From Christensenellaceae bacterium Phil1 (GTDB lineage: Bacteria > Bacillota > Clostridia > Christensenellales > CAG-138), in contig MSGS01000044.1 in assembly GCA_001940855.1 (NCBI GenBank), forward strand, positions 20,215 to 84,214: a stretch of DNA of 64,000 nt, in the 5' to 3' direction. The notes below the pieces were generated by a model. That model was given only the letters and a program-made list of their open reading frames with translations, made no database searches and was not told where the DNA came from. Positions 1 through 64,000 of the stretch are shown here, one piece after another. The translations under genes were made by a program, and so were the position numbers. Each line of letters opens with the position of its first letter. Positions within the stretch are counted from its first letter, which is position 1.

Positions 1-988
1 GCTTCGCGGCGGAAAAATCTATGTTCGCGGTGAGCAGGCCGCCTTCCGCGTCCTCAAGGCTGGCGTTTGATATGGGCAACTGCATCGTGCTTTCAAGGCC
101 CAGCGTGCCCGCATCCACGGATACGAAGTTTGCAAAGCCCCAATCGAAGAACTTGGCCGCGTTTTCAAAGCGGTATTCGCCCTTTACCTTGTTTTCATAA
201 TCGCCGAACAGCACCAGTATCAGCTCCACGCCGTCCTTCTCCGCGCTTGCCACAAGGCAGCGGCCGGCGGCGGTTGTGTCGCCCGTCTTAACGCCGGTTG
301 CGTATTTATATTTGTAATCCGCTTCGCCTTCCTTTGTATAAAGCAGGCGGTTGGAATTATACCACTGGTAGCCGTCGGAATCCTTATTGGTGGGGGCGGC
401 GTTATAGGTCGCGGTGGAAACTATCTTGCGGAACGTTTCGTTGCGCATGGCGTAGCGGGTAAGCACGGCCATGTCATACGCGGTTGAATAATGGTCCTCC
501 TTATGGAGTCCGTTCGGCTTAACAAAGTGCGAGCCGGTCATGCCAAGCTCCGCAGCCTTTTTATTCATCATCTCCGCAAAGCCGGATTCGCTGCCGCCAA
601 TATGCTCTGCAATGGCCTTGGCGGCGTCGTTGCCGGAAAACATCATCATGCCGTACAGCATGTCTATAAGTGGCATTTCCTCGTTGCGGGAAAAGTGGCA
701 GGTGGAGCCGCGTGTTTCAACGTTGCTGCCCGTGTTCACTATCTCGTTTATGTCCGCCGCGTTTTCAATGGCCAGTATGCAGGTCATTATCTTTGTGGTG
801 CTGGCGGGGTATGCCTGCGCCTTGCTGTTCTTTTCATAAAGCACGGTGCCCGTCGCCGCATCCATAAGGCAGATATAGGGCGTGGATACGCTCTCCGGGT
901 CAAATTCGTCCGCCGCGGCGCAAACGGGCAGCACGCCGAGCGCGAGTATAAATATAAGCACAAGCGAGATGATTCGTTTCAAATTCAA
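1..988 (-). CDS. Serine-type D-Ala-D-Ala carboxypeptidase (peptidase S11, PBP5/DacB-like); C-terminus runs off the left window edge
   Basis: Absent from the ORF track because it is open at the edge. My reverse-strand translation from TTG 988 (alternative TTG 982), preceded by GAAAGGA, gives LNLKRIISLVLIFILALGVLPVCAAADEF (signal peptide). The three PBP boxes follow: STTK, SGND and KTG. Confidence 0.8.
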   Translation of the reverse strand, partial: MNLKRIISLVLIFILALGVLPVCAAADEFDPESVSTPYICLMDAATGTVLYEKNSKAQAYPASTTKIMTCILAIENAADINEIVNTGSNVETRGSTCHFSRNEEMPLIDMLYGMMMFSGNDAAKAIAEHIGGSESGFAEMMNKKAAELGMTGSHFVKPNGLHKEDHYSTAYDMAVLTRYAMRNETFRKIVSTATYNAAPTNKDSDGYQWYNSNRLLYTKEGEADYKYKYATGVKTGDTTAAGRCLVASAEKDGVELILVLFGDYENKVKGEYRFENAAKFFDWGFANFVSVDAGTLGLESTMQLPISNASLEDAEGGLLTANIDFSAAK

Positions 989-1215
989 ATTGGTCCTTTC
1001 CTCAAAAGCCGGCATATCCATATACCGGCATAGTACACTTTGGCTATTATAACAAAATTTATATGCATTTGTACATAGTTCAGCGGTTAATTTATTGTTA
1101 AATACACCGTTCGTTCAAATTATTCCCCTTTATGCGGGGCGCTTTTATGGTATAATAAATATGGAAAGTTATAGCTGCGCGTAAAACCCCTGCGCGGCGA
1201 AAGGAGGACGCCATA

Positions 1216-1899
1216 ATGGCAAGACGAATACTGCTTGTGGACGACGAGCCGCTTATGATAAAAGGGCTGAAACGCACGCTGGAGCAGGACGGTTACGAAA
1301 CCGATTCCGCATCGGACGGCGAGGAGGCATTAAAAAAGCTGAACAGCGAGCATTATGATCTGGTGCTGCTGGACGTTATGCTGCCAAAGCTCAGCGGAAT
1401 AGAGGTTTGCCAGATAGTGCGCGAAACGAGCGACATTCCCATAATAATGCTCACCGCCAAGGGCGAGGATATGGACAAAATACTCGGCCTTGAATACGGC
1501 GCGGACGATTACATGACAAAGCCCTTCAACATACTGGAGGTAAAGGCCAGGATAAAGAGCATACTGCGCCGCACTGGTGCGAACCGCGAAGCGCCCAAAA
1601 TGGAACTGAGCGCAAACGGGCTGAGCATAAACATAGGCAGCCGCAGTGCAACGCTTGACGGCAAGAACGTTAGCCTTACCATGAAGGAATTTGATCTGCT
1701 TCAGCTTTTCATGAAAAACCCCGGCAAGGTATACAGCCGCGACGAGCTGCTTGAAACCATATGGGGTCAGGACTATCTGGGCGATTTCAGAACGGTGGAC
1801 GTGCATATCCGTCGTCTTAGGGAAAAGATTGAGCGGGACCCCGCCAATCCCGAATATATTCTGACTAAGTGGGGAGTTGGCTATTACTTTGCGCAGTGA
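1216..1899 (+). CDS. OmpR/PhoB-family response regulator
   Basis: 227 aa. Receiver motifs LLVDDE, DLVLLDVMLP and TAKG. C-terminal winged helix (TVDVHIRRLREKIE ... GVGYYF). GGAGGA lies 7 nt upstream of the ATG. Confidence 0.93.
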   Translation: MARRILLVDDEPLMIKGLKRTLEQDGYETDSASDGEEALKKLNSEHYDLVLLDVMLPKLSGIEVCQIVRETSDIPIIMLTAKGEDMDKILGLEYGADDYMTKPFNILEVKARIKSILRRTGANREAPKMELSANGLSINIGSRSATLDGKNVSLTMKEFDLLQLFMKNPGKVYSRDELLETIWGQDYLGDFRTVDVHIRRLREKIERDPANPEYILTKWGVGYYFAQ

Positions 1900-3346
1900 G
1901 CGAAAACAGTTTTTCGGCTCTATCAGGGTCAGGATGGTCGCCATATATTTGGCGGTAACCATCGTGGCCTTGCTTGCCATAAGCTTTACCGTGGCAATAT
2001 TGGTCGAATCCTCGCTTGTCAATCAGCGCACAAAGCAGCAGCAGGAGGCTACCACCCGCCTTGCCCTTGAAATAAGCCAAAGCTTTAATTCCGATGCAGA
2101 CACGCTGTATTCATTGGCGCTCACCCGCGCGCAGGAAATGGGCGGCAGGGTGCTTATAATGGATACGGATGCGGTGGTTCAGATAGACTCCGCCTCATAC
2201 CAAACGGGCTTTATGCTGCCGTATAGAGAAGTGCGCGATGTGCTTATCGGCGGGAAGGAAGCGGCGTTCGGCTTCCATAAAATAAGCACAGGCGCGGACA
2301 AAGGCGCGCTGAAGCTTTCCGGCTCTGCCAACTGGGCCGTATACTACACCGCCCCAATAACTCAGGGCGGCAAATATTTGGGCGCGGTGCTTTTCAGCGC
2401 CATGATACAGGACGTTGAGGACAGCGTTGCGGATATAATTGCCGAGGTTGCCATAGTTTTCGGCATTGTTGCGGCGGTTATGGTGGTGCTCAGTTTTACG
2501 CTCAGCGGCTTTGTTACAAAGCCCATTGTGGAGCTGACCCACGCCATACGCCGCATGGGCAAGCAGGGCAGCGGCGTGCGCGTTAAGGTGCATGGGCAGG
2601 GCGAGGTTGCGGAGCTTGGCCGCGCGTTCAACCGAATGAGCGAGCAGATAGAGGCCCATGACCGCGTGAGGGACGAATTCGTATCCAATGCATCGCACGA
2701 GCTTAAAACACCCCTTGCCACAATGAAGCTTTTAAGCGAATCCATATTATATGAAGAAAATCCGGACCCTGCCGAAATGCGGGAGCTCTTCGAGGATGTT
2801 AATCACGAGGTGGACAGGATGTCCAACGTTATAACGGATCTTCTGCGCCTTGTGCAGTTCGATGAAGGTCAGCCGCTGCTGCACCGGGAAAACGTTGATT
2901 TGAAGGACATAGCAGAGCGCGTTGTTTCCCGATTGAAGCCGCTTGCAGAGAACAAGGGCATAGCGCTGAATTTCACCGGCAGCAGCGCAATGATATTTGG
3001 CGAGGAACGCCAGATAGAGCAGGCCGTTGTAAATCTTATAGAAAACGCAGTCAAGTATACAGACGCCGGGCATGTTGACGCGTCGGTGAAGCAGACCGGG
3101 AGCGAGGCGCAGCTTATTGTGAAGGATACGGGCATAGGCATACCGGAGGACGCTATACCGCACCTTTTTGAACGATTTTACCGCGTGGACAAGGCGCGTT
3201 CCCGCGGCACTGGCGGCACGGGGCTCGGCCTTGCGATAGTGGAGCGGATAATTACGCTGCACGGTGGGTTCATAACGGTTGAAAGCGAGCTTGGGCACGG
3301 GTCAACGTTCACGGTGCATCTGCCGCTTGCGGACGGGGAGGAGTAA
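1877..3346 (+). CDS. Sensor histidine kinase (2 TM, extracytoplasmic loop, HAMP, HisKA, HATPase)
   Basis: H-box SHELKTPL, G1 DTGIGIP, G2 GTGLGLAIV. The track start is TTG 1877, overlapping the regulator stop; in-frame ATG 1934 (MVAIYLAV) is equally possible. Confidence 0.9.
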   Translation: MAITLRSERKQFFGSIRVRMVAIYLAVTIVALLAISFTVAILVESSLVNQRTKQQQEATTRLALEISQSFNSDADTLYSLALTRAQEMGGRVLIMDTDAVVQIDSASYQTGFMLPYREVRDVLIGGKEAAFGFHKISTGADKGALKLSGSANWAVYYTAPITQGGKYLGAVLFSAMIQDVEDSVADIIAEVAIVFGIVAAVMVVLSFTLSGFVTKPIVELTHAIRRMGKQGSGVRVKVHGQGEVAELGRAFNRMSEQIEAHDRVRDEFVSNASHELKTPLATMKLLSESILYEENPDPAEMRELFEDVNHEVDRMSNVITDLLRLVQFDEGQPLLHRENVDLKDIAERVVSRLKPLAENKGIALNFTGSSAMIFGEERQIEQAVVNLIENAVKYTDAGHVDASVKQTGSEAQLIVKDTGIGIPEDAIPHLFERFYRVDKARSRGTGGTGLGLAIVERIITLHGGFITVESELGHGSTFTVHLPLADGEE

Positions 3347-3350
3347 ACGC

Positions 3351-4387
3351 ATGAAGCACGGCAAAAACACACTGCGGCTCACGGCGCTGCTCACGGCGGC
3401 GCTTATGCTGCTGCTCACGCTTTGCGGCTGCTCCCGCGGCATGATAAAAGAGGACAGCGTGCATGAGGATCTGCCCGATATAGACCCCGAAGCGGGCATT
3501 GCAAAGGACATGCGCGCAAAGCTTTATTACAGGCTTACTGATGAAGCGTATCTCGTCGGCGTAACGGCGACAATAACCGTTTACGCAGGTGAGCGCGAGG
3601 AGCGCGCCATGATACGCACGCTTATGGAAGGCACGCCGCCGCTGAGCGGCAACATAAGCGCGGTCATTCCCGCGGGCACTGAAATAGTTGATGTTTCGCT
3701 TGAAGGGGCAATATTGTACGTTACCCTTTCGGCGGAGTTCTTCAATACAAATATTGTGGACGAAGCCGTTGCGGACGGCTCCAGACTGATGGAAAACGGG
3801 CTGCTTTCCCGCGCGGAATACGAAGCGCGCGTGGAAAACGCAAGGGAGGAAATGTACCTTGCGCGAAGGCTTGCCGCGCAGTCCATAGTGAACACGATAA
3901 CTGCGAACAGGCCGGACGTGAGCGTGCAGCTTTTGTTTGAACTTAACGGTTCGGCCGCGCGCGTTCGCAGGACGGAGCTTGGCCTTGAAACATTCGGCGG
4001 CGGCAGCCACGATCTGCTGGAGCCGATGGAGTTTGACGATTCGTATGTTATAACGGCGCCGGGCGTGGTCACATGCCTGCTTGAGCATATACAGAACGGC
4101 GAATACGATAAGGCGTATCCGCTGATAGCCGAACTTGAGCAGGGCGGCGCGCAGAAGCCGGATTACGCCAGCTTTGAAACATACATGGCAAGCCTTGCCA
4201 AAATAAAAAGCTTTTCCGTGCGCGAGCAAACGCAGAGCAAGGATTCCTCAAGCATTCTGGTAGCGGTTGAAATAACGCTGGATAACAGCCAGGGCGTGCG
4301 GAGGTATCAGCTTACGCTCAAAAGCGAAGGCAGCATATACAAACCGGGGTATAAATCACTTATAAACATGCTGGGAGGTGACAGCGT

Positions 4388-4391
<4 letters not shown>
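3351..4391 (+). CDS. GerMN-domain lipoprotein
   Basis: The track ORF starts at 3279, but GGGGAGGAG followed by ATG 3351 gives MKHGKNTLRLTALLTAALMLLLTLCGCS (signal peptide with lipobox Cys). GerMN-like segment: KLYYRLTDEAYLVGV...RTLMEGTPP...IPAGTEIVDVSLEGAILYVTLSAEF. Confidence 0.75.
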
Positions 4392-7567
<3,176 letters not shown>

Positions 7568-7595
7568 GAAATTAAGTCATTTTATGTCTAACGGC

Positions 7596-7624
7596 TTGAT
7601 TTTGCATTGCATAATGCATATAAT
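7596..7624 (+). promoter_or_regulatory. Sigma-A type promoter of the dinJ-yafQ cassette with an embedded palindrome
   Basis: TTGATT (7596-7601), 17-nt spacer, TATAAT (7619-7624). The spacer contains the inverted repeat TGCATT-gcat-AATGCA (7603-7618). GGAGG lies 7 nt before ATG 7662. Confidence 0.6.
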
Positions 7625-7661
7625 AGACATATAACGAAGTGCATTATAAGGAGGTTTAGAA

Positions 7662-7937
7662 ATGGCTGCTACTACAAATTTTAGTGTGCGCATGGATAGT
7701 GATATTAAAAGGCAATGCGAAGCGCTTTACAATGAACTTGGCATGAACCTTACAACGGCCATAAATGTTTTTTTGCGCCAATCGCTTCGCGCGGGTGGCT
7801 TTCCGTTCGAAGTAACACTTGGAACGCCAAGCGCTTCCTTCGTTTCTGCAATGCTTGAAGCGGAACGAATCGCAAAAGATCCATCGATAAAGGGCTATGA
7901 TGATGTTGAGGAAGCGTTAATGGAACTTAAACAATGA
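7662..7937 (+). CDS. dinJ: Type II antitoxin, RelB/DinJ family
   Basis: 91 aa. MAATTNFSVRMDSDIKRQCEALYNELGMNLTTAINVFLRQ matches the DinJ ribbon-helix-helix N-terminus. ATGA overlap with the toxin gene. Confidence 0.88.
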   Translation: MAATTNFSVRMDSDIKRQCEALYNELGMNLTTAINVFLRQSLRAGGFPFEVTLGTPSASFVSAMLEAERIAKDPSIKGYDDVEEALMELKQ

Positions 7938-8215
7938 AGCTATCCATTGTATGGACAAATCAATTTAAGAAGGATTACAAACTGGCAATAAAGCGCGGAC
8001 TTAGAATTTCTTTGTTGGATGATATAATTCGCAAGCTTTCTCTTTGCGAAGAATTGCCAGTCCAAAACCGCGACCATGCCCTTTCAGGAGATTATTTTGG
8101 TTATAGAGAATGCCATATTCAGCCTGATTGGCTGCTGATTTACAAAATTGACAACGGAAGGCTTCTGCTCACGCTCGCATGGACAGGAACGCACAGTGAC
8201 TTGTTCGGCAAATAA
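7934..8215 (+). CDS. yafQ: Type II toxin, YafQ/RelE-family mRNA interferase
   Basis: 93 aa. FKKDYKLAIKRG ... DHALSGDYFGYRECHIQPDWLLIYKI ... TGTHSDLF aligns with the E. coli YafQ pattern as I recall it. Confidence 0.88.
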   Translation: MKLSIVWTNQFKKDYKLAIKRGLRISLLDDIIRKLSLCEELPVQNRDHALSGDYFGYRECHIQPDWLLIYKIDNGRLLLTLAWTGTHSDLFGK

Positions 8216-8220
8216 AAAGT

Positions 8221-8264
8221 TTGGCATGACAGAACGGAACATAAACATGGAAATAAAGCTATAA
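8221..8264 (+). pseudogene. Orphan duplicate of the GNAT gene 3' end (encodes GMTERNINMEIKL-stop)
   Basis: 37 of 44 nt identical to 7524-7567, the last 13 codons plus stop of the GNAT gene (GMTERNINMEMRL-stop). No upstream reading frame is attached to it. Confidence 0.75.
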
Positions 8265-8292
8265 AAAAGCACCCCGAACCAAAGCAACGTTA

Positions 8293-8320
8293 AACGCGGC
8301 GCAAATGCGCCGCGTTTTAT
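8293..8320. terminator. Bidirectional intrinsic terminator between the TA cassette and hemZ
   Basis: GCGGCGC (8296-8302), loop AAAT, GCGCCGC (8307-8313). Flanked by an A-rich stretch upstream and TTTTAT downstream. Confidence 0.7.
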
Positions 8321-8339
8321 GTATCCTGATATTAAAGCC

Positions 8340-9791
8340 TTACAGGAATAACCTTGCCTTCTCCCCGCTCAGCTTTTCCACCTTGGCGATATATGTGCTT
8401 ATCTCCTTTGGCGCAGGCACGCGCTCCACGCGGCGCGCCGCATCGTATACACATTTGGTCATTGCTCCCGCCCCGTGGGACATTATGGCGGTGGTATCCT
8501 CCATCATGTCTATGTTGTATACGCATTCCGTGCCGGGTTTGGCGTAACCCACGTTTTCAAGATTGCCGCTCATATATTTCTGGCGATACATATAATACGG
8601 CCGCATGCCGAGCCGCGCCGCGGCTTCGCTGCCCATGTGTACCATGTGCTCTACCTCCTCCGCCTCCGGCATTGGGTATTTTTCCCCTTCCGTAACAAGA
8701 CGGCTTGAACGCTTGAGCGCAAGCGTATGCACGGTAAGGTTTTCGGGCGAAAGCTTTATTATTTTATCAAGCGTATGCTCCATGTCCGCCGCATGCTCGC
8801 CGGGAAGGCCGGCTATAACGTCCATGTTTATATTGTCAAAGCCCATGTCCCGCGCCATGTTGAACGCGGCTATAATGTCCGCGCTTTTATGGCTGCGGCC
8901 TATCAGTTCAAGCGTTGCGTCGTTCATGGTCTGCGGGTTTATGGAAAGCCTGCTCACGCCGTATTTTTTCAGCACACCCAGCTTTTCTTTTGTTATCGTA
9001 TCCGGCCGGCCTGCTTCAACGGTGAATTCCCCATTGAATCCCGCGTATGCTTCAAGCGCGTGGGCAATAAGGCCGTCCAGCTCATCCGCCGTAAGCACGG
9101 TTGGCGTGCCGCCGCCTATGTACATTGCGCGTATTTTGCGGCCCGCCTGCTTCAATATGGCGGAGCCAAGCGTTATGTCCTTCTTCAGCGCGGCAAGATA
9201 GGCCGCCATGTCCGTCTTTTTAGTGCGCACCTGGGAGGCAAAGCTGCAATACAGGCAGCGCGATGCGCAGAACGGTATACCTATGTATATATCCGCATCC
9301 TTTTCCGTTTGGCTATCAAGAATGGGCTGCTGCACGGCGTTTATTGTCTTTGCCAGGGCAAGCTTCTCTTCGCTCACGTCAAAGTCCTGCTGCATCATTC
9401 TTATCGCTTCCGCTTCGCCGTGGCGCATGCGCAGCTCCCTCAGCAGCCGCGTGGGCCGTATGCCCGTAAGCGAGCCCCACGGCGGCATGAAGCCGTATAC
9501 GTTTGCCATTGCCCTGAACGCCGCTATTTTCACCGCGCGCTTTTCGCGCCGCTTTATTTCAAGCGCGTCCGCTCCTTGCGGTATAACGCAGTCCCATTCA
9601 TAAACGGCCATGCCTTTGGCTACATTCACCCGTGCGCAGGCATGGCGCTCAGTACCGCCGCCTTCAAGCGTAACGCAAACGTCCGCCGCGGCATTCTCCG
9701 CCTCCGTTATTTCCTCTTTTGCCAAAAATAGCCGAAGCTCGTCGGCTATATCGGCTATATACTCGGTTTTGTTCGTGTATAGGCTCATCAT
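8340..9791 (-). CDS. hemZ: Radical-SAM oxygen-independent coproporphyrinogen-III oxidase-like protein (HemN/HemZ family)
   Basis: 483 aa. Radical-SAM motif IPFCASRCLYCSF. Long N-terminal extension typical of the HemZ subgroup. The start overlaps the stop of the upstream MBL gene. Confidence 0.78.
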   Translation of the reverse strand: MMSLYTNKTEYIADIADELRLFLAKEEITEAENAAADVCVTLEGGGTERHACARVNVAKGMAVYEWDCVIPQGADALEIKRREKRAVKIAAFRAMANVYGFMPPWGSLTGIRPTRLLRELRMRHGEAEAIRMMQQDFDVSEEKLALAKTINAVQQPILDSQTEKDADIYIGIPFCASRCLYCSFASQVRTKKTDMAAYLAALKKDITLGSAILKQAGRKIRAMYIGGGTPTVLTADELDGLIAHALEAYAGFNGEFTVEAGRPDTITKEKLGVLKKYGVSRLSINPQTMNDATLELIGRSHKSADIIAAFNMARDMGFDNINMDVIAGLPGEHAADMEHTLDKIIKLSPENLTVHTLALKRSSRLVTEGEKYPMPEAEEVEHMVHMGSEAAARLGMRPYYMYRQKYMSGNLENVGYAKPGTECVYNIDMMEDTTAIMSHGAGAMTKCVYDAARRVERVPAPKEISTYIAKVEKLSGEKARLFL

Positions 9792-10435
9792 TTGTCCTTA
9801 CCCCAGCGGCGCATAAATGGGTTATGCTCCCGCTCGAACTGCAGCGTGGTAGCGCCCATGTGGCCAGGATAAACTTCATAATCGCCATCAAGAGTGAAAA
9901 GCTGATTGCCTATGGAATCAAGCAGTTCCTTATGATCCCCGCCGGGGAAATCGCTGCGGCCTATGCTGCCATGGAACAGGCAGTCCCCCGTGAACACGGC
10001 CTTCCTTTCGCCGTCGGCAATGGCATAGGATACGCTGCCCTTGGTATGCCCGGGCGTATACAGCACGCGGATATCAAAGCCGGCCTCGTGTATGGTTTCG
10101 CCGCCCTTCAGCTTAACGTCCGCATTGCAGGGGGGTATATCTATATGTGCCATTGCGCACAGGTTAACGCTTGCGTCCCTAAGGCCCGCTTCGTCGATTT
10201 CGTGTATATACACCCTTGCGCCATACTGCTTTTGAAGATCGGCAACGCTCACTATATGGTCAAAATGCCCGTGCGTAAGCAGAACAGCCGTTGGCTTTAC
10301 GCCAAGCGCGTAAAGCTTTTTTTCAACAAGCTCCGTGTCGGACGGGTCTATTATTATGCATTCGCCCGCGTTCTTGCCGTATACAATATATGTATTCACC
10401 CCGACGGGGCCGGTTATGAGGGATGCTATTTCCAT
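9788..10435 (-). CDS. MBL-fold metallo-hydrolase (glyoxalase II-like)
   Basis: 215 aa. Metal motif LLTHGHFDH, plus later His/Asp ligands (YTPGHTKGS, TGDCLF). Confidence 0.85.
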   Translation of the reverse strand: MEIASLITGPVGVNTYIVYGKNAGECIIIDPSDTELVEKKLYALGVKPTAVLLTHGHFDHIVSVADLQKQYGARVYIHEIDEAGLRDASVNLCAMAHIDIPPCNADVKLKGGETIHEAGFDIRVLYTPGHTKGSVSYAIADGERKAVFTGDCLFHGSIGRSDFPGGDHKELLDSIGNQLFTLDGDYEVYPGHMGATTLQFEREHNPFMRRWGKDK

Positions 10436-10439
10436 GATG

Positions 10440-10886
10440 TTAAAATGTCCTTTCGCTGTCCAGTAATATTGTTACGGGGCCGTCGTTTATAAGCTGCACC
10501 TTCATCTCCGCGCCGAATATGCCCGTTTCAACGTGCACCTTTTCGCCCAGCTTCGCTATCGCCTTTTCATAAAGCGGTATCGCCTTTTCGGGCCGCGCCG
10601 CGCGGATGAAGCTTGGGCGTTTGCCGTGCCGTGCATCACCATAAAGCGTGAATTGGCTTACAAGCAGTATCTCCCCGCCCGCATCTATAATGGAACGGTT
10701 CATTTTGCCCGCTTCATCTTCAAATATTCTAAGCCCCGTCAGCTTATCGCAAATATAGTCAATATCCTTATCGGTGTCGTTTTCGTCAATGCCTATCAAC
10801 ACCATGAACCCTTTGCCTATTTTCCCGTTTACCCTTCCGTCTATGGTTACGCTTGCGCTTTCCACGCGCTGCACCACGGCTCTCAT
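10440..10886 (-). CDS. dtd: D-aminoacyl-tRNA deacylase
   Basis: 148 aa. MRAVVQRV start, SQFTLYGD and GKRPSF signature segments. Confidence 0.93.
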
Positions 10887-10901
10887 GTTCCTAATCCCCC
10901 G

Positions 10902-13193
10902 TTATGCGTTTATTCTGTATACGTCGTTCACGGTGCGTATTTTGCGCATGCCCTTCATAATGCTGTCAAGCTGCGCCGCGCCGGATACATTGAACGTAAG
11001 CTGCACAGTCACGATATCCTCAGTGGTTTTCGCGTTCATAGCCAGTATGCTTATGTTCAAATTCATAAGCAGCTGCGATATTTCCATCAGCAGCCCCGGC
11101 CGCTCCCCGGCAACAATGTGTATAGTAACAGGGTAGCTTGCCTTTTCCGTGCTCGCCCACTCAACGTCTATAAGCCGTTCTTTGTCCAGCATCAGATCCG
11201 TCATGTTTGGGCAATCTGCGCGGTGTATGGATACGCCGCGGCCGCGGGTAATATAGCCCACTATCTTGTCGCCCGGCAGCGGGCTGCAGCAATGCGCAAA
11301 GCGCACCGCCATGTTCGGCTCTCCCTTTACTATAACGCCGTGGTTAGCCGCGGCGTTCTGCACGCGCTGTTCTTCCTTCTGCTCAAGCTTGGCCGCAAGC
11401 TGATTCGCCTTTTCTTCCTTGCGGTATTGCTCAATCAGCTTATGCAGCACCTGCCCTGTGGTTATGCCGCCGTAGCCTATCGCGGCGTATATATCCTCAA
11501 TATCGTTCATGTTGAACCGCTTGAGGAGATCGTCATAATAGCTTTTCTTTGTCAGCTCGCCAAGCTGCCTGCCCTGCCGCTTTGCGGCCTCGCTGAGCAT
11601 TTCCTTACCGCGGATTATGTTTTCCTCGCGGTTGGCCTTTTTGAACCATTGGCGAATTTTTGCCTTGGCCTGCTGAGTTTTTACTATTTTGAGCCAGTCG
11701 CGGCTGGGCGTTGCGTTGGGCGCGGTTACAATTTCGCAAACGTCGTTATTCTTCAGCTTGTAATCAAGCCTTACTATCGCGCCGTTTACCTTTGCATGCT
11801 GAACATGGTTACCAACGTTTGAATGGATGCGGTACGCAAAGTCCAGCGGTGTGGAGCCGGTTACAAGGTCAATTATCTGCCCGCGCGGCGTAAGCACATA
11901 TACATAGTCGCTGAAGAAATCCTTGCGAATGCTTTCAACAAATTCCTTTGTGGTATCCGCATAGTTTTCAAGCTCCAGCGCTTCCCTCAGCCATGCAAGC
12001 TTGCTGTCCAGCTCGTCCTGATTGGCGCGCCCTTCTTTATACATCCAGTGCGCCGCTATGCCGTATTCGCTCGTGCGGTGCATTTCATATGTTCTTATCT
12101 GCACCTCGAACGGCAAGCCGGTATCGGAAAACAGCGTTGTGTGCAAAGACCTGTACATATTGGTCTTTGGCATGGCTATATAATCCTTGAACCTACCTGG
12201 CACGGGCTTCCATATTGCATGGATTATGCCCAGCGCCGCATAGCAATCGTTTATCGTGTTCACTATAACGCGCACGGCTATAAGATCATATATCTCCGCA
12301 AGGCTCCTGTTCTGCCTGAGGAACTTTTTATATATGCTGTATAGGTGCTTCGGCCTGCCGTTCACCTGCGCCTGTATGCCGGCGGCGGCAAGCTGCTCCT
12401 CTATCGTTTTTATGGCCTTATTGAGCGTAAGCATGCGCTCTCGCCGCTGCGGCTCAATCTGCTTTTCAAGCGCGGCGTATTCTTCCGGCATAAGGTAATG
12501 GAAGGCAAGATCCTCCATTTCGCACTTTATTGCACCCATGCCGAAGCGGCTTGCGAGCGGCGCATAAACGTCCAACACCTCCCGCGCTTTGCGCTGCCGC
12601 TTTTCGGGCTTGCAATATTCAAGCGTGCGCATATTGTGCAGCCTGTCCGTCAGCTTTATTATAACAACGCGGACATCCTTGGCTATGGCAAGGAACATCT
12701 TCCTCAGGTTTTCCGCCTGCGCCTCTTCCTTGCTTATAATGTCGCTTTTGCCGGTTTTGGTCAGCTTGGTTACGCCGTCCACCATCTCCGCAATGTCCGT
12801 GCCAAATTCGCGGGCAATATCCTCAACCGTTATCCCGTCGCAGTCCTCCACCACATCGTGAAGAAGGCCGGCTATAACGGTGTTGGTATCCATGCCCATT
12901 TCAAACAGCATTTTGGCCACAGCCAGCGGATGGATTATATACGGTTCGCCGGATTCGCGCTTCTGCGGCAGATGCGCTTTATATGCAAAGTTCATGGCCT
13001 TTTTAAGCCGCGCCATATCATCTTCGCTGAACTTTTCCGCGCAGGCCTTTTCAAGCTCGTCCATCAGCATCCTTACTTCCTCGTCGTCTATAAGATGATG
13101 CTCGGATGCGTCGACCATTTTGTCTATGTTCACTTCGCTCATACCGTCCAGCCGCATTTCATCGTTGTTATCTATTATCTTTTCATTGCTCAT
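10902..13193 (-). CDS. relA: Bifunctional (p)ppGpp synthetase/hydrolase (RSH)
   Basis: 763 aa. HD hydrolase domain (HDVVEDC), synthetase segment (RFKDYIAMPKTNMYRSLHTT), and TGS and C-terminal ACT regions. Confidence 0.95.
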   Translation of the reverse strand: MSNEKIIDNNDEMRLDGMSEVNIDKMVDASEHHLIDDEEVRMLMDELEKACAEKFSEDDMARLKKAMNFAYKAHLPQKRESGEPYIIHPLAVAKMLFEMGMDTNTVIAGLLHDVVEDCDGITVEDIAREFGTDIAEMVDGVTKLTKTGKSDIISKEEAQAENLRKMFLAIAKDVRVVIIKLTDRLHNMRTLEYCKPEKRQRKAREVLDVYAPLASRFGMGAIKCEMEDLAFHYLMPEEYAALEKQIEPQRRERMLTLNKAIKTIEEQLAAAGIQAQVNGRPKHLYSIYKKFLRQNRSLAEIYDLIAVRVIVNTINDCYAALGIIHAIWKPVPGRFKDYIAMPKTNMYRSLHTTLFSDTGLPFEVQIRTYEMHRTSEYGIAAHWMYKEGRANQDELDSKLAWLREALELENYADTTKEFVESIRKDFFSDYVYVLTPRGQIIDLVTGSTPLDFAYRIHSNVGNHVQHAKVNGAIVRLDYKLKNNDVCEIVTAPNATPSRDWLKIVKTQQAKAKIRQWFKKANREENIIRGKEMLSEAAKRQGRQLGELTKKSYYDDLLKRFNMNDIEDIYAAIGYGGITTGQVLHKLIEQYRKEEKANQLAAKLEQKEEQRVQNAAANHGVIVKGEPNMAVRFAHCCSPLPGDKIVGYITRGRGVSIHRADCPNMTDLMLDKERLIDVEWASTEKASYPVTIHIVAGERPGLLMEISQLLMNLNISILAMNAKTTEDIVTVQLTFNVSGAAQLDSIMKGMRKIRTVNDVYRINA

Positions 13194-13232
13194 TCCGGCA
13201 AACCTCCTTTCCGTATATGCTCGTCTTTTTTA

Positions 13233-13748
13233 TCAGTATACTATGGAAGCCTTAACGTCGTAGCCTTCAAGCGCGGCCGCGCCGTTAAGCTCACTCTTAA
13301 GCTCTATTGCGAAGCGAACGGCAACAACCTCACCGCCCATCTGCTCAATAAGCTTTATCGCCGCAAGCGCCGTGCCGCCGGTCGCCAGCAGATCGTCCAC
13401 AACCACTACCTTCTGTCCCTTTTGAATGGCGTCGGTATGTATTTCCAGCGAATCCGTGCCGTATTCAAGGGAATATTCATAGCTCACCGTTTCGCAGGGG
13501 AGCTTACCTGGCTTCCTCGCCGGCACAAAGCCCGCGCCCAGTGCGTAAGCAAGTGCGCTGCCCATTATGAAGCCGCGCGCCTCCGGCCCGACCACCACGT
13601 CCACATGCTTGTCCTTCAGATCTTCAGCCATATCGCTTATAAGCTGATGGAACGCCTCGGGGTTCTTAAAAAGCGTGGTAACATCGCGGAAAAGTATTCC
13701 GGGTTTTGGGAAATCGGGTATGGTGCGAATGGTATCTTCAAGCTTCAT
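13233..13748 (-). CDS. apt: Adenine phosphoribosyltransferase
   Basis: 171 aa. PRPP-binding loop VVVVDDLLATGGTA. Confidence 0.95.
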   Translation of the reverse strand: MKLEDTIRTIPDFPKPGILFRDVTTLFKNPEAFHQLISDMAEDLKDKHVDVVVGPEARGFIMGSALAYALGAGFVPARKPGKLPCETVSYEYSLEYGTDSLEIHTDAIQKGQKVVVVDDLLATGGTALAAIKLIEQMGGEVVAVRFAIELKSELNGAAALEGYDVKASIVY

Positions 13749-16197
13749 GGTTTGCCTCCTCGTATAGTTGCAAGTACATATCGTTCATCTCCCTTAGGGA
13801 GTTAAGCGCAAAAAAAGTCCGGCTTTCCTCAAGCGAGCGCTTGGGCGGGTCCTTTTCAACCCGTATGCCGCCGCTGCCCTTTGTAACAAAGCCCAGTTCA
13901 TAGAACACGTCCGCCGCCAGCGCACAATGGCACCGCGGGGCGTTGGTTGCGGCGCATAGCGCATCCGCCATGGCGTTTATGTTATAAAACTTACCAACCG
14001 TGCAGCGCAGCGCCTTATACAGCGCAATGAAATCCGCCCTGTCACGCGGTATGCCGGCTATCAGCTCTTCCGTCTCCGCCGCGTTCGGCTTGGCTGCATA
14101 AAGCGCAGCATCCCCGTTCATTTGGCGCAGTGCGCCGGGTATGCCGCTGCTTGTTGCGGTATCGAAAACTATTATGTTTTTGTAGCGGCTTATGTCCATG
14201 TCCGCAATATTCGGCGCAAGCACCGCCGCGTTATATGCGCATATGCTTTTCGCGTTGCTGCCGAAGCTTACGTCCATACGGTTCCAAATGCCGCGCGCTT
14301 TAAGCAGTGCGCACAGCCGCTTTGCTCCCGCCGCCGTGAAGCAGAGCGCTATGGTGTCCATAGCGCTTGCGTCAACAAGCTCAATAAGCTTTTCCTCCGT
14401 GTCCGCAAACGCAAGTCCGCTTACGGCACGGGTATTATTATACAAAACATTTCTGCATATTGCATCAACAAATTTGCCCTTTTGCCTGTCTATCCACGCA
14501 TTTACGTCGTTAGGCTCGGCGCAGCGCAGATTTTTTATATTAAGCTGCAATTCGCTCCGCCCCATGAACGTGTTTATGTTCGGGGTATACACGGCATCGC
14601 ACCTGTCCATATCCAGCATATTTCTGAATTCCGCGCCGGAATTGAAATACACGGCGTTTATATATTGCTCGTCCCGCGTAACATGGCAGCGCACATGCTT
14701 GCCTTCGCACCCTATGCGCTCCATATTGGCAAGCCTTACCCCGCGGCTGAGCACCACCGGCTGCGGATTGCCCGCGCCGAAGGGCTCCAGCATGCCCAGC
14801 TCCTCCGCAAAGCGCTTCGTGATGCCGCCCAGCTCCATTTCAAAATCATACTGCGCGCTTGGTATAAACTTCTCCTCAGGCTCGTTATGCCAAAGGTAAT
14901 CGTCCATCGCCGCGCGGAATTCGTCTATGTCCTTTTGCTGCATGGTAAGTCCCGCGGCATACGCATGCCCGCCGAAGCGGGAAAAGAACCTTTCGCAGGA
15001 TGAAAGCGCATCGTGAATATTCACTCCGCTTATGCTGCGGCACGATCCCGTGACCGTATCTTTACCGCTCAGCAGCACCGTGGGCCTATAAAACCGCTCC
15101 GCTATCCTTGCCGCCGCAATGCCTATAACGCCCGCGTTCCAGTCCTCCCCGTGCAGCACTATGCAGCGCCGCTTGGTAAGGTCCTCATTGGCAAGCTTTT
15201 CGCAGGCGGCGTTGAATATTCCGCTTTCCTCCGCCTTTCGCTTGGCATTCAGCTCGTCAAGCTTTGCCGCCAGCTTCGCCGCGCTCTCCCGCTCGGTCTC
15301 CATAAGCAGGCTCACCGCCGCGTCCGCTTCCTCTATTCGGCTTGCCGCATTCAGGCGCGGCGCTATCCTGAACCCGAAGTCCCCCGCGCTCACGTCCTGA
15401 AGCTTGGTTTGAGATACCGCGCACAGCGCCTTTATACCCTCCGGGCATTTGCCGCGGCGTATATCCTTAACCGCAAGCGCGGTGAACACGCGGTTTTCCC
15501 CCGTGAGCGGCACAATATCCGCAACCGTTGCAATGCCCGCAAGCGGTATATATTCCCTTGCCGCTTCGCGGCCAAGCAAGGCCTCCGCCACCTTGCACGC
15601 AAGCCCCGCGCCGCATATATGCCGGTTTGGGTATTCGTCCGCATTGTTGCAAAGTATCAGCGCCTCGCATTTGGGCAGCGTGTCGCCCGGTATATGATGG
15701 TCGGTAACTATAACCTCCATGCCAAGCTCGTAGCAGCGCTCCGTCTCCGCCGCGGACTTAACGCCGTTATCTACCGTTATTATAAGATTCGCGCCCATGT
15801 TGAAAAGCTGCTCCGCGCTTTTCATGGTCATGCCGTAGCCGTCCTCATGCCGCGAAGGTATCATGTATTCCGCATTCGCGCCAAGCCGCCTGAGGCAGCT
15901 TAGCATTATTGCCGTCGCGCACACGCCGTCGGCGTCATAGTCGCCGAACACCACTATTTTTTCGCCAAGATCTATCGCTTTTCTTATGCGCGATACGGCC
16001 TTATCCATATCCTTCAAAAGATATGCGTTCTCCAGCGCGCTTTCGGAAGGGTTAAGGAAATTCGCGGCCTCGTCGCAGTCCGCAATTCCCCTGGACAGCA
16101 GCAGTTCCGCCGTCCGCGGGCTGATGCACAGCTCTTCCGCCATTTCGCGCACGCGCTCACGCGGCTGCTCCTGCGCCTTGCATACCAGCCTAAGCAT
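13738..16197 (-). CDS. recJ: Single-stranded-DNA-specific exonuclease RecJ
   Basis: 819 aa from ATG 16197 (GGAGG upstream); the track start 16251 adds 18 aa. DHH motifs GDYDADGV and VTDHHIP. The 3' end overlaps the apt start by 11 nt. Confidence 0.92.
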   Translation of the reverse strand: MLRLVCKAQEQPRERVREMAEELCISPRTAELLLSRGIADCDEAANFLNPSESALENAYLLKDMDKAVSRIRKAIDLGEKIVVFGDYDADGVCATAIMLSCLRRLGANAEYMIPSRHEDGYGMTMKSAEQLFNMGANLIITVDNGVKSAAETERCYELGMEVIVTDHHIPGDTLPKCEALILCNNADEYPNRHICGAGLACKVAEALLGREAAREYIPLAGIATVADIVPLTGENRVFTALAVKDIRRGKCPEGIKALCAVSQTKLQDVSAGDFGFRIAPRLNAASRIEEADAAVSLLMETERESAAKLAAKLDELNAKRKAEESGIFNAACEKLANEDLTKRRCIVLHGEDWNAGVIGIAAARIAERFYRPTVLLSGKDTVTGSCRSISGVNIHDALSSCERFFSRFGGHAYAAGLTMQQKDIDEFRAAMDDYLWHNEPEEKFIPSAQYDFEMELGGITKRFAEELGMLEPFGAGNPQPVVLSRGVRLANMERIGCEGKHVRCHVTRDEQYINAVYFNSGAEFRNMLDMDRCDAVYTPNINTFMGRSELQLNIKNLRCAEPNDVNAWIDRQKGKFVDAICRNVLYNNTRAVSGLAFADTEEKLIELVDASAMDTIALCFTAAGAKRLCALLKARGIWNRMDVSFGSNAKSICAYNAAVLAPNIADMDISRYKNIIVFDTATSSGIPGALRQMNGDAALYAAKPNAAETEELIAGIPRDRADFIALYKALRCTVGKFYNINAMADALCAATNAPRCHCALAADVFYELGFVTKGSGGIRVEKDPPKRSLEESRTFFALNSLREMNDMYLQLYEEANHEA

Positions 16198-16323
16198 AGT
16201 CCCGTCCTCCTTCCTTGGCAATAAGCTGCGGTTATGCACAGTTATGTTCATAACATTTTAATTATATCACAAAACAGCTTATCTACATAGGAAAACTTAA
16301 TGCTTGTGCCGCATTTATTGTTC

Positions 16324-16713
16324 TCAGCGTGCCGCCGCCCGCGTTACCATTGCGCACAGCATACCCGAAAGCAGGCCTATGCCCATATCGCTGAGCATTG
16401 CCATATTCAGCGCAAAGCTGCCGCTTAATATCGAAAACACGGCATAGGCGAGCATTGCGTAAATAAGCCCAGCCGCCCCGCCGAAAAGCCATGCGCGGCT
16501 GCCGCAGCCCCTTTGCGCAAAGAAGCCCGCCGCCGCTGCGCCTATAACCTTTATTGCCGCGTTAACAATCGGTATCAACTCCACACCGACCACCTGTTTC
16601 CACATCAGCGCCGCAAAAATAACTATCAGCGCAACGCTCACTACGCATCCTATAAACGCCGCCTTCAGCAGCGTAAGCACAGCGGGCGCGTTTGCCGCCT
16701 TTCCCCTTGCCAT
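16324..16713 (-). CDS. Small integral membrane protein (about 4 TM), function unknown
   Basis: 129 aa, almost entirely hydrophobic helices rich in Ala/Gly/Ile. Sits directly upstream of recJ on the same strand. Confidence 0.6.
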   Translation of the reverse strand: MARGKAANAPAVLTLLKAAFIGCVVSVALIVIFAALMWKQVVGVELIPIVNAAIKVIGAAAAGFFAQRGCGSRAWLFGGAAGLIYAMLAYAVFSILSGSFALNMAMLSDMGIGLLSGMLCAMVTRAAAR

Positions 16714-16810
16714 ATAATGTCACCTCCCAAGCCTATGTGCTTATCATTATTCACTTTTATGCGCCCATATGATAAGATATAGCAAATCGCTTACAAAGGA
16801 GACTGCACAT

Positions 16811-17329
16811 ATGGATTTTCTGGAACTGGCTGCAAAGCGTTATTCCGTAAGGAAGTTTAAGGAAGAGAAGGTTCGCCGGGAGGATCTTGATAAAATACTG
16901 AAGGCCGGCATGCTCGCCCCCACGGCGCATAACGACCAGCCGCAGCGCATTTTGGTCATAAACAGAGACGAAGCGCTTGAAAAGCTGAAAAAATGCACGG
17001 CGTGCCATTTCAACGCGCCCACGGCCCTGCTTATTTGCAGCGACAAGGACGCCTGCTGGACGCGCAAGTACGACGGCAAAAAGAGTTACGACATAGATGC
17101 GGCAATAGTAACCACGCATATGATGCTGGAGGCTGCAAGCATAGGCGTGGGCACGACATGGGTAATGCATTTCCGCCCGCAGGTTGTGCGCGAGGAATTC
17201 GCCCTGCCCGATAATTACGAAGCCTCCGCCATGCTTATGATGGGCTATCCCGCACCCGATGCCGAGCCTTACCCCGGCCACTTTGAGTTTAAGGATGAAA
17301 AAGAGCTTGTTTTTTATAATGAGTTTTGA
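16811..17329 (+). CDS. Nitroreductase family protein
   Basis: 172 aa from ATG 16811 (AAAGGAG upstream). MDFLELAAKRYSVRKF ... APTAHNDQPQRI are typical FMN nitroreductase segments. Confidence 0.88.
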   Translation: MDFLELAAKRYSVRKFKEEKVRREDLDKILKAGMLAPTAHNDQPQRILVINRDEALEKLKKCTACHFNAPTALLICSDKDACWTRKYDGKKSYDIDAAIVTTHMMLEAASIGVGTTWVMHFRPQVVREEFALPDNYEASAMLMMGYPAPDAEPYPGHFEFKDEKELVFYNEF

Positions 17330-17332
17330 GCA

Positions 17333-17362
17333 TTGACACTCGATATAATTCGACATTATAAT
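17333..17362 (+). promoter_or_regulatory. Near-consensus sigma-A promoter of the small-peptide transcript
   Basis: TTGACA (17333-17338), 18-nt spacer, TATAAT (17357-17362). Predicted start near 17369. Confidence 0.65.
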
Positions 17363-17368
17363 AAAGCT

Positions 17369-17621
17369 GGTGCCTGCCAAGCACGGTAGACGGTCGGCCA
17401 CACTCCTGCCCTATTTTTAGAGGAAAGGAGGTGACCCGAAGATGAGTTGGGGAGAGCTTTTTGCTTTTCTAATGTTCGTCTTGGAGCTTCTCAAGTTCTT
17501 CTGGCGAATTCTATGCTCCGTTATAGGATTCATGTCCAAAAAGAGAAGTAACCGTCACTCCGCCAAGTAACGGTTATTCCTAATTACCAAATCTCTTGGC
17601 CGACCGTCACCGGTAGGCACC
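17369..17621 (+). repeat. Inverted-repeat arms (17369-17400 and 17597-17621) that would close the small-peptide mRNA in a 25-bp 5'-3' helix
   Basis: GGTGCCTGCC pairs with GGTAGGCACC (10 bp, one G.U). GGTAGACGGTCGGCCA pairs with TGGCCGACCGTCACC (15 bp, one bulged A). Confidence 0.8.
17442..17570 (+). CDS. 42-aa hydrophobic peptide with a basic tail; candidate type I toxin
   Basis: Below the track cutoff. AAAGGAGG lies 9 nt upstream of ATG 17442. Translation: MSWGELFAFLMFVLELLKFFWRILCSVIGFMSKKRSNRHSAK. An anti-SD CACTCCT (17401-17407) faces the SD. Confidence 0.5.
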   Translation: MSWGELFAFLMFVLELLKFFWRILCSVIGFMSKKRSNRHSAK

Positions 17622-17627
17622 CTTTGT
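17537..17627 (-). ncRNA. Candidate ~90-nt antisense RNA covering the 3' UTR and last codons of the peptide gene (copy 1 of a two-member family)
   Basis: Minus-strand promoter TTGCAT (17662-17657), 17 nt, TATAAT (17639-17634). Hairpin TAACCGT/ACGGTTA (17549-17576) followed on the minus strand by CTTCTCTTTTT. Ends are approximate. Confidence 0.5.
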
Positions 17628-17665
17628 ATATTCATTATATCGCAAGCGTTGCATTTATGCAACGT

Positions 17666-18121
17666 TTATATTTCCCGCCTCTCTGCCTTTAACCCCAGCG
17701 CCGTGGCCTGCTTTTCGGGATAGCGCGAATAGTAGCTTATGCCGCGCGCGGCGTATTCCCCGCGGTGCTTGCCGTAATGCCTGCACCATATAAAGCTTGG
17801 CGCGCCTACCATGATAAGATACAGCGGCCCCAGCAGCAGCGATTGGAGCGTATGCCCGTATTCGTGCGATGCTATCTCCCGCGCACGCTCGCGGCTCGTA
17901 TCCTTATGCGTGCCGACGAATATGAACATGCCAAGCGACACGCAGCCAAGCCAACGCATATATTTTGGCACAGAGTCGATATCGTATTCCGTAAGCACGG
18001 CGCAGCGATAAAAGCCGCGCTTCTGATTGCCCAACAGCAGCATTGCAATAAGCCCCAGCAGGCTTTGCACCACGCCCCATGTGCATTGAATGAATATGTA
18101 GGCTATGCGTTTGAGTTTCAT
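17666..18121 (-). CDS. Membrane protein with an HExxH (HEYGH) motif; putative membrane zincin, function unknown
   Basis: 151 aa. N-terminal TM helices, SHEYGHTLQS followed by another hydrophobic segment. No family assignment I can make with confidence. Confidence 0.6.
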   Translation of the reverse strand: MKLKRIAYIFIQCTWGVVQSLLGLIAMLLLGNQKRGFYRCAVLTEYDIDSVPKYMRWLGCVSLGMFIFVGTHKDTSRERAREIASHEYGHTLQSLLLGPLYLIMVGAPSFIWCRHYGKHRGEYAARGISYYSRYPEKQATALGLKAERREI

Positions 18122-18133
18122 ATTTTGCCGTTA

Positions 18134-18514
18134 TCAGTATTGCGCCGCGCAGGAGAGCAGCACCGCCGCGCAGCCTATGGCGTATACTGCCGTATGCGCG
18201 TACCACCATTTGCCGTACTCCGCCTTGCCGAACTGTATCATGCTCCGCACTATCGCTATGAGCGCGGGTGACATGCACAAAAGCCCCGCTATTATAACCA
18301 TAGCCATGCCGTGGTCATGCGTTGACACCTTCAAAAACAGATGGCATGTAAGCAGTATGCCGACTTCGGCAAAAAGCAATGCTATATGCTTAACGTAAGG
18401 AGGTACATCCATAAGTATCGCTTTATAAGTCTGCGGTTGATGTATCTGCCGCCTTACGCCAATGGCTATCCACATAAGAACAAGGTCACATAGAAGCGGA
18501 ATTAAAAATACCAT
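18134..18514 (-). CDS. Hypothetical integral membrane protein
   Basis: 126 aa from ATG 18514 (GGGAGGA upstream; track start 18559 is an extension). About four hydrophobic helices. A 12-nt gap separates it from the next gene. Confidence 0.55.
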   Translation of the reverse strand: MVFLIPLLCDLVLMWIAIGVRRQIHQPQTYKAILMDVPPYVKHIALLFAEVGILLTCHLFLKVSTHDHGMAMVIIAGLLCMSPALIAIVRSMIQFGKAEYGKWWYAHTAVYAIGCAAVLLSCAAQY

Positions 18515-18671
18515 GGTTATCCTCCCTGAAATGCTTATTTGATATACAGAGCATACCATATATTACCGCTTAACGCAACAATTTGCCTGTTTTTCTTGGT
18601 ATACGGCTTGAGTTTATGCCGGTTATATGGTATTGTGGCAATATTGAATCAAGTTTTATAGGGGGCATCAC

Positions 18672-19049
18672 ATGAAAAAGCTTATAAACGCACTTTCGCA
18701 GAAAAAGGAAGTTTTCGCAACGGATGTCGTTTCCGTGCAGTTTGCGCTGCTGACGCTCCCCTACATATGCTTATCGGCATCTTTCCCTGACGACAGCCGT
18801 TGGCCGCGCTGGGTGAGAGTCGGTGCACTTGCAATCCTGCTCGTGCTTCAGCTTATCCCTATAGTCGTTTTGCTGCGCGATGCGTTCGGCAAATGGCCCG
18901 AATATCGCACGCCCGAGGAAACGAAGCAATATGAGTTGCGCCAGCGCGCGGCATGGAAGCAGATAGTGTGGCATACGCTTTCAAGCGTTATTCTGATAGT
19001 AATCATATATTGCCAGTTTAACGTTCACTCTCCGTTCTTCGGTTTCTGA
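18672..19049 (+). CDS. Hypothetical integral membrane protein
   Basis: 125 aa with three hydrophobic segments. Candidate promoter TTGAGT-17-TATTGT and RBS-like GGGGG upstream. Confidence 0.5.
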   Translation: MKKLINALSQKKEVFATDVVSVQFALLTLPYICLSASFPDDSRWPRWVRVGALAILLVLQLIPIVVLLRDAFGKWPEYRTPEETKQYELRQRAAWKQIVWHTLSSVILIVIIYCQFNVHSPFFGF

Positions 19050-19065
19050 CAAATGAAGATATAAC

Positions 19066-19111
19066 GCAAAAACCGGCAGCCCGTGTGAGCCGCCGGTTTA
19101 TTATGCCGTTA
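19066..19111. repeat. Terminator-like 46-nt direct repeat, copy 1
   Basis: GCAAAAACCGGCAGCCCgtgtGAGCCGCCGGTTTATTATGCcGTTA. 42 of 46 nt identical to 19960-20005; three of the four differences fall in the hairpin loop. Confidence 0.85.
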
Positions 19112-19137
19112 AGCATGAGCAGTGACATTGGCATTCT

Positions 19138-19809
19138 TTATTCCAAAGCACTGTTATGCCCCAGAACCATACCCTTCCATGCTCCTTTGATTTTTGCTAC
19201 ATAAACATGTATATTTCCCCTATATGTTTCCTTCTCTCCTGTTACCACAAACTCGATATTTACCTCTTTGCACGCTGTAATTTCTTCCTCGTCAATGTTA
19301 AGTCCATCAAGGAGTTCCTCTATCCTAAGCCTCAAACGGTCTACCCCGTATAGCCTCTTGAGTCGTAGGCTTTTAATACTCGTATCTTTTATGTCTATCG
19401 CCTTCATGCTGACCGCATAGGCCCCAAACATATCTTCAAAGTCTTTTCGGATTCTTTTATCAATAAATTTATAATAATCATTAAGTGATAAAAACTTCTC
19501 GCCAAACTCTTTGTTAAGCTGTTCAAGCAGCTCATTATCGTTTTTGCAACCATAGCGATACCTCAAAAATTCATTCTTGCCGCCCGGGCTCAGATTAAAG
19601 GCTTCCCTGCACGACGTTTCGCCCGTAACTCCTTTTAAGTACCGTATCGCCACACATTGTGGGCCGTTCCATTCTATTATAAGAAAGGCTGTTATAATCA
19701 TGGCTATTGCGACGGCCGCCGCAAGCATAAGCTTTTTATTTTTCGTGGTTTTTACCTGTTCATTTGCATTGTTTGCGGCTTCATGATGGCTGTTGTTTAT
19801 CTGCTCCAT
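19138..19809 (-). CDS. Hypothetical single-pass membrane protein (AT-rich cassette gene)
   Basis: 223 aa. N-terminal polar stretch, one TM (LMLAAAVAIAMIITAFLII), then a Lys/Glu/Asp-rich soluble domain. Own promoter TTGTCA-17-TATACT and GGGGGG RBS. Visibly lower GC than its neighbours. Confidence 0.6.
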   Translation of the reverse strand: MEQINNSHHEAANNANEQVKTTKNKKLMLAAAVAIAMIITAFLIIEWNGPQCVAIRYLKGVTGETSCREAFNLSPGGKNEFLRYRYGCKNDNELLEQLNKEFGEKFLSLNDYYKFIDKRIRKDFEDMFGAYAVSMKAIDIKDTSIKSLRLKRLYGVDRLRLRIEELLDGLNIDEEEITACKEVNIEFVVTGEKETYRGNIHVYVAKIKGAWKGMVLGHNSALE

Positions 19810-19959
19810 ACTGCCCCCCCTTCCATGTTTTACGCTTTATGAATACAAGCTCCGTAACAAGTATAACATATCTTTTATGCGCTGACAAGCAACGGGTGTT
19901 ACATATTGACTTATGACTTCATTCGGGAAAGGACGCGGTATGACGGTAATTTATACTGC

Positions 19960-20005
19960 GCAAAAACCGGCAGCCCTTACGAGCCGCCGGTTTATTATGC
20001 TGTTA
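19960..20005. repeat. Terminator-like 46-nt direct repeat, copy 2 (terminator of etfA)
   Basis: GCAAAAACCGGCAGCCCttacGAGCCGCCGGTTTATTATGCtGTTA, lying 9 nt beyond the etfA stop. Confidence 0.85.
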
Positions 20006-20013
20006 GGTGAAGC

Positions 20014-21120
20014 TTACTGCTTCTTGGCCTTCTGCGCCTTGATGGCCTCGGTCAGCATCGGGGTGACCTTGAACAGGTCGCCGCAGATACCGTAGTCGGC
20101 AATCTCGAATATGGGCGCGGATTCGTTGGTGTTCACAGCGATTATGCATTCGGAATCCTGCATACCGGCCTTGTGCTGTATCGCGCCGGAAATACCCAGG
20201 GCAATGTACACCTTCGGGTGAACTGTCTTGCCGGTCTGGCCAACCTGATGGTCGGCGGAGAGCCAGCCGTTGTCTATGACCGCGCGGCTGCCGCCGACAA
20301 CGCCGCCCAGAGCCTCGGCCAGATCCTCGGCCAGCTTGATGCCCTGCTCAACGTTCTTGCTTATGCCGCGGCCGACGGAAACTATGAAGTCCGCGCCGAC
20401 AAGGTCAACTATCTTCTTGGCAGCCTTAACGACTTCCACAACCTCGGTATGCACATCCTCCGCAGTCAGCTTGACCTCGGGACGGACGATTTCCACCGCG
20501 TCGGCCTTTGCCTGATCGAACTCGGCCCTGCGCATAACGCCGGGGCGCACAGTTGCCATAGCAGGACGGAAACGGGGGCATATGATGGTGGCCATAAGGT
20601 GACCGCCGAACGCCGGACGGGTCATCTTCAGGTTGCGGTCCTCCATATCGAACTTCATGCTGTCGATATCAAGGGTGGAGCTGGCGCGCAGGAAGTCAAG
20701 GTACTTGGGTACGTCAACGTCCAGATGCGTGCAGTCCGCGCAAAGGCCGGTGTGCAGCCTTGCCGCGCAGCGGGGGCCAAGATCGCGGCCGATGGTGCTT
20801 GCGCCGATAAGGAACACCTCGGGCTTGAGCTCCTCTATCGCGTCGCATATCACCTTGGCGTAAGCATCGGTGGTGTAATATTTAAGAAGCGGGGATTCGC
20901 AAAGGACTATCTTGTCCGCGCCGTAGCCGGCAAGCTCCTTGCAAAGGCCCTCTACATTGTCGCCAAGCAGCAGACCGCAGAGCTTAACGCCCAACTCGTC
21001 CGCAAGCTTACGGCCTTCCGAGATAAGCTCGAAATCGGTGGGCATCAGTTTGCCTTCTCGCTGCTCGCAAAATACCCAAACGTCCTTAAAGGCGGCTAAA
21101 TCCATGCTGTTGTAAGCCAT
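20014..21120 (-). CDS. etfA: Electron transfer flavoprotein, alpha subunit
   Basis: 368 aa. VWVFCEQREGKL N-terminus, and the FAD-binding C-terminal segment YIALGISGAIQHKAGM. Confidence 0.93.
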   Translation of the reverse strand: MAYNSMDLAAFKDVWVFCEQREGKLMPTDFELISEGRKLADELGVKLCGLLLGDNVEGLCKELAGYGADKIVLCESPLLKYYTTDAYAKVICDAIEELKPEVFLIGASTIGRDLGPRCAARLHTGLCADCTHLDVDVPKYLDFLRASSTLDIDSMKFDMEDRNLKMTRPAFGGHLMATIICPRFRPAMATVRPGVMRRAEFDQAKADAVEIVRPEVKLTAEDVHTEVVEVVKAAKKIVDLVGADFIVSVGRGISKNVEQGIKLAEDLAEALGGVVGGSRAVIDNGWLSADHQVGQTGKTVHPKVYIALGISGAIQHKAGMQDSECIIAVNTNESAPIFEIADYGICGDLFKVTPMLTEAIKAQKAKKQ

Positions 21121-21138
21121 GTGTGTTCTCCTTTCTCC

Positions 21139-21939
21139 TTAGATAATGTGCTTGGCGGCAAGCGTTTCGGCAAGGCCTTCGCAGGTGGCCTTATCGGCGC
21201 CTTCAAGCATCTGGCCAACACCCTTCGGAGGAGGAGTGAAGGACTTGAATATGTTGGTGGGGGAACCCTTGAGGCCTATGGTGGTCAGGTCGATCAGGGG
21301 ATCATCCTTCAGGGTATTGAAATCGAACACGGCGATGGGCTTCTTGAAGCTTTCGTACACGCCGCCAACGCTCATGTAGCGGGGTTCGTTCAGTTCCTTT
21401 ATGCAGGTGATGAGGCAGGGAGTCTGCACCTTAACGGTCATGTAACCATCCTCCAGCATGCGCTGAACGGTAACGGTGTCGCCTTCCTTCTCTATCTTGG
21501 CGGCATAGGTGACCTGGGGCAGATGCAGCTTTTCGGCGATCTGGGGGCCAACCTGCGCGGTGTCGCCGTCGATAGCCTGACGGCCGCACATTACTATGTC
21601 GTCCTTCTCAATGCCCAGGTGGTTAATGCCCGCGGCAATTATCTGGCTGGTGGCATAGGTATCGCTGCCGCCGAATTCACGGCCGCTTATCAGCACGCCT
21701 TCGTCCGCGCCCATGGCCAGCAGCTCACGCAGCATGCCCATTGCCGGTGGGGGACCCATGGAAACAACAACTACCTTGCAGCCGGTCTCGTCCTTCAGCT
21801 TGAGGGCGGCTTCAACGGCGTTCATGTCGTCCGGATTGGTTATGGTCTGCATGGAGGCACGATTCAGCGTACCGTCCGGATTGACGGCAACCTTACCGGA
21901 AGTATCGGGAACCTGTTTTACACATACTATAACTTTCAT
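21139..21939 (-). CDS. etfB: Electron transfer flavoprotein, beta subunit
   Basis: 266 aa. MKVIVCVKQVPDT start typical of EtfB. Confidence 0.93.
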   Translation of the reverse strand: MKVIVCVKQVPDTSGKVAVNPDGTLNRASMQTITNPDDMNAVEAALKLKDETGCKVVVVSMGPPPAMGMLRELLAMGADEGVLISGREFGGSDTYATSQIIAAGINHLGIEKDDIVMCGRQAIDGDTAQVGPQIAEKLHLPQVTYAAKIEKEGDTVTVQRMLEDGYMTVKVQTPCLITCIKELNEPRYMSVGGVYESFKKPIAVFDFNTLKDDPLIDLTTIGLKGSPTNIFKSFTPPPKGVGQMLEGADKATCEGLAETLAAKHII

Positions 21940-21949
21940 GTCTGCCTCC

Positions 21950-23122
21950 TTACTTCACGCCCAGGTTGGCCGCGATGACCATGCGCTGGACTTCGCTGGT
22001 GCCTTCGTATATCTCGGTTATCTTCGCGTCGCGCATCATGCGCTCCACGGGATATTCACGGGTGTAGCCGTATCCGCCGTAAAGCTGAACGGCCCTGCGG
22101 GTAACGTCGCTGGCGGCTTCGGCTGCGAACAGCTTGGCCATTGCGGCGTCGGCAGAGTAGCTTTCGCCCTTCTTGCCCGCCATTTCGGCCTCAACATACG
22201 CCTGCTTCTTGCACGCGGCGGAATATACCAAAAACTGCGCGGCCTTCATGCGGGTATGCATATCGGCAAGCTGGAACTGAGTGTTCTGCATCTGGGAAAG
22301 ACGCTTACCGAACTGCTTGCGCTCCTGCACATACTTTATGGTTTCTTCCACGGCGCCTTCGCCTATGCCCAGCGCCTGGCTGGCGATACCTATACGGCCG
22401 CCGTCGAGCGTTTTCATGGCTATGGCAAAGCCCTTGCCTTCTTTACCCAGCAGGTTTTCCTTGGGAACGATGCAGTTTTCCATTATCAGTTCGCAGGTGG
22501 CGCTGCCGCGGATACCCATCTTCTTCTCCTTCTTACCAACGGAGAAGCCGGGGAAGTCCTTTTCAACTATAAAGGCGGAAATGCCCTTGGTGCCGGCGGC
22601 CTTGTCGGTCATGGCGAATATGATATAAACGCTTGCATAGCCGGCATTGGTTATGAATATCTTGGTGCCGTTGAGCACGTAGTGGTCGCCCTCAAGCACG
22701 GCGGTGGTCTGCTGACCGGCGGCGTCGGTACCGGCGCCGGGTTCGGTAAGGCCGAACGCGCCTATCTTCTCGCCGCTGAGCAGGGCGGGCAGATACTTCA
22801 TCTTCTGCTCCTCGGTGCCGTTCTCGAATATGGGGGCGCAGCACAACGAGGTATGCGCGGAAACTATAACGCCGGTGGTGGCGCAGCATTTGCTCAGTTC
22901 CTCAACGGCCATTGCGTAAGCCAGAATGTCTCCGCCGGCTCCGCCGTACTTGGTGGGGAACGGAATGCCCATGAAACCGTAGCGAGCAAGCTTCTTAACG
23001 GTTTCCATCGGGAAGCGTTCTTCCTCGTCTACCTCTTCCGCAAGGGGCTTCACTTCGTTTTCAGCGAACTTGCGGTACAAATCCCGAAGCATCAGATGCT
23101 CCTGTGACAGGTTGAAATCCAT
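21950..23122 (-). CDS. bcd: Butyryl-CoA dehydrogenase (acyl-CoA dehydrogenase, Etf-coupled)
   Basis: 390 aa. Acyl-CoA dehydrogenase signatures (GLTEPGAGTDAAG, YEGTSEVQRMVIA). Lies directly upstream of etfBA. Confidence 0.9.
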   Translation of the reverse strand: MDFNLSQEHLMLRDLYRKFAENEVKPLAEEVDEEERFPMETVKKLARYGFMGIPFPTKYGGAGGDILAYAMAVEELSKCCATTGVIVSAHTSLCCAPIFENGTEEQKMKYLPALLSGEKIGAFGLTEPGAGTDAAGQQTTAVLEGDHYVLNGTKIFITNAGYASVYIIFAMTDKAAGTKGISAFIVEKDFPGFSVGKKEKKMGIRGSATCELIMENCIVPKENLLGKEGKGFAIAMKTLDGGRIGIASQALGIGEGAVEETIKYVQERKQFGKRLSQMQNTQFQLADMHTRMKAAQFLVYSAACKKQAYVEAEMAGKKGESYSADAAMAKLFAAEAASDVTRRAVQLYGGYGYTREYPVERMMRDAKITEIYEGTSEVQRMVIAANLGVK

Positions 23123-23157
23123 CTTTCTCTCCTTCTTTTAAGTGTATAATAAAGAAA

Positions 23158-24012
23158 CTATTTTATATAATCGTATATCCCGCGCCCTGTTTTGCGGCCC
23201 ATAAGCCCCGCGCGCACAAGCTGCCTCAGCTTTATATGCGCCCTGTACTTACTGTCGCACGTTTCGGTATAAAGCGTATCCATTATGAACAGGCACACGT
23301 CAAGCCCAATCATATCCGCAAGCGCAAGCGGGCCCATGGGATGGTTGCAGCCAAGCTTCATGGCCGTGTCTATATCCTCTTTGCTCGCTATGCCCTCGGC
23401 CCAAAGGCCGATAGCTTCGTTTATCATGGGTATAAGCAGCCTGTTCACCACGAAGCCGGGGCATTCGTTCACCTCAACGGGGGTCTTGCCCGCCGCCTCC
23501 GCCAAAGCGCGCGCTTTCGCGTACACTTCGTCGCTTGTGAACACGCCCCTTATCAGCTCCGTAAGCTTCATAACGGTTGCAGGGTTGAAGAAATGCATAC
23601 CAACCACCCGCTCGGGGTGCTTGGTAGCGGAAGCGATATCGGTTATGGATATGGAGCTTGTGTTGCTGGCAAGTATTGCGTCCGTGCGGCAAATATCGTC
23701 CAGCTGGGCGAATATCTGCTTCTTTATGTCCGCGCGCTCAACAGCCGCCTCAACCACCAAATCGGCATCCTTACAGTCCCCCAACTCGGTGGTGAAGCTC
23801 ATGCGCGAAAGTATCGCGCTGCGCTCCTCGCCGCTCATTTTGCCCTTGGCCACTCTTTTTTCAAGGGAAGCTTCAAGCCTTGCCTTCGCGGCGGAAATGA
23901 TATTGTTGTTGATGTCCCGCACTATAACGGCCGCGCCCGCGGTTGCGAACGCCGTCGCTATGTCCAGCCCCATCGTACCTGCGCCTATTACGGCAATCCT
24001 TTCATCCATCAT
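23158..24012 (-). CDS. hbd: 3-hydroxybutyryl-CoA dehydrogenase
   Basis: 284 aa. Rossmann motif IAVIGAGTMG and the C-terminal 3HCDH domain. Confidence 0.92.
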   Translation of the reverse strand: MMDERIAVIGAGTMGLDIATAFATAGAAVIVRDINNNIISAAKARLEASLEKRVAKGKMSGEERSAILSRMSFTTELGDCKDADLVVEAAVERADIKKQIFAQLDDICRTDAILASNTSSISITDIASATKHPERVVGMHFFNPATVMKLTELIRGVFTSDEVYAKARALAEAAGKTPVEVNECPGFVVNRLLIPMINEAIGLWAEGIASKEDIDTAMKLGCNHPMGPLALADMIGLDVCLFIMDTLYTETCDSKYRAHIKLRQLVRAGLMGRKTGRGIYDYIK

Positions 24013-24018
24013 CGTTCG

Positions 24019-24795
24019 TCATTCTCCTTTGAACTCCGCCTTTGGCCGCTTCGCAAGGAAGGCGGTCATGGCGTTGAGCTGATCCTCGGTCTCGAAGCAC
24101 TCGCCAAATACCTGCGCTTCGTAATCCAGGTCGTTTTCCAGGAATCTATCCACCCTGCGGCTCATGGCAACCTTGCAGTAATGCACGGCAAGCGGCGCGT
24201 TGTTGGCAATGGTCTCGGCCATTTCCATTGCGCCGTCCATAAGCTCCGCGTCCGGATATACCCTGTTCACCAGCCGCATCCTCAGCGCGTCCTCAGCGCC
24301 CACGGGTTTCCCCGTAAGCGTAAGCGTCATGGCGTTGGATGTTCCCACCACGCGCGGAAGCCTTTGTGTCCCTCCGAAACCAGGGGTGATACCAAGTCCA
24401 ACTTCAGGTTGACCGAACTTGGCAGTTTCGGAGCAAAGCCTTATGTCGCAGCACAGTGCAAGCTCCAGCCCGCCGCCCAGGGCGTAGCCATGGATAGCAG
24501 CTATAACAGGTATATACAGATCATCTATGCGCTTGAAGGCGCGGTGTCCCGCGTCGGCAAAGGCCTTGGCCTCCGCCCGGCTCAAGCCAACCATTTCCCC
24601 TATGTCCGCGCCCGCGCCGAAGGCCTTGCCTTCGCCGCTGATTATCAGCACCCGCACTTCCGGGTCCCGTTCAACCTTTGCCGCCGCCATCTCTATTTCA
24701 TTCAGCATGGCGGTATTCAGCGCGTTCAGCGCCTTGGGGCGGTTCAGTTTAAGCAGCGCGATATGCCCGCGCTTTTCAAGCTTTACAAATTCCAT
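24019..24795 (-). CDS. crt: Short-chain enoyl-CoA hydratase (crotonase)
   Basis: 258 aa. Crotonase-fold segments FGAGADI and ALGGGLELALCCD. Confidence 0.9.
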   Translation of the reverse strand: MEFVKLEKRGHIALLKLNRPKALNALNTAMLNEIEMAAAKVERDPEVRVLIISGEGKAFGAGADIGEMVGLSRAEAKAFADAGHRAFKRIDDLYIPVIAAIHGYALGGGLELALCCDIRLCSETAKFGQPEVGLGITPGFGGTQRLPRVVGTSNAMTLTLTGKPVGAEDALRMRLVNRVYPDAELMDGAMEMAETIANNAPLAVHYCKVAMSRRVDRFLENDLDYEAQVFGECFETEDQLNAMTAFLAKRPKAEFKGE

Positions 24796-24797
24796 TT

Positions 24798-25589
24798 TTA
24801 TTTGCCCATCCCGCGCTTGACCATTTCGGTAACGGCGAAGCTGGCAACGTCGTCGGCATACTTACCCGCGCCGAAGCCCGCATCGTAGCCCAGTTCCTTG
24901 GCAAGCTCATGAGTTATACGCGGACCGCCGCAGCAGACAACGAACTTGTCGCGCAGGCCTTCCGCCTCAAGCAGCTCTATCAGGTTGGTCAGGTTCTGGA
25001 TATGAACATCCTTCTGGGTAACGGTCTGCGAGACCAGCAGCACGTCGGCCTTCAGCTCCAATGCCTTCTTTATGAAGTCCTCATTGGGGACCTGGGAACC
25101 GAGGTTGTAGGCCTCTATCATTTCATAGCGCTCAAGTCCGTAATGGCCCGCGAAGCCCTTGCGGTTCATTATAGCGTCTATACCAACGGTATGCGCATCG
25201 GTACCGGTGGAGGCGCCGACCATCACAACCTTGCGGCCGATATGTTCGCGGATATATTCGTTGGTATCTTCCATGCTCATCACGTCGGATTCAACGGTTA
25301 TAACATGGATATCCTCATAGTTTACGGTGTGTACGCAGCTGCCGTAGACAACATAGAACGTGAACTCCTTGTCCAGCGGCATATGCCATGCCACGTTGGG
25401 TTCTTCAAGGCCCATCTTTTTGGCAATCTGGCGGGCTGCCTCTTCGCCGCGCTCATCATCCTTGATGGGCAGGGTGAAGCTGGTCTGCACCTTACCGTCG
25501 TTCATCGTGTCGCCATAGGGCTTCAGCTTGGTAAGATCCAGCGTGGTATCGAAGTCTATTTTATGGGTATTGTACAGTCCGCTGCTCAT
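24798..25589 (-). CDS. kamE: Lysine 5,6-aminomutase, beta (B12/PLP-binding) subunit
   Basis: 263 aa. Cobalamin DxHxxG motif (GTDAHTVGIDAI) in a Rossmann-like C-terminal half. ATGA overlap with kamD. Confidence 0.88.
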   Translation of the reverse strand: MSSGLYNTHKIDFDTTLDLTKLKPYGDTMNDGKVQTSFTLPIKDDERGEEAARQIAKKMGLEEPNVAWHMPLDKEFTFYVVYGSCVHTVNYEDIHVITVESDVMSMEDTNEYIREHIGRKVVMVGASTGTDAHTVGIDAIMNRKGFAGHYGLERYEMIEAYNLGSQVPNEDFIKKALELKADVLLVSQTVTQKDVHIQNLTNLIELLEAEGLRDKFVVCCGGPRITHELAKELGYDAGFGAGKYADDVASFAVTEMVKRGMGK

Positions 25590-27145
25590 TCTGCAACCCT
25601 ACCTTTCATGGCCTCAATAAAGGGATTGAAGTACCTGTCGTCCTTTACCACAACGCCCGCAAGGCCCTTGCCGCCGTCCTTAGGACGCTTTACGTCGGCA
25701 AATATGCCCTTTTCGATGGTGGTGAACAGGCCAAGCTTTTCTATCTCAACAAGAAGATCGGCAGCCTTGGTCAGCACTTCGTTGGCGCGGGTTTGTATTA
25801 TGCCGCCCTCCTTATAGGTCAGCTCGTCGCCCAGATCCTTCATGGTGCGGAAAATATACTGCGCATTTTCAATGGAAAGGGCGCGGTCGCTCATGAAGGG
25901 GGTATGTATGGCCTCGGTAAGCATACCGAGAAGGTGCAGTTTCTGGCCGGTCAGTATGGTGACCATGTTGAAGAGCGCATCCTGTATATGGCCGCGGAAA
26001 ATGTTGCCGGTCATGAACTTTGTAGGCGGCATGTATTTAAGCGGCGCATTGGGGAATATTTCGCGCGCCATCTGCGCCTGGGCAAGCTCAAGCAGGAAGG
26101 TATCTTCCACGGAGGGATCCATTTCAAACGCATGGCCAAGGCCCATCTGCTCTTCCCTCATGCCGGCTTCCTTGGCGAAAGCTTCGTTTATGAACTGGGA
26201 CGCGAGCACGGTGTGCGCGGCAACGATGGCGTCGTCAGTGGTCAGGTAGTTATCCTCGCCCGTATTGATTATAACGCCGGCATAGCCGTTTATAACGCGG
26301 GAGAAGTACTGGTCAACTATGGTGCGCTGCATGTTTATGTCGCGGAACAGTATGCCGTAGAGCGCGTCGTTAAGCATAACGTCCAGCCTTTCAAGCGCGC
26401 CCATGGCGGCTATTTCAGGCATGCACAGACCGGAGCAATAGTTGCACAGGCGGATGTAGCGGTGCTGTTCTTCGCCCACTTCGTCAAGCGCCGCGCGCAT
26501 CAGGCGGAAATTCTCCTGAGTGGCATAGGTGCCGCCGAAGCCTTCGGTGGTCGCGCCGTAGGGCACGTAGTCCAGCAGGCTCTGTCCGGTGGTACGGATA
26601 ACGGCTATTATGTCCGCGCCCTGCTTGGCGGCGGCCTTAGCCTGGGTTATATCTTCATATATGTTGCCGGTAGCGACTATGATATAAAGGTAGGGGCCTT
26701 CCTTGTCGCCGAAGCAGCTAAGGTATTCGTTGCGGTTCCTTACGTTTTCGTTTATGCGCGTAATGGTCTTTTCCACAACGGGATTTATGGCTGCGCGTAT
26801 ATCGGCGTCGCTATGGGCGGGCAGCTTGCTCATGTCAAGCTCGCCGCGATCTATTGCTTCCGCAACGCCCTGCGGGTCAAGTCCGGTTTCTACCATTGCG
26901 TTGCCAATATACCACGCCGCGCCTACGGGCAGTATGGAATTGGCCATAAGGTGATCGACCACCACGTTGGGCATGGGAACGTCCATCTCGTTGACGCCGT
27001 CTATACCCAGCAGGCGGCAAACCGCGCGCTCCACGGTGACCGTGGTGTGCTGATCGATAAAGCGCTGCGTATCCGCGGCAATGTTTGCGGCGGACTGGCG
27101 GGCGCGATCGACAAGCTCGCGGTTCAGGTTCAGTTTGCTCTGCAT
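25586..27145 (-). CDS. kamD: Lysine 5,6-aminomutase, alpha subunit
   Basis: 519 aa from ATG 27145 (GGGAGGTAA upstream; track start 27205 is a 20-aa extension). The size, the pairing with kamE and the position after kamA fit KamD. Confidence 0.85.
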   Translation of the reverse strand: MQSKLNLNRELVDRARQSAANIAADTQRFIDQHTTVTVERAVCRLLGIDGVNEMDVPMPNVVVDHLMANSILPVGAAWYIGNAMVETGLDPQGVAEAIDRGELDMSKLPAHSDADIRAAINPVVEKTITRINENVRNRNEYLSCFGDKEGPYLYIIVATGNIYEDITQAKAAAKQGADIIAVIRTTGQSLLDYVPYGATTEGFGGTYATQENFRLMRAALDEVGEEQHRYIRLCNYCSGLCMPEIAAMGALERLDVMLNDALYGILFRDINMQRTIVDQYFSRVINGYAGVIINTGEDNYLTTDDAIVAAHTVLASQFINEAFAKEAGMREEQMGLGHAFEMDPSVEDTFLLELAQAQMAREIFPNAPLKYMPPTKFMTGNIFRGHIQDALFNMVTILTGQKLHLLGMLTEAIHTPFMSDRALSIENAQYIFRTMKDLGDELTYKEGGIIQTRANEVLTKAADLLVEIEKLGLFTTIEKGIFADVKRPKDGGKGLAGVVVKDDRYFNPFIEAMKGRVAE

Positions 27146-27219
27146 TGATTTACCTCCCGATAAGTCAAAACCCTGCGGAAGGGACTTTCCCCTTCCGCAA
27201 AGCAATGGGTCAAGTTTGA

Positions 27220-28497
27220 TTATTTGTTCTCGTTCTTCTGCCTGTCGGCGTAACGATCCTTACGGAGCAGCTTGGTGGGTTCAAGATACTTCTGCTCAAC
27301 GCCCTGTGCAAGGCCGGCAACACCGGTCAGCGGGGCAACCTTGCGCTTGCCTTCGCAAACGTCGCAATGGCACTCATTCTTGTAAACCTCGGGCTCGGTA
27401 TAGGTGGTGATAACGCCTTCAAAGTTGCGCAGTATTACCTTGCGCGGGGTCTGGCTTATCACATAGTTGGGCATAACGGGGGTCTTGCCGCCGCCGCCGG
27501 GTGCGTCCACCACGAAGGTGGGGATGCAGTAGCCGCTGGTATGGCCGCGCAGGGCCTCCATTATTTCTATACCCTTGGAAACGGGGGTACGGAAGTGGCT
27601 CAGGCCCAGGGACGGGTCGCAGGCGTAAATGTAGTAAGGACGGACGCGGATGCGAACAAGCTCGTTGACCAGCTTCTTCATTACATGCACGCAGTCGTTC
27701 ACGCCGGCGAGCAGAACGCTCTGGTTACCGAGAGGGATACCGGCGTTAGCCAGCATGGCGCAGGCCTTGGCGGATTCTTCGGTGATTTCGTTGGGATGGT
27801 TGAAGTGGGTGTTGAGCCACACGGGATGATACTTGCTGAGTACCTCGCAAAGATGCGGGGTGATCCTCTGCGGCATAACAACGGGGGTGCGGGAGCCGAG
27901 GCGCACTATCTCAACATGAGGTATCTTGCGCAGCTCGCCGATGATGTAATCGAGCATATCGTCGCTTACCATCAGGCAGTCGCCGCCGCTGAGCAGAACG
28001 TCGCGCACTTCGGGATGATGGCGCACATAGTCGATGCAGGTGTCTATCTGGTTCTTGGCCACTTCGCAGTCATGCTGGCCGGCGAAACGGCGGCGCGTGC
28101 AATGACGGCAATACATGCTGCACTGGTCGGTGATGAGCAGCAGCACGCGGTCGGGATACCTATGGGTCAGACCCGGGCAGGGGGAGTCGATATCCTCGTG
28201 CAGAGGATCGGCGTCTTCATAGGGGGCGAACTCAAGCTCATGCTCGGTAGGTATGGCCTGCTTACGGATGGGGTCGTAGGGATCGTTAAGATCGATAAGG
28301 GAAAGGTAATACGGGGTGATGGCCATGCGCAGCCTGCCCAGCGTAGCCTTTATGCCTTCTTCTTCTTCTTCGGTAAGGGTGATGTATTTCTTAAGGTCCT
28401 CAAGAGTTTCTATGCGGTTCTCTACCTGCCATTTCCAATCGTTCCACTGTTCATCGGGCACGTTCAGGAACAGGCCGTTTTCCCTGCTTTTCCTCAT
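27220..28497 (-). CDS. kamA: L-lysine 2,3-aminomutase (radical SAM, PLP)
   Basis: 425 aa. Cluster motif CSMYCRHCTRR and the KamA-type N-terminus WNDWKWQVENRI. Confidence 0.93.
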   Translation of the reverse strand: MRKSRENGLFLNVPDEQWNDWKWQVENRIETLEDLKKYITLTEEEEEGIKATLGRLRMAITPYYLSLIDLNDPYDPIRKQAIPTEHELEFAPYEDADPLHEDIDSPCPGLTHRYPDRVLLLITDQCSMYCRHCTRRRFAGQHDCEVAKNQIDTCIDYVRHHPEVRDVLLSGGDCLMVSDDMLDYIIGELRKIPHVEIVRLGSRTPVVMPQRITPHLCEVLSKYHPVWLNTHFNHPNEITEESAKACAMLANAGIPLGNQSVLLAGVNDCVHVMKKLVNELVRIRVRPYYIYACDPSLGLSHFRTPVSKGIEIMEALRGHTSGYCIPTFVVDAPGGGGKTPVMPNYVISQTPRKVILRNFEGVITTYTEPEVYKNECHCDVCEGKRKVAPLTGVAGLAQGVEQKYLEPTKLLRKDRYADRQKNENK

Positions 28498-28607
28498 TTG
28501 GGTTCTCCTTTACTTTTTATTTTGGTAATATAAGGTATTAACTCGTTGATGCTACGAGGGGCCCACGGACATCCGCAGGCCCTTTTTCGCATTAAGCTAT
28601 GCTGTTA

Positions 28608-29648
28608 TCAGCAATACTTCTCATCGAACAGCTTGCGGAGCTTGGGGTTCTCGCGCAGCACGTTCAGGGTGATCTCGGCATGGTTCTTGGTGTAGCCGTT
28701 GCCGACGATCATGGTGACGTCCTTGCCTACGCCCTCGGCGCCCAGAGCCGCCTTGGTGAAGCTGGTGGCCATGGAGAAGAAGTATACCAGACCGTCGTCA
28801 CGGACGGGCAGTATGGCGCTCATCTCGCAGTTTTCAATGTTTACGCAGCAGATGGACAGGTCGTATTCCTTGCCGTCGTTGGCGGCCAGCGCGTTGTCAA
28901 GCACGGCGACGGGCTCGGTAGCGGAGGCGACGATGACCTTGTGGTATACGCCAAGCTCCATCAGGGCATCGACCTGCTTGGGGTTGCGGACTACGCCGAC
29001 TACGTTGCCGTTCGGGCCGACCTTCTTCATGGCTTCGTAGCCGCAAAGAACGCCGGACTTGCCGTTGGCGCCAAGGATCAGAACGCTGTCGCCTTCCTTG
29101 GGGAGCTTGCGGGCCTGGGCGGGAGCGCCGGCCACGTCGAGGGCTGCCAGGGCGAGGGGTTCGCTCATGTCATCGGGAAGCTTGGCATAGATGCCGCTCT
29201 CGAACAATATGGCCTTACCTTCGATATCAACGCGGTCGATGTCCTTATGGATGGCCTTGATCTTGTCGATGCGCAGCGGAGTCATGGACAGGGAGACCAG
29301 GGAAGCGATCTTGTCGCCGACCTTCAGGTCGCGGTCCTTGAGGTCTTCGCCGATGTAGCAAACCTTACCGATGAACATGCCGCCGGAACCGGTTACGGGG
29401 TTCTGCTGCTTGCCGCGCTCGGCAACTATGCCAAGGATCATTTCGCCGATCTTCTTCTCGTCGCCGCCGCAGGCTTCGGAAATCTGGGTGAAGGAAGCGG
29501 AGTCGATGTTCAGGGAGATGACGTCGCACATGATCTCGTTGGAGTAGAGCTTAGTCATGTCGTTGTCGATTTTGTAAGCCGCCTGGGTCAGAACGCCCTG
29601 GGGCTCGATCACGCGATGGATACCGTACTTGTTGCCTTTCATTGCCAT
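28608..29648 (-). CDS. kdd: L-erythro-3,5-diaminohexanoate dehydrogenase
   Basis: 346 aa from ATG 29648 (GGAGGA upstream). MDR-like dehydrogenase with a GANGKSG nucleotide loop. The assignment rests mainly on size and position between kce and kamA. Confidence 0.78.
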   Translation of the reverse strand: MAMKGNKYGIHRVIEPQGVLTQAAYKIDNDMTKLYSNEIMCDVISLNIDSASFTQISEACGGDEKKIGEMILGIVAERGKQQNPVTGSGGMFIGKVCYIGEDLKDRDLKVGDKIASLVSLSMTPLRIDKIKAIHKDIDRVDIEGKAILFESGIYAKLPDDMSEPLALAALDVAGAPAQARKLPKEGDSVLILGANGKSGVLCGYEAMKKVGPNGNVVGVVRNPKQVDALMELGVYHKVIVASATEPVAVLDNALAANDGKEYDLSICCVNIENCEMSAILPVRDDGLVYFFSMATSFTKAALGAEGVGKDVTMIVGNGYTKNHAEITLNVLRENPKLRKLFDEKYC

Positions 29649-29714
29649 TGTAGTTTTTCCTCCTGATATATAATGTTTGTATTGTTGACCCACAAAAGCT
29701 TGGGTCTTGTTTAA

Positions 29715-30542
29715 TTATTTAAGGGGCTTGAGGGAAAGGATTTCCCTGGCCTCTGCGGGGGAAGCGATGCCGCGGCCGAGTTCGTTGGCCAGGCGGACTA
29801 CCTTCTCCACCAGTTCGCCGTTGCTCTTTGCAAGCACGCCGCGGCTCAGGTACAGATTGTCCTCAAAGCCTACGCGCACGTTGCCGCCCATGACTATTGC
29901 GGGCGCGGCAAGAGTGAAGGCGTTGCGGCCTACGCCGGTGGCGGTCCAGGTGGAGCCTGCGGGTATGCCGTTCACCAGCCATGCAAGGTTCTGCACGGTG
30001 GCGGGGGTGCAGCCGGGTACGCCCAGCACGAAGTTGAACTGCATGGGTGCGCCGGGGACTTCGCCCTTCTTGGCCATGGTCAGAATGGTGTCCAGATGGC
30101 CCATTTCGAAGCACTCGTATTCGGGCTTTATGCCGTTTTCGATCATGCGCTTGCCGAAGGCACGCATGGTGGGCATGGTGTTATCGAATATTTCGTCGCC
30201 GAAGTTGCAGGTGCCGCAGTCAAGCGTGGCCATTTCGGGGAACAGCTCGGTGGGCTGCAGGCGCTCCTCGGGCTTCATGCCGGTGGCGCCGCCGGTGGAG
30301 GGGATCATTATAACGTCGGGCAGTTCGGCGCGGATGGCGTCCATAACTACGCGGAAACGTTCCCTGTCCTGGGTGGGGGTGCCGTCGTCCTCGCGCACAT
30401 GCACGTGTACTATGGCAGCGCCGGCGTTATAGGCGCTCTTAGCCTCGCGCACCATTTCCTCTACGGTGTAAGGTACGTTGGGATTCTGCTTCTTGGTAAC
30501 TTCTGCGCCGCAGATGGCGGCGGTGATTATAAGCTTCTCCAT
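29715..30542 (-). CDS. kce: 3-keto-5-aminohexanoate cleavage enzyme (BKACE/DUF849 family)
   Basis: 275 aa. MEKLIITAAICGAEVTK ... AAIVHVHVRED is the typical BKACE TIM-barrel N-terminus. Confidence 0.85.
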   Translation of the reverse strand: MEKLIITAAICGAEVTKKQNPNVPYTVEEMVREAKSAYNAGAAIVHVHVREDDGTPTQDRERFRVVMDAIRAELPDVIMIPSTGGATGMKPEERLQPTELFPEMATLDCGTCNFGDEIFDNTMPTMRAFGKRMIENGIKPEYECFEMGHLDTILTMAKKGEVPGAPMQFNFVLGVPGCTPATVQNLAWLVNGIPAGSTWTATGVGRNAFTLAAPAIVMGGNVRVGFEDNLYLSRGVLAKSNGELVEKVVRLANELGRGIASPAEAREILSLKPLK

Positions 30543-30601
30543 CAGTATCTCCTTTCCTGATTATCGCTTAATCATTTGCCTTGTAAAACAAGCCGTTTGG
30601 C

Positions 30602-30997
30602 TTATTTATGCTCTATACGCTGGCAGTCCTTGGGGGTGACGCAGGTGCCGTGCGCGCGGCATACAACGATGGGTTCCTCAAGGAACTCGGCAGCGGACGC
30701 GCTGATGTCGGTACGGGAGCGGATGACCTTGCGGGCTTCGAAGGTCATGGTGCGGCTGGTGTTGCCTACGCGCTCTATTTCGCCAACGGCCTCAATATAG
30801 TCGCCGGCGTATACGGGGGCAAGGAACTCCACCTTGTCATACGCGCAGAACAGGCCCTCGTCGCCGTCGTAACGGATAAGCAGTTCGGTCGCAACGTCGC
30901 CGAACAGATGCAGCATGTGCGCTCCGTCTACGAGATTTCCGCCGTAATGTGCATCCTCAGCACCCATCCTGAGCCTGATAGTCGATTTGATAGCCAT
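30602..30997 (-). CDS. kal: 3-aminobutyryl-CoA ammonia-lyase (hot-dog fold)
   Basis: 131 aa. The size, hot-dog-like sequence and first position in the lysine operon match Kal. RBS AGGAGGA upstream. Confidence 0.78.
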
Positions 30998-31142
30998 AGT
31001 TAGTTCCTCCTGTTGTTATAGTAATTTTCTATGGTAAAGCCTTAAAATCGTTATTCTGTTTTATATCGTTCCGTTTATGCGTTTGCGGGGCGCACCCTGC
31101 CGCACATACGGGCGGATAGCGCACCATCTTCAGATATCATAG

Positions 31143-31183
31143 AAAAGCAAAAACTATCGACACGGCAAATGCCGCATCGATAG
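31143..31183 (-). terminator. Expression-platform terminator of the lysine riboswitch
   Basis: Minus strand: CTATCGATGCGGCA-TT-TGCCGTGTCGATAG (14 bp including 2 G.U), followed by TTTTTGCTTTT. Its 5' arm is the 3' strand of aptamer helix P1. Confidence 0.75.
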
Positions 31184-31350
31184 CTCTTCATCCAATAAAC
31201 AAGATGACAGTCGCAGCGCGCTGGCCGCTGCGCCCAAGCATGGCGCCGGGATGAGCAGCCGTGCTTTCGGCGGAAGTCACATTCGCCTGCGTCATCGGGC
31301 CTCCCGCCCTTATCATTCGCATGGTTACCTTAGCCTCCGCGCCTCTATCG
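31178..31350 (-). promoter_or_regulatory. Lysine riboswitch (L-box) aptamer
   Basis: Minus strand: CGATAGAGGCGCGGAGG ... GCCGAAAG ... CTGTCA ... GGATGAAGAGCTATCG. It carries the conserved AGAGGCGC, GCCGAA(A/G)G, CUGUCA and GAGAGCU-like boxes in the canonical order, with P1 CGATAG/CTATCG. Confidence 0.85.
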
Positions 31351-31374
31351 TTTCGATATTCAATTAACGAATAT

Positions 31375-31404
31375 ATTATATTCGTTTTCGCCCCTCCGTG
31401 TCAA
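31375..31404 (-). promoter_or_regulatory. Sigma-A type promoter of the lysine-fermentation operon
   Basis: Minus strand: TTGACA (31404-31399), 18 nt, TATAAT (31380-31375). It lies about 25 nt upstream of the aptamer. Confidence 0.65.
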
Positions 31405-31450
31405 TACTTCTTTGGGACAAAAGCCCTCTTTTTTTTGCATGATTAAGCCT

Positions 31451-32140
31451 TTACTTATGCAAATTTAATCTATTCAGTCTATCATACGCATGCGCGGCAC
31501 ATTCGCGCGGTTTCCCCTTCGCCGCCGCTGCCCAGCAAAGCGCGCCGAGCGCCGTTCCGCCCACAACGTCGATTATAAAATGCTGCTTCACGAATACCGT
31601 TGCCATGCACACCAGCGCAAACATTACCGCGCTGAGCCAAGCATACCAACGGGGTATGGCAGAGTTTTTCACGGTCGAGATCATGCACAGGAACGAAACG
31701 AAGCAATGCACGCTCGGGAACAGATTGAGCGGAGCATCCGCCGCGCAGATAATTCCGTATATGAATCCCCACACGCCCGTCGCCTGCTCCGCGGGGCGGG
31801 TGATGGTGGTGGGCCAGATGACGAAAATGGCAAATGCGATAACGTAGCCTATAACGGCCGCGGTGAATAATCGGGCAAAGCCATCCTTCGTTTTGTATAC
31901 AATGTAAAACGTTATCGCCCAATGCGCAAAGCACACAACATACGGCACGAGGAACACCGGCAGAAAAGGTATATGCGCATCCAGCCATGTTTCGGGCGAA
32001 TGCAGCGCAAACCCTGCGGTTTTTATTATAAACTGCGCCAGCCAATACGTTGCGCACTGTATGGCTATCGTGGCGGCGGCAAGCAGCGCCGCGCGCTTGT
32101 CTATACGGCCTATAAGTCCGCGCCCGTTTTGTACGCCCAT
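31451..32140 (-). CDS. PAP2-superfamily (PAP2_C/sphingomyelin-synthase-like) membrane protein
   Basis: 229 aa from ATG 32140 (AAGGAG upstream; track start 32224 is an extension). Multiple TM helices. Catalytic-type motifs FPSVHC and KQHFIIDVVGG. Confidence 0.65.
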   Translation of the reverse strand: MGVQNGRGLIGRIDKRAALLAAATIAIQCATYWLAQFIIKTAGFALHSPETWLDAHIPFLPVFLVPYVVCFAHWAITFYIVYKTKDGFARLFTAAVIGYVIAFAIFVIWPTTITRPAEQATGVWGFIYGIICAADAPLNLFPSVHCFVSFLCMISTVKNSAIPRWYAWLSAVMFALVCMATVFVKQHFIIDVVGGTALGALCWAAAAKGKPRECAAHAYDRLNRLNLHK

Positions 32141-32343
32141 GCAGGATGCTCCTTTCAATGTTTCATATACAAAAAAGCGGCGCAGAATATTGCATTCTTC
32201 CCCGCCGCGGCAGACAAAAATCAAACCGCCGAAAAGGGTTGTAAATAAACCAACATCCTCGCCTGATAGTATTATACCTAATTTGCCTTGTCAATTCAAT
32301 CACAAATTTTCCCTCAAACATAATTATTTTTGTCAAAAACCTC

Positions 32344-32372
32344 TTGACTTAAAAGCGCCCCTTATGTATTAT
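32344..32372 (+). promoter_or_regulatory. Sigma-A type promoter upstream of hppA
   Basis: TTGACT (32344-32349), 17 nt, TATTAT (32367-32372). It leaves a leader of about 135 nt. Confidence 0.55.
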
Positions 32373-32514
32373 GTGTAAACCGAGTCGTTGAAACGATGGT
32401 ATGATTGGTTTTGTCCATTCGCGATGTCGTTCCATCGTTTTGTGTTTTAATTAAGTCGTGTTTTATGCAGAATCCCCTGCGTGAAATAAATTTTCTTTGG
32501 GAGGACCTGATCCT

Positions 32515-34479
32515 ATGAACATTCTTCTGTACGCCGTGCCTGCTGCGGCGGCGGTCGCGCTGCTGTTCGCGTTTATAAAGGCGCGCAGCATAGCCCACCG
32601 CGACGAGGGCGAACCCGGCATGGCCGAAATTGCCCACGCCATAAGCGAAGGCGCGGACGCATTCCTTAAGAGCGAATACAAGCTGCTGCTCATATTCATC
32701 GCGATAGTTTTCGCGGGAATATGGCTTGGCCTTGGCAGCATAACCACAGCGGTTGCGTTCCTTGTGGGCGCGCTGTTCAGCGTGCTGGCCGGTTACTTCG
32801 GCATGAAGGTCGCCACCCGCGCGAACGTGCGTACCGCTAACGCGGCGCGTACCGGCGGCATAAACGAGGCGCTGAGCGTTGCCTTCTCCGGCGGCACGGT
32901 AATGGGCATGTGCGTTGTTGGCCTTGGCCTTATCGGCGCAAGCGTACTTTATATTATAACCGAAAACGGCGATGTGCTTACGGGCTTCTCCCTTGGCGCA
33001 TCGAGCGTTGCGCTGTTTGCCCGCGTGGGCGGCGGCATATACACCAAGGCTGCCGACGTAGGCGCAGACCTTGTTGGTAAGGTTGAAGCGGGCATTCCGG
33101 AGGACGACCCCCGCAACCCCGCCGTTATTGCCGACAACGTGGGCGATAACGTGGGCGACGTGGCCGGCATGGGCGCGGACCTTTTTGAAAGCTATGTTGG
33201 CAGTATAGTAAGCGCAATAGTGTTGGGCGTATTCAGCTTCGGCGCCACCGGCGCGGTATATCCCCTTGCGCTGAGCGGGCTTGGCATAATCGCTTCCGTA
33301 CTCGGCACGTTCTTCGTGCGCGGCGGCAAGAATGCGGACCCGATGAAGGCGCTCAAGATGGGCAGCTACACCTCCGCCATACTGGTTGCGGCGGGCAGCG
33401 TTGCGCTAAGCTTTGTATGCTTCGGCAGCGTAAACACCAGCCTTGCAATAATCTGCGGCCTTATAGTGGGCCTTGCGATAGGCTTTTTCACCGAGGTTTA
33501 CACCTCCGATAAATACCGCTTCGTAAAGAGCATTGCGGAGCAGTCCACCACCGGCAGCGCGACCAACATAATATGCGGCCTCAGCACCGGCATGCTTTCC
33601 ACCTGCGTTTCCATAATACTCGTGTGCCTTGGCATACTGGGCGCATATAAGTTCGCCGGTCTTTACGGCATAGCGCTTGCGGCGGTAGGCATGCTTTCCA
33701 CCGCGGGCATGACCGTTGCGGTCGATGCATACGGCCCGATAGCCGATAACGCGGGCGGCATAGCCGAAATGGCCGGCCTTGAGGACAGCGTGCGCGACAT
33801 TACCGACCGCCTGGACAGCGTTGGCAACACCACCGCCGCCATGGGCAAGGGCTTTGCCATCGGTTCCGCGGCGCTTACGGCAATGGCCCTGTTCGTATCC
33901 TATGCGCAGGCTGCCGAGCTTCAGATGATAGACATACTTGACCCGTTCGTAATAATCGGCCTGCTGCTGGGCGGCATGCTGCCGTTCCTGTTCAGCGCGC
34001 TGACCATGAGCAGCGTATCCAAGGCCGCGGAGAGCATGATTCGCGAGGTAAGGCGTCAGTTTAAGGAGCACGCCGGCATACTGCAGGGCACCGAAAGGCC
34101 GGATTACCGCACCTGCGTATCCATCGCGGCTACCTCCGCGCTAAAGGAAATGATTCTCCCCGGCGCAATAGCCATCGTTGCTCCCCTGCTGGTCGGCTTC
34201 CTGCTCGGCCCCGCCGCCCTTGGCGGACTGCTTGCGGGCAGCGTGGTAACGGGCGTGCTTATGGCAATATTCATGAGCAACTCCGGCGGCGCATGGGACA
34301 ACGCCAAGAAATACATTGAAGGCGGCAACTTCGGCGGCAAGGGCAGCGAAGCGCACAAGGCGGCCGTTGTGGGCGACACCGTGGGCGACCCGTTCAAGGA
34401 TACCTCCGGCCCCAGCATAAACATTCTGATAAAGCTGATGACCATAGTTTCGCTGGTATTCGTACCGCTGATGAAGTAA
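32515..34479 (+). CDS. hppA: Membrane-integral ion-translocating pyrophosphatase
   Basis: 654 aa from ATG 32515 (GGGAGGA upstream). Signature segments [26 protein letters not shown] and [15 protein letters not shown]. Confidence 0.95.
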
Positions 34480-34493
34480 GGCATACAGAAGAT

Positions 34494-34528
34494 AAAAAAA
34501 GAGCATCTGCGCAGGCAGGTGCTTTTTT
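34494..34528. terminator. Bidirectional intrinsic terminator (hppA / serine hydrolase)
   Basis: A7, then GCATCTGC, loop GCAG, GCAGGTGC, then T6. Confidence 0.75.
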
Positions 34529-34538
34529 GTATGCTCAC

Positions 34539-35555
34539 TTAAAGCCGTTCCGCCGTTTGTTTGGTTTTAATGAAATATTCCATCATTTGGGCAAGGAAGG
34601 GAGGTTCCTCCATAACGGTATTAGAGAGGATGATGATTGCCGCTTTATACTCAAAATTCAACCTTTGCCAATGTCTCAACCCCGGCAATCCTCCATCATG
34701 TCCAAACCAACCGTTATCAAACTGCCATAGCCCGCATCCGTAAGGCTTCGGGTCAAAATTCAGACATTCCCTCCAACTGTCAGCGGACAATATATCGGCA
34801 TTCAGTATAGCGCTGCACCAAAGCCCTAAATCCGTCAGCGAAGAAACAACGCTGCTGTCGCCGCTCTCCATGGCAGGCCTGCCGCAGGAAAAAATCTCAT
34901 CGTTATGCTTTACATATCCGCAAGCGTCCGCTATATGTCCGTTCATGTGGGTGTGGTTTAAGCCGAAGCGCATAAATACATCGCTCATGGCTGCTGACAA
35001 AGGTTTGCCGGTTAGCATCTCCAAAATGTGACCAAGCAAAAAATAATTCGTATTGCTGTATCTTCCCTCTGTTCCGGGTTCAAAGTGCAAGGGCAGTTCA
35101 CCGATCAGCTCAAAACATTCCGAAAGACTAACGGGACGGCATTCCGCAACAATGCACCTATTGAACTCGATAACATCAGCCGGCGCTGTTCCGTGCTCCG
35201 ATTCATATTTACGAATCGCGTCAGGAATAATCCTATCACCGATATAATCGGGAATACCGCTAGAATGATGCAGCAGATTGCGAATCGTAATATTCTTCCC
35301 TTGGGGATATTGTGGGAAGTATAGGTCGATTGTATCATCCAAAGAAAGCTTCCCCTGCTCTATCTGAAGTAAAATTGCTGCTGCGACAAATTGCTTGGAC
35401 AGCGAAGCTAATGTAATGGTGGTATGTGATGTGAAGGGAGTGTTTGCGCCGCAGTCAGCATTGCCTTGGCAATGTTCAAAAACAACCTGACCGTTTTTAA
35501 GGACAAGCACTCCGCCTTGAAAATCCCTTGGGATAATGTTTTCAAATGGTTTCAT
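34539..35555 (-). CDS. Beta-lactamase-fold serine hydrolase (class C / PBP4*-like)
   Basis: 338 aa. SxxK nucleophile motif LASLSKQF and later YSNTNY. The gene is visibly more AT-rich than its flanks. Confidence 0.82.
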   Translation of the reverse strand: MKPFENIIPRDFQGGVLVLKNGQVVFEHCQGNADCGANTPFTSHTTITLASLSKQFVAAAILLQIEQGKLSLDDTIDLYFPQYPQGKNITIRNLLHHSSGIPDYIGDRIIPDAIRKYESEHGTAPADVIEFNRCIVAECRPVSLSECFELIGELPLHFEPGTEGRYSNTNYFLLGHILEMLTGKPLSAAMSDVFMRFGLNHTHMNGHIADACGYVKHNDEIFSCGRPAMESGDSSVVSSLTDLGLWCSAILNADILSADSWRECLNFDPKPYGCGLWQFDNGWFGHDGGLPGLRHWQRLNFEYKAAIIILSNTVMEEPPFLAQMMEYFIKTKQTAERL

Positions 35556-35772
35556 AAAGATCTCTCCGCCAAATTCATATTTTCGCTCTGTTCAAGCATT
35601 ATAGCACTTTTTTCATCAGTTTTGGGTATGAATGCGGATAAAAAGCGTTTGGAAATAGCTAACGGGTTCTTTGGTTGGCAATACGCTGCAAGGCGGATTG
35701 ACTGAGGGGTTGACGATATACAAAAACCAGGGGAACGCCATCGCGTCCCCCCATATCTTTCAATATTTTGCC

Positions 35773-36966
35773 TTATCCGTTGTGCCTGAGCGTACCCCTG
35801 GCCTCAAGCTCGAGCAGCTTTGCGGCGGGGTCCTTCACCTTGGCAAGGAATATCATGGCCGCTATAATGTACGGCTTGAAGCTGGCCTGCTTGTAAAGCG
35901 GGTCGCGGTAGCGGTCGAACACGCTGGCGGCAACCTCGCCCGCCTCGCAGGATACGCCGGTTATGTCCGCGGGCAGGCAGTGCAGATACAGCGCCTTGCC
36001 ATCCTTGGTCAGCTTCATCATTTCTTCCGTGCATTCCCAGTCCTTGTGGTTGGCGTTCTGGGCGAGCAGCCGCCTTTCAAGGGCCTTTATGCCCTCAAGG
36101 TCGCCGTTGCCGTAAAGCTCCGTGCGCTCCTCCATGGCCTTAAACGGCGCCCAGCTTTTGGGATACACTATATCCGCATCGCGGAAGGCCTCCTTCATGT
36201 CGTGGGAAACGCTCAGGCTGCCGCCGGATTCGGCGCTCTGCCGCTTTGCAAGCTCCACAACGTCGTCCATAACCTCGTATCCTTCGGGATACGCAAGGGA
36301 AACATCCATGCCGAAGCGGCTCATAAGGCCTATTACGCCCTGCGGAACGGAAAGGGGCTTGCCGTAGCTGGGGCTGTATGCCCATGTCATGGCGACCTTT
36401 TTGCCCTTCAGGTTCTCTATCCCGCCGAATTCGTGAATAAGGTGCAGCGTATCTGCCATAACCTGCGTGGGGTGGTCAATGTCGCATTGCAAATTGACCA
36501 GCGTGGGCTTCTGCTCAAGCACGCCGTCGCGGTGGCCTTCGGTAACGGCGTTCACAACGTTGTGCATATATGTGTTGCCCTTGCCTATGTACATATCGTC
36601 GCGTATGCCTATAACGTCCGCCATGAAGGATATCATGTTGGCGGTTTCGCGCACGGTTTCGCCGTGGGCAATCTGGCTCTTGCCCTCGTCCAAATCCTGC
36701 ACCTCAAGGCCCAGCAGGTTGCAGGCCGATGCGAAGGAGAAGCGGGTGCGGGTGGAATTATCCCTGAAAAGGCTTATGCCCAGGCCGCTGTCGAATATCT
36801 TGGCGGAAATGTTGTTCTCCCTCAGGTGCCTCAGCGCGTCCGCAACGGCGAAAACGCCCTTTATCTCGTCAAAGCTCTTTTCCCATGTAAGGAAAAAGTC
36901 GCCCTCGTACATTTTGTCAAGCTTAAGCTGGCTTATAACGTCCGTAAACTGCTTTACGTTGCTCAT
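35773..36966 (-). CDS. ygeW: YgeW-type knotted carbamoyltransferase
   Basis: 397 aa. Carbamoyl-phosphate motif STRTR and HPTQ. The length and long N-terminus are typical of YgeW rather than OTC/ATC. Confidence 0.88.
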   Translation of the reverse strand: MSNVKQFTDVISQLKLDKMYEGDFFLTWEKSFDEIKGVFAVADALRHLRENNISAKIFDSGLGISLFRDNSTRTRFSFASACNLLGLEVQDLDEGKSQIAHGETVRETANMISFMADVIGIRDDMYIGKGNTYMHNVVNAVTEGHRDGVLEQKPTLVNLQCDIDHPTQVMADTLHLIHEFGGIENLKGKKVAMTWAYSPSYGKPLSVPQGVIGLMSRFGMDVSLAYPEGYEVMDDVVELAKRQSAESGGSLSVSHDMKEAFRDADIVYPKSWAPFKAMEERTELYGNGDLEGIKALERRLLAQNANHKDWECTEEMMKLTKDGKALYLHCLPADITGVSCEAGEVAASVFDRYRDPLYKQASFKPYIIAAMIFLAKVKDPAAKLLELEARGTLRHNG

Positions 36967-36990
36967 TTTCGTCTCCTTTATAATGAAATG

Positions 36991-38364
36991 TTACTTTATG
37001 TCGTTATCCGTAAGGGTGGCGCGGAACTCGGTCGCGTCCTCGTCCCCCTTGCCCTTGTAAAGGCCGGGCACAAGCGCGTATATTGCCGCGCAGTGTACCA
37101 GATCCTCTTTCCATGTCATCTCGTTGGGAGCATGCGCCTGGCTCTCCGCGCCCGGGCCGAAGCCCACGCAGGGTATGCCGTAGCGGCCCTGTATGCTCAC
37201 GCCGTTGGTGGAGAACGTCCATTTGTCTATCAGCGGCCTTTCGCGCTTTGCCATTGCCGTTGCATCGCCGCAGCGCTTTTCGCCGTAGAGCGCCTTATGC
37301 GCATCGGCCACGGCCTGAACGTGCGGCGCGGTTTCCTTATTTATCCATGTGGGGAAATAGCATTCGGTTTCGTATATCTCTCCCGTCCAGCTGGGGCGGT
37401 TGTACATATACATGCTCACCTTTGCATTGTGCTTTTTGCACGCGGGCAGGGCCTCTATTTCGCGTATGCAGCTGTCCCATGTTTCGCCCGCGGTCATGCG
37501 GCGGTCAAGCGATACGGAGCAGCTGTCCGCCACCGCGCAGCGGGAGGGCGAGGTGAAGAATATCTGGCTGGTGGTTATGGTTCCGCGGCCAAGGAAGCGC
37601 GCGTCCATATAATGCTCGGGGTTGAACTCCGGCTCCAGCATCTTTACAAGGCCCTTTATTTCATATTCATCGGTGCAGCCGTTTTCGTTAAGCTGCTCAA
37701 CCTCCTTCAGTATATCCGCCATCTTATAAATGGCGTTGTCCCCGCGCTCCGGCGCGCTGCCGTGGCAGCTTACGCCCAGCACGTCCACGCGTATCTCCAT
37801 CCTGCCCCTGTGGCCGCGGTAAACGCCGCCGTCCGTAGGCTCGGTTATAACCACGAATTCGGGGGTTATGCCGTCAATATTGTGTATATACTGCCAGCAC
37901 ATACCGTCGCAGTCCTCCTCCTGCACGGTGCCGGTAACAAGTATTCTTGTGCCTTCGGGTATAAGGCCAAGCTCCTTCATTATCTTTGCGCCGTAAACGG
38001 AGCTTACTATGCCGCCAAGCTGGTCGCTCGCGCCGCGTCCGCCTATTTCGGTTTCGGTTTCATAGCCTTCATACGGGTCGAATTTCCAGTTGCTCATTTC
38101 GCCAAGACCAACCGTGTCTATATGCGCATCGAAGGCGATAAGCCTTTCGCCTTCGCCCATGTAGCCCAGCACGTTGCCAAGGCCGTCTATTTCAACCTTG
38201 TCAAAGCCAACCGCCTTCATCTCCTCGGCTATCCTGTGGATAACGCCTTCCTCGCCCGAGCTTTCGCCGGGTATCCTTATAAGGTCCCTCAAAAAGCGGG
38301 TCATCTCTTTTTCGTAGCCCTGCGCGGCCTTTTTTACAGCGCAAACGTCCATTCCTTCGTCCAT
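36991..38364 (-). CDS. ygeY: YgeY-family M20 peptidase/deacylase (selenium-metabolism-linked hydrolase)
   Basis: 457 aa (a start a few codons downstream, at MDVCAVKK, is possible). [22 protein letters not shown] resembles the YgeY N-terminus. M20 metal ligands are present. Confidence 0.82.
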
Positions 38365-38405
38365 CCTTTCCGTTTTTTATTCTCGCGCCCCTCTGTGCGG
38401 GGGTA

Positions 38406-39044
38406 TTATTCCTTGCTGCCGCTGTCCAAATATGAATACAGCGTATATTTGCTTATGCCGAAGTAGCTGCTTATCCTGTCCCCGCTCTTGGTGATGAGCA
38501 TTGCGCCGGCGTCGTTAAGGTAGCGTATCGCGCGGACCTTGTCTTCCTTGTTCATCATTGCAACCGGCTTGCCCACCAGCCGCACGGATTTTTCAATAAG
38601 CTCGTCCAGCAGCTCGTTAACGCTTGTGGGTATCTGCGGGGCCTCCCGCTCGTCCTTATCGTCCGCAATGAAGGAATCCACGGCGCTGCGCGCCATCATG
38701 AACGGCGTCATATCGTAATTTATCGAGAATATGCCCTCCGGCACGCCGTTTTCATCTTTTATATATACCGTGCTTGATCTGAGCGTTCTGCCGTCGCCCG
38801 TCTTGGTATGGTAGCCAAGCTCGTCCTCCATATGCTCGCCCTTGTGCTTGAGCGCTTCCAGCACCACCGGGGAGCTTCCGTCGCCAACGCGGCGGCGGGA
38901 CACATGGCCGTTTTCTATCGCGGCAATGGTGCGCTCCGGATCGCCCGTGTTAAGATCGTGCACCACCACTTCGCAGTTTCCGCCGAACTGGGCCGCCATG
39001 GCCTTCGCCAGCCGTTTTACAAAATCAAGCGTTTTATCGTCCAT
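38406..39044 (-). CDS. YheO-like transcriptional regulator (PAS-like sensor plus C-terminal HTH)
   Basis: 212 aa from ATG 39044 (GGAGG upstream; track start 39113 is an extension). NCEVVVHDL ... IAAIENGHVSRR ... and a C-terminal HTH (ISSYFGISKYTLYSYL). Confidence 0.75.
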   Translation of the reverse strand: MDDKTLDFVKRLAKAMAAQFGGNCEVVVHDLNTGDPERTIAAIENGHVSRRRVGDGSSPVVLEALKHKGEHMEDELGYHTKTGDGRTLRSSTVYIKDENGVPEGIFSINYDMTPFMMARSAVDSFIADDKDEREAPQIPTSVNELLDELIEKSVRLVGKPVAMMNKEDKVRAIRYLNDAGAMLITKSGDRISSYFGISKYTLYSYLDSGSKE

Positions 39045-39173
39045 TGTTACATATCGCCTCCGTTCAAGTATATCTGCGTATGCATATATTAGTTTATCAT
39101 ACAATAACTCCATTGCAAAGGCGATATCAAAATAAAATTTAGTTTATCTAAAAGAATTTTGTTTCTTTTGTTC

Positions 39174-39202
39174 TTGTCATCGCGCCGCATGGATGATATT
39201 AT
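39174..39202 (+). promoter_or_regulatory. Sigma-A type promoter of ssnA-ygfK-xdhD-deoC
   Basis: TTGTCA (39174-39179), 17 nt, TATTAT (39197-39202). Confidence 0.55.
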
Positions 39203-39251
39203 AATAACGTAAGAAAAATCATCATACGGAATGCTGTAAGGGAGTGCTTTG

Positions 39252-39301
39252 CGCGCGGGCAGAAACCAGGGCTTACGCCTTGTCAGCCGAGCGTTTTTTT
39301 T
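39252..39301 (+). terminator. Terminator-like element inside the ssnA leader (candidate attenuator)
   Basis: CGCGCGG (39252-39258) can pair with CCGAGCG (39287-39293), enclosing a GGCttacGCC mini-hairpin. T8 (39294-39301) follows immediately, 44 nt before the ssnA ATG. Confidence 0.4.
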
Positions 39302-39344
39302 AATATTAAAACCATATACCATCTTTTTAAGGAGGCTTTTTGGC

Positions 39345-40676
39345 ATGATAATCATAGGAAACGGCAGATTGATAACCCGAAACGCGGCCGAGCCATACTA
39401 TGAAAACGGCGCGGTAGTTACCGAAAACGAGCTTATAAAGGAAACAGGCACAACGGCAGAGATGCGCCTGAAATATCCTGACGCCGAATTTGTGGACGCT
39501 AAGGGCGGCGTTATAATGCCCGCGTTCATAAACGCGCATACGCACATATATTCCGCCCTTGCGCGGGGTCTCAGCATAGCGGGCTATAACCCCACCAATT
39601 TTTACGAGGTGCTGGACGGCATGTGGTGGAAAATAGACCGCAGCCTTACCCTTGAGGATACGCGCCGCAGCGCATACACAACCATAATAGACTGCATAAA
39701 GACCGGCTGCACCACCATATTCGATCATCATGCAAGCTTTTGCCAAATAGAGGGCAGCCTTTTTGCAATAGCCGACGCGGCAAAGGCGCTTGGCATACGC
39801 GCGTGCCTGTGCTATGAGGTGAGCGAACGCGACGGGGAAAAGAAGTGTGATGAATCCATTGAGGAGAACAAGAGCTTTATAGATCACTGCGAGCGCGAAA
39901 ACGACCCAATGCTGAAGGCAATGTTCGGCGGCCATGCGCTTTTCACGATAGGCGATAAAACGTTTGAAAAATGCGTTAAGGCAAACGGCGGGCGCACGGG
40001 CTTCCATATTCACGTTTGCGAGGGCATGAACGACGTTTACGATTCAATGAAGAACTACGGCTGCCGCAGCGTGAACCGCCTGCTGTACAACGGCATTTTG
40101 GGCGAAAGGACGCTGCTTGGGCATTGCATACACATAAGCCCCGCGGAAATGGACATAATTCGCGAAACCGGCACAATGGTTGTGAACAACCCCGAATCGA
40201 ACATGGGCAACGCCGTGGGCTGCTCGCCTGTGCTGAAGCTGTTTGAAAAGGGCATATTGGTAGGACTCGGCACCGATGCATACACGTTCGATATGCTGGA
40301 AAGCCTTAAAGCCGCCCTGACCATACAGCGGCACAACGCCGCCATGCCAAACGTTGGCTGGAACGAAGTTACAACAATGCTTTTCGCAAACAACGCTAAG
40401 ATTGCCGCCAAGTATTTCCCCCATGAGCTGGGCGTTATAAAGGCGGGCGCGAGCGCGGACGTTATAGTGATGGACTACAAGCCCTTCACCCCCTTCTCGG
40501 CAGAGAATATAGATGGGCATATGCTCTTCGGCATGGCCGGCAGGCAGTGCGAAACCACAATGTGCGCAGGCAGACTGCTTATGAAAGACAGGAAGCTGCT
40601 TATTGCCGACGAGGAAGCCGAAAACGCCAAAACGCTTGAAGTTTCAACCAAGCTTTGGCAGCGGCTCAACGGCTGA
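39345..40676 (+). CDS. ssnA: SsnA-type amidohydrolase (putative aminohydrolase of the Se-Mo hydroxylase cluster)
   Basis: 443 aa from ATG 39345 (AAGGAGG upstream). Amidohydrolase metal motif NAHTHIYS. The length and neighbourhood match SsnA. Confidence 0.82.
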   Translation: MIIIGNGRLITRNAAEPYYENGAVVTENELIKETGTTAEMRLKYPDAEFVDAKGGVIMPAFINAHTHIYSALARGLSIAGYNPTNFYEVLDGMWWKIDRSLTLEDTRRSAYTTIIDCIKTGCTTIFDHHASFCQIEGSLFAIADAAKALGIRACLCYEVSERDGEKKCDESIEENKSFIDHCERENDPMLKAMFGGHALFTIGDKTFEKCVKANGGRTGFHIHVCEGMNDVYDSMKNYGCRSVNRLLYNGILGERTLLGHCIHISPAEMDIIRETGTMVVNNPESNMGNAVGCSPVLKLFEKGILVGLGTDAYTFDMLESLKAALTIQRHNAAMPNVGWNEVTTMLFANNAKIAAKYFPHELGVIKAGASADVIVMDYKPFTPFSAENIDGHMLFGMAGRQCETTMCAGRLLMKDRKLLIADEEAENAKTLEVSTKLWQRLNG

Positions 40677-40699
40677 CACAACAACGGGAGGAACATAAA

Positions 40700-43663
40700 A
40701 TGAGCGAAAGAATGAACCCATTGCCCTTTAAGGCGCTTATAGAATGGATGCTTTGCGAAAAGGAAGCAAGCGGGGCGGTTTTCGGCGTAAGCTCGCCCTA
40801 TGTTAAGAAGGACGCGGGCGCGCTTATGCTATTCGGCGAAAAGCTGGAGGCTCCCTTCGGCCCCGCAGCCGGCCCCAATACGCAGCTTGCTGAAAACATA
40901 ATTGCGGGCTACTACGCCGGCGCGCGGTTCTTTGAACTGAAAACCGTGCAGAAGATGGACGGCGAGGAGCTTGCCGCCTGCATCAGCCGCCCGTGCATAC
41001 TGGCAAACGACGAAGGCTATAACTGCGAATGGAGCACGGAGCTTACCGTGCCGCAGGCGTTTGAGGAATACGTTAAGGCATACCTTGCAATAAAGCTTAT
41101 TGCAAAGCTTTACGACCTTGGCGACCCCGAAGGCTTCCAGTTCAATATGAGCGTGGGCTACGACCTGGCGGGCATAAAGACCGAAAAGATAGACGCCTTT
41201 ATAGAGGGCATGAAGGACGCTTCCTCCACCCCCATATGGGCTGAATGCATGGCGGAGCTGAACCGCCGCTTTCCCGATATGGGCGAATACTTCGCCGCCA
41301 TATCGCCGCGCATAGCAACCGGCGTGACCGTATCCACGCTGCACGGCTGTCCGCCGGACGAAATAGAGGCCATAGCAAGCTATCTTATCCGCGAAAAGGG
41401 GCTGAACACCTTCGTAAAGTGCAACCCAACAATACTGGGCTACGATTTTGCGCGGGAAAGGCTCAATAAGCTTGGCTATGATTACATTGCCTTTGACGAG
41501 CATCATTTCAACGAGGATCTTCAGTATACGGATGCCGTGCCCATGTTCCGCAGGCTAATGCAGCTTGCCGGGGATAACGGCGTTGAATTCGGCCTTAAGC
41601 TTTCAAACACGTTCCCCGTGGACGTAAAGGCCAACGAACTGCCAAACGAGGAAATGTATATGTCCGGCCGCGCGCTTTATCCGCTTACGATAGAGATGGC
41701 GGCGCGCTTCAGCCGCGAATTTGAAGGCAGGCTTAGGCTCTCCTTCTCCGGCGGGGCGGATTATTTCAATATTGTGCCGCTGTACGAGGCCGGCATTTGG
41801 CCCATAACCGTTGCAACCACAATACTCAAGCCCGGCGGATATTCCCGCTTTAAGCAGCTTGGCGAGCTGTTCGACGGCGTATCAAAGCGCCCCTACGCGG
41901 GCGTAAACGCGGCAAAGGTTGCTAAGCTTAGCGCGGATGCGGAAACCGACGCGCATTACAAAAAGCCCGTAAAGCCCCTGCCGGACAGGAAGAACGGCCT
42001 TCCCCTGCCCATTGCGGATTGCTTCACCGCGCCCTGCATGGGCGGCTGCCCGATACACCAGGACGTGAGCGAGTATATAGAGCTGGTCGAAAAGCAAATG
42101 TACCCCGAAGCGCTGGAGCTGATACTTGAAAAGAACCCGCTGCCGTTCATAACCGGCACAATATGCGCCCACAGGTGCATGGATAAATGCACGCGCAATT
42201 TTTATGAGGACAGCGTGTATATCCGCAATCTTAAGCTGATAGCCGCACAAGAAGGCTACGACGCCGTAATGGCCCGCCTTGCCCCCGCCCCCGCGCAGGA
42301 GGCCAAGAAAACCGCCATAATAGGCGCAGGCCCCGCGGGCATAGCGGCGGCGTACTTCATTGCCCGCGAAGGTTATCCCGTTACCGTGTTTGAAAAGGAA
42401 AACGAGCCGGGCGGCATAGTTAAAAACGTTATACCAGAATTCAGGATAGCAAGCGACGCCATAGCAAAGGACGTAGCCCTTGCCAAGCGCATGGGCGCGG
42501 AGTTCATATGCGGCAGGGAAGCGCCGAGCCTTTATGAGCTGAAGGCTGAAGGCTATGAATACATACTGCTTGCAACAGGCGCGCAGAAGCACGGCGCGCT
42601 CAGCATACAGGGCAACGTTATGAACGTTATAGACTTCCTATACAGCGCTAAGAACGCGCCCGAAACGCTTGCCTTGGGCAATGCGGTTGCGGTTATAGGC
42701 GGCGGCAACACGGCAATGGACGCAGCCCGCGCGGCAAAGCGCATGGGCATTGAAAAGGTGAGCATAGTTTACCGCCGCACAAGGAAGTATATGCCCGCAG
42801 ATGAGGAGGAGCTTGCACTCGCCACGGAGGACGGGGTTGAATTTGCCGAGCTCCTTGCCCCCGTTGAACAGAAGGACGGCATGCTCGTCTGCAAAAAGAT
42901 GAAACTTGGTGAACTTGACGAAAGCGGCAGGCGCAGCGTAACGGAAACGGATGAGACCGTGACCATCCCCGCGGATACCGTAATAGCCGCCGTGGGCGAA
43001 AAGCCGGACGCGGAAGCGCTGCGTGCATACGGCGCCGAACCTAACGAAAACGGGCGCGTTCCGTTTGACTGCGGTGCGGGAGTATATGCCGCGGGCGACG
43101 CGCTTCGCGGGCCGGCAACGGTTGTTGAAGCCATTGCGGATGCAAGGCGCTTTGCGGACGCGGTGATAGGCTTCAATAAGGGCTACATGATCAACCCCGC
43201 CGCCGCGCGGGATTACAGGGAGACCCTTGCCCGCAAGCACAAGCTTATGGAACGCCAGTGCGGCGAGGCGGAAGCGAAGCGCTGCCTGGGCTGCTCCACG
43301 GTATGCGAAAACTGCGTATCCTCCTGCCCCAACCGCGCAAACGCCGCCATAAAGGTAAAGGGTAAGGCGCAGCGGCAAATAGTGCATATTGACGCGCTTT
43401 GCAACGAATGCGGCAACTGCGCGGTGTTCTGCCCGTATTCCGGCAGGCCGTATAGGGATAAGCTTACCGTATTCGCGGACGAAGCAAGCTTTACGGACAG
43501 CGAGAATAACGGCTTCCTGCTAATTGATAAAGAGGGCAAAACCGTAAAGCTTAGGCTGAACGGCGAGGTGAGCGAGGTTTGCCTGACCAAGCCTAACACG
43601 CTTGAGCGGGACATTGAGGCGATAATACTCACCGTTATAAACGACTACGGCTACATGCTGTAA
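40700..43663 (+). CDS. ygfK: YgfK-type Fe-S/flavin oxidoreductase (putative selenate-reductase-like subunit)
   Basis: 987 aa from ATG 40700. Central GltD-like dinucleotide motif IIGAGPAGIAAAYF. Two C-terminal ferredoxin motifs: CLGCSTVCENCVSSCP and CNECGNCAVFCP. Confidence 0.85.
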   Translation: MSERMNPLPFKALIEWMLCEKEASGAVFGVSSPYVKKDAGALMLFGEKLEAPFGPAAGPNTQLAENIIAGYYAGARFFELKTVQKMDGEELAACISRPCILANDEGYNCEWSTELTVPQAFEEYVKAYLAIKLIAKLYDLGDPEGFQFNMSVGYDLAGIKTEKIDAFIEGMKDASSTPIWAECMAELNRRFPDMGEYFAAISPRIATGVTVSTLHGCPPDEIEAIASYLIREKGLNTFVKCNPTILGYDFARERLNKLGYDYIAFDEHHFNEDLQYTDAVPMFRRLMQLAGDNGVEFGLKLSNTFPVDVKANELPNEEMYMSGRALYPLTIEMAARFSREFEGRLRLSFSGGADYFNIVPLYEAGIWPITVATTILKPGGYSRFKQLGELFDGVSKRPYAGVNAAKVAKLSADAETDAHYKKPVKPLPDRKNGLPLPIADCFTAPCMGGCPIHQDVSEYIELVEKQMYPEALELILEKNPLPFITGTICAHRCMDKCTRNFYEDSVYIRNLKLIAAQEGYDAVMARLAPAPAQEAKKTAIIGAGPAGIAAAYFIAREGYPVTVFEKENEPGGIVKNVIPEFRIASDAIAKDVALAKRMGAEFICGREAPSLYELKAEGYEYILLATGAQKHGALSIQGNVMNVIDFLYSAKNAPETLALGNAVAVIGGGNTAMDAARAAKRMGIEKVSIVYRRTRKYMPADEEELALATEDGVEFAELLAPVEQKDGMLVCKKMKLGELDESGRRSVTETDETVTIPADTVIAAVGEKPDAEALRAYGAEPNENGRVPFDCGAGVYAAGDALRGPATVVEAIADARRFADAVIGFNKGYMINPAAARDYRETLARKHKLMERQCGEAEAKRCLGCSTVCENCVSSCPNRANAAIKVKGKAQRQIVHIDALCNECGNCAVFCPYSGRPYRDKLTVFADEASFTDSENNGFLLIDKEGKTVKLRLNGEVSEVCLTKPNTLERDIEAIILTVINDYGYML

Positions 43664-43696
43664 ATACCGATACCGAAACAGGAGGAGGAGCGGAGC

Positions 43697-46246
43697 ATGA
43701 GCAGCTTCTATGTGAACGGAAATATTGTAAAGTGCGAAGGCAGCATGTCCCTGCTTCGCTATCTCAGGGATGAACTGCGGCTGACATCCGTAAAGGACGG
43801 GTGCAGCGAGGGCGCATGCGGCACATGCACCGTTATAATAGACGGCCGCGCAATGAAGGCCTGCGTGCAGCGCACGGATAGGCTGGACGGCAAGCATATA
43901 ATAACCACCGAAGGGCTGAGCGCATTTGAAAAGGAAGCGTATGTGTACGCCTTCGGCCACGCGGGCGCGGTGCAATGCGGCTTCTGCACGCCGGGCATGG
44001 TAATGGCGGCGAAGGCGCTGCTGGATAAGGTGAGCGACCCGAGCGAGGATGAAATACGCAGGGCGCTCCGGGGCAACATATGCCGCTGCACGGGCTACGT
44101 TAAAATAGTGGACGCCGTTAAGCTTGCGGCAAGGCTGCTCAGGGAAGGCAAAATCCCCGAATCCAACGAATCCTGGGCCGTGGGCAGCCGCGTACCCCGC
44201 CTTGACGTGCGCGAAAAGGTGCTTGGGTACGGCGAATACACGGACGACATGTATATTGACGGCATGGCATACGCAAGCGCACTGCGCGCAAAATACCCCC
44301 GCGCGCGCATACTGAAAATAGATACCGCAAAAGCCAAAGCGGCCGAGGGCATAATAGCCGTATTTACCGCCAAGGACATACCCGGGCAGAACAAGGTGGG
44401 CCACCTTAAAAAGGACTGGGACACCATGATAGCCGAAGGCGACTGCACGCGCTACTTGGGCGACGCCGTGGCGCTGGTCGTGGGCGAAACGGCGGAGGCT
44501 GTGGAGGCCGCAAAGGCGCTTATACAGATAGATTACGAGGAACTCACCCCCGTGCGCAATGCATACGAGGCCATGGCCGACAGCGCGCCCATGCTGCACG
44601 AAGGCGGCAATCTGCTTGCGCACAAGCACGTTTCCCGCGGGGACGCGGCGGGCGCGATAGCCAAGAGCAAGCATATACTGCACGGCAAATACTCAACGCC
44701 CTTTACCGAGCACGCCTTCCTTGAACCGGAGTGCGCCGTGGCATTGCCGTGGAACGGCGGGGTGAAGATATATTCCTCCGACCAAAGCGTATACGATACG
44801 CAGCACGAGACAGCCCCCATGCTGGGCCTGCCCATGGAAAAGGTATATGTTGAAAACAAGCTTGTCGGCGGCGGCTTCGGCGGCAAGGAGGACGTTAGCG
44901 TTCAGCACCACGCCGCGCTTGCCGCATACCTTACAGGCCGCCCCGTAAAGGTTAAGCTTACCCGCGCGGAAAGCATACTCGTTCACCCAAAGCGCCACCC
45001 GATGGACATGGAATTCACGCTGGGCTGCGACGAAAACGGCATTATTCAGGGCGTAAAGGCAACCGTTATTGCGGACACGGGGGCATACGCCAGCCTTGGC
45101 GGGCCGGTGCTGGAGCGTGCTTGCACCCACGCGGCGGGGCCGTACAACTATCAGAATTTTGAAATAGACGGCTATGCGTACTACACAAACAATCCCCCTG
45201 CGGGGGCGTTCCGCGGCTTCGGCGTTACGCAGACCTGCTTTGCAATGGAATCCATGCTCAACCGCATGGCGCACAAGATAGGCATAAGCCCGTGGCAGAT
45301 ACGCTACATAAACGCCATCCGCCCGGGGCAGGTGCTGCCGAACGGCCAAATTGCGGATGCTTCCACCGGCCTTGTTGAAACGCTTGAGGCCGTGAAGGCT
45401 GCTTACGAGGGCGCAAGGTTCGCGGGCATTGCCTGCGCCATGAAAAACGCGGGCGTGGGCGTTGGGCTGCCGGATACGGGCAGGGTGCGGCTCAGGGTGA
45501 GCGGCGGCAGGGTGCATATACAGGCCGGTGCAAGCTGCATAGGCCAGGGCTTGGGCACCGTGCTTATGCAATACGTTACGGATGAACTTAAGCTGCCGCG
45601 CGAGGCCGTGGTATACGGCGGATCAAACAGCGACTCGCCCGATTCCGGCACAACATCCGGCTCCCGCCAAACGCTTATAACCGGCGAAGCGGCGCTGAGG
45701 GCCTGCCAAGGGCTGAAGGCCGACCTTACTGAGCATAGCCTGAGCGAACTTGAGGGCCGCGAGTATTACGGCGAATACCTTGCCAAGACCGATCCTTTGG
45801 GCAGCGACAAGCCCAACCCCGTAAGCCACGTTGCCTACGGCTACGCAACGCAGGTGGCCATACTGGATGAGGAAACGGGCCGCGTGAGCGAGATAGTCGC
45901 CGCGCACGACGTTGGCAGGGCTGTAAATCCCCTTTCCGTTGAAGGGCAGATAGAGGGCGGCGTGATAATGAGCTGCGGCTTTGCGCTTACGGAGGATTAC
46001 CCGCTGGATAACTGCCGCCCGACGGCGAAATACGGCACGCTTGGGCTTTTCCGTGCGGATAACTGCCCCCGTGTAACGTCCGTAATAATCGAAAAGCCGG
46101 GCATAGACAAGGCGCGCGGGGCAATAGGCATAGGCGAAATAACGTCCATACCAACCGCCGCGGCTATTGCGGAAGCGTACTACGCGCGCGATAATATAGA
46201 CCGATACGCGCTGCCCCTTTGCGGCACGCCGTATTCAAAGAAATAA
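43697..46246 (+). CDS. xdhD: Molybdopterin-dependent hydroxylase with fused N-terminal [2Fe-2S] domains (XdhD-like, presumed selenium-dependent)
   Basis: 849 aa. 2Fe-2S motifs CSEGACGTCTV and CGFCTPGM...CRCTGY, followed by an aldehyde-oxidase/xanthine-dehydrogenase Mo-binding body. Confidence 0.85.
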   Translation: MSSFYVNGNIVKCEGSMSLLRYLRDELRLTSVKDGCSEGACGTCTVIIDGRAMKACVQRTDRLDGKHIITTEGLSAFEKEAYVYAFGHAGAVQCGFCTPGMVMAAKALLDKVSDPSEDEIRRALRGNICRCTGYVKIVDAVKLAARLLREGKIPESNESWAVGSRVPRLDVREKVLGYGEYTDDMYIDGMAYASALRAKYPRARILKIDTAKAKAAEGIIAVFTAKDIPGQNKVGHLKKDWDTMIAEGDCTRYLGDAVALVVGETAEAVEAAKALIQIDYEELTPVRNAYEAMADSAPMLHEGGNLLAHKHVSRGDAAGAIAKSKHILHGKYSTPFTEHAFLEPECAVALPWNGGVKIYSSDQSVYDTQHETAPMLGLPMEKVYVENKLVGGGFGGKEDVSVQHHAALAAYLTGRPVKVKLTRAESILVHPKRHPMDMEFTLGCDENGIIQGVKATVIADTGAYASLGGPVLERACTHAAGPYNYQNFEIDGYAYYTNNPPAGAFRGFGVTQTCFAMESMLNRMAHKIGISPWQIRYINAIRPGQVLPNGQIADASTGLVETLEAVKAAYEGARFAGIACAMKNAGVGVGLPDTGRVRLRVSGGRVHIQAGASCIGQGLGTVLMQYVTDELKLPREAVVYGGSNSDSPDSGTTSGSRQTLITGEAALRACQGLKADLTEHSLSELEGREYYGEYLAKTDPLGSDKPNPVSHVAYGYATQVAILDEETGRVSEIVAAHDVGRAVNPLSVEGQIEGGVIMSCGFALTEDYPLDNCRPTAKYGTLGLFRADNCPRVTSVIIEKPGIDKARGAIGIGEITSIPTAAAIAEAYYARDNIDRYALPLCGTPYSKK

Positions 46247-46269
46247 ATTTTTACGGGAGATAACAAAAA

Positions 46270-46926
46270 ATGGAACTAAACCGATACATTGACCACACCC
46301 TGTTAAAGGCGGACGCCACGCCCGAACAGATAGCCAAGCTTTGCGCGGAAGCGAAGGAATACCGCTTCGCGTCCGTGTGCGTAAATTCCTGCTATGTTCC
46401 CCTTGCGGCAAAGCTGCTCAGCGGCACGGATACGAAGGTATGCTGCGTGGTGGGCTTCCCGCTCGGCGCATGCTTAAGCGAAGCCAAGGCCGCGGAGACC
46501 CGCCTTGCCGTTGAAGCGGGCGCGGAGGAGGTGGACATGGTTATAAACATAGGCATGGCAAAGGCCGGCGAATGGGACTACGTGCGCAGCGATATTGCCG
46601 CCGTTGTTGCGGCAGCGCACCCCAAGGCGATAGTGAAGGTTATAATAGAATGCTGCCTGCTTACGGACGACGAAAAGGTTACAGCCTGCCTTATGGCAAA
46701 GGAAGCGGGCGCGGACTTTGTAAAGACCAGCACTGGCTTTTCCACCCACGGGGCGACGGAAGCGGACGTTAAGCTGATGCGCGGCACCGTTGGCGCGGAC
46801 ATGGGCGTTAAGGCTGCGGGCGGCATACGCACCTATGCCGACGCCATGAAGATGATAGCCGCGGGCGCGAACCGCCTTGGCGCAAGCGCGGGCATAGCCA
46901 TAATGAAGGAAGCTGAAAGCCGCTAA
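46270..46926 (+). CDS. deoC: Deoxyribose-phosphate aldolase
   Basis: 218 aa. IDHTLLK start and the Schiff-base lysine segment DFVKTSTGF. Confidence 0.93.
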
Positions 46927-46940
46927 ACTCCACCGACAGC

Positions 46941-46973
46941 AAAAGAGCACCCGAAACGGATGCTCTTTTTGTT
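46941..46973. terminator. Intrinsic terminator after deoC
   Basis: AGAGCA (46944-46949), 11-nt loop, TGCTCT (46961-46966), then TTTTTGTTT. Confidence 0.65.
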
Positions 46974-46991
46974 TGCAGCTAAAATTATGCC

Positions 46992-47351
46992 TTACTCGTG
47001 ATGGCAGCAGCCGCAGCCGCAGTCATGCTCGTGCTCATCTTCGCAGTCGCAATCATCGTCGCAGCAGCATTCGCCGCTCATGCGCGCTTCAACTATCGCG
47101 GTAAGCGCATCGAACTTGTCCTCGTCGGCGGGAACAAATTCTTCCATGTCGCCGTTTACGACTATCTTCATGATATATACGTCGTGGCCGCAGTCGCACT
47201 CCTCATCTTCGCCGTGCTCGCATTCCTCGCTCAGATCCATGAGCACCGCGTACTCCTGGCCTTCGTATTCAAAGTAATCGATAACGTCCAGCTCAAAGTC
47301 GTTACCATCGTCATCGGTAAAGGTTACAAAATCCCTTTCCATTTCTTCCAT
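46992..47351 (-). CDS. DUF1292-family protein with Cys/His/Asp/Glu-rich insert and tail
   Basis: 119 aa. DUF1292 core FTDDDGNDFELDVIDYFEYEGQEYAVLMDL ... IMKIV ... EFVPADEDKFDALTAIVE. Insert SEECEHGEDEECDCGHD and tail GECCCDDDCDCEDEHEHDCGCGCCHHE. Confidence 0.75.
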   Translation of the reverse strand: MEEMERDFVTFTDDDGNDFELDVIDYFEYEGQEYAVLMDLSEECEHGEDEECDCGHDVYIMKIVVNGDMEEFVPADEDKFDALTAIVEARMSGECCCDDDCDCEDEHEHDCGCGCCHHE

Positions 47352-47473
47352 CGTTAGCTACCGCCTTTCATTGTTTGGGTTAATTGTACAACATAAATCT
47401 ATTCTGAGCAATACTGTTTACATTATTCATCTTTTGGGTTACGATTAGTACATAATTCATGCGGAGGTACACA

Positions 47474-47893
47474 ATGTTCAAGGCGGTTTGGAGCATAGGC
47501 AGGGACGGTTTTGACAGAATAGAGGCCCTTAGGCGCGCGGCGGGCGCATGCCCGCAATGCATAAGCGACGGCAAAGATGCCTACGCCGGTCATGTTTACG
47601 TTTGCGAAGAAACAGGCGAACCCATAGCCGCGGGGCGTATGTATCCCGACGGCGACGCGCTTATTATAGACCGCATTGCGGTAATGCCGCAGTACGATGC
47701 AATGCCCTATGCGGAGCTTGTGCTGAGGATGCTGCTTTTTAAGGCGCAGGAGCTGCCGCAGCGGGAAATACGCATAAACTGCGAAGAAAAACGCTTTGCA
47801 TTGGTGCGGCGCTTCGGCTTCGCGCAGAGCGATGCGCACACCTTCACATGCAGCCGCAACGCGATAGTATGGGACAGCGAGTGCAGGCATTAA
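47474..47893 (+). CDS. GNAT-like small acyltransferase-fold protein (degenerate motif A)
   Basis: 139 aa from ATG 47474 (GGAGG lies 6 nt upstream, inside the track extension). IIDRIAVMPQYDAMPYAELVLRMLLFKA resembles a GNAT beta4-alpha3 segment but lacks the canonical Q/RxxGxG. Confidence 0.55.
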   Translation: MFKAVWSIGRDGFDRIEALRRAAGACPQCISDGKDAYAGHVYVCEETGEPIAAGRMYPDGDALIIDRIAVMPQYDAMPYAELVLRMLLFKAQELPQREIRINCEEKRFALVRRFGFAQSDAHTFTCSRNAIVWDSECRH

Positions 47894-47974
47894 AAAAGTA
47901 ACCGCTAAAAGGCAAAGCAGCGGTTACTCCTTATAACTTCTCTTTGACCGGCCGTCACCGGCAGGTGGTTTTCT
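47892..47974 (-). ncRNA. Candidate ~83-nt small RNA, orphan paralogue of the antisense RNA at 17537-17627
   Basis: Minus-strand promoter TTGAAA (48009-48004), 17 nt, TATAAT (47986-47981). 9-bp hairpin GTAACCGCT/AGCGGTTAC (47898-47927), followed on the minus strand by T6. It aligns with copy 1 over about 90 nt, including the identical core CCGTCACCGG. There is no minus-strand CDS it could terminate. Confidence 0.55.
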
Positions 47975-48115
47975 GTATTTATTATATGCTGCCCGCCGCG
48001 CTTTTTCAAGGCCGATATTCATTTATTTTTAGGTTTATATTCTACCATAAGCCAGCCTTTTATATAATTACAAAAATGGGCAAAAGCATGTCGTTTTTTA
48101 TAAGTCTCGATTATA

Positions 48116-48143
48116 TTGACATAATCTGCATTTATGTTATAAT
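48116..48143 (+). promoter_or_regulatory. Sigma-A type promoter of gap
   Basis: TTGACA (48116-48121), 16 nt, TATAAT (48138-48143). Confidence 0.6.
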
Positions 48144-48204
48144 CGCTCTGGGGAAATGATTTAGCCCCGGAAAATAATTATTTATATCGGAGGATATCGC
48201 GGCA

Positions 48205-49224
48205 ATGGCTATCAAGCTTGGCATCAATGGTTTCGGCAGGATCGGCAGGACCGTACTGCGCATCGCGGCGGAAAGGCCGGAGGAATTCGAAATATGCGGC
48301 ATCAACCTTCGCAAGGCTGAACCCGAATACATGGTTTATCTTATGAAATACGATTCCGTATTCGGCCGTTTCCCCGGTGCCGTGGAGCAAACCGAAAACG
48401 GTATAAGCATAAACGGCCGCGAGATAGCCGTTTTCAGCAGCAGCGATGTTAAGGAAATACCCTGGGACAGCTGCGGCGCGGAATACATAGTTGAATCCAC
48501 CGGCGCGTTCAATACCACGGAGCTTGCCTCCGGCCACCTTGCCCACGGCGCGAAGAAGGTTGTGCTCAGCGCCCCCGCAAAGGATAAGGAGACCCCAACC
48601 TATGTTATGGGCGTTAATCATTGGGAATACGACACCGGGTTCAACGTTGTTTCCAACGCCAGCTGCACCACCAACTGCATAGCCCCCCTTACCAAGATTG
48701 TTCACGATAACTTCGGCATAGAGCAGGGCCTTATGTCCACCATACACTCCGCCACATCCAAGCAGAAGCCCGTAGACGCCCGCGCCGGCCGCGACTGGCG
48801 CACCGGCAGGAGCGTTTTCAATAACATCATCCCCTCCACCACCGGCGCCGCAAAGGCCTGCGCGCTGGTCATGCCCAGCCTTAAGGGCAAGCTTACCGGC
48901 ATGAGCTTCCGCGTTCCCACCAACGACGTGAGCGTTGTTGACCTTACCGCGCGCCTCAGTCGCCCCACAACTTATAAGGAAATATGCGACGCCGTTGAGG
49001 AAGCCAGCCGCACCACCATGAAGGGCATAGTCACCTTCACCCGCGACGAGGTTGTTTCCAGCGACATGCGCGGCGAAAGCCACACCTGCATATTCGATGA
49101 AAACGCCGGCATAATGCTGGACGATACTTTCGTAAAGCTGATCGCCTGGTACGACAACGAATGGGGCTACAGCTGCAAGGTGCTCGATCTTATCGCCTAC
49201 ATGGCTCAGCGCGACGCCGAATAA
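48205..49224 (+). CDS. gap: Type I glyceraldehyde-3-phosphate dehydrogenase
   Basis: 339 aa. GINGFGRIGR NAD loop and active-site motif ASCTTNC. Confidence 0.96.
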   Translation: MAIKLGINGFGRIGRTVLRIAAERPEEFEICGINLRKAEPEYMVYLMKYDSVFGRFPGAVEQTENGISINGREIAVFSSSDVKEIPWDSCGAEYIVESTGAFNTTELASGHLAHGAKKVVLSAPAKDKETPTYVMGVNHWEYDTGFNVVSNASCTTNCIAPLTKIVHDNFGIEQGLMSTIHSATSKQKPVDARAGRDWRTGRSVFNNIIPSTTGAAKACALVMPSLKGKLTGMSFRVPTNDVSVVDLTARLSRPTTYKEICDAVEEASRTTMKGIVTFTRDEVVSSDMRGESHTCIFDENAGIMLDDTFVKLIAWYDNEWGYSCKVLDLIAYMAQRDAE

Positions 49225-49238
49225 AACCTGAATACATA

Positions 49239-49300
49239 AGGGCGGCTCCAAAGCCGCTCTTTTTGTACGCAAAAAGGGACGCTGCTGCGTCCCCTTTGTT
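49239..49300. terminator. Two back-to-back intrinsic terminators (gap on plus, PLP-enzyme gene on minus)
   Basis: GGCGGCT-ccaa-AGCCGCT followed by TTTTT. Then A5-GGGACGC-tgct-GCGTCCC-CTTTGTTT. Confidence 0.7.
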
Positions 49301-49316
49301 TATAATGCTATGCGGT

Positions 49317-50795
49317 TTATATCTTCTCCGCCACGCCGGTGCGGGCGTTGAACTCGGTTATAAGCTTATCCAGATCCTTGGCCTGTTCGTGTATGCCGGT
49401 CCAGTAATCATGGTCATACCACTGCGCGTTGAGCTCCTCAACGGTCTTGCCCTGCTGCTCTACCCAAGTATAGTACTTCAGGTTGTGTACGCGCTTGCGG
49501 TCGGCATAGGTCAGCTCCGCCATGTTATCCGTGCGGATACCATGCAGATGCTCGCTGAAGTCGCGCGCGGCGGTGAGCAGAGAATAGTTGCCCTGCTGCT
49601 CGTTCAGCTCCTTCACGCGGCTTTCGTACATAACGGCGCTGTCGGTAGCAACGGTGGCAACCACATCGTCGCCGGTAAGCTCATAGTACTTGGCGAACTT
49701 TATGCAGCAGAGCACGTTGGCTATGCCGCTTATGCCCAGCAGGGAAAGCTGCTCTATGGTCGCTTCGGGCACGCCTGCTACTTCCTTGAGGTACTTATGT
49801 CCTTCTTCGCTGTTGAACAGCCTGAGCAGGTTCTGGCTGTCCTCGTCGTCTATATCTATCACCATGTCGGTATTGCGCACGTTATGCACCCAAGGCACAT
49901 GCTTATCGCCAATGCCCTCTATGCGGTGCCCGCCGAAGCCGTTTTCAAGCAGCGTGGGGCACTGCAGCGCCTCTCCCACGGCAAGCTTGGAATACGGATA
50001 TTGCTCCTTGAGGTAATCGCCCGCGCTCATCGTGCCCGCGGAGCCGGACGTGAAGCACGCGCCCGCAAAGCGGCTGGTGGGGGTCTTTATGCTTTCGTAA
50101 GCTTCGGCTATGGCATGGCCGGTCACCTGATAGTGCCACAGCACGTTGCCCATTTCCTCGAACTGGTTGAATATTATAACGTCATCCCTGGTGCGCCTGA
50201 GCTCCCAGGTCTTGTCGAATATTTCCTTAACGTTGGATTCGCAGCCGGGCGTGGCAATAACCTCGCCGGCGATCTTTGAAAGCCATTCGAAGCGTTCGCG
50301 GCTCATTTCCGCGGGGAGTATGGCTATTGAATCGCAGCCGAGCAGCTTTGAGTTATATGCGCCGCCGCGGCAATAGTTGCCCGTGGAGGGCCAAACGGCC
50401 TTGTTATACGTTGGGTCGAACTGGCCGGTAACAAGGCGCGGTGCAAGGCAGCCGAAGCTTGCGCCTACCTTATGGCAGCCGGTGGGGAACCACTTGCCGC
50501 ACATTACTATTATGCGCGCGTCTACGCCGGTAAGCGCGGAGGGAAGCTCGATAAAGTTCACCCCGCCGAAACCGCCGCCCTGCATGGTGGGTTCATTATG
50601 CCAGCTTATCCTGAAAAGGTTCAGCGGGTTAACGTCCCACAGGCCGACGTTTTTAAGCGCCTTTTTAACGTTTTCCGGTATGAGGGCCGGGTTCTGCATC
50701 TGCGCAAAGGTAGGTATAAGTATGTTGCGTTCCTTGGCGCGGTCTATGGCGTGTTGCAGCCGTTCTTCGTGCATGGTAAGGTCTATCATGGTCAC
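49317..50795 (-). CDS. Fold-type II (tryptophan-synthase-beta-like) PLP-dependent enzyme, specific function unknown
   Basis: 492 aa. Cysteine-synthase-like core with a candidate PLP lysine in PTGCHKVGA and a glycine-rich loop TSGSAGT. Long extra N- and C-terminal regions. Confidence 0.65.
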   Translation of the reverse strand: MTMIDLTMHEERLQHAIDRAKERNILIPTFAQMQNPALIPENVKKALKNVGLWDVNPLNLFRISWHNEPTMQGGGFGGVNFIELPSALTGVDARIIVMCGKWFPTGCHKVGASFGCLAPRLVTGQFDPTYNKAVWPSTGNYCRGGAYNSKLLGCDSIAILPAEMSRERFEWLSKIAGEVIATPGCESNVKEIFDKTWELRRTRDDVIIFNQFEEMGNVLWHYQVTGHAIAEAYESIKTPTSRFAGACFTSGSAGTMSAGDYLKEQYPYSKLAVGEALQCPTLLENGFGGHRIEGIGDKHVPWVHNVRNTDMVIDIDDEDSQNLLRLFNSEEGHKYLKEVAGVPEATIEQLSLLGISGIANVLCCIKFAKYYELTGDDVVATVATDSAVMYESRVKELNEQQGNYSLLTAARDFSEHLHGIRTDNMAELTYADRKRVHNLKYYTWVEQQGKTVEELNAQWYDHDYWTGIHEQAKDLDKLITEFNARTGVAEKI

Positions 50796-50918
50796 TCTCC
50801 GCTTTTATAGTATTTTAGGGAATTTCCTATCCCAATTTTATTGCTTTTGCGCCGGATTGTAAACCCTTATGCGCGTTTTGCTCAAAATATTTTTGGCAAA
50901 CTTAATATTTTTGTTGAA

Positions 50919-52199
50919 TCAGTCCGTCATGGCGCGTATTTCTTCTTCCGTGGGCGGTTTATCGCGCATGCCGAGCGCATAGCGCTTCTGCTCCACGCGG
51001 CGGTTCACCCATTCGGATATGAGCGTATACAGCACCGCCATCACCGGCACGCACAGTATTACCCCCGCTATGCCGAAAAGCCCGCCGCCGAGTATTACCG
51101 CTATCATCACCCATATTCCCGAAAGGCCCACAGCCCCGCCGACCACGCGCGGGTACACCAAATTGGCCTCCAGTTGCTGCACAACAAGCAGCGCTATTAT
51201 GAACCATACCGTCATCGGCGGATCGGTCACAAGTATTATCAGCGCGCCCACCGCGCCGGAGCACCACGGCCCGATTATCGGCACCATCTGCGTTATGCCC
51301 ACAATAACGCTTATCAGCAGCGCATAGGGCATGGAGAACAGCCGCATGGCTATGAACGTCATAACGCCGAGAATGGTGCATTCTATTATCATGCCGTAAA
51401 AATATTGGTTCAGCGTTTTGTTCGCGCGGGAGCATATATCGAGCATATTCGTGGCTGTCTTGTCGCTGAAAACGGCCACGATAAGCTTTTTGAACTGGAA
51501 CATCAGCTTTTCCTTGTTATACAGCGCGTATACGCTTATTACCACCGCCAGCAGCAGATCCACCGCGAAGGACACAACGCTGAACGTGAAGCGCAATATT
51601 CCCTCCGCCGCAGTGCTGACGTAGTTTTTCATATGCGTCAATATATCCTGCCCAAAGTCGCGTATTATCTCCTCCGCCTCGGCCGCAAGGTCTATCCTGT
51701 CCCATACGGAGGCGGCCCAGGACGTGAGCCCCGCAATATAGCCATCGAACCCGGCGGCAAGCGTTGTTATGCTCTCCGCCGCCTTGGGGATAATCAGCAG
51801 CAGCACCGCCGCTATCACCGCAAAAACAAACAGCATCGCAAGCGTAAGACAAAGGCCGCGCTTTAAGCCGAGTTTCTTTTTATCCCATTTTTTGAACACC
51901 CTGTTTTCAAGGAAGCGCATGGGCATGTTTGCCAAAAAGGCTATCGCAATGGCGATGAATACGGGCGTAAGCAGCGCAAAGAAGCCCTTTACGGACTTCA
52001 TTACCGCCGGAAAATGCTCCAGCAGCTCATAAAGCAGTATGCCGAACGCTACGACCGATATGGGCCGCCGTGCGCTGCGCCAAATTATTGCAAGCTTATC
52101 CGCGCTTTGCTTTTCCGTTTCCCGGTTTTCCTGCGTGTTCTCCCACGGCTCCGCCTTGGGCTTAGCATCGCTCTTGGTCTTATTGGGCTGTTTTTTCAT
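50919..52199 (-). CDS. AI-2E (PerM/UPF0118) family transporter
   Basis: 426 aa with about 8 TM helices. Typical C-terminal segment GLFGIAGVILCVPVMAV. Confidence 0.85.
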   Translation of the reverse strand: MKKQPNKTKSDAKPKAEPWENTQENRETEKQSADKLAIIWRSARRPISVVAFGILLYELLEHFPAVMKSVKGFFALLTPVFIAIAIAFLANMPMRFLENRVFKKWDKKKLGLKRGLCLTLAMLFVFAVIAAVLLLIIPKAAESITTLAAGFDGYIAGLTSWAASVWDRIDLAAEAEEIIRDFGQDILTHMKNYVSTAAEGILRFTFSVVSFAVDLLLAVVISVYALYNKEKLMFQFKKLIVAVFSDKTATNMLDICSRANKTLNQYFYGMIIECTILGVMTFIAMRLFSMPYALLISVIVGITQMVPIIGPWCSGAVGALIILVTDPPMTVWFIIALLVVQQLEANLVYPRVVGGAVGLSGIWVMIAVILGGGLFGIAGVILCVPVMAVLYTLISEWVNRRVEQKRYALGMRDKPPTEEEIRAMTD

Positions 52200-52202
52200 T
52201 CA

Positions 52203-52610
52203 TTATCCTCGCGCCGCAACAACATCGAATTCAACCTCGGGCAGCCGCCTTTGCAGCCGCATCACGAGCGGCTCCTTACCGCTCGGGCGGCCCGCCGCGC
52301 CCAGCACGATTATGTTCGCATCCTTATCCTTTGCAAAGTCCACCAGCGCGTCCTCAACATCCTCGCTGCGGATTAGCGAAAGCTCCGCGCCCGCTATCTG
52401 CGCCGCGGTAAAAAGATACTCTATCGCGTCTGATTCAAACGGCGTGTTCAAAAAATTCCTGCCCGTTTCCACGCAATGCACAACGTGCACGCTGCTGCCC
52501 TGCCCCGCGCGCTCAAGCCCACGGGCGATTAGCTGATCGCAGCTCCTTTGCCCCGTTACGCATACCATTATCACTTTGTTAGCGGCATTATCCTGCGCTG
52601 TGTTCTTCAT
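52203..52610 (-). CDS. Universal-stress-protein-like (USP/adenine-nucleotide alpha-hydrolase fold) protein
   Basis: 135 aa. VIMVCVTG ... ANIIVLGAAGR pattern. The start overlaps the LOG gene end by 23 nt (alternative ATG at 52568). Confidence 0.6.
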   Translation of the reverse strand: MKNTAQDNAANKVIMVCVTGQRSCDQLIARGLERAGQGSSVHVVHCVETGRNFLNTPFESDAIEYLFTAAQIAGAELSLIRSEDVEDALVDFAKDKDANIIVLGAAGRPSGKEPLVMRLQRRLPEVEFDVVAARG

Positions 52611-53193
52611 GTCCCTTCACCGCTTCCTTTATCTTATCCGGCAGCTTTGCCTTCCTGAATCCTATCAGTTTTTCTATTGCCTCTTCCGGCGTGGCAGCCA
52701 CGCTGAACAGCTTCAGGTACTCCGTGTGCATAAAGCCCGCCTTGGCAAGCGCATCAAACTGGGCCAGCAGATTATCGTAAAACCCATCCTGATTGAATAT
52801 TACGACCGGCGCGTCAATATAGCCGAGCTGATTGAGCGTAAGCACCTCCATCAGTTCCTCAAGCGTGCCTACGCCGCCCGGCAGCGTTACAAAGCCGCTG
52901 CTCAGCCGCTCCATGGTGGCCTTGCGCTCATGCATATCCTTTGTGACTATCATTTCGCTGCAATGTTCAAACGGTATGCCCGGCTGGTTCAGCTTTTCGG
53001 GTATAACGCCGACTATCCTGCCGCCCTTTGAATACACCCCGCGTGCGCATGCGCCCATAAGCCCCGTGCGCCCGCCGCCGAATATAAGATCGAGCCCATG
53101 CTCCGCAAGGCAGCGGCCGAAGCTTTCCGCCGCGGCTATATATTTATCGTCAATATTGGGCGAGGACGCCGCAAATATGCATATGCCGGCCAT
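52588..53193 (-). CDS. LOG family (TIGR00730) nucleotide phosphoribohydrolase
   Basis: 201 aa. GGGRTGLMG and the signature PGGVGTLEEL. Confidence 0.88.
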   Translation of the reverse strand: MAGICIFAASSPNIDDKYIAAAESFGRCLAEHGLDLIFGGGRTGLMGACARGVYSKGGRIVGVIPEKLNQPGIPFEHCSEMIVTKDMHERKATMERLSSGFVTLPGGVGTLEELMEVLTLNQLGYIDAPVVIFNQDGFYDNLLAQFDALAKAGFMHTEYLKLFSVAATPEEAIEKLIGFRKAKLPDKIKEAVKGHEEHSAG

Positions 53194-53263
53194 TGGTGTA
53201 TATCCCCCGTATCATCATTATTTCATAACTAAGTATACCATCTAACGGCCAAGTGTTAAAGTA

Positions 53264-54706
53264 TCAAAACTGGGCATTTTTGTGACAGGAGGAAAACCGC
53301 GCCACTATTGCGCTCATGTCGTCCCGCACGCTTACCCCGCCCGCACGCGCAATAAGGGTGCGCGCCGCGCTCTCTGGCGTGTCCGCGTGCAGCACGGCGT
53401 CCTGCATGGCGGCATAAAGCCCGCTGCCGAGCGCATCGCTCAGCCCGTCCGTCATAAGCACCAGCGTATCCCCCGCGCTGAGCCGCGTTTTCCTTATGCC
53501 CACGCTTGTTTCCTTCAGTATGCCCAGCGGCGGCGCTTCCGCATAAAGCGGGCGTATGCGCCCGTTACGGATAAGGAATGCGGGTGGGGCGCTCTGCTTC
53601 AATATTGTCGCTTCCCCCGTTGAAAGGTCTATTCTTATCGCGTCCAGCGTTGCATAAAGCTCGTCCGTGTTTCTTGAATACAGCAGTTCGTTTATGCTGC
53701 GCACAGCATCCTCCTCGCCAAAGCCTATTGATATAAGCTCGCCGTACATTGCCACGGCGCATTGGCTTTCCCTGTGCGCGGCAACGCCGGAGCCCATGCC
53801 GTCGCTCAATATAAGCAGCAGCTCGTGCCCAACGCGGCGTATGGCCATGGCGTCGCCGTTTGATGGGCTTTTTGCCATTGCCGCCGCGGCGCAGCCCGCC
53901 TGCGCGCTTAAATATGCCCTGCGGCCGCCGCTCGGCATACTGATGCGCTCCATGGCATTGCCTATTCCGCCCATATATGCGCTATGCGGTGAATATGCCG
54001 CCAGCTCCCGCGCAACCGCTGCCGCATCGCGCAGCTTCAGCCGCGTCATGCTCAGCTCCCTTGTTGCGAACCTGCCCGCGCGGCAGAGGCCGAACGCGCA
54101 CATAAGCGCCGTGAGCAGCGGTATCACGGCGGCAACCGCCCCGCCGAGCGCCGCGCATATGCCAACCACCGCACAAAGCATTATTACCGCCGCCGTTTCC
54201 GCCCGCCTGAGCCGCTTGCCCCGAATATATGCCCACAGCGCGCCCCACGCGCGGCACAGCACCGCCGATAGCGGCACAGTCAAAAGCAGCGCGCCCATGC
54301 CCAGCATGAATGCATAGCGGTTATTTGCATACACAACGCAAAGCGGCACCGCCTGCGCGATAAGCGGCGCTATTATCCGCACGCAAACGGGCGTTTCCTC
54401 CCCGTGCGCCTCTTTGAGCGCGCCGAACACTATCGCCGCGCCAGCAAGCATCATGCAGGCAAAAACGCTCATTGTGCTTTTTGCATACGCCGCGCCCAGT
54501 ATTGCCGCAGCCATGGCGTACCCCGGCGTATCCGACCCAAGCCACATTGCCGCGCATGTCGCCGCAGCGAACGGGGAGCAGCCGTACCTGCCCGCGGATG
54601 CCATTATAAAGGCGCAGCTTGCCTCTATCCCCCTCCTTGCCCAGTCGCCTTCGTCCCGCGCGGACAGCATACGCACGGCCATTGCCCTTATTCCGTTCGC
54701 TTCCAT
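53264..54706 (-). CDS. SpoIIE-family PP2C phosphatase with a polytopic membrane N-terminal half
   Basis: 480 aa. About 230 aa of TM helices, then a PP2C/SpoIIE catalytic domain (LLILSDGMGSG ... LVLMTDGLSD). Confidence 0.8.
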   Translation of the reverse strand: MEANGIRAMAVRMLSARDEGDWARRGIEASCAFIMASAGRYGCSPFAAATCAAMWLGSDTPGYAMAAAILGAAYAKSTMSVFACMMLAGAAIVFGALKEAHGEETPVCVRIIAPLIAQAVPLCVVYANNRYAFMLGMGALLLTVPLSAVLCRAWGALWAYIRGKRLRRAETAAVIMLCAVVGICAALGGAVAAVIPLLTALMCAFGLCRAGRFATRELSMTRLKLRDAAAVARELAAYSPHSAYMGGIGNAMERISMPSGGRRAYLSAQAGCAAAAMAKSPSNGDAMAIRRVGHELLLILSDGMGSGVAAHRESQCAVAMYGELISIGFGEEDAVRSINELLYSRNTDELYATLDAIRIDLSTGEATILKQSAPPAFLIRNGRIRPLYAEAPPLGILKETSVGIRKTRLSAGDTLVLMTDGLSDALGSGLYAAMQDAVLHADTPESAARTLIARAGGVSVRDDMSAIVARFSSCHKNAQF

Positions 54707-54877
54707 GGCTTGTCCCTCCCTGCATAAAACAATTACTGCATTTATATTAGCGTAACGTCGGCCTTATTTTTGTAGAATCTCCGCCGTGCTTTTTGGCGAA
54801 GTGTGCAGAATGGAGGCAATATGCGGATATTATTACATTATGCATATCCTAAGGGCGATATTCCCGCCGTCCGAAAA

Positions 54878-54912
54878 AAAGCTGACGGGGGGGATGCCCG
54901 TCAGGTATGTTT
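54878..54912 (-). terminator. Intrinsic terminator after the Ser/Thr kinase gene
   Basis: Minus strand: CTGACGGG-catccc-CCCGTCAG followed by CTTTTTTT. Coordinates approximate. Confidence 0.65.
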
Positions 54913-54933
54913 TTTAATGCTTTATTATTTGCT

Positions 54934-56889
54934 TTATTTATATATTATGTTTACCGTATCGCTCTGGTAAGAATCGTTCATGAAAAAATCCGCGCCTTCC
55001 TCCACAACTATGCTTGTGTTATCGCTGGGATATACTCCCATGCCGTTTATCCATAGCTTGCCGCCGTTTTTGACGGTAAGCGTGCTGTTCTGAACAAGGC
55101 ATAGCGTTGTGTTCGCCCCCATTTCCAGCGAACCGCCGGCTTCTATATTCACGTTTTCAAATATCTCCACGTTCACATAACCTTTGGTGTCAAACTTTAC
55201 AGCATCACCATCGCCTATTGTCAGGTTTGTCAAATCAACTATGCCATTCTGTGCGTAGTCAAGATAGTCGCATATATATTGGACGTCCTCGATTTGATTC
55301 ACATTTTTGAAATCCGCCATGGTTATCCGCCTTGCTTTTATTTTATCCATCTGTTTTATCGGAAAAACATTGTTTTCTATGTAGTCGGTAATATTTTCAT
55401 TGATTACATTATCGTATATTGTAAGGTAAATATAGCGCACATCTATATCGTCAAATTCAACACTTGCAAGATCATCAAATTCCACCTTGCCGCGGCGTTT
55501 AACACCATCGTGTATTATTTCCAGCACAGGCCCGTTGCCGAATTCTTCGCCGCGCTCAAAGCGTATTTCAGTATTCTTACCAACACTAAGCGTTCCGCTT
55601 AAATATATCTTCTCGAACCTTGTTTTTCCGCCATCGCTTATGGTACTCCTGCCAAGGTTCAGCGTTGCGCCGTCATCTATGCGCACTGTGGAGCCTGTTC
55701 TTATGTTTATCTGGCCGTAATTATTAAGACTTATGCCATTTGGCACGGTAAGCGTCATTGAACGGGCTAACAGCATTTCGATATTCGGCCAGACTATAAG
55801 GTCGCGCTCAAGCGTCATATCCTCGGTAAGCTCTATTGTATATACGGTATGCGGATCGTTGCTTGCGCGGTTATATGCTTTGTAAAACTCCGCCTCTGAG
55901 CGGGTGGTTATAACGTCCGCCTTCTGAGCATCGGGGTCAAAGTGCATGTTGAGCAATCCGTCCGATACGGCCTTGGCAACCACCTTTGGCGTAACCGTAG
56001 GGTACGGAACAGCCGTAAGGTCTGTCACGTCTATCGTTGCCTCCGGCGTTGCATCGGCGTTCGCCTCCTGCACGGGAGTGGGTTCGGCGGAAGCGGGTAC
56101 ATCCGCGTTCGCGCTTGCACCGGCGCTTGCAAAAAGCGTGCAGGCAAGTGCAACGCAGCCCGCCGCCGCGGCAATGCCCAGCGCCCATGCGCCTATTTGT
56201 ATATGCTTTTTATATTTTGCCATGCGCAGCGCCGTTTTCATGGCCTTTGCGCTCTGGTATCTGTTCTGCGGCTCAAGCTGCGTGCAGCGGGCGGCAACGG
56301 CGTTATATGCCTTTGCCTCTTCGCCGAAGCGCGCCATCAAAACGTGCAGCACCGTGCCCGCGGCGTATATATCCGTGCGCGCGTCGCTTTGGTTAAAGCC
56401 GTATTGCTCAGGCGCCGCATAGCCGCGCGTGCCAATCTGCTCCGTGTCGCATGGTTTGCCGTCCTTAAACAGCCTTGCCGCGCCAAGGTCGATAAGCTTC
56501 AATACGCCCCCGTTTGAAATTATAATGTTTTCGGGCTTGATATCCCTATGCACCACGCAGGGCTGCATGGCATGCAGCGCGCCCATTGCGGCGCAAAGCT
56601 GCTCCATCCATTCTTCCGCCTGCGCAATGGCATATGTACCCTCGTGAACTATATCCTCCAGCGTTTCGCCTTCAATATATTCATAATAGGCAAAGCATTC
56701 CCCCTCGTACTCTTCGGTTTCGTAAACCCTGGGCAGGTTCGCCTGCTCCACGCTTTTCAGCCGCTCATATACCCCCAGCAGCTCTGCGCGCAGCTTTTTC
56801 CGCACGGCGACCGTTCCCGTTTCCGCGTCTTTTACCAGCGCAATATCAGGGCCTTTCAGATAGCCAATGGTATCGTAAGATAAAAACAT
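54934..56889 (-). CDS. Hanks-type Ser/Thr protein kinase with one TM and a large non-PASTA extracellular domain
   Basis: 651 aa. Catalytic loop HRDIKPENI, DLGAAR, GTRGYAAPE. TM helix IQIGAWALGIAAAAGCVALACTLFA. About 390 aa of Asn/Thr/Ile-rich C-terminal domain with beta-helix-like repeats. Confidence 0.9.
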   Translation of the reverse strand: MFLSYDTIGYLKGPDIALVKDAETGTVAVRKKLRAELLGVYERLKSVEQANLPRVYETEEYEGECFAYYEYIEGETLEDIVHEGTYAIAQAEEWMEQLCAAMGALHAMQPCVVHRDIKPENIIISNGGVLKLIDLGAARLFKDGKPCDTEQIGTRGYAAPEQYGFNQSDARTDIYAAGTVLHVLMARFGEEAKAYNAVAARCTQLEPQNRYQSAKAMKTALRMAKYKKHIQIGAWALGIAAAAGCVALACTLFASAGASANADVPASAEPTPVQEANADATPEATIDVTDLTAVPYPTVTPKVVAKAVSDGLLNMHFDPDAQKADVITTRSEAEFYKAYNRASNDPHTVYTIELTEDMTLERDLIVWPNIEMLLARSMTLTVPNGISLNNYGQINIRTGSTVRIDDGATLNLGRSTISDGGKTRFEKIYLSGTLSVGKNTEIRFERGEEFGNGPVLEIIHDGVKRRGKVEFDDLASVEFDDIDVRYIYLTIYDNVINENITDYIENNVFPIKQMDKIKARRITMADFKNVNQIEDVQYICDYLDYAQNGIVDLTNLTIGDGDAVKFDTKGYVNVEIFENVNIEAGGSLEMGANTTLCLVQNSTLTVKNGGKLWINGMGVYPSDNTSIVVEEGADFFMNDSYQSDTVNIIYK

Positions 56890-56969
56890 TGATTTTCACC
56901 GCCAAATCAGTTATCATTATGTATGGTTATTACAGCTATTATTATAATGTATATAGTGGTGATTTGCAA

Positions 56970-57398
56970 ATGGGTTCTACAACAAAACGGCTTTGCGACG
57001 CGCTGCTCAACGCAGACAACATAGATTCTTACTTTGACAACAACGCCGACCATATAGACATAGGCGTTGACCTGAGCGAATTTTTGGAAGAAAAGCTGAA
57101 GGAAAGCGGGCTTACCTGCGCGGAGCTTTTCGCGCGAAGCTCAATAAACCCGTCCTATGGCTATCAGCTTCTTTCCGGCCTGCGCTCCCCCGCGCGGGAT
57201 ACGGCCGTTCAGCTTGCATTGGGCCTTGCCCTTGACGTTGACGATACTCAAAAACTGCTGCGCATGGCGAAGCTTGGCGCGCTTTATCCGCGGGACAGGC
57301 GGGACAGCATTATACTTTTCGCCATATCGAACGGCTTCACCCTGCCGCAAACCAATGAGCTGCTGTTCTCCCATTCGATGAACGGATTATCAAAGTAA
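56970..57398 (+). CDS. XRE-like helix-turn-helix protein
   Basis: 142 aa from ATG 56970; the track start 56586 runs antisense through the kinase gene. HTH-like segment LTCAELFARSSINPSYGYQLLSG. The RBS is weak. Confidence 0.6.
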   Translation: MGSTTKRLCDALLNADNIDSYFDNNADHIDIGVDLSEFLEEKLKESGLTCAELFARSSINPSYGYQLLSGLRSPARDTAVQLALGLALDVDDTQKLLRMAKLGALYPRDRRDSIILFAISNGFTLPQTNELLFSHSMNGLSK

Positions 57399-57497
57399 AC
57401 AAACTGTAATATTGATGACAAGTCGGGCTTATATGCTGTATAATAGCGTGTAAGCCCTTTTTAGCTGGCATACGAAAGAGTTTGGAGGCGAACTGAT

Positions 57498-58241
57498 TTG
57501 AAATATATCAAGCGGCTTTGCGCGGCGCTTGCCGCGGCAATGCTCATCACGCTCGTTGGCTGCAACGCGGCCGTAACAAGCCCCGTGCAGGGGGAAGAGG
57601 AGCTGGTCGCCGTGCCGGAGCGCACGCATACGCCCGCGCCCGTGCTCACGCCCGAGCCTACGCCAGAGCAGACGGCCGAGCCGGAACCGACCGAGGAGCC
57701 CGCGCCCAGCCCCACGCCGGACGACGGGCTGCCGTATTATCTTTACGTTGAGAAGGGTTCATTTACCCTTACCATATATGAAAAGGACGAAAACGGCGAA
57801 TATACCAAGGTATTCAGAACATACCGCATAGCTCACGGCGGCAACAAAACTCCCGCGGGGACTTATACCCTTGGCGGGGAGGAAGCGCGCGAACGCTGGC
57901 ACGATTTTCCGGACGGCGGCACCGTGCAGTACGCCACCCGCTACGAAGGCAGGTTGTATATCCATTCCCCGCTTTACGCAACAAGCGACCCCACGCAGAT
58001 GTGGCCCAAGTATTATAACGGGGACCACGGCATAGGCCTTGAATCGACCGGCGGCTGCCTTAGAATGGTTACGGAAGCGAGCAAATTCATATACGAAAAC
58101 TGCCCCGAAGGCACCACGCTTAAAATAGTCAACGGGTCGCCCCTCGGCACCACCAGCGAGGATATTCCCAGCCGCAACGGCCTTAGGATAGACCCCACGG
58201 ATTACGACACGCTCAGGGAAAAGGGCTACATCACGGACTGA
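57498..58241 (+). CDS. L,D-transpeptidase (YkuD domain) lipoprotein
   Basis: 247 aa. TTG start 9 nt after GGAGG. Lipobox LVGC, a Pro/Glu/Thr linker, and a YkuD catalytic segment HSP ... STGGCLRM. Confidence 0.88.
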   Translation: MKYIKRLCAALAAAMLITLVGCNAAVTSPVQGEEELVAVPERTHTPAPVLTPEPTPEQTAEPEPTEEPAPSPTPDDGLPYYLYVEKGSFTLTIYEKDENGEYTKVFRTYRIAHGGNKTPAGTYTLGGEEARERWHDFPDGGTVQYATRYEGRLYIHSPLYATSDPTQMWPKYYNGDHGIGLESTGGCLRMVTEASKFIYENCPEGTTLKIVNGSPLGTTSEDIPSRNGLRIDPTDYDTLREKGYITD

Positions 58242-58266
58242 TTTCACCCCGAAAGGAGGGCGCACC

Positions 58267-59358
58267 ATGAAGCGAACAATAAAATTGGCCGCGGGCATGC
58301 TATCGCTCCTTTTCGCCGCGCTGTGCATGGGCGGTTGCTTTGCCGCGCCCGATGCCAACACAGCGCCGCCCGTAAGCGTTGTTCCCACGGCGGGACCCAC
58401 CGCGCAGCCCACGGAGGCTCCCCTTCCCACGCCCACCGCTGAGCCTACGCCCGTTCCAACGCCTACACCAGATCCGGTGTATTACAAATGCCGCGTTAAC
58501 ACGCTCAACTGCCGCAGCAGCGCGGACAAATCGAGCGACGCGAACATAGTTTGCCAAATAGGGTACGAGGACAAAGGCGAATTTTTAGGCACGGAGGGCG
58601 AATTTACCCGCCTAAGGCTTGAGGACGGGCGGGAGGTATACTGCTACAGCGATTACCTTGTTGAACAAAGCGTGCAGCTTTATGCCTATCTTTCCCCAGA
58701 GACGGCGCAGAAGACAGACATTGCCACCGGCCAGCCGGTTTTTGAGGCGGATGGCGTTACCCCGGTTATGGTAAAGAACGAGCTTGTGGACATGCGGCTG
58801 TATCTTCCGGACGCGGTGTATGAACAGCTTTTCGCCACCGAGCGGAACATTACCGGCGCGCCGCTTTACTCCCGCGCCGTGCCGCTGATGCAGAAAGATA
58901 CGCTTACCAAGCTGATGAAGGCATACGACCGCTTCAAAGCGGACGGATACACGCTTAAGGTATACGATGCATACCGGCCCATAAGCGTGCAGCGGATACT
59001 TTTTAACATTGTTAAAAACAAGCATTGGATAGCCAATCCGGATACCACCGCCAGCAACCATAACCGCGGCTGCGCAATAGACATGTCCCTTATAATAGAC
59101 GCAACGGGGGAGGAGATGGAATTCCCCACGCCCATGCATACCTTTTCGGAGGAATCCGCCCGCACCTGCAAAACATGGAGCGACACGGCCCGCGCCAACG
59201 TGGACTACATTACCGAAGTTATGGCCGAATGCGGCTTTAACAGCATAAAGAGCGAATGGTGGCATTTTTCGGACACGGATTCAAAGAAGTTCATGACCAC
59301 CGATATAGATCTCGGCAGCCTTACAATGCTGCCCAAGCAGGAGGAAACCAACCAATGA
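58267..59358 (+). CDS. Exported SH3b-domain M15D (VanX/DdpX-like) D-Ala-D-Ala peptidase
   Basis: 363 aa. Signal peptide with lipobox-like MGGC, a Pro/Thr linker, and an SH3b-like segment. M15D motifs YDAYRP, SNHNRGCAIDM and EWWHF. Confidence 0.82.
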   Translation: MKRTIKLAAGMLSLLFAALCMGGCFAAPDANTAPPVSVVPTAGPTAQPTEAPLPTPTAEPTPVPTPTPDPVYYKCRVNTLNCRSSADKSSDANIVCQIGYEDKGEFLGTEGEFTRLRLEDGREVYCYSDYLVEQSVQLYAYLSPETAQKTDIATGQPVFEADGVTPVMVKNELVDMRLYLPDAVYEQLFATERNITGAPLYSRAVPLMQKDTLTKLMKAYDRFKADGYTLKVYDAYRPISVQRILFNIVKNKHWIANPDTTASNHNRGCAIDMSLIIDATGEEMEFPTPMHTFSEESARTCKTWSDTARANVDYITEVMAECGFNSIKSEWWHFSDTDSKKFMTTDIDLGSLTMLPKQEETNQ

Positions 59359-59894
59359 AGCTTAAATTTGACCGCAGCTATATACTGATAGCCGCAATAG
59401 CGCTGTGCCTCATAATGGCGGCCTGTTCACCGAGCGGCACTAATAACGCCGATGCGCTTACCGGCGCGTTTACCGACAAGGACCTTGGCATTGCCATAGA
59501 CGGCAAAACCTATTACCTGAGGGAGGATTCCGCCGCGCTGATAGCCGCACTCGGCGACGGATACGAATACAGCGAAATGGTAAGCTGCGTTTACGACGGC
59601 AAGGATAAAACATTTGCCTACGACGGCATTACCGTAAGCACCGTTCCCGTTGACGGCAAGGACGTTACAGAGATGATAACCCTTACCGGCGGCGATTACG
59701 CCACGCTGCGCGGCATAAAGATAGGTAATACGCTGGGCGAAGTTAAGGCGGCATACGGCGAAAAATGGTTTGACGACGGCTACCTTACCTATTCCATATC
59801 CGGCGACGAAACGGACATACATTCCGAACGCATACAGTTTGAATACAGCGGCGATACGGTTACGCGCATATTCATCTATTCCCCCAGCTATTGA
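59355..59894 (+). CDS. Hypothetical lipoprotein
   Basis: 179 aa from ATG 59355 (ATGA overlap with the upstream stop). MKLKFDRSYILIAAIALCLIMAACS signal peptide/lipobox. Confidence 0.65.
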   Translation: MKLKFDRSYILIAAIALCLIMAACSPSGTNNADALTGAFTDKDLGIAIDGKTYYLREDSAALIAALGDGYEYSEMVSCVYDGKDKTFAYDGITVSTVPVDGKDVTEMITLTGGDYATLRGIKIGNTLGEVKAAYGEKWFDDGYLTYSISGDETDIHSERIQFEYSGDTVTRIFIYSPSY

Positions 59895-59910
59895 TAACAT
59901 ATAGCAGAGC

Positions 59911-61311
59911 ATGGTATTCAGTTCCCCAACATTTATATTTCTGTTCTTTCCCGCGGTGTTCCTTACCTGCCTTTTAACAAGGCGCAGCGTAAAATGGAGC
60001 AACGCGGTGCTGCTTATATTCTCATTGCTGTTCTATGCATGGGGAGAGCCGGTATATGTGCTGCTGATGGCGTTCACAACGCTTGTGTGCTACATATGCG
60101 CCCGCATGATAGCAAAGGGCAAAAACGTGCGGCTGAGCACGGCTGTTGCTGTAATTTGGGGCATAGGCACGCTTGTGGCATTCAAATATACGGGCTTTTT
60201 GGTGCAGAGCTTCAATTCGCTCACCTCCCTTGCCGTACCCGTGCCGCAAATTGCGCTGCCGGTGGGCATATCGTTTTTCACGTTTCAGGCAATAAGCTAT
60301 GTTTTGGACGTTAAGCGCGGGGATGCGGAGGCCGCGGCAAGCTATGCGGACGTGCTTTTGTACATTTCGCTTTTCCCGCAGCTTATAGCGGGGCCGATAG
60401 TGCGCTACAGCGACGTTGCGGCAGAAATAAAGCAGCGTACCGTTACCACGGAGGACATCGCCGCGGGGCTCAGGCGTTTCTGCTTCGGCATGGGCAAAAA
60501 GGTGCTTATAGCGAACACGCTCGCCTACACGGCGGACAAGGTTTTTGCCCTGGACAGCGCGGCGATAAACGCGCCCATAGCATGGCTTGGCGCGGTATGC
60601 TATTTGATGCAGATATATTTTGACTTTTCCGGTTACAGCGACATGGCCATTGGCCTTGGCCGCGCATTCGGCTTCACATTCCGCGAAAACTTCATGTATC
60701 CCTATTGCGCCGCATCCATGCAGGATTTTTGGCGCAAATGGCACATATCCCTTTCCACCTGGTTCAAAGAATATGTTTATATTCCCCTTGGCGGCAACCG
60801 GCGCGGCAAGCTGCGCACGGGGCTGAACAAGCTTATAGTTTTCCTGCTGACCGGCCTTTGGCACGGGGCAAGCTGGAACTTCGCCGTGTGGGGGCTTTAC
60901 CACGGGGCGTTCCTTATGGCGGAAAGCTACGGCGTGCTGAAGCCCAATCGCTGGCCCAAGGCGCTCAGGCACATATATACGGTTATCGCCGTAACGGTGG
61001 GCTTTGTTATATTCCGCGCGGAAACATTGGGTCAAGCATGGCTGATAATTTCAAAAATGTTCACCGGATGGACGTTTGACGCCGCGCTCGGCGCGCAATT
61101 ATCGCTGCTTTTAAGCCCGCTTTGCTCCGCAGCGCTTATAGCGTCTGTTTTTGCCTGCATGCCTTACGCAAGCAGTATAGCAAGCCGGTATACGGTAAAC
61201 CGTCCGCGTTTCGGATATGCCGTATATTTGGCGGCATTCGCGCTGCTTATTGTATGCATAGCCTGCCTTTCCACGGCAAGCTACAATCCGTTCATTTATT
61301 TCAGATTTTAA
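59911..61311 (+). CDS. MBOAT family O-acyltransferase (AlgI/DltB/PatA-like)
   Basis: 466 aa, polytopic. The conserved His region is FWRKWHISLSTWFKEYVYIPLGGNR. Confidence 0.9.
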   Translation: MVFSSPTFIFLFFPAVFLTCLLTRRSVKWSNAVLLIFSLLFYAWGEPVYVLLMAFTTLVCYICARMIAKGKNVRLSTAVAVIWGIGTLVAFKYTGFLVQSFNSLTSLAVPVPQIALPVGISFFTFQAISYVLDVKRGDAEAAASYADVLLYISLFPQLIAGPIVRYSDVAAEIKQRTVTTEDIAAGLRRFCFGMGKKVLIANTLAYTADKVFALDSAAINAPIAWLGAVCYLMQIYFDFSGYSDMAIGLGRAFGFTFRENFMYPYCAASMQDFWRKWHISLSTWFKEYVYIPLGGNRRGKLRTGLNKLIVFLLTGLWHGASWNFAVWGLYHGAFLMAESYGVLKPNRWPKALRHIYTVIAVTVGFVIFRAETLGQAWLIISKMFTGWTFDAALGAQLSLLLSPLCSAALIASVFACMPYASSIASRYTVNRPRFGYAVYLAAFALLIVCIACLSTASYNPFIYFRF

Positions 61312-61324
61312 GGAGGCGGCAAGC

Positions 61325-62686
61325 ATGAAAAAAGGATTTATGATAGCGTTCATCGCCGCCATACTGACAGCGTGCCTGCTGCCTATAGGCGCGAATATAT
61401 TTGGCTACACCGCCGTAAACCGCGAAAACCGTCCCCTTGCTCGGGAGCCACAGATAGTTGGCCGCGACGGGCTGAACCTTGAATTTCCAAGCGACTTTGA
61501 CGATTATTGGCAGGATCATTTCGGCTTGAGGGAGGAGCTTGTGACGGCGTTCCATGCGGCCACACTTGCCATGTTTAACGATACGCTGAATGAAAAGGTG
61601 GTTGCGGACAAGGACGGATTTTTGTTTTACAGCGAAACGCTGAACGATTATACCGGCCTTGAGACCATGAGCGATGCAGACATTTTGCGCGCAGCGAACG
61701 TTATCCGCCAAATAAGCGAATACGCCGAAGCTAATGGCGCAAAGTTCGTATTCTCCGTAGCCCCGAACAAGAACACGGTTTATCCCGAATATATGCCGAG
61801 CCGCATAAAGCGCACATCAGCCGTCTCAAACCACACGCGGCTTTATGCCGCGTTGAGCGATGCGGGTGTTGACACGCTGGATTTTGCCGCGCTTTTGACC
61901 GAGCATAAGGGCGACGGTTTGCTTTATTATCAGCAGGACACGCACTGGAATCAGCGCGGCGCGCTTATTGCATACAACGAAATAATGAAGCTGATAATGA
62001 ACGGCGAAGGCTACGAAACCTATTCTGCCGCCGTGCCGCACGACGAAACGGGCTACTATGGTGACCTGCACAACTTTGTTTTGCCGGCGGAAGAATCCGC
62101 GCTGCCGTATCCCGAATACGGCATAGCGGCGAATTACACGCTTGACGAAGGCGCGCGCATGGAGCGGGACATAAACTTCGGCACAAGGAGCGAAGAAAAC
62201 GCGGAAAAATCGCTGCTTCTTTACCGCGATTCGTTTGGCGAGGCGCTCATACCGCTGCTTTCCACCAATCTTGGCCGCGCGGTATATTCGCAGGAGTTTC
62301 CGTATAACCTTGAGCTGAACGGCGAAAGCTACGGCATGATAATGATAGAGCTTGTTGAACGGAACATTCCCAATCTGCTCACGGGCGCACCGCTTATGCA
62401 GGCGAGCGAAAAGCAGCTTCCCACGGATGCGGTAAGCGTAAGCTGCACGGCGAATGCGCAGAAGCGTTCCGGCTTTACGCAGCTTTACGGCAGCATAGCA
62501 GCATACCCCGCCGCCGAGCGCATATATATTGAGGTTGCCTGCGCGGACGGCGCGGTACGCATATATGAAGCGTTTCCCATGAACGCTTCAGGCGACGCCG
62601 ATCCCGCATGGGAGAGTGAATCGGGCTACCTGCTGACACTTCCCGAGGGAATCGAAGGCGAAGTGAGCGGAGCATACATAGGTTGA
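61325..62686 (+). CDS. DHHW-motif (AlgX/AlgJ-like, SGNH-related) extracytoplasmic acyltransferase partner
   Basis: 453 aa. N-terminal TM/signal anchor, motif YYQQDTHWNQRG. Always-adjacent partner type for MBOAT proteins. Confidence 0.8.
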   Translation: MKKGFMIAFIAAILTACLLPIGANIFGYTAVNRENRPLAREPQIVGRDGLNLEFPSDFDDYWQDHFGLREELVTAFHAATLAMFNDTLNEKVVADKDGFLFYSETLNDYTGLETMSDADILRAANVIRQISEYAEANGAKFVFSVAPNKNTVYPEYMPSRIKRTSAVSNHTRLYAALSDAGVDTLDFAALLTEHKGDGLLYYQQDTHWNQRGALIAYNEIMKLIMNGEGYETYSAAVPHDETGYYGDLHNFVLPAEESALPYPEYGIAANYTLDEGARMERDINFGTRSEENAEKSLLLYRDSFGEALIPLLSTNLGRAVYSQEFPYNLELNGESYGMIMIELVERNIPNLLTGAPLMQASEKQLPTDAVSVSCTANAQKRSGFTQLYGSIAAYPAAERIYIEVACADGAVRIYEAFPMNASGDADPAWESESGYLLTLPEGIEGEVSGAYIG

Positions 62687-62769
62687 AAAATCCACAATTT
62701 GATATGAATAACAATGCCCCTTTGCACAAAGGCTAACACAAAACCAAAGTGCAAAGGAGCGTTTTATTT

Positions 62770-62934
62770 ATGGATAAAAAGAAGCACGGCCCGCGCAAGG
62801 GCTGCGTATACGAGGACATGACAAGCACCGTATCCGGCACGGAGTGCACCGGCCTTATGCCCACCCCGCCGCAGGATGAGGACGAGTACGAGGCTTATCA
62901 GGAGCTGCACGGCATGGAGGTGCCGAAGGAGTAG
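62770..62934 (+). CDS. Possible 54-aa acidic small protein
   Basis: AAAGGAG lies 11 nt upstream of ATG 62770. That RBS lies in the 3' arm of a hairpin (CCTTTGCAC 62719-62727 / GTGCAAAGG 62749-62757) that may simply be the terminator of the upstream gene. No recognisable domain. Confidence 0.25.
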   Translation: MDKKKHGPRKGCVYEDMTSTVSGTECTGLMPTPPQDEDEYEAYQELHGMEVPKE

Positions 62935-62938
62935 GCGG

Positions 62939-64000
62939 TCATTCCGCCGAAACGGCTTCCTCCCCCGCATTCTTTATCAGTTTTCGCTTGGTAACGATAT
63001 ACATGCCTATCAGCACCGCCGTGGTTACCGCCCAACTTATGGGGTAGGATACGAATATGCTGAAAATTGTATGATATTTCCGAAAAACGGTGGATATCCA
63101 GATTATTCTAAGTATGCATGCGCCGAACAGGCAAACTATCATAGGCGAGAAGGATTTGCCCATGCCCCTCAGGGAGCCGGTGAAAACCTCCATATTGCCG
63201 CAGATGAAATACAGCGCAACGACCGTGATAAGCCTTTCGCAGCCGTATGCTATAACCTCTGGATCGTCATTATAAAGCCCAAGGAGCTGATTGCGGAACA
63301 GCACGGCTATTATGCCCGTTACAAGCCACGCAATGGTTACCAATATGTTGCAGTAAAGGCATATCGGGCCGATACGGTCGTATTTCTTCGCGCCAACGTT
63401 TTGACTGGTAAACGTTACCGTCGCCTGCGAAAAGCTGTTTATGGCAATATATACGAAGCCTTCCAGATTGCTTGCCGCGGAGCAGCCCGCCATTACCTGG
63501 GAGCCGAAGGAATTGACGGAGGACTGTATCAGCACGTTTGAAACGGAGAACAGCGCGCTCTGTATGCCTGCGGGCAGGCCAATCTTTACCATTTCGCCAA
63601 GCTTATGACCGTGTATTTTCATTTTAGCGGGGTAAAAATGCACGCTGCCGGGCGTATGCATAAGGCAGTTGACCACCAGCACCGCGGAAAGCACCTCGCT
63701 GGCCACGGTTGCGTACGCAACGCCCGCCACGCCCATATCAAAGCATATAACCGTAACAAGGTTCAGCACAACGTTCAGCGCGCCGGATATTATAAGATAA
63801 TAAAGCGGGCGCTTAGTGTCTCCAACCGCGCGCAGTATACCCGCGCCGTAGTTATATATCATCAGCGCGGGAAGTCCGGCGAAGTATATCCTTAAATACT
63901 GCGCCGCAAGGTCGATAACGTCCTTGGGGCTATCCATCCATTCAAGGAACGTGCGCGCCATGAAGAAGCCGAATATGCCAAGGCCAACGCCCGCGATAAC
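62939..64000 (-). CDS. MATE family efflux transporter; N-terminus beyond the right window edge
   Basis: The frame stays open to position 64000. YLRIYFAGLPALMIYNYGAGILRAVGDTKRPLY is a typical MATE segment. The 340 aa seen correspond to roughly the C-terminal three-quarters. Confidence 0.85.
   Translation of the reverse strand, partial: VIAGVGLGIFGFFMARTFLEWMDSPKDVIDLAAQYLRIYFAGLPALMIYNYGAGILRAVGDTKRPLYYLIISGALNVVLNLVTVICFDMGVAGVAYATVASEVLSAVLVVNCLMHTPGSVHFYPAKMKIHGHKLGEMVKIGLPAGIQSALFSVSNVLIQSSVNSFGSQVMAGCSAASNLEGFVYIAINSFSQATVTFTSQNVGAKKYDRIGPICLYCNILVTIAWLVTGIIAVLFRNQLLGLYNDDPEVIAYGCERLITVVALYFICGNMEVFTGSLRGMGKSFSPMIVCLFGACILRIIWISTVFRKYHTIFSIFVSYPISWAVTTAVLIGMYIVTKRKLIKNAGEEAVSAE

Follow-up and report, generated by a model that had tools for sequence, protein, structure and literature searches.

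An initial annotation had listed six signals in one gap of the 64,000-nucleotide stretch of DNA analysed here (the window): a promoter, an ORF for a 42-aa peptide behind a Shine-Dalgarno (SD) sequence, a helix closing the two ends of the predicted mRNA, an anti-SD hairpin, a convergent antisense RNA, and a palindrome followed by a T-run. All six are in place (Table 1), and comparison with related sequences backs five of them. The ORF encodes MSWGELFAFLMFVLELLKFFWRILCSVIGFMSKKRSNRHSAK, with GGAGG at 17427-17431 and the ATG 10 nt downstream. The two arms of the closing helix form a duplex of -47.4 kcal/mol, and the anti-SD pairs with AGGAG (17426-17430) in the same minimum free energy (MFE) fold. 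The promoter of the peptide mRNA keeps its hexamers around a diverged spacer in a sister lineage, and the arrangement TTGACA/TTGCAA-18-TATAAT recurs in module types C, D and F, relatives of the type A module found here. The antisense promoter was missed by a promoter scanner because its -35 matches at only 3 of 6 positions. The initial annotation had also called the locus unannotated. The exact 42-aa product has in fact been predicted by gene callers on at least 1000 contigs, although it is named merely “hypothetical protein.”

Table 1. Positions of predicted features at the locus, and of the second family member in the window.
Feature	Position	Strand	Remarks
Toxin mRNA promoter, TTGACA-18-TATAAT	17333..17362	+	12/12 positions match; start predicted at ~17369
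Closing helix, 5' strand (P1-like)	17369..17400	+	pairing in fold; 100% paired in 19 orthologous loci
SD-sequestering hairpin	17400..17433	+	anti-SD CUCCU 17403-17407, SD AGGAGG 17426-17431; MFE fold
Putative toxin ORF, 42 aa	17442..17570	+	intact in 19/19 orthologous loci
Closing helix, 3' strand, also complement of antisense SL1	17597..17621	+	invariant in 19 loci
Candidate conserved terminator of peptide mRNA	17599..17635	+	inference; local hairpin + U-rich run
Palindrome + T-run, lineage-specific	17644..17672	+	absent in sister lineage
Antisense promoter, TTGCAT-17-TATAAT	17634..17662	-	-10 invariant
Antisense sRNA, ~90 nt, putative antitoxin	17537..17627	-	terminator, fold, covariance model R1
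Orphan type C antisense sRNA, second family member in window	47885..48010	-	R1 91.4 bits

The signal that comparison does not back is the palindrome, which had been proposed to terminate the peptide mRNA. The palindrome itself (17644-17667) and its T-run are present, but it is 77% paired in the ortholog comparison, broken in the sister lineage and weakened in four main-lineage variants. We therefore rejected it as a conserved terminator and regard it as lineage-specific. In A, we found no canonical terminator of the peptide mRNA that is conserved. A local hairpin, GCC.GACCG-UCAC-CGGU.AGGC, followed by a U-rich run, may serve as one; this hairpin and the closing helix exclude each other. A terminator-like signal is flagged at the equivalent site of types C and F, and none is flagged in A or D.

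Along its 5' strand, the closing helix comprises 10 bp, a 6-nt bulge, 3 bp, a bulged A and 12 bp. It closes the MFE fold of 17369-17675, whose energy is -120.6 kcal/mol (z = -7.6); 0/100 shuffles folded as well. Among orthologues, 22 of 24 pairs are invariant, and the other two carry one-sided changes that keep the pairing. Compensatory and wobble changes also preserve the helix across five diverged types of module (A, A', C, D and F), and RNAalifold finds it de novo. In A, A', C and D, helix 2 (15 pairs) is 100% paired. Over these four types we counted 33 pairs, comprising the helix and the hairpin at the ORF end, five of which changed on both sides. When this set was compared with 500 shuffles, none reached its percentage paired, its covariation score or its number of both-side-changed cells; the count of both-side-changed pairs was matched by 65/500. 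Type F, whose helix pairs were tabulated by script as MAFFT misaligns its helix 1, shows further swaps (U-A to C-G and G-C to A-U). Full-length C and D mRNAs fold closed as well, with z = -5.5 and -9.5. The SD hairpin is 97.6% paired in the orthologous loci, with three compatible one-sided changes, and a hairpin sequesters the SD in every mRNA type folded in full (A, C and D).

Covariation between the arms could in part reflect homogenisation between inverted repeats; the abundance of G.U states speaks instead for selection acting on the RNA. A related concern is that the locus might be a non-functional repeat or MITE-like element, with terminal inverted repeats that mimic an RNA helix and with an ORF and promoters that arose by chance. 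Inverted repeats of ~25 bp do surround a unit of ~250 bp that occurs in several copies and sites, and one copy (L037) adjoins an IS. However, what keeps the arms paired is not sequence identity but G.U wobbles and compensatory swaps, the ORF has a pN/pS below 1 (see below), and the promoter hexamers are kept around diverged spacers. With no target-site duplications, no transposase-end features, only two copies in the 64-kb window by the covariance model R1, and none in viral contigs scanned with an SL1-plus-terminator pattern, we find this explanation barely credible.

The 42-aa peptide has a single hydrophobic helix and a basic tail of net charge +5, and its best 19-residue hydropathy window scores 1.92. 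Its homologues in D (42 aa) and in C and F (35 aa) align with it as one family, M-x-W...F...IL...K plus a basic tail. Among the peptides scored, of 42, 42 and 35 aa, Kyte-Doolittle values for the best 19-residue window range from 1.9 to 2.7 and the net charge of the tail from +3 to +6. The ORF is uninterrupted in all 19 orthologous loci, which span two lineages. Comparison of A with the sister lineage gave a pN/pS of 0.30 (9 synonymous changes in 24.7 sites, 11 non-synonymous in 101 sites; Fisher p = 0.005), and the C and F toxins gave values of 0.12-0.37. Some frameshifted tails may be homopolymer errors of long-read assemblies. Thus, related loci keep the reading frame along with the RNA arms, and the frame is under purifying selection. 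A pN/pS below 1 means that the peptide is useful to something; it does not by itself make the peptide toxic. We infer both its toxicity and the transcription of the locus from sequence.

The initial annotation had recognised no known family for either the peptide or the RNA, and database searches agreed: there is no Rfam match and no above-threshold Pfam match. The A peptide matched nothing in Pfam, NCBIfam or PHROGs. Hol_Tox (PF16935), the Pfam family to which BsrE and BsrH presumably belong, matches 6 of 14 peptides, with a best E of 0.0017 (18.6 bits, under the gathering score of 23.3). All six belong to type C or type F, and Hol_Tox does not match the A or D peptides. NCBIfam ComI gave a sub-threshold match (E = 0.019), and similarity to ComI, like that to Hol_Tox, is confined to types C and F. 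The peptide sequences, searched as strings, were not found in the literature. A word-indexed protein search with the A peptide returned orthologues only, at 90-100% identity. When 1.84 billion representatives were searched exhaustively with HMMER, the gain was one sister at 81% identity (P0006) and one spurious repeat protein (P0007). The peptide alone looked species-restricted, since a scan of GTDB genomes found it in one species. The wider family was reached only through the sRNA, not through the peptide.

The antisense RNA is predicted to consist of a stem-loop (SL1, 17618..17599), a single-stranded linker, a 12-bp terminator stem (17576..17549) and a U-run, the stem being followed by CTTCTCTTTT, and to cover the last ~11 codons and the 3' UTR. 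Its fold has a z of -3.1. Because SL1 is complementary to the 3' strand of the closing helix, this strand would be a target that the antitoxin shares with the 5' end of the mRNA. Across A, A', B and C, the -10 of the antisense promoter is invariant, the -35 is TTGCAT, TTGCAA or TTGAAA, and the spacer is always 17 nt with diverged sequence; the scanner detects the antisense promoters of D and C. SL1 shows an A-U, G.U, G-C series and a change of its outer pair from G-C to A-U, and the terminator stem shows a change from U-A to C-G. The covariance model R1 scores 101.9 bits at the window locus and 48-95 bits on paralogues. In Rfam 15, a search of 16500-18500 at E <= 10 gave chance matches only, and a gathering-score scan of the whole window gave only the Lysine riboswitch and ssnA. 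Judged by its conservation, the predicted ~90-nt antisense RNA is a real, independently conserved gene family with paralogues.

One of these paralogues is the type C orphan within the window, which lies directly 3' of the stop of a 144-aa gene. It has a TTGAAA-17-TATAAT promoter (11/12 positions match) and lacks the toxin half. At the same site, L024, L028, L029, L030, L032 and L035 hold a full C module with a 35-aa ORF. Full and deleted forms thus occur among metagenome contigs with identical flanking sequence, which are probably strains of one species. In all, there are three independent toxin-less copies of the sRNA: B in L010, C in the window and E in L033. Remnants of the toxin's 3' codons persist in E (AKTRSNRPRLR*) and in B (SNRRGRK*). 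Because the C site is complete in contigs with the same flanks, we regard the orphans as deletion products. A 5' arm for the GNAT mRNA at copy C was sought and none was found; the closing helix is restricted to full modules.

The orphans suggest another reading, in which the ~90-nt sRNA family is the primary functional unit, its members being regulators in trans or 3'-end antisense/terminator cassettes convergent to assorted genes, and the A ORF is a passenger. Orphans B, C and E have no peptide gene yet retain promoter, stems and terminator, and the genes whose 3' ends they oppose are ordinary ones (a 144-aa GNAT-like gene and a 150-aa membrane protein). Furthermore, the non-cognate sRNA-B and sRNA-C are predicted to pair with A mRNA at about -90 kcal/mol, far below shuffles (-31 +/- 5), where the cognate duplex reaches -188.7 kcal/mol. 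We nevertheless consider this reading very unlikely, as the orphans are deletion products, by the toxin-codon remnants in E and B and the complete C site, and as ORF, SD and 5' arm are all conserved where the module is full.

Modules were found at a minimum of five unrelated chromosomal sites. This scatter, the repeated toxin-less copies and the polymorphic C site are all features that toxin-antitoxin modules typically show. A blastn search of phage and plasmid records gave no match, and a link to mobile elements was rejected, with no match in phage, plasmid or viral collections. All members are drawn from few related gut lineages, and the number of independent evolutionary events is therefore small.

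Whether the peptide is harmful bears on what the module is for. The same RNA layout might control, by antisense, a benign small membrane protein such as a regulator or a stress peptide, in which case there would be no toxin-antitoxin. Consistent with this, the frame is under purifying selection, and the module is flanked by housekeeping genes in the chromosomal core, at the same place in two lineages, and is absent from the phage, plasmid and viral collections. Such a peptide would not be expected, however, to be lost at three or more loci while its sRNA is retained, to be translationally silenced twice (by closing helix and SD hairpin) behind a consensus promoter, or to occur in multiple diverged copies at unrelated sites, and one transmembrane helix with a basic tail is a known type of type I toxin (PMC6563280, PMC8309996). 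A benign peptide is, in our judgement, unlikely.

We conclude that the gap probably harbours a type I toxin-antitoxin module, chromosomal and of a family not described before, with an RNA layout that matches bsrG/SR4 and bsrE/SR5 of Bacillus subtilis. A strong promoter precedes an mRNA region of ~260 nt whose 5' end pairs with the 3' UTR over ~25 bp and whose SD is buried in a hairpin right after the 5' strand. Convergent to it is the ~90-nt antisense RNA, whose full complementarity takes in the last ~11 codons, the linker in the 3' UTR and the closing helix's 3' strand. The toxin-antitoxin-like interpretation of the initial annotation survived every comparative test that we ran on it (frame, closing helix, SD hairpin and antisense RNA), and we regard it as supported. 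In the mechanism we propose, the closed mRNA would be stable and translationally silent. The sRNA would dock on the unpaired linker (~17579-17591) and displace the mRNA 5' end; RNase III would then cut the ~90-bp duplex, removing the stop codon and the 3' end, and the freed 5' end of the mRNA would be open to a 5'-exonuclease. The peptide, if made, would insert in the membrane and harm the cell, which would explain why the toxin half has been repeatedly deleted and the sRNA kept.

The initial annotation had taken hok-type mRNAs as the model for the closed transcript. The nearest analogue is instead the B. subtilis pair bsrG/SR4 and bsrE/SR5. In bsrG mRNA, helix P1 joins nt 1-35 with nt 232-262, its 3' strand is the target of the antitoxin, and SL1 contains the SD in double-stranded form; by pairing with the 3' half of P1, SR4 releases nt 1-33 (PMC3834814). 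Systems of this Bacillus type, which also include bsrH/as-bsrH and txpA/RatA, have toxin mRNAs of ~255-296 nt and toxins of 29-59 aa with one transmembrane helix, and RNase III degrades the duplex (PMC3834814, PMC6562991). In their predicted folds, A, C and D have the same order of elements as bsrG/SR4 and bsrE/SR5: P1, the SD in SL1 atop P1, and an antitoxin directed against the 3' half of P1 and the end of the ORF. SD sequestration and/or a 5'-3' interaction are also the features by which T1TAdb recognises toxin mRNAs (PMC8594479). In contrast, the Bacillus sRNAs are 163-222 nt long, against ~90 nt here. The bsrG/SR4 antitoxin overlaps a separate SL4 terminator, whereas here the predicted sRNA start (~17627) is ~6 nt past the 3' strand of the helix, and the lineage-specific palindrome is the only hairpin further downstream. 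There is no conserved SL4-like terminator after P1, and the P1 3' strand with its U-run may itself terminate transcription. The Bacillus systems reside in prophages and have no detectable nucleotide homology to the present family, which occupies chromosomal core sites in a gut Clostridia-type host of ~55% GC, unlike Bacillus.

Other known systems are more distant. The hok/Sok (Escherichia coli plasmid R1) and aapA1/IsoA1 (Helicobacter pylori) systems share with our modules a 5'-3' long-distance interaction that keeps the full-length mRNA inert and an anti-SD that blocks translation (PMC8594479, PMC3834814); there, however, activation of the mRNA comes from 3' processing, and the 5' region is what the antisense RNA binds (in hok/Sok, the mok/hok translation initiation region). 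Our antisense RNA covers the 3' end, and those systems are Gram-negative and unrelated in sequence. The hok/Sok toxin belongs to Pfam HOK_GEF, whereas our peptides have no above-threshold Pfam match. The par locus (fst/RNAII) of Enterococcus faecalis pAD1 encodes a 33-aa membrane toxin and resembles the present family in its convergent RNAs and in a 5' stem-loop that hides the ribosome-binding site (PMC7472228, PMC3834814). In par, RNAII and fst mRNA have a bidirectional terminator in common, and they interact mainly by way of 5' direct repeats outside the overlap; neither is seen in our family. The Clostridioides difficile modules (CD2517.1/RCd8, CD0956.2/RCd10 and others), compared by description only, share with ours a Clostridia host, convergent overlapping genes, and toxins that combine a hydrophobic N-terminal part with a Lys-rich tail; their toxin genes, too, had earlier lacked annotation (PMC6563280). 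They have SigB promoters and lie on prophages or beside CRISPR arrays (PMC6563280), whereas the present family has no match in phage records.

More tentatively, and with considerable doubt, we speculate that the locus works as a three-way RNA switch, a design undescribed for the bsrG type. The 3' strand of the helix would first fold locally to act as the mRNA's own intrinsic terminator and then re-pair with the 5' end, locking the transcript. Because the antitoxin 5' domain and the mRNA 5' end are near copies, they would compete for one site. Selection would maintain the orphan sRNAs that toxin deletion leaves behind, such as copy C, for their ability to cross-neutralise the mRNAs of paralogous toxins. 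If true, this would amount to an anti-addiction network in a core gut commensal.

The putative modules described here are a new family of a known kind, type I toxin-antitoxin. The family comprises five or more module types along with three orphan antitoxins, and the species in which it occurs turns up in thousands of metagenomes from the human gut. Covariation within the family defines the structures of both the mRNA and the sRNA without experiment. New families of this sort escape homology searches because their peptides and RNAs both diverge fast; the covariance model and the peptide profile are ready for use in annotating gut Firmicutes. The full and toxin-deleted contigs at one site provide a natural experiment on the purpose of chromosomal type I modules. 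Finally, the design that bsrG and bsrE build on helix P1 seems to reach well beyond the prophages of Bacillus.

All six signals that the initial annotation had read as a type I toxin-antitoxin-like locus were found where it had placed them in module A (17333–17672), a 42-aa peptide ORF with a convergent antisense RNA. The near-consensus promoter matches at 12 of 12 positions, and the ORF yields the expected peptide. The MFE fold of 17369–17675 is closed by exactly the proposed 5′–3′ helix, with an energy of −120.6 kcal/mol vs. −79 ± 5.5 kcal/mol in shuffled sequences (z = −7.6), and the anti-SD hairpin likewise forms in the MFE fold.

Features of module A and other RNA elements in the window
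Feature	Position	Strand	Basis
Peptide mRNA promoter, TTGACA-18-TATAAT	17333–17362	+	12/12 match
42-aa peptide ORF	17442–17570	+	downstream of GGAGG at 17427–17431
Closing-helix arms	17369–17400 / 17597–17621	+	inverted repeat; duplex −47.4 kcal/mol
SD hairpin	CUCCU 17403–17407 with SD AGGAG 17426–17430	+	MFE fold
Antisense promoter, TTGCAT-17-TATAAT	17662..17634	−	−35 box only 3/6 match
Antisense terminator, 12-bp hairpin then CTTCTCTTTT	17576..17549	−	terminator scan
Palindrome and T-run	17644–17667	+	inverted-repeat search
Lysine riboswitch	31173–31355	−	Rfam gathering score reached, 75.1 bits
ssnA RNA motif	39224–39271	+	Rfam gathering score reached, 50.8 bits

Peptide and RNA had both been called unfamiliar. 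No Rfam family matches the module A locus and no Pfam, NCBIfam or PHROGs family its peptide, but public assemblies already include predictions of the exact peptide, on at least 1000 contigs and in 6407 index blocks, named only “hypothetical protein.” At least two contig records found later are labelled “human gut metagenome.” Its neighbours are constant: RecJ, a DUF3792 gene and a nitroreductase gene flank one side, and a 151-aa membrane protein flanks the other. In a sister lineage, the same site encodes a peptide with 81% identity (P0006). Across 19 loci, the ORF has neither indels nor stops, and between A and the sister lineage pN/pS is 0.30 (9 synonymous changes per 24.7 sites, 11 non-synonymous per 101 sites; Fisher’s test, p = 0.005). 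One strain encodes a variant, P0005 (contig L002, 3001–3129), with L10P, V13F, F19C and R22L; because L10P puts a proline within the hydrophobic helix, it may represent a toxin allele that is decaying or attenuated.

Downstream of module A, several consecutive small membrane or unknown proteins are encoded, at 17666–18121 (−), 18134–18559 (−), 18672–19049 (+) and 19138–19809 (−), none of which matches a family in Pfam or NCBIfam. An HEYGH motif occurs in the 151-aa protein. Which genes lie 3′ of the module varies between strains, and contigs L009 and L013 have a 217-aa gene and an HTH gene instead.

Across the 19 loci, 22 of 24 pairs are invariant in the closing helix, which pairs the mRNA 5′ end with the 3′ UTR, and the other two vary on one side while remaining paired (G.U to A-U; C-G to U.G). 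Pairing in the SD hairpin reaches 97.6%, with three changes that are compatible with it. In both promoters the hexamers are retained, and the spacers have diverged in sequence but not in length. The palindrome and T-run proposed as the mRNA terminator (17644–17672) do exist, but the palindrome (17644–17667) is lost from the sister lineage and is weaker in several strains of the main lineage, which removes it from the conserved parts of the unit.

The antisense RNA, proposed from its promoter and terminator, proved to belong to a gene family whose paralogous copies show compensatory changes. Copy B is an antisense unit alone (promoter, body and terminator), 72% identical, within a 200-bp insert of strain L010; no full B-type module was found. 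This orphan (L010, 1779–1925) lies in an insert flanked by a duplicated 3′ end of the 150/151-aa gene. Sensitive blastn revealed a third copy, C, in the window (47885–48010, −), adjoining the stop of a 144-aa GNAT-like gene (47459–47893, +). All share a −35 box of TTGCAT, TTGCAA or TTGAAA, a 17-nt spacer lacking sequence conservation, ATATAAT, and a body composed of a 5′ stem-loop (SL1), a variable linker and a terminator hairpin with a U-run. One SL1 pair runs through A-U, G.U and G-C, the outer SL1 pair changes from G-C to A-U, and a terminator-stem pair from U-A to C-G. Only two sites in the window matched an sRNA covariance model, the A locus (101.9 bits) and copy C (91.4 bits).

Full paralogous modules were sought in metagenome contigs with a pattern built to leave out the exact A, B and C types. 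At the copy C site, six contigs with the same flanking sequence, probably from other strains of one species, hold a complete module: TTGACA-18-TATAAT, 5′ arm, AAGGAGG, a 35-aa ORF (MVTWALLFACGSFIVGLLRLLLAILEFVMKLQKRK), 3′ arm and sRNA-C. At this site nine contigs, and likewise the window, have lost ∼225 bp and retain only the sRNA; because the same-flank contigs hold the full 35-aa module, we conclude that the toxin half was deleted from the window copy. This loss also turns the GNAT stop codon from TGA into TAA. Another organism (contig L033) has a type D module, whose 42-aa peptide (MISWSELFSFVAIIISLVRLFITILGLIHKSAKTRSNRPRQR) is clearly homologous to that of A, and, on the same contig, orphan copy E with only the last ∼11 toxin codons. 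A profile of the A, A′ (sister-lineage), C and D peptides identified type F, C-like toxins each with a cognate sRNA, at another three places in the chromosome. One follows gdh, one follows PNPase (in one case with an IS alongside), and the third lies between an M20 peptidase gene and FTHFS. That IS (HTH and rve transposase; L037, 1129–2315) lies directly upstream of the module; at the orthologous site of L041 the module is present and the IS absent. Phage, plasmid and viral collections gave zero matches to the modules.

Comparison of module types extended the support for the closing helix. The full C and D mRNAs also fold with paired ends, and in both a hairpin that sequesters the SD directly follows the 5′ arm (z = −5.5 and −9.5). 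In the A, A′, C and D alignment, helix 2 (15 pairs) shows 100% pairing, and 5 of 33 pairs (closing helix and ORF-end hairpin together) changed on both sides. None of 500 shuffles reached the observed percentage paired, covariation score or number of cells changed on both sides; the count of pairs so changed was reached by 65 of 500. When the 3′ partners were shifted along the alignment by 1–3 columns, pairing fell from 94.5% to 19–53%, and RNAalifold without a supplied structure returned the same 22-pair long-range helix. When F modules were added by manual table, helix 1 showed U-A to C-G at position 3 and G.U, A-U and G-C at position 8, variable even inside F; helix 2 showed C-G, U.G and U-A at position 7 and C-G to U-A at position 10. 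DNA-level homogenisation of an inverted repeat could also keep two arms matched; the many G.U states argue instead for selection at the RNA level. C and F toxins have pN/pS of 0.12–0.37, and all peptides combine a hydrophobic 19-residue window (1.9–2.7) with a tail whose net charge is +3 to +6.

Other shared details were observed. Every toxin promoter has TTCGACA(T/C) within its 18-nt spacer (window 17349–17356; L028, L033, L036–L041), immediately 5′ of the −10 box or immediately 3′ of the −35 box, which could be an operator or a duplication relic. In A and C modules, RNAalifold pairs SD GGAGGU (17427–17432) with a conserved in-ORF GCUUCU (∼17494–17499; alignment A8, columns 72–77 / 132–137). 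The motif may act as another anti-SD, located downstream of the first, much as aapA1 has successive anti-SD elements; D has UCUUGU there, breaking 2 of 6 pairs. The terminator stem AGTAACCG (17544–17578) encodes Ser-Asn-Arg in A and D tails and contributes TAA as the stop codon of C and F. Among F loci (L036–L041, ∼2590–2610) the preceding poly-A run differs in length (4 to 7 A), giving frameshifted tails (P0010, P0013, P0014), possibly through homopolymer error, as some contigs look like long-read assemblies.

At the level of sequence, these comparisons establish a predicted mRNA region with conserved end pairing, its SD in a conserved hairpin and a consensus promoter, and, convergent to it, a ∼90-nt RNA gene whose complementarity takes in the ORF end, 3′ UTR and closing-helix 3′ strand in full. 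The closed mRNA would be stable and untranslated. The sRNA would nucleate at the linker (∼17579–17591), single-stranded in predicted folds of both RNAs, and displace the 5′ arm, since its duplex is predicted at −188.7 kcal/mol vs. −47.4 for the closing helix. RNase III would then cleave the duplex, and the freed 5′ end would be exposed to RNase J-type decay. The 3′-arm hairpin and U-run are flagged as terminator-like in C and F and unflagged in A and D. We infer peptide toxicity from the kind of peptide, the two locks on translation placed behind a strong promoter, and three independent toxin-half deletions sparing the sRNA.

The initial annotation had likened the closed mRNA to hok-type toxin mRNAs; the nearest analogue is instead bsrG. 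In B. subtilis bsrG mRNA, nt 1–35 pair with nt 232–262 as helix P1 and the SD lies within SL1 (PMC3834814); SR4 pairs with the 3′ half of P1, leaving bsrG nt 1–33 single-stranded in the complex (PMC3834814; PMC6562991). The module repeats the P1 design of bsrG and bsrE, and the pathway that we infer here is the one established for bsrG/SR4. Its organisation agrees with the Gram-positive type I pattern of an antisense RNA at the 3′ side overlapping the ORF (PMC8594479). Sequence matches bearing on a possible membership in the bsrG/bsrE family are limited to the C and F peptides, which match Hol_Tox (Pfam) below threshold (best E = 0.0017, 18.6 bits vs. 23.3) and ComI (NCBIfam; E = 0.019); A and D peptides match no protein family and the RNAs no Rfam model. 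The Bacillus antitoxins are much longer, overlap a separate mRNA terminator with no conserved counterpart here, and belong to prophage locations in another host group, whereas these modules are core chromosomal. Experimentally validated Clostridia type I systems so far come from C. difficile only (PMC6563280).

The type I toxin-antitoxin-like reading of module A is supported, and we rate module A and its relatives as a new family of this kind with a putative toxin. The design will not surprise a specialist; what makes it valuable is that an abundant gut commensal has a new family backed by covariation, in which the polymorphism between full and toxin-deleted modules at one site, together with the orphan antitoxins, offers directly testable material.

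Follow-up and report, generated by a model that had tools for sequence, protein, structure and literature searches.

To our knowledge, bench work on lysine riboswitches has so far characterized OFF switches only, and the sole lysine-ON device in use stems from laboratory selection. Characterized OFF switches precede lysC (Bacillus subtilis, Escherichia coli) and asd (Thermotoga maritima). In these, the terminator lies apart from the closing helix of the aptamer (P1), an anti-terminator competes with P1, and lysine represses. Activating LYS elements located before genes for lysine catabolism have been proposed by comparative genomics (Rodionov 2003, as cited by Barrick and Breaker 2007, PMC2258182). 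Those that precede kal/kce in Clostridium sticklandii, Fusobacterium nucleatum and Thermoanaerobacter have been described as positively regulating lysine riboswitches (Mukherjee et al. 2017, PMC5584792). An earlier note on the DNA analyzed here had stated that activating elements were proposed for lysine utilization, and these papers bear this out. The literature searched, which reached few subscription journals, yielded no bench test of a natural lysine-ON switch. The wiring reported here was already predicted in print (2003), and the element is a well-supported further example of it, not a new kind of element.

The window, which is the whole stretch of DNA that was analyzed (64,000 nucleotides), carries a lysine riboswitch on its minus strand. 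We consider this element to be, with a probability of about 0.8, a transcriptional lysine-ON riboswitch of a lysine-fermentation operon, as judged from its sequence, its predicted folds and its relatives in other genomes. The start of kal is found 176 nt past the aptamer 3' end (31173) on the same strand, and the order of the 11 genes downstream is kal-kce-kdd-kamA-kamD-kamE-crt-hbd-bcd-etfB-etfA, all on this strand.

20014..31011, minus strand: operon, from the ribosome-binding site through the end of etfA (20014)
31011-31006, minus strand: ribosome-binding site AGGAGG, before kal
30997-30602, minus strand: kal (NCBIfam equivalog, above cut-off)
30542-29715, minus strand: kce (NCBIfam equivalog, above cut-off)
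29693-28608, minus strand: kdd (NCBIfam equivalog, above cut-off)
28497-27220, minus strand: kamA (NCBIfam equivalog, above cut-off)
27205-25586, minus strand: kamD (NCBIfam equivalog, above cut-off)
25589-24798, minus strand: kamE (NCBIfam equivalog, above cut-off)
after kamE, minus strand: crt, hbd and bcd (family-level matches)
after bcd, minus strand: etfB (NCBIfam equivalog, above cut-off)
ending at 20014, minus strand: etfA (Pfam match)

The gene set from kal to etfA is the established route of lysine-to-butyrate fermentation. That the regulated genes degrade lysine, as the earlier note had stated, is borne out by a complete lysine-fermentation pathway, with six lysine-specific NCBIfam equivalogs above their cut-offs. 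The window genome (2.85 Mb, 78 contigs) has one RF00168 match and no other. The same applies to the other genomes of the genus, each of which (15/15) has exactly one RF00168 match, located before kal-kce. Thus, in each of the 16 sampled genomes of the genus, the single lysine riboswitch serves catabolism. In related families, lysine riboswitches are instead found before asd, dapA and transporter genes. As the sole lysine riboswitch is a catabolic one, lysine biosynthesis in this genus must be controlled otherwise.

The leader of the operon has the following features, listed from the promoter towards kal.

31375..31404, minus strand: sigma-70-type promoter, consisting of TTGACA (31404-31399), an 18-nt spacer and TATAAT (31380-31375), with 12 of 12 consensus positions
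31354..31359, minus strand: AUAUCG leader element, which pairs with the 3' arm of T1 in the P1-forced fold (about -2.6 kcal/mol)
31173..31355, minus strand: lysine riboswitch aptamer (L-box, RF00168), from cmscan (75.1 bits, full model) and fold
31143..31183, minus strand: intrinsic terminator T1, from a terminator scan, the fold and pairing across leaders
31089..31129, minus strand: second conserved hairpin, from a conservation block, with the outer helix predicted on 18 sequences

Rfam cmscan of the whole window returned two matches above the gathering score, one of which is RF00168 at 31355..31173 on the minus strand. This match covers the full model (positions 1-182) and has an E-value of 8.7e-18; its score of 75.1 bits is far above the gathering score of 30. 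The junction motifs of the Rfam consensus (AGAGG-GC, GCCGAA, CUG-CA and UG-AG-GCUA), arranged around five helices, are all present in the cmscan alignment, and so are the L-box hallmarks AGAGGCGC, GCCGAAAG, CUGUCA and GAAGAGCUAUCG that had been picked out from the letters alone in the earlier note. The note had also assigned P1 as CGATAG/CTATCG, and the aligned P1 is the same helix, CGAUAG (31350-31345) pairing with CUAUCG (31183-31178). When the transcript is cut to aptamer length, ending just past the P1 3' strand, its minimum-energy fold (-64.8 kcal/mol) is the Rfam structure including P1. At the level of sequence and predicted fold, the element is thereby confirmed as a genuine RF00168-class lysine riboswitch, which would be expected to bind lysine. 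The other Rfam match in the window is an ssnA RNA motif (RF03031) at 39224-39271 on the plus strand (50.8 bits, gathering score 37.3), in the control region of a purine cluster.

It is very improbable that the ligand of the aptamer is not free L-lysine but, for example, beta-lysine or another diamino acid related to the pathway, or that the affinity is much weaker, in keeping with catabolic concentrations. Such a reading would fit the score, as 75 bits is below that of most biosynthetic lysine riboswitches of relatives (80-121 bits), and also the expectation that a switch for catabolism should require higher ligand concentrations than one for biosynthesis. However, with every highly conserved junction motif of the Rfam model in place, no variant-specific change of the core was seen, and KamA, the first committed enzyme of the operon, uses L-lysine itself. 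L-lysine is retained as the putative ligand of the ON switch.

Both hexamers of the promoter are kept in the alignment of the genus (16/16 genomes). The transcription start is likely to be near 31368, about 7 nt past the TATAAT box. The 5' leader also contains AUAUCG, which is complementary to the P1 5' strand and to the 3' arm of T1 alike. This hexamer was considered as a fourth pairing partner but was downgraded, and its role is doubtful: it is conserved solely in the subclade of the genus to which the window genome belongs, and its pairing contributes just -2.6 kcal/mol.

Terminator T1 consists of a 5' arm (31183-31171), an AUUU loop (31170-31167) and a 3' arm (31166-31154) that ends in CGAUAG. 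The hairpin (31183-31154) is followed by the U-run UUUUUGCUUUUC, with U at 31153-31149 and further U at 31146-31143. Its folding energy is -26.9 kcal/mol compared to a shuffle mean of -10.5 (z -6.34), and none of the 200 shuffles was as stable. The 5' arm is made up of the P1 3' strand CUAUCG (31183-31178) plus AUGCGGC, as had been claimed for its first six bases. Because these 6 nt are common to both helices, P1 and T1 are mutually exclusive. The terminator stem proposed in the earlier note stands with respect to the hairpin and its U-rich tail, while its length had to be corrected: a stem of 14 bp would force a 2-nt loop, and the feasible hairpin has 13 bp, including two G-U pairs. P1 consequently removes the predicted six pairs, but from a total of 13 instead of 14.

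When P1 is kept, the leftover hairpin has 7 bp (-8.2 kcal/mol) and is 6 nt away from the U-run. An OFF logic was rejected on these grounds, as no terminator is able to coexist with P1. The layout is that of a direct overlap: an intrinsic terminator is located directly past the aptamer, its 5' arm holds the P1 3' strand, and a separate anti-terminator is lacking. For the full leader, the terminator fold (-91.5 kcal/mol) is ahead of the P1-forced fold (-76.8) by 14.7 kcal/mol. In folds of the growing transcript, P1 belongs to the minimum-energy fold from a length of 192 to about 210, and the terminator takes over from 212, once the CGAUAG of the 3' arm has emerged. Since the terminator is favored by 14.7 kcal/mol, the default state should be OFF and a ligand must act kinetically; with the terminator ahead by this much (about 15 kcal/mol), the switch can work only if lysine binds within a transcription window of about 20 nt. 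From mutual exclusivity and default termination it follows that the locking of P1 by a ligand can have only one effect, namely more read-through. Both the narrow time window and the P1 of this leader, which has 6 bp, half of them A-U, and might fail to resist invasion, count against the switch.

We propose the following course of events. The five-helix aptamer would fold first, with P1 complete when the polymerase is at about 31177. The next 36 nt encode the hairpin with its 5' arm (the P1 3' strand plus AUGCGGC) and its 3' arm, which ends in CGAUAG before the U-run. Without lysine, a small inner hairpin would form, and its 3' arm would displace the P1 5' strand by branch migration. The 13-bp terminator would thereby be completed and end transcription near 31150-31143. 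When lysine is bound, P1 and the adjoining junction would be locked, only the 7-bp hairpin at 6 nt from the U-run could form, and the polymerase would read on into kal-kce-kdd-kamADE-crt-hbd-bcd-etfBA. As a result, the enzymes of lysine fermentation would be made only when lysine is abundant. Of this course, the analysis shows the aptamer, the promoter, the terminator, the overlap, the gene content of the operon and the conservation of the wiring, while the binding of lysine, the direction of the response and its kinetic nature are inferred. In Intestinimonas AF211, a cultured bacterium from the same broad group, a kal-first lysine cluster is induced about 10-fold on lysine (PMC4697335). By analogy, based on the kal-first cluster, we count this induction in favor of the ON reading.

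The wiring was compared across 52 kal-linked leaders, of which 16 are from genomes of the genus and 36 from other Clostridia. For this, 80 loci encoding Kal relatives were fetched, and whole genomes were scanned for 50. A lysine riboswitch is present in 35 of these 50 further kal-encoding genomes, and in each of the 35 one precedes kal on its strand at a distance of 100-250 nt. The 15 genomes that lack a lysine riboswitch are mostly Bacteroidales. The segment directly before the T-run pairs with the P1 3' strand in all leaders (52/52), with at least 5 of 6 positions paired in 51 of them; three more pairs extend the helix outwards. The inner stem differs by lineage (AUGCGGC, GUCAA, ACGUG, ACAAC). 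When the T1 arms of 34 distinct leaders were aligned in a fixed register, 94.3% of the cells were paired compared to 78.8% upon shuffling (0 of 500 shuffles reached the observed value); this percentage is inflated somewhat, as the 3' arm was located as the best partner of the P1 3' strand. Both sides have changed at 8 of 14 pairs in this alignment, and pairing falls to 25-47% when the partner is slid by 1-3 columns. All comparative counts are drawn from related genomes and hence do not represent independent events.

The two competing helices differ in quality. P1 is Watson-Crick at 302 of 312 positions (six pairs in each of 52 leaders), while the six terminator pairs that compete with it include 37 G-U pairs and 14 mismatches. 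P1 is stronger than the terminator base in 32 leaders, equal in 14 (among them that of the window) and weaker in 6. If the competition between the two were tuned, a P1 more perfect than its rival helix would be expected. The large stability advantage of the terminator over the P1 state would also be expected of a constitutive attenuator, or of an aptamer relic that no longer switches, with the promoter or a protein factor determining expression. This explanation is hardly credible, however, in view of an aptamer under clear purifying selection in more than 50 species and of a P1 overlap that is kept, with P1 the more perfect helix, while the inner stem turns over. Moreover, it would be a disadvantage for the cell to have a strong terminator without regulation ahead of an operon of 11 genes. 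A switch in which lysine decides between P1 and T1 is the preferred reading.

As a contrast set, 27 lysine riboswitches from related families were used, which are located before asd, dapA, or genes for NhaC-type transporters or ABC binding proteins. In 26 of these 27, the distance from the start of the P1 3' strand to the terminator, which lies downstream, is 20-74 nt, and the two do not overlap. This layout, which leaves room for an anti-terminator, is that of a classical OFF switch. The split between the ON and the OFF layout tracks the function of the downstream gene. P1 length showed no clear difference between ON and OFF leaders. The ON geometry claimed in the earlier note is thus supported by the 6-nt overlap, by its presence in all 52 kal leaders, by the covarying stem and by this OFF-type contrast.

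A reverse search of species-representative genomes used a pattern that describes only the geometry (aptamer 3' end, short gap, partner of the P1 strand, then T). It returned 117 stretches. Of the 80 that were fetched, 61 have kal within 400 nt downstream. The remaining matches include one kamA leader, two leaders of EamA-type transporters and a few OFF-type or chance matches. In the kamA leader (L192, from a Lachnospiraceae MAG), an ON-type lysine riboswitch directly precedes kamA (lysine 2,3-aminomutase) instead of kal. The P1/terminator overlap of the ON type is also found before a gene for an EamA/DMT-family transporter, both at L165, which is the second lysine riboswitch of genome G035, and at L182. 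This transporter is possibly a lysine exporter or importer that is switched on by lysine.

A second hairpin (31089..31129) is located between T1 and kal. It is headed by a repeat of the closing strand of the aptamer (AGATGGTGCGCTATCC). The 5' side of the hairpin, AGAUGGUGCGCUAUCC (31129-31114), is a near repeat of the aptamer 3' closing strand GGAUGAAGAGCUAUCG, a stretch made up of the 3' strand of P5, the junction and the 3' strand of P1. The outer helix has 7 bp and pairs GGUGCGC (31125-31119) with GUGCGCC (31095-31089). Across the 16 genomes of the genus, the repeat block hardly changes, and three further leaders (L028, L052 and L104) have it as well, while its flanks vary and contain indels. 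The second hairpin did not match any Rfam family up to an E-value of 10. A small ORF in this region (MVRYP...) was rejected, as only its first five codons are conserved and the changes downstream are compensatory within hairpins.

In the window genome and its six closest relatives, the second hairpin is not followed by a U-run and thus cannot be an intrinsic terminator there. In one subclade of the genus and in outgroups, a T-run follows the hairpin, which has -20 to -33 kcal/mol, so that in these sister lineages it looks like a strong second terminator. The subclade of the window has the cleaner U-run at T1 (UUUUUGCUUUUC versus CGUUUGUUCUUUU). It would appear that in this subclade the second hairpin lost its U-run and T1 gained a better one, while the repeat stayed invariant. 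The invariant repeat may still act in switching, or in a function that has yet to be recognized.

It is tempting to speculate that one sensor gates two terminators in series, either by a chain of alternative pairings or by an aptamer that closes again with the second strand; we rate this as rather doubtful. The narrower proposal that the repeat (31129-31114) and its hairpin are part of the regulatory device at this locus, so that the picture of a single terminator is incomplete, we hold to be unlikely. It comes in two versions. In the first, a relay, either P1 or T1 would form, and then the T1 3' arm would pair with the repeat or the second hairpin would form. In the second, the repeat would serve as a second closing strand, by which the same aptamer is read again. 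Such a device would account for a nearly invariant repeat between two variable flanks, for the copying of three successive elements of the closing strand and for the T-run after a stable hairpin in the sister lineages. The relay is further favored by the complementarity between the T1 3' arm and the 5' arm of the second hairpin, which exceeds that of shuffles with p 0.006-0.04 in five leaders (G005, G006, L065, L074 and L050). In about half of the leaders, however, this complementarity is not significant (duplex energies compared to shuffles), and in the window genome (G000) the pairing extends over just 5-6 bp. The outer helix shows little covariation, and the missing U-run in the window genome and its six closest relatives also argues against a second checkpoint. 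Most copies of the repeat, moreover, alter a conserved A of the junction, so that an aptamer closed in this way may lack a working pocket. For the locus in the window, the single lysine-ON switch at T1 is the reading that we retain.

This family is well suited for a test of a natural lysine-ON switch: it is compact, with a consensus promoter and a clean terminator, and it occurs in dozens of gut and rumen Oscillospiraceae. Among its carriers are the cultured strains Brotocaccenecus cirricatena CLA-AA-H272 and Vescimonas sanitatis MH37-1. The switch probably marks the point at which lysine-to-butyrate fermentation is controlled in abundant gut bacteria. With ON and OFF versions of one aptamer class being matched in this way, it can be studied how expression platforms set the sign of regulation.

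Among the described systems, the predicted activating LYS elements are the closest. As far as later papers describe them, they agree with the element reported here in the aptamer family, in having kal/kce-first targets and in the proposed burial of part of a terminator stem upon lysine binding. They differ in lineage, which here consists of uncultured gut and rumen Oscillospiraceae, and in that the element is here the sole lysine riboswitch of the genome, located before a fused 11-gene operon that extends through crt-hbd-bcd-etfBA. A conserved repeat of the closing strand after the terminator is a further difference. The OFF switches of lysC and asd have the same RF00168 aptamer and the same junction motifs; here, it is the terminator and not an anti-terminator that competes with P1. 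The synthetic lysine-ON riboswitch (Zhou and Zeng 2015, as described in PMC5651080) also turns a gene on by means of a lysine aptamer RNA, as we propose for this element. According to that description, it is the product of a laboratory selection that started from an OFF switch, and its hosts are E. coli and Corynebacterium, while the element described here is natural and would act via a terminator.

In its mechanism, the element resembles the pbuE (ydhL) adenine riboswitch of Bacillus subtilis, a characterized transcriptional ON switch. In both, the P1 3' strand is contained within the 5' arm of the terminator and there is no separate anti-terminator. By analogy with pbuE, termination would be the default, and the ligand would have to bind during transcription in order to block strand invasion. 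The two differ in the sensor: pbuE has a three-way purine junction of about 70 nt and another ligand, while the aptamer described here is a five-way lysine junction of about 180 nt.

Follow-up and report, generated by a model that had tools for sequence, protein, structure and literature searches.

Between a GNAT acetyltransferase gene and gap, the genome of Christensenellaceae bacterium Phil1 carries a short minus-strand unit, at 47892-48009, that is built like a small-RNA gene of the antitoxin type, with its own promoter and terminator and with no toxin ORF beside it. (Coordinates are those of the window, by which we mean the whole stretch of 64,000 nucleotides that was analyzed.) The question that this locus raises is what an antitoxin without a toxin might be: a gene in its own right, one copy of a repeat, or the remainder of a larger module. 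A preliminary description of the window had taken it for the orphan member of a two-member family and for a free-standing paralogue of the antisense-RNA gene at 17548-17640, which we call copy 1. The gene-like character of the unit held up in our analysis; the size of the family and the free-standing status did not.

Anatomy of the minus-strand unit

The elements at the site, and the complete paralogous locus with which it is compared, are as follows.

47459 to 47893, plus strand: upstream GNAT acetyltransferase gene, an ORF with a match to Pfam PF00583
47892 to 47974, minus strand: predicted antisense (antitoxin-type) RNA of ~83 nt, its putative start lying ~7 nt downstream of the -10 box
47892 to 47927, minus strand: intrinsic terminator of the RNA, with a 9-bp core of GTAACCGCT (47898-47906) and AGCGGTTAC (47919-47927) and a run of six U residues (47897-47892)
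47947 to 47966, minus strand: 5' hairpin of the RNA (SL1), 3 + 4 bp with one internal mismatch and a GUGA loop, from the fold and from covariation in the family
47950 to 47979, plus strand: hairpin with a T-rich tail, terminator-like in its presumed role
47981 to 48009, minus strand: promoter of the RNA gene, with TTGAAA (48009-48004), a 17-nt spacer and TATAAT (47986-47981)
17333 to 17672: complete paralogous locus with a promoter, a 5' box, a 42-aa peptide ORF (17442-17570) and a convergent antisense RNA

The promoter claimed for the minus strand is indeed there, scoring 11/12 in a consensus scan, and its -10 box is aligned with the TATAAT of every other copy of the family. Also visible in the sequence, as the preliminary description had it, are a hairpin followed by six T residues on the minus strand and the lack of a T-run on the plus side. 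The predicted fold of the 83-nt RNA, at -29 kcal/mol (z = -3.5 against 200 shuffles), consists of a 5' hairpin and a terminator, the stem of which extends to 15 bp in the fold, beyond the 9-bp core. The family covariance model (R1) gives 81 bits for 47892-47974 (E = 9e-17).

The U-run of the RNA terminator overlaps the GNAT stop codon (47891-47893), and the first terminator-like site that a plus-strand transcript would meet past GNAT lies beyond SL1, at 47950-47979. This plus-strand element is likely the 3' end of the toxin mRNA in the full loci described below and, at the orphan locus itself, likely the 3' end of GNAT read-through transcripts.

A reading of the ORFs agrees with the earlier statement that neither a peptide ORF nor a 5' arm accompanies this copy in this genome, and no small (<60 aa) hydrophobic peptide ORF was found at 47459-48009. 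We considered whether the RNA might itself code for a peptide and rejected this: two minus-strand ORFs, of 34 and 32 aa, have their starts at the -35 box or farther upstream, in sequence that the predicted transcript does not include.

A family of small RNAs beside hydrophobic peptide ORFs

The kinship of the unit with copy 1 is real, if looser than first described. The two had been said to align base for base, at about 80% identity; our alignment has 66 identical columns out of 97 (68%) and three gaps. Its global score of 31 is far above chance, given that 2000 random segments of the window gave a mean of -16, a standard deviation of 5.4 and a maximum of 5. The shared core noted previously, CCGTCACCGG, is present in both, and the two RNAs also have the SL1 loop GGUGAC in common. 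Copy 1 is not the nearest paralogue of the orphan, however, as a genome-wide blastn search with the orphan copy in its own 2.85-Mb assembly found further copies on C58, C60 and C44 (at 12067), all of which rank higher. The -35 region of the orphan stands off the family consensus, with TTGAAA and a GC-rich spacer versus TTGCAT and an AT-rich spacer.

A covariance model built from five copies finds seven full-length copies in this genome, rather than the two of the original proposal. Four of them adjoin a hydrophobic peptide ORF of 32 to 42 aa that ends at or inside the terminator hairpin: copy 1 (MSWGELFAFLMFVLELLKFFWRILCSVIGFMSKKRSNRHSAK), the C58 copy (MTWSEFFAFLMFVMELFRSFLRILRFVVKLIKKKSNRPRQR), the C57 copy (MVTWALFFACGSFIVGLLRLFLATLEFVMKLQKRK) and the copy at C44:11860-12170, which belongs to a different peptide class (MMILSIIIDLAGLVIDFIRLISELSANKANKK). 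The last of these is a third complete locus on the window's contig, ~8 kb upstream of the window start, and has a homologue at G011:C49, where G011 is another genome of the genus. The other three copies, at 47892-48009, C60:101545 and C32:11471, have no peptide ORF. Across the genus, the element occurs in 4 of 16 species genomes, with 13 copies in the 2.1 Mb of G011, three in G009 and one in G003. Having read the toxin side of each, we count 16 full and 8 toxin-less or degenerate copies among the 24 in the genus. At the level of the taxonomic family, the model matches in 8 of 151 genomes and 6 of 50 genera, and the weak matches in other genera also adjoin short hydrophobic ORFs. Among named assemblies, a pattern search of the genome collection matched only two others ("bacterium isolate H07624-L1_cleanbin_000016" and "Clostridiales bacterium W0P13.014"), the short SL1 pattern hitting mostly chance sites in high-GC genomes. 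As a separate observation, contig C7 of G011 holds three copies (9673-9763, 19957-20047 and 30228-30317) spaced ~10.28 kb apart, two of them with identical toxins (MMQWSDFFAFLTFIVALFRLFLKVLQIALTFGKKKSNRRGRM), which may reflect a ~10-kb tandem duplication or a repeated element that carries the module.

The structure of the RNA is conserved with the marks of covariation. Over 27 copies, 92.7% of the cells of the two-hairpin structure are paired and 10 of 22 pairs have compensatory changes, while sliding the partners by one to three columns as a control leaves 26-54% paired. For SL1 taken by itself, 98% of cells are paired and compensatory changes occur in 2 of 7 pairs; in the terminator they occur in 8 of 15. 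All seven copies in this genome have a -10 box, and usually a -35 box too, at a fixed distance.

The preliminary description had allowed that the motif might turn out to be a widespread terminator or REP-like repeat, and two observations could be taken that way: the hairpin alone matches weakly on the opposite strand, and a different, truly high-copy repeat adjoins two of the other orphans. A generic repeat lacking gene character is nonetheless hardly credible, with no more than seven full-length copies in 2.85 Mb, a -10 box in every one, hydrophobic peptide ORFs beside four, matches confined to a small fraction of the genomes of the taxonomic family, and no copy and no sign of phage carriage in a scan of viral contigs. 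The copies form a small-RNA gene family, not a REP-like repeat.

In the complete members of this family, a sigma-70-type promoter would give rise to an mRNA of ~265 nt for the hydrophobic peptide, which has a lysine/arginine tail. Past the end of the ORF, a "3' box", the plus-strand complement of SL1, is the predicted pairing partner of the mRNA 5' end, and an adjacent anti-SD segment is expected to pair with GGAGG; the predicted folds of the toxin mRNAs of copy 1, the C58 copy and a sister-strain allele (see below) have a 5'-3' closing helix of ~25 bp and a paired SD. A convergent RNA of ~85 nt would span the 3' box and the final codons of the toxin and would end in a hairpin and U-run overlapping the toxin stop region. 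This antisense RNA is complementary to the 3' box, the linker and the last toxin codons of the full loci. By analogy with bsrG/SR4, txpA/RatA and the RCd RNAs of C. difficile, it would form a long duplex with the 3' region of the toxin mRNA, leading to RNase III decay, to a refolding that shuts off translation, or to both. From these parallels, we infer that toxin and RNA together constitute a type I toxin-antitoxin module of the 3'-overlapping convergent class.

In hok/sok and aapA1/IsoA1, the 5' and 3' ends of the toxin mRNA pair, and once the 3' end has been processed the 5' region of the mRNA is bound by the antitoxin. The full loci resemble these systems in that the extreme 5' end of the mRNA is predicted to be closed by pairing with a 3' element and the SD to be masked, but differ in what the antitoxin would recognize: in this family it is predicted to be complementary to the 3' strand of the closing helix. 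Other parallels come from the 3'-overlapping type I systems of Bacillus and C. difficile, in which the RNA promotes RNase III decay and, in the case of SR4, also tightens SD sequestration (PMC3834814, PMC3531473, PMC6563280). With systems of the bsrG/SR4 type (bsrE/SR5, txpA/RatA, yonT/SR6) and with CD2517.1/RCd8 of C. difficile, the family has in common a small hydrophobic toxin ORF, a convergent antisense RNA over the 3' end of the toxin mRNA and a partly sequestered SD, so that RNase III decay and/or a translational block would be expected. As in that class, the antisense RNA has its own promoter and terminator and, in the full loci, overlaps the last toxin codons. The peptide ORF, on the other hand, is found in the four paralogous loci and in the sister-strain allele but is missing at 47892-48009. 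The family also shares no peptide or RNA sequence similarity with the bsrG/SR4-type systems or with CD2517.1/RCd8, and compared with them its RNA is shorter (~85 nt, two hairpins) and its mRNA is predicted to be closed by a long 5'-3' helix, the 3' strand of which would be the antitoxin target.

Database searches placed neither the peptides nor the RNAs in a described family. Pfam (three family peptides, E<=1) and NCBIfam (five family peptides, E<=10), which model Fst/Ldr, TxpA/BsrG, Hok, Ibs, ShoB, TisB and other toxin families, gave no relevant match, and Rfam 15 gave nothing at gathering score for the two window copies, the best permissive match being ohsC_RNA at 17 bits (gathering score, 50; E = 3.7). 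The likeness to known type I systems is therefore one of architecture only. In a set of 5.8 billion proteins, the copy 1 peptide matches only five near-identical, unnamed clusters. Elsewhere in the window, Rfam reports a lysine riboswitch (31173-31355, minus strand, 75 bits) and an ssnA RNA motif (39224-39271, plus strand, 51 bits) above gathering score.

Allelic states of the GNAT-gap site

A metagenome scan anchored on the conserved gap promoter yielded 23 human-gut contigs, 18 of which were long enough for the site to be read. Five (L125, L127, L128, L132 and L136) have a full form, state B, in which GNAT is followed by a TTGACA-18-TATAAT promoter, a 5' UTR with the 5' box, an intact ORF for a 35-aa peptide, MVTWALLFACGSFIVGLLRLLLAILEFVMKLQKRK, the RNA gene and gap. 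The arrangement of the window, the orphan form or state A, occurs in eight (L115, L116, L118, L119, L123, L133, L120 and L129), all with a single junction, GGCATTAAAAAAGTAACCG, and with an extra insertion in L120 and L129. The same junction is also present in genome G011, where the flanks are ~95% identical to the window. In two further contigs (L121 and L122) the site is empty (state E), toxin and RNA both being absent and the -35/spacer sequence kept. One contig (L134), together with the sister species G003, represents a decayed form (state D), with the terminator hairpin absent, the promoter mutated and the remnant below covariance-model detection, and the last two (L126 and L130) have a different gene upstream.

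Full and orphan alleles are closely similar where they can be compared. From the terminator hairpin to the -35 box, the five full-form RNA genes differ from the commonest orphan allele by one or two bases, and full and orphan RNA genes differ by zero to three bases in 121 nt when the three bases of the junction are set aside. In the sister allele, a GGCC-to-GGTC change in the 5' box is matched by a GGCC-to-GACC change in the 3' box, which the orphan still carries. The GNAT gene ends in TAA in the window and in TGA where the toxin is kept or the whole module is absent.

Because sister strains have the full pair, with a complete toxin gene and a near-identical RNA gene, at this same GNAT-gap site, the orphan reads as a toxin-deletion derivative, and the idea of a free-standing paralogue has to be given up. 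With the full pair at the same site elsewhere, the RNA gene intact and the toxin ORF absent, 47892-48009 has the features of an antitoxin-only type I locus. It is probable, on the strength of these strain comparisons, that a type I toxin-antitoxin locus at this site lost its toxin half by deletion and that the unit is the antitoxin half that survived.

The window strain would have lost ~215 bp that held the promoter, 5' UTR and ORF of the toxin. On its left side, the missing segment would end within the GNAT stop codon (TGA to TAA), which now abuts the A-run of the RNA terminator, and the RNA gene would have kept its promoter, SL1 and terminator. A single clean deletion from a sampled full allele was rejected, as three of the seven bases immediately before the hairpin (GTAACCG) do not agree. 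Either the deletion therefore took place in an ancestral allele that was slightly different, or it was followed by another small change. The empty form could be ancestral or could be a larger deletion. After such a loss, the RNA would presumably still be made, with no cognate toxin left to silence in this strain. Its persistence would be understandable if loss of the toxin is harmless and loss of the antitoxin alone lethal, and any remaining benefit would be immunity against a re-acquired cognate toxin.

Several other features of the site deserve mention in their own right. When window 47459-47893 is set against L125, L132 and L134, GNAT proves to be a mosaic: in a block at ~47745-47800, strains have one or the other of two very dissimilar sequences. 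One of the two matches the divergent G003/L134 lineage, and this indicates homologous recombination between lineages. A MITE-like insertion of ~280 bp, with terminal inverted repeats of ~25 bp (ACCATCAGTTGAYAAGRRCACACAAG...), separates the RNA gene from the gap promoter in L120 (~520-800), L129, L121, L122, L126 and L130 and is absent from the window (at the point ~48045). In G011, on contig C14 (L045), a run of 30 N stands in place of the ~450 bp that hold GNAT in the window, ~36 nt upstream of the orphan RNA gene, and may reflect a gap in the scaffold or the record as well as a true deletion; a search of G011 with the GNAT protein gave no match.

Deletion at this junction is not the only way in which the toxin side has been lost. 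At C60, C32, G011:C2 and G009:C31b, a dispersed repeat replaces the toxin side right up to the A-run of the terminator. This repeat is roughly 130 bp long, has GC-rich hairpins (e.g., GCTCCCCGGCCGGGGAGC and CCTCCCTGTAGAGGGAGG) and gives more than 100 blastn matches in the 2.85-Mb genome, often at contig ends; the sites read are C60:101640-101980, C32:11550-11770 and C44:12365-12573. In the G003:C31 copy, the toxin ORF is reduced to its C-terminal half. All eight toxin-less copies match the RNA model over its full length, a result to be read with the sampling in mind, since the model detects only intact RNA genes and represents the transcript without its promoter. The promoter was read in the three toxin-less copies of this genome and is present in all three, and a blastn search found no truncated fragments of the RNA gene in this genome.

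Antitoxin-only loci have precedents in E. coli. About 30% of genomes are orz-only, the toxin ORF having been deleted at the zor/orz site, and the orphan OrzPmg is expressed, as seen on northern blots (PMC11264685). The present site is like orz-only (OrzPmg) and antitoxin-only shoB/ohsC in that the antitoxin RNA is kept and the toxin ORF deleted, and in that full and antitoxin-only alleles coexist at one chromosomal site, with the orphan allele frequent (PMC11264685). It differs in belonging to an unrelated family and phylum and in its geometry, which is a 3'-end overlap of convergent genes rather than, as in zor/orz, an RNA over the toxin 5' UTR with divergent genes. Expression has also been demonstrated for OrzPmg, whereas the RNA at 47892-48009 is a predicted one. 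Orphan type I antitoxins are thus already documented, and the site described here adds a further case, from a family of uncultured human-gut Clostridia that has a narrow distribution and had not been described.

Possible roles of the orphan RNA

Among seven orphan alleles, variable sites number 1 in the 118 positions of the RNA gene, 13 in the 108 of the spacer to gap and 26 in the 435 of GNAT. The single variable site in the RNA gene, 47951, toggles between G-C and G.U in the SL1 stem. The low diversity of the RNA gene gives a Fisher p of 0.0004 against the spacer and, with 18 variable sites in the final 300 nt of GNAT, of 0.019 against that segment, in a comparison in which the sample is small, all orphan alleles come from one junction, and recombination is evident in GNAT. 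This pattern is suggestive of an orphan under constraint rather than a mere remnant, but it can also arise from a single, recent origin of the deletion allele. That the orphan is kept by selection, either as an immunity gene against the sister-strain toxin or as a new antisense regulator of the 3' end of the GNAT mRNA, seems doubtful to us.

RNAduplex predicts 14 to 20 contiguous pairs, at -87 to -94 kcal/mol, between the orphan RNA and the 3' regions of the four resident toxins (17442-17570, C58, C57 and C44:11860-12170), about half of the approximately -180 kcal/mol of cognate RNA-toxin pairs; with the 17442-17570 mRNA, it forms 14 contiguous pairs, no better than with the other three. A blastn search of the copy against the whole genome for other trans targets returned nothing but the paralogues and chance matches no longer than 25 nt. 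The only perfectly complementary partner left in the strain would be GNAT transcripts that read past their stop codon.

Three other readings of the orphan can be weighed against these data. One is that it acts in trans as an antitoxin, damping at least one of the four resident toxin mRNAs by partial pairing. The predicted contiguous pairs with each toxin 3' region, the GGUGAC loop common to the orphan and copy 1 RNAs, and the RNA gene as an island of low diversity all speak for this idea, and SR6 offers a precedent, acting on both yonT and yoyJ (PMC5848175). Yet every resident toxin has its own perfectly complementary RNA, the four pairing energies are so alike that no target is privileged, and a single recent deletion could also account for the low diversity. 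Moreover, G003 and L134 carry a decayed remnant and two strains have lost the RNA gene altogether, so that any benefit would appear to be dispensable. We regard trans action as unlikely for these reasons. It is also conceivable that the RNA was exapted after the loss of the toxin as a cis-antisense RNA of the GNAT mRNA, its hairpin ending the transcript or the duplex tuning decay. Such a role would fit the overlap of the GNAT stop codon with the RNA U-run, the lack of a plus-strand T-run at the first hairpin and the position of the first terminator-like plus-strand site at 47950-47979, and it would fit the conservation of the RNA gene among orphan alleles. GNAT transcripts probably span the whole RNA gene and would be perfectly complementary to the RNA. 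The argument is one from position, however, and GNAT is intact where the module is absent or decayed and so does not need the RNA; we consider exaptation quite improbable.

The remaining reading is that the unit is a silent fossil, in which the motifs look intact because the deletion is recent and the RNA is not made. The small distance between full and orphan alleles would indeed mean that little time has passed, and the -35 box and spacer do depart from the family consensus. Against this stand the quality of the promoter, with its near-consensus score and 17-nt spacing, the fact that the same promoter must protect the sister strains that carry the toxin, and the occurrence of the same orphan allele in G011, where the flanks are only ~95% identical. 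A silent locus thus has a rather small chance of being the correct description. The preferred reading, that of an antitoxin gene left behind by deletion of its toxin, accommodates the gene-like structure of the unit together with the full pair at the same site in sister strains.

Type I toxin-antitoxin systems are hard to find and, to our knowledge, almost unknown in uncultured gut Clostridia. Here, a single site displays the whole life cycle of such a module in human-gut populations, in its complete, toxin-deleted, absent and decayed forms, and so lets one ask, as in a natural experiment, which of the two halves goes first and whether the leftover RNA is kept. For genome annotation, the lesson is that a selfish module can leave behind a clean promoter-hairpin-terminator unit next to a core gene, and that such a unit need not be a dedicated regulator. 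Were the orphan nonetheless to prove to be kept, the 8 of 24 copies in the genus that are toxin-less or degenerate with a full-length RNA gene, through at least three kinds of lesion, would mean that the family shows a repeatable route from a selfish toxin-antitoxin module to a host-owned small RNA.
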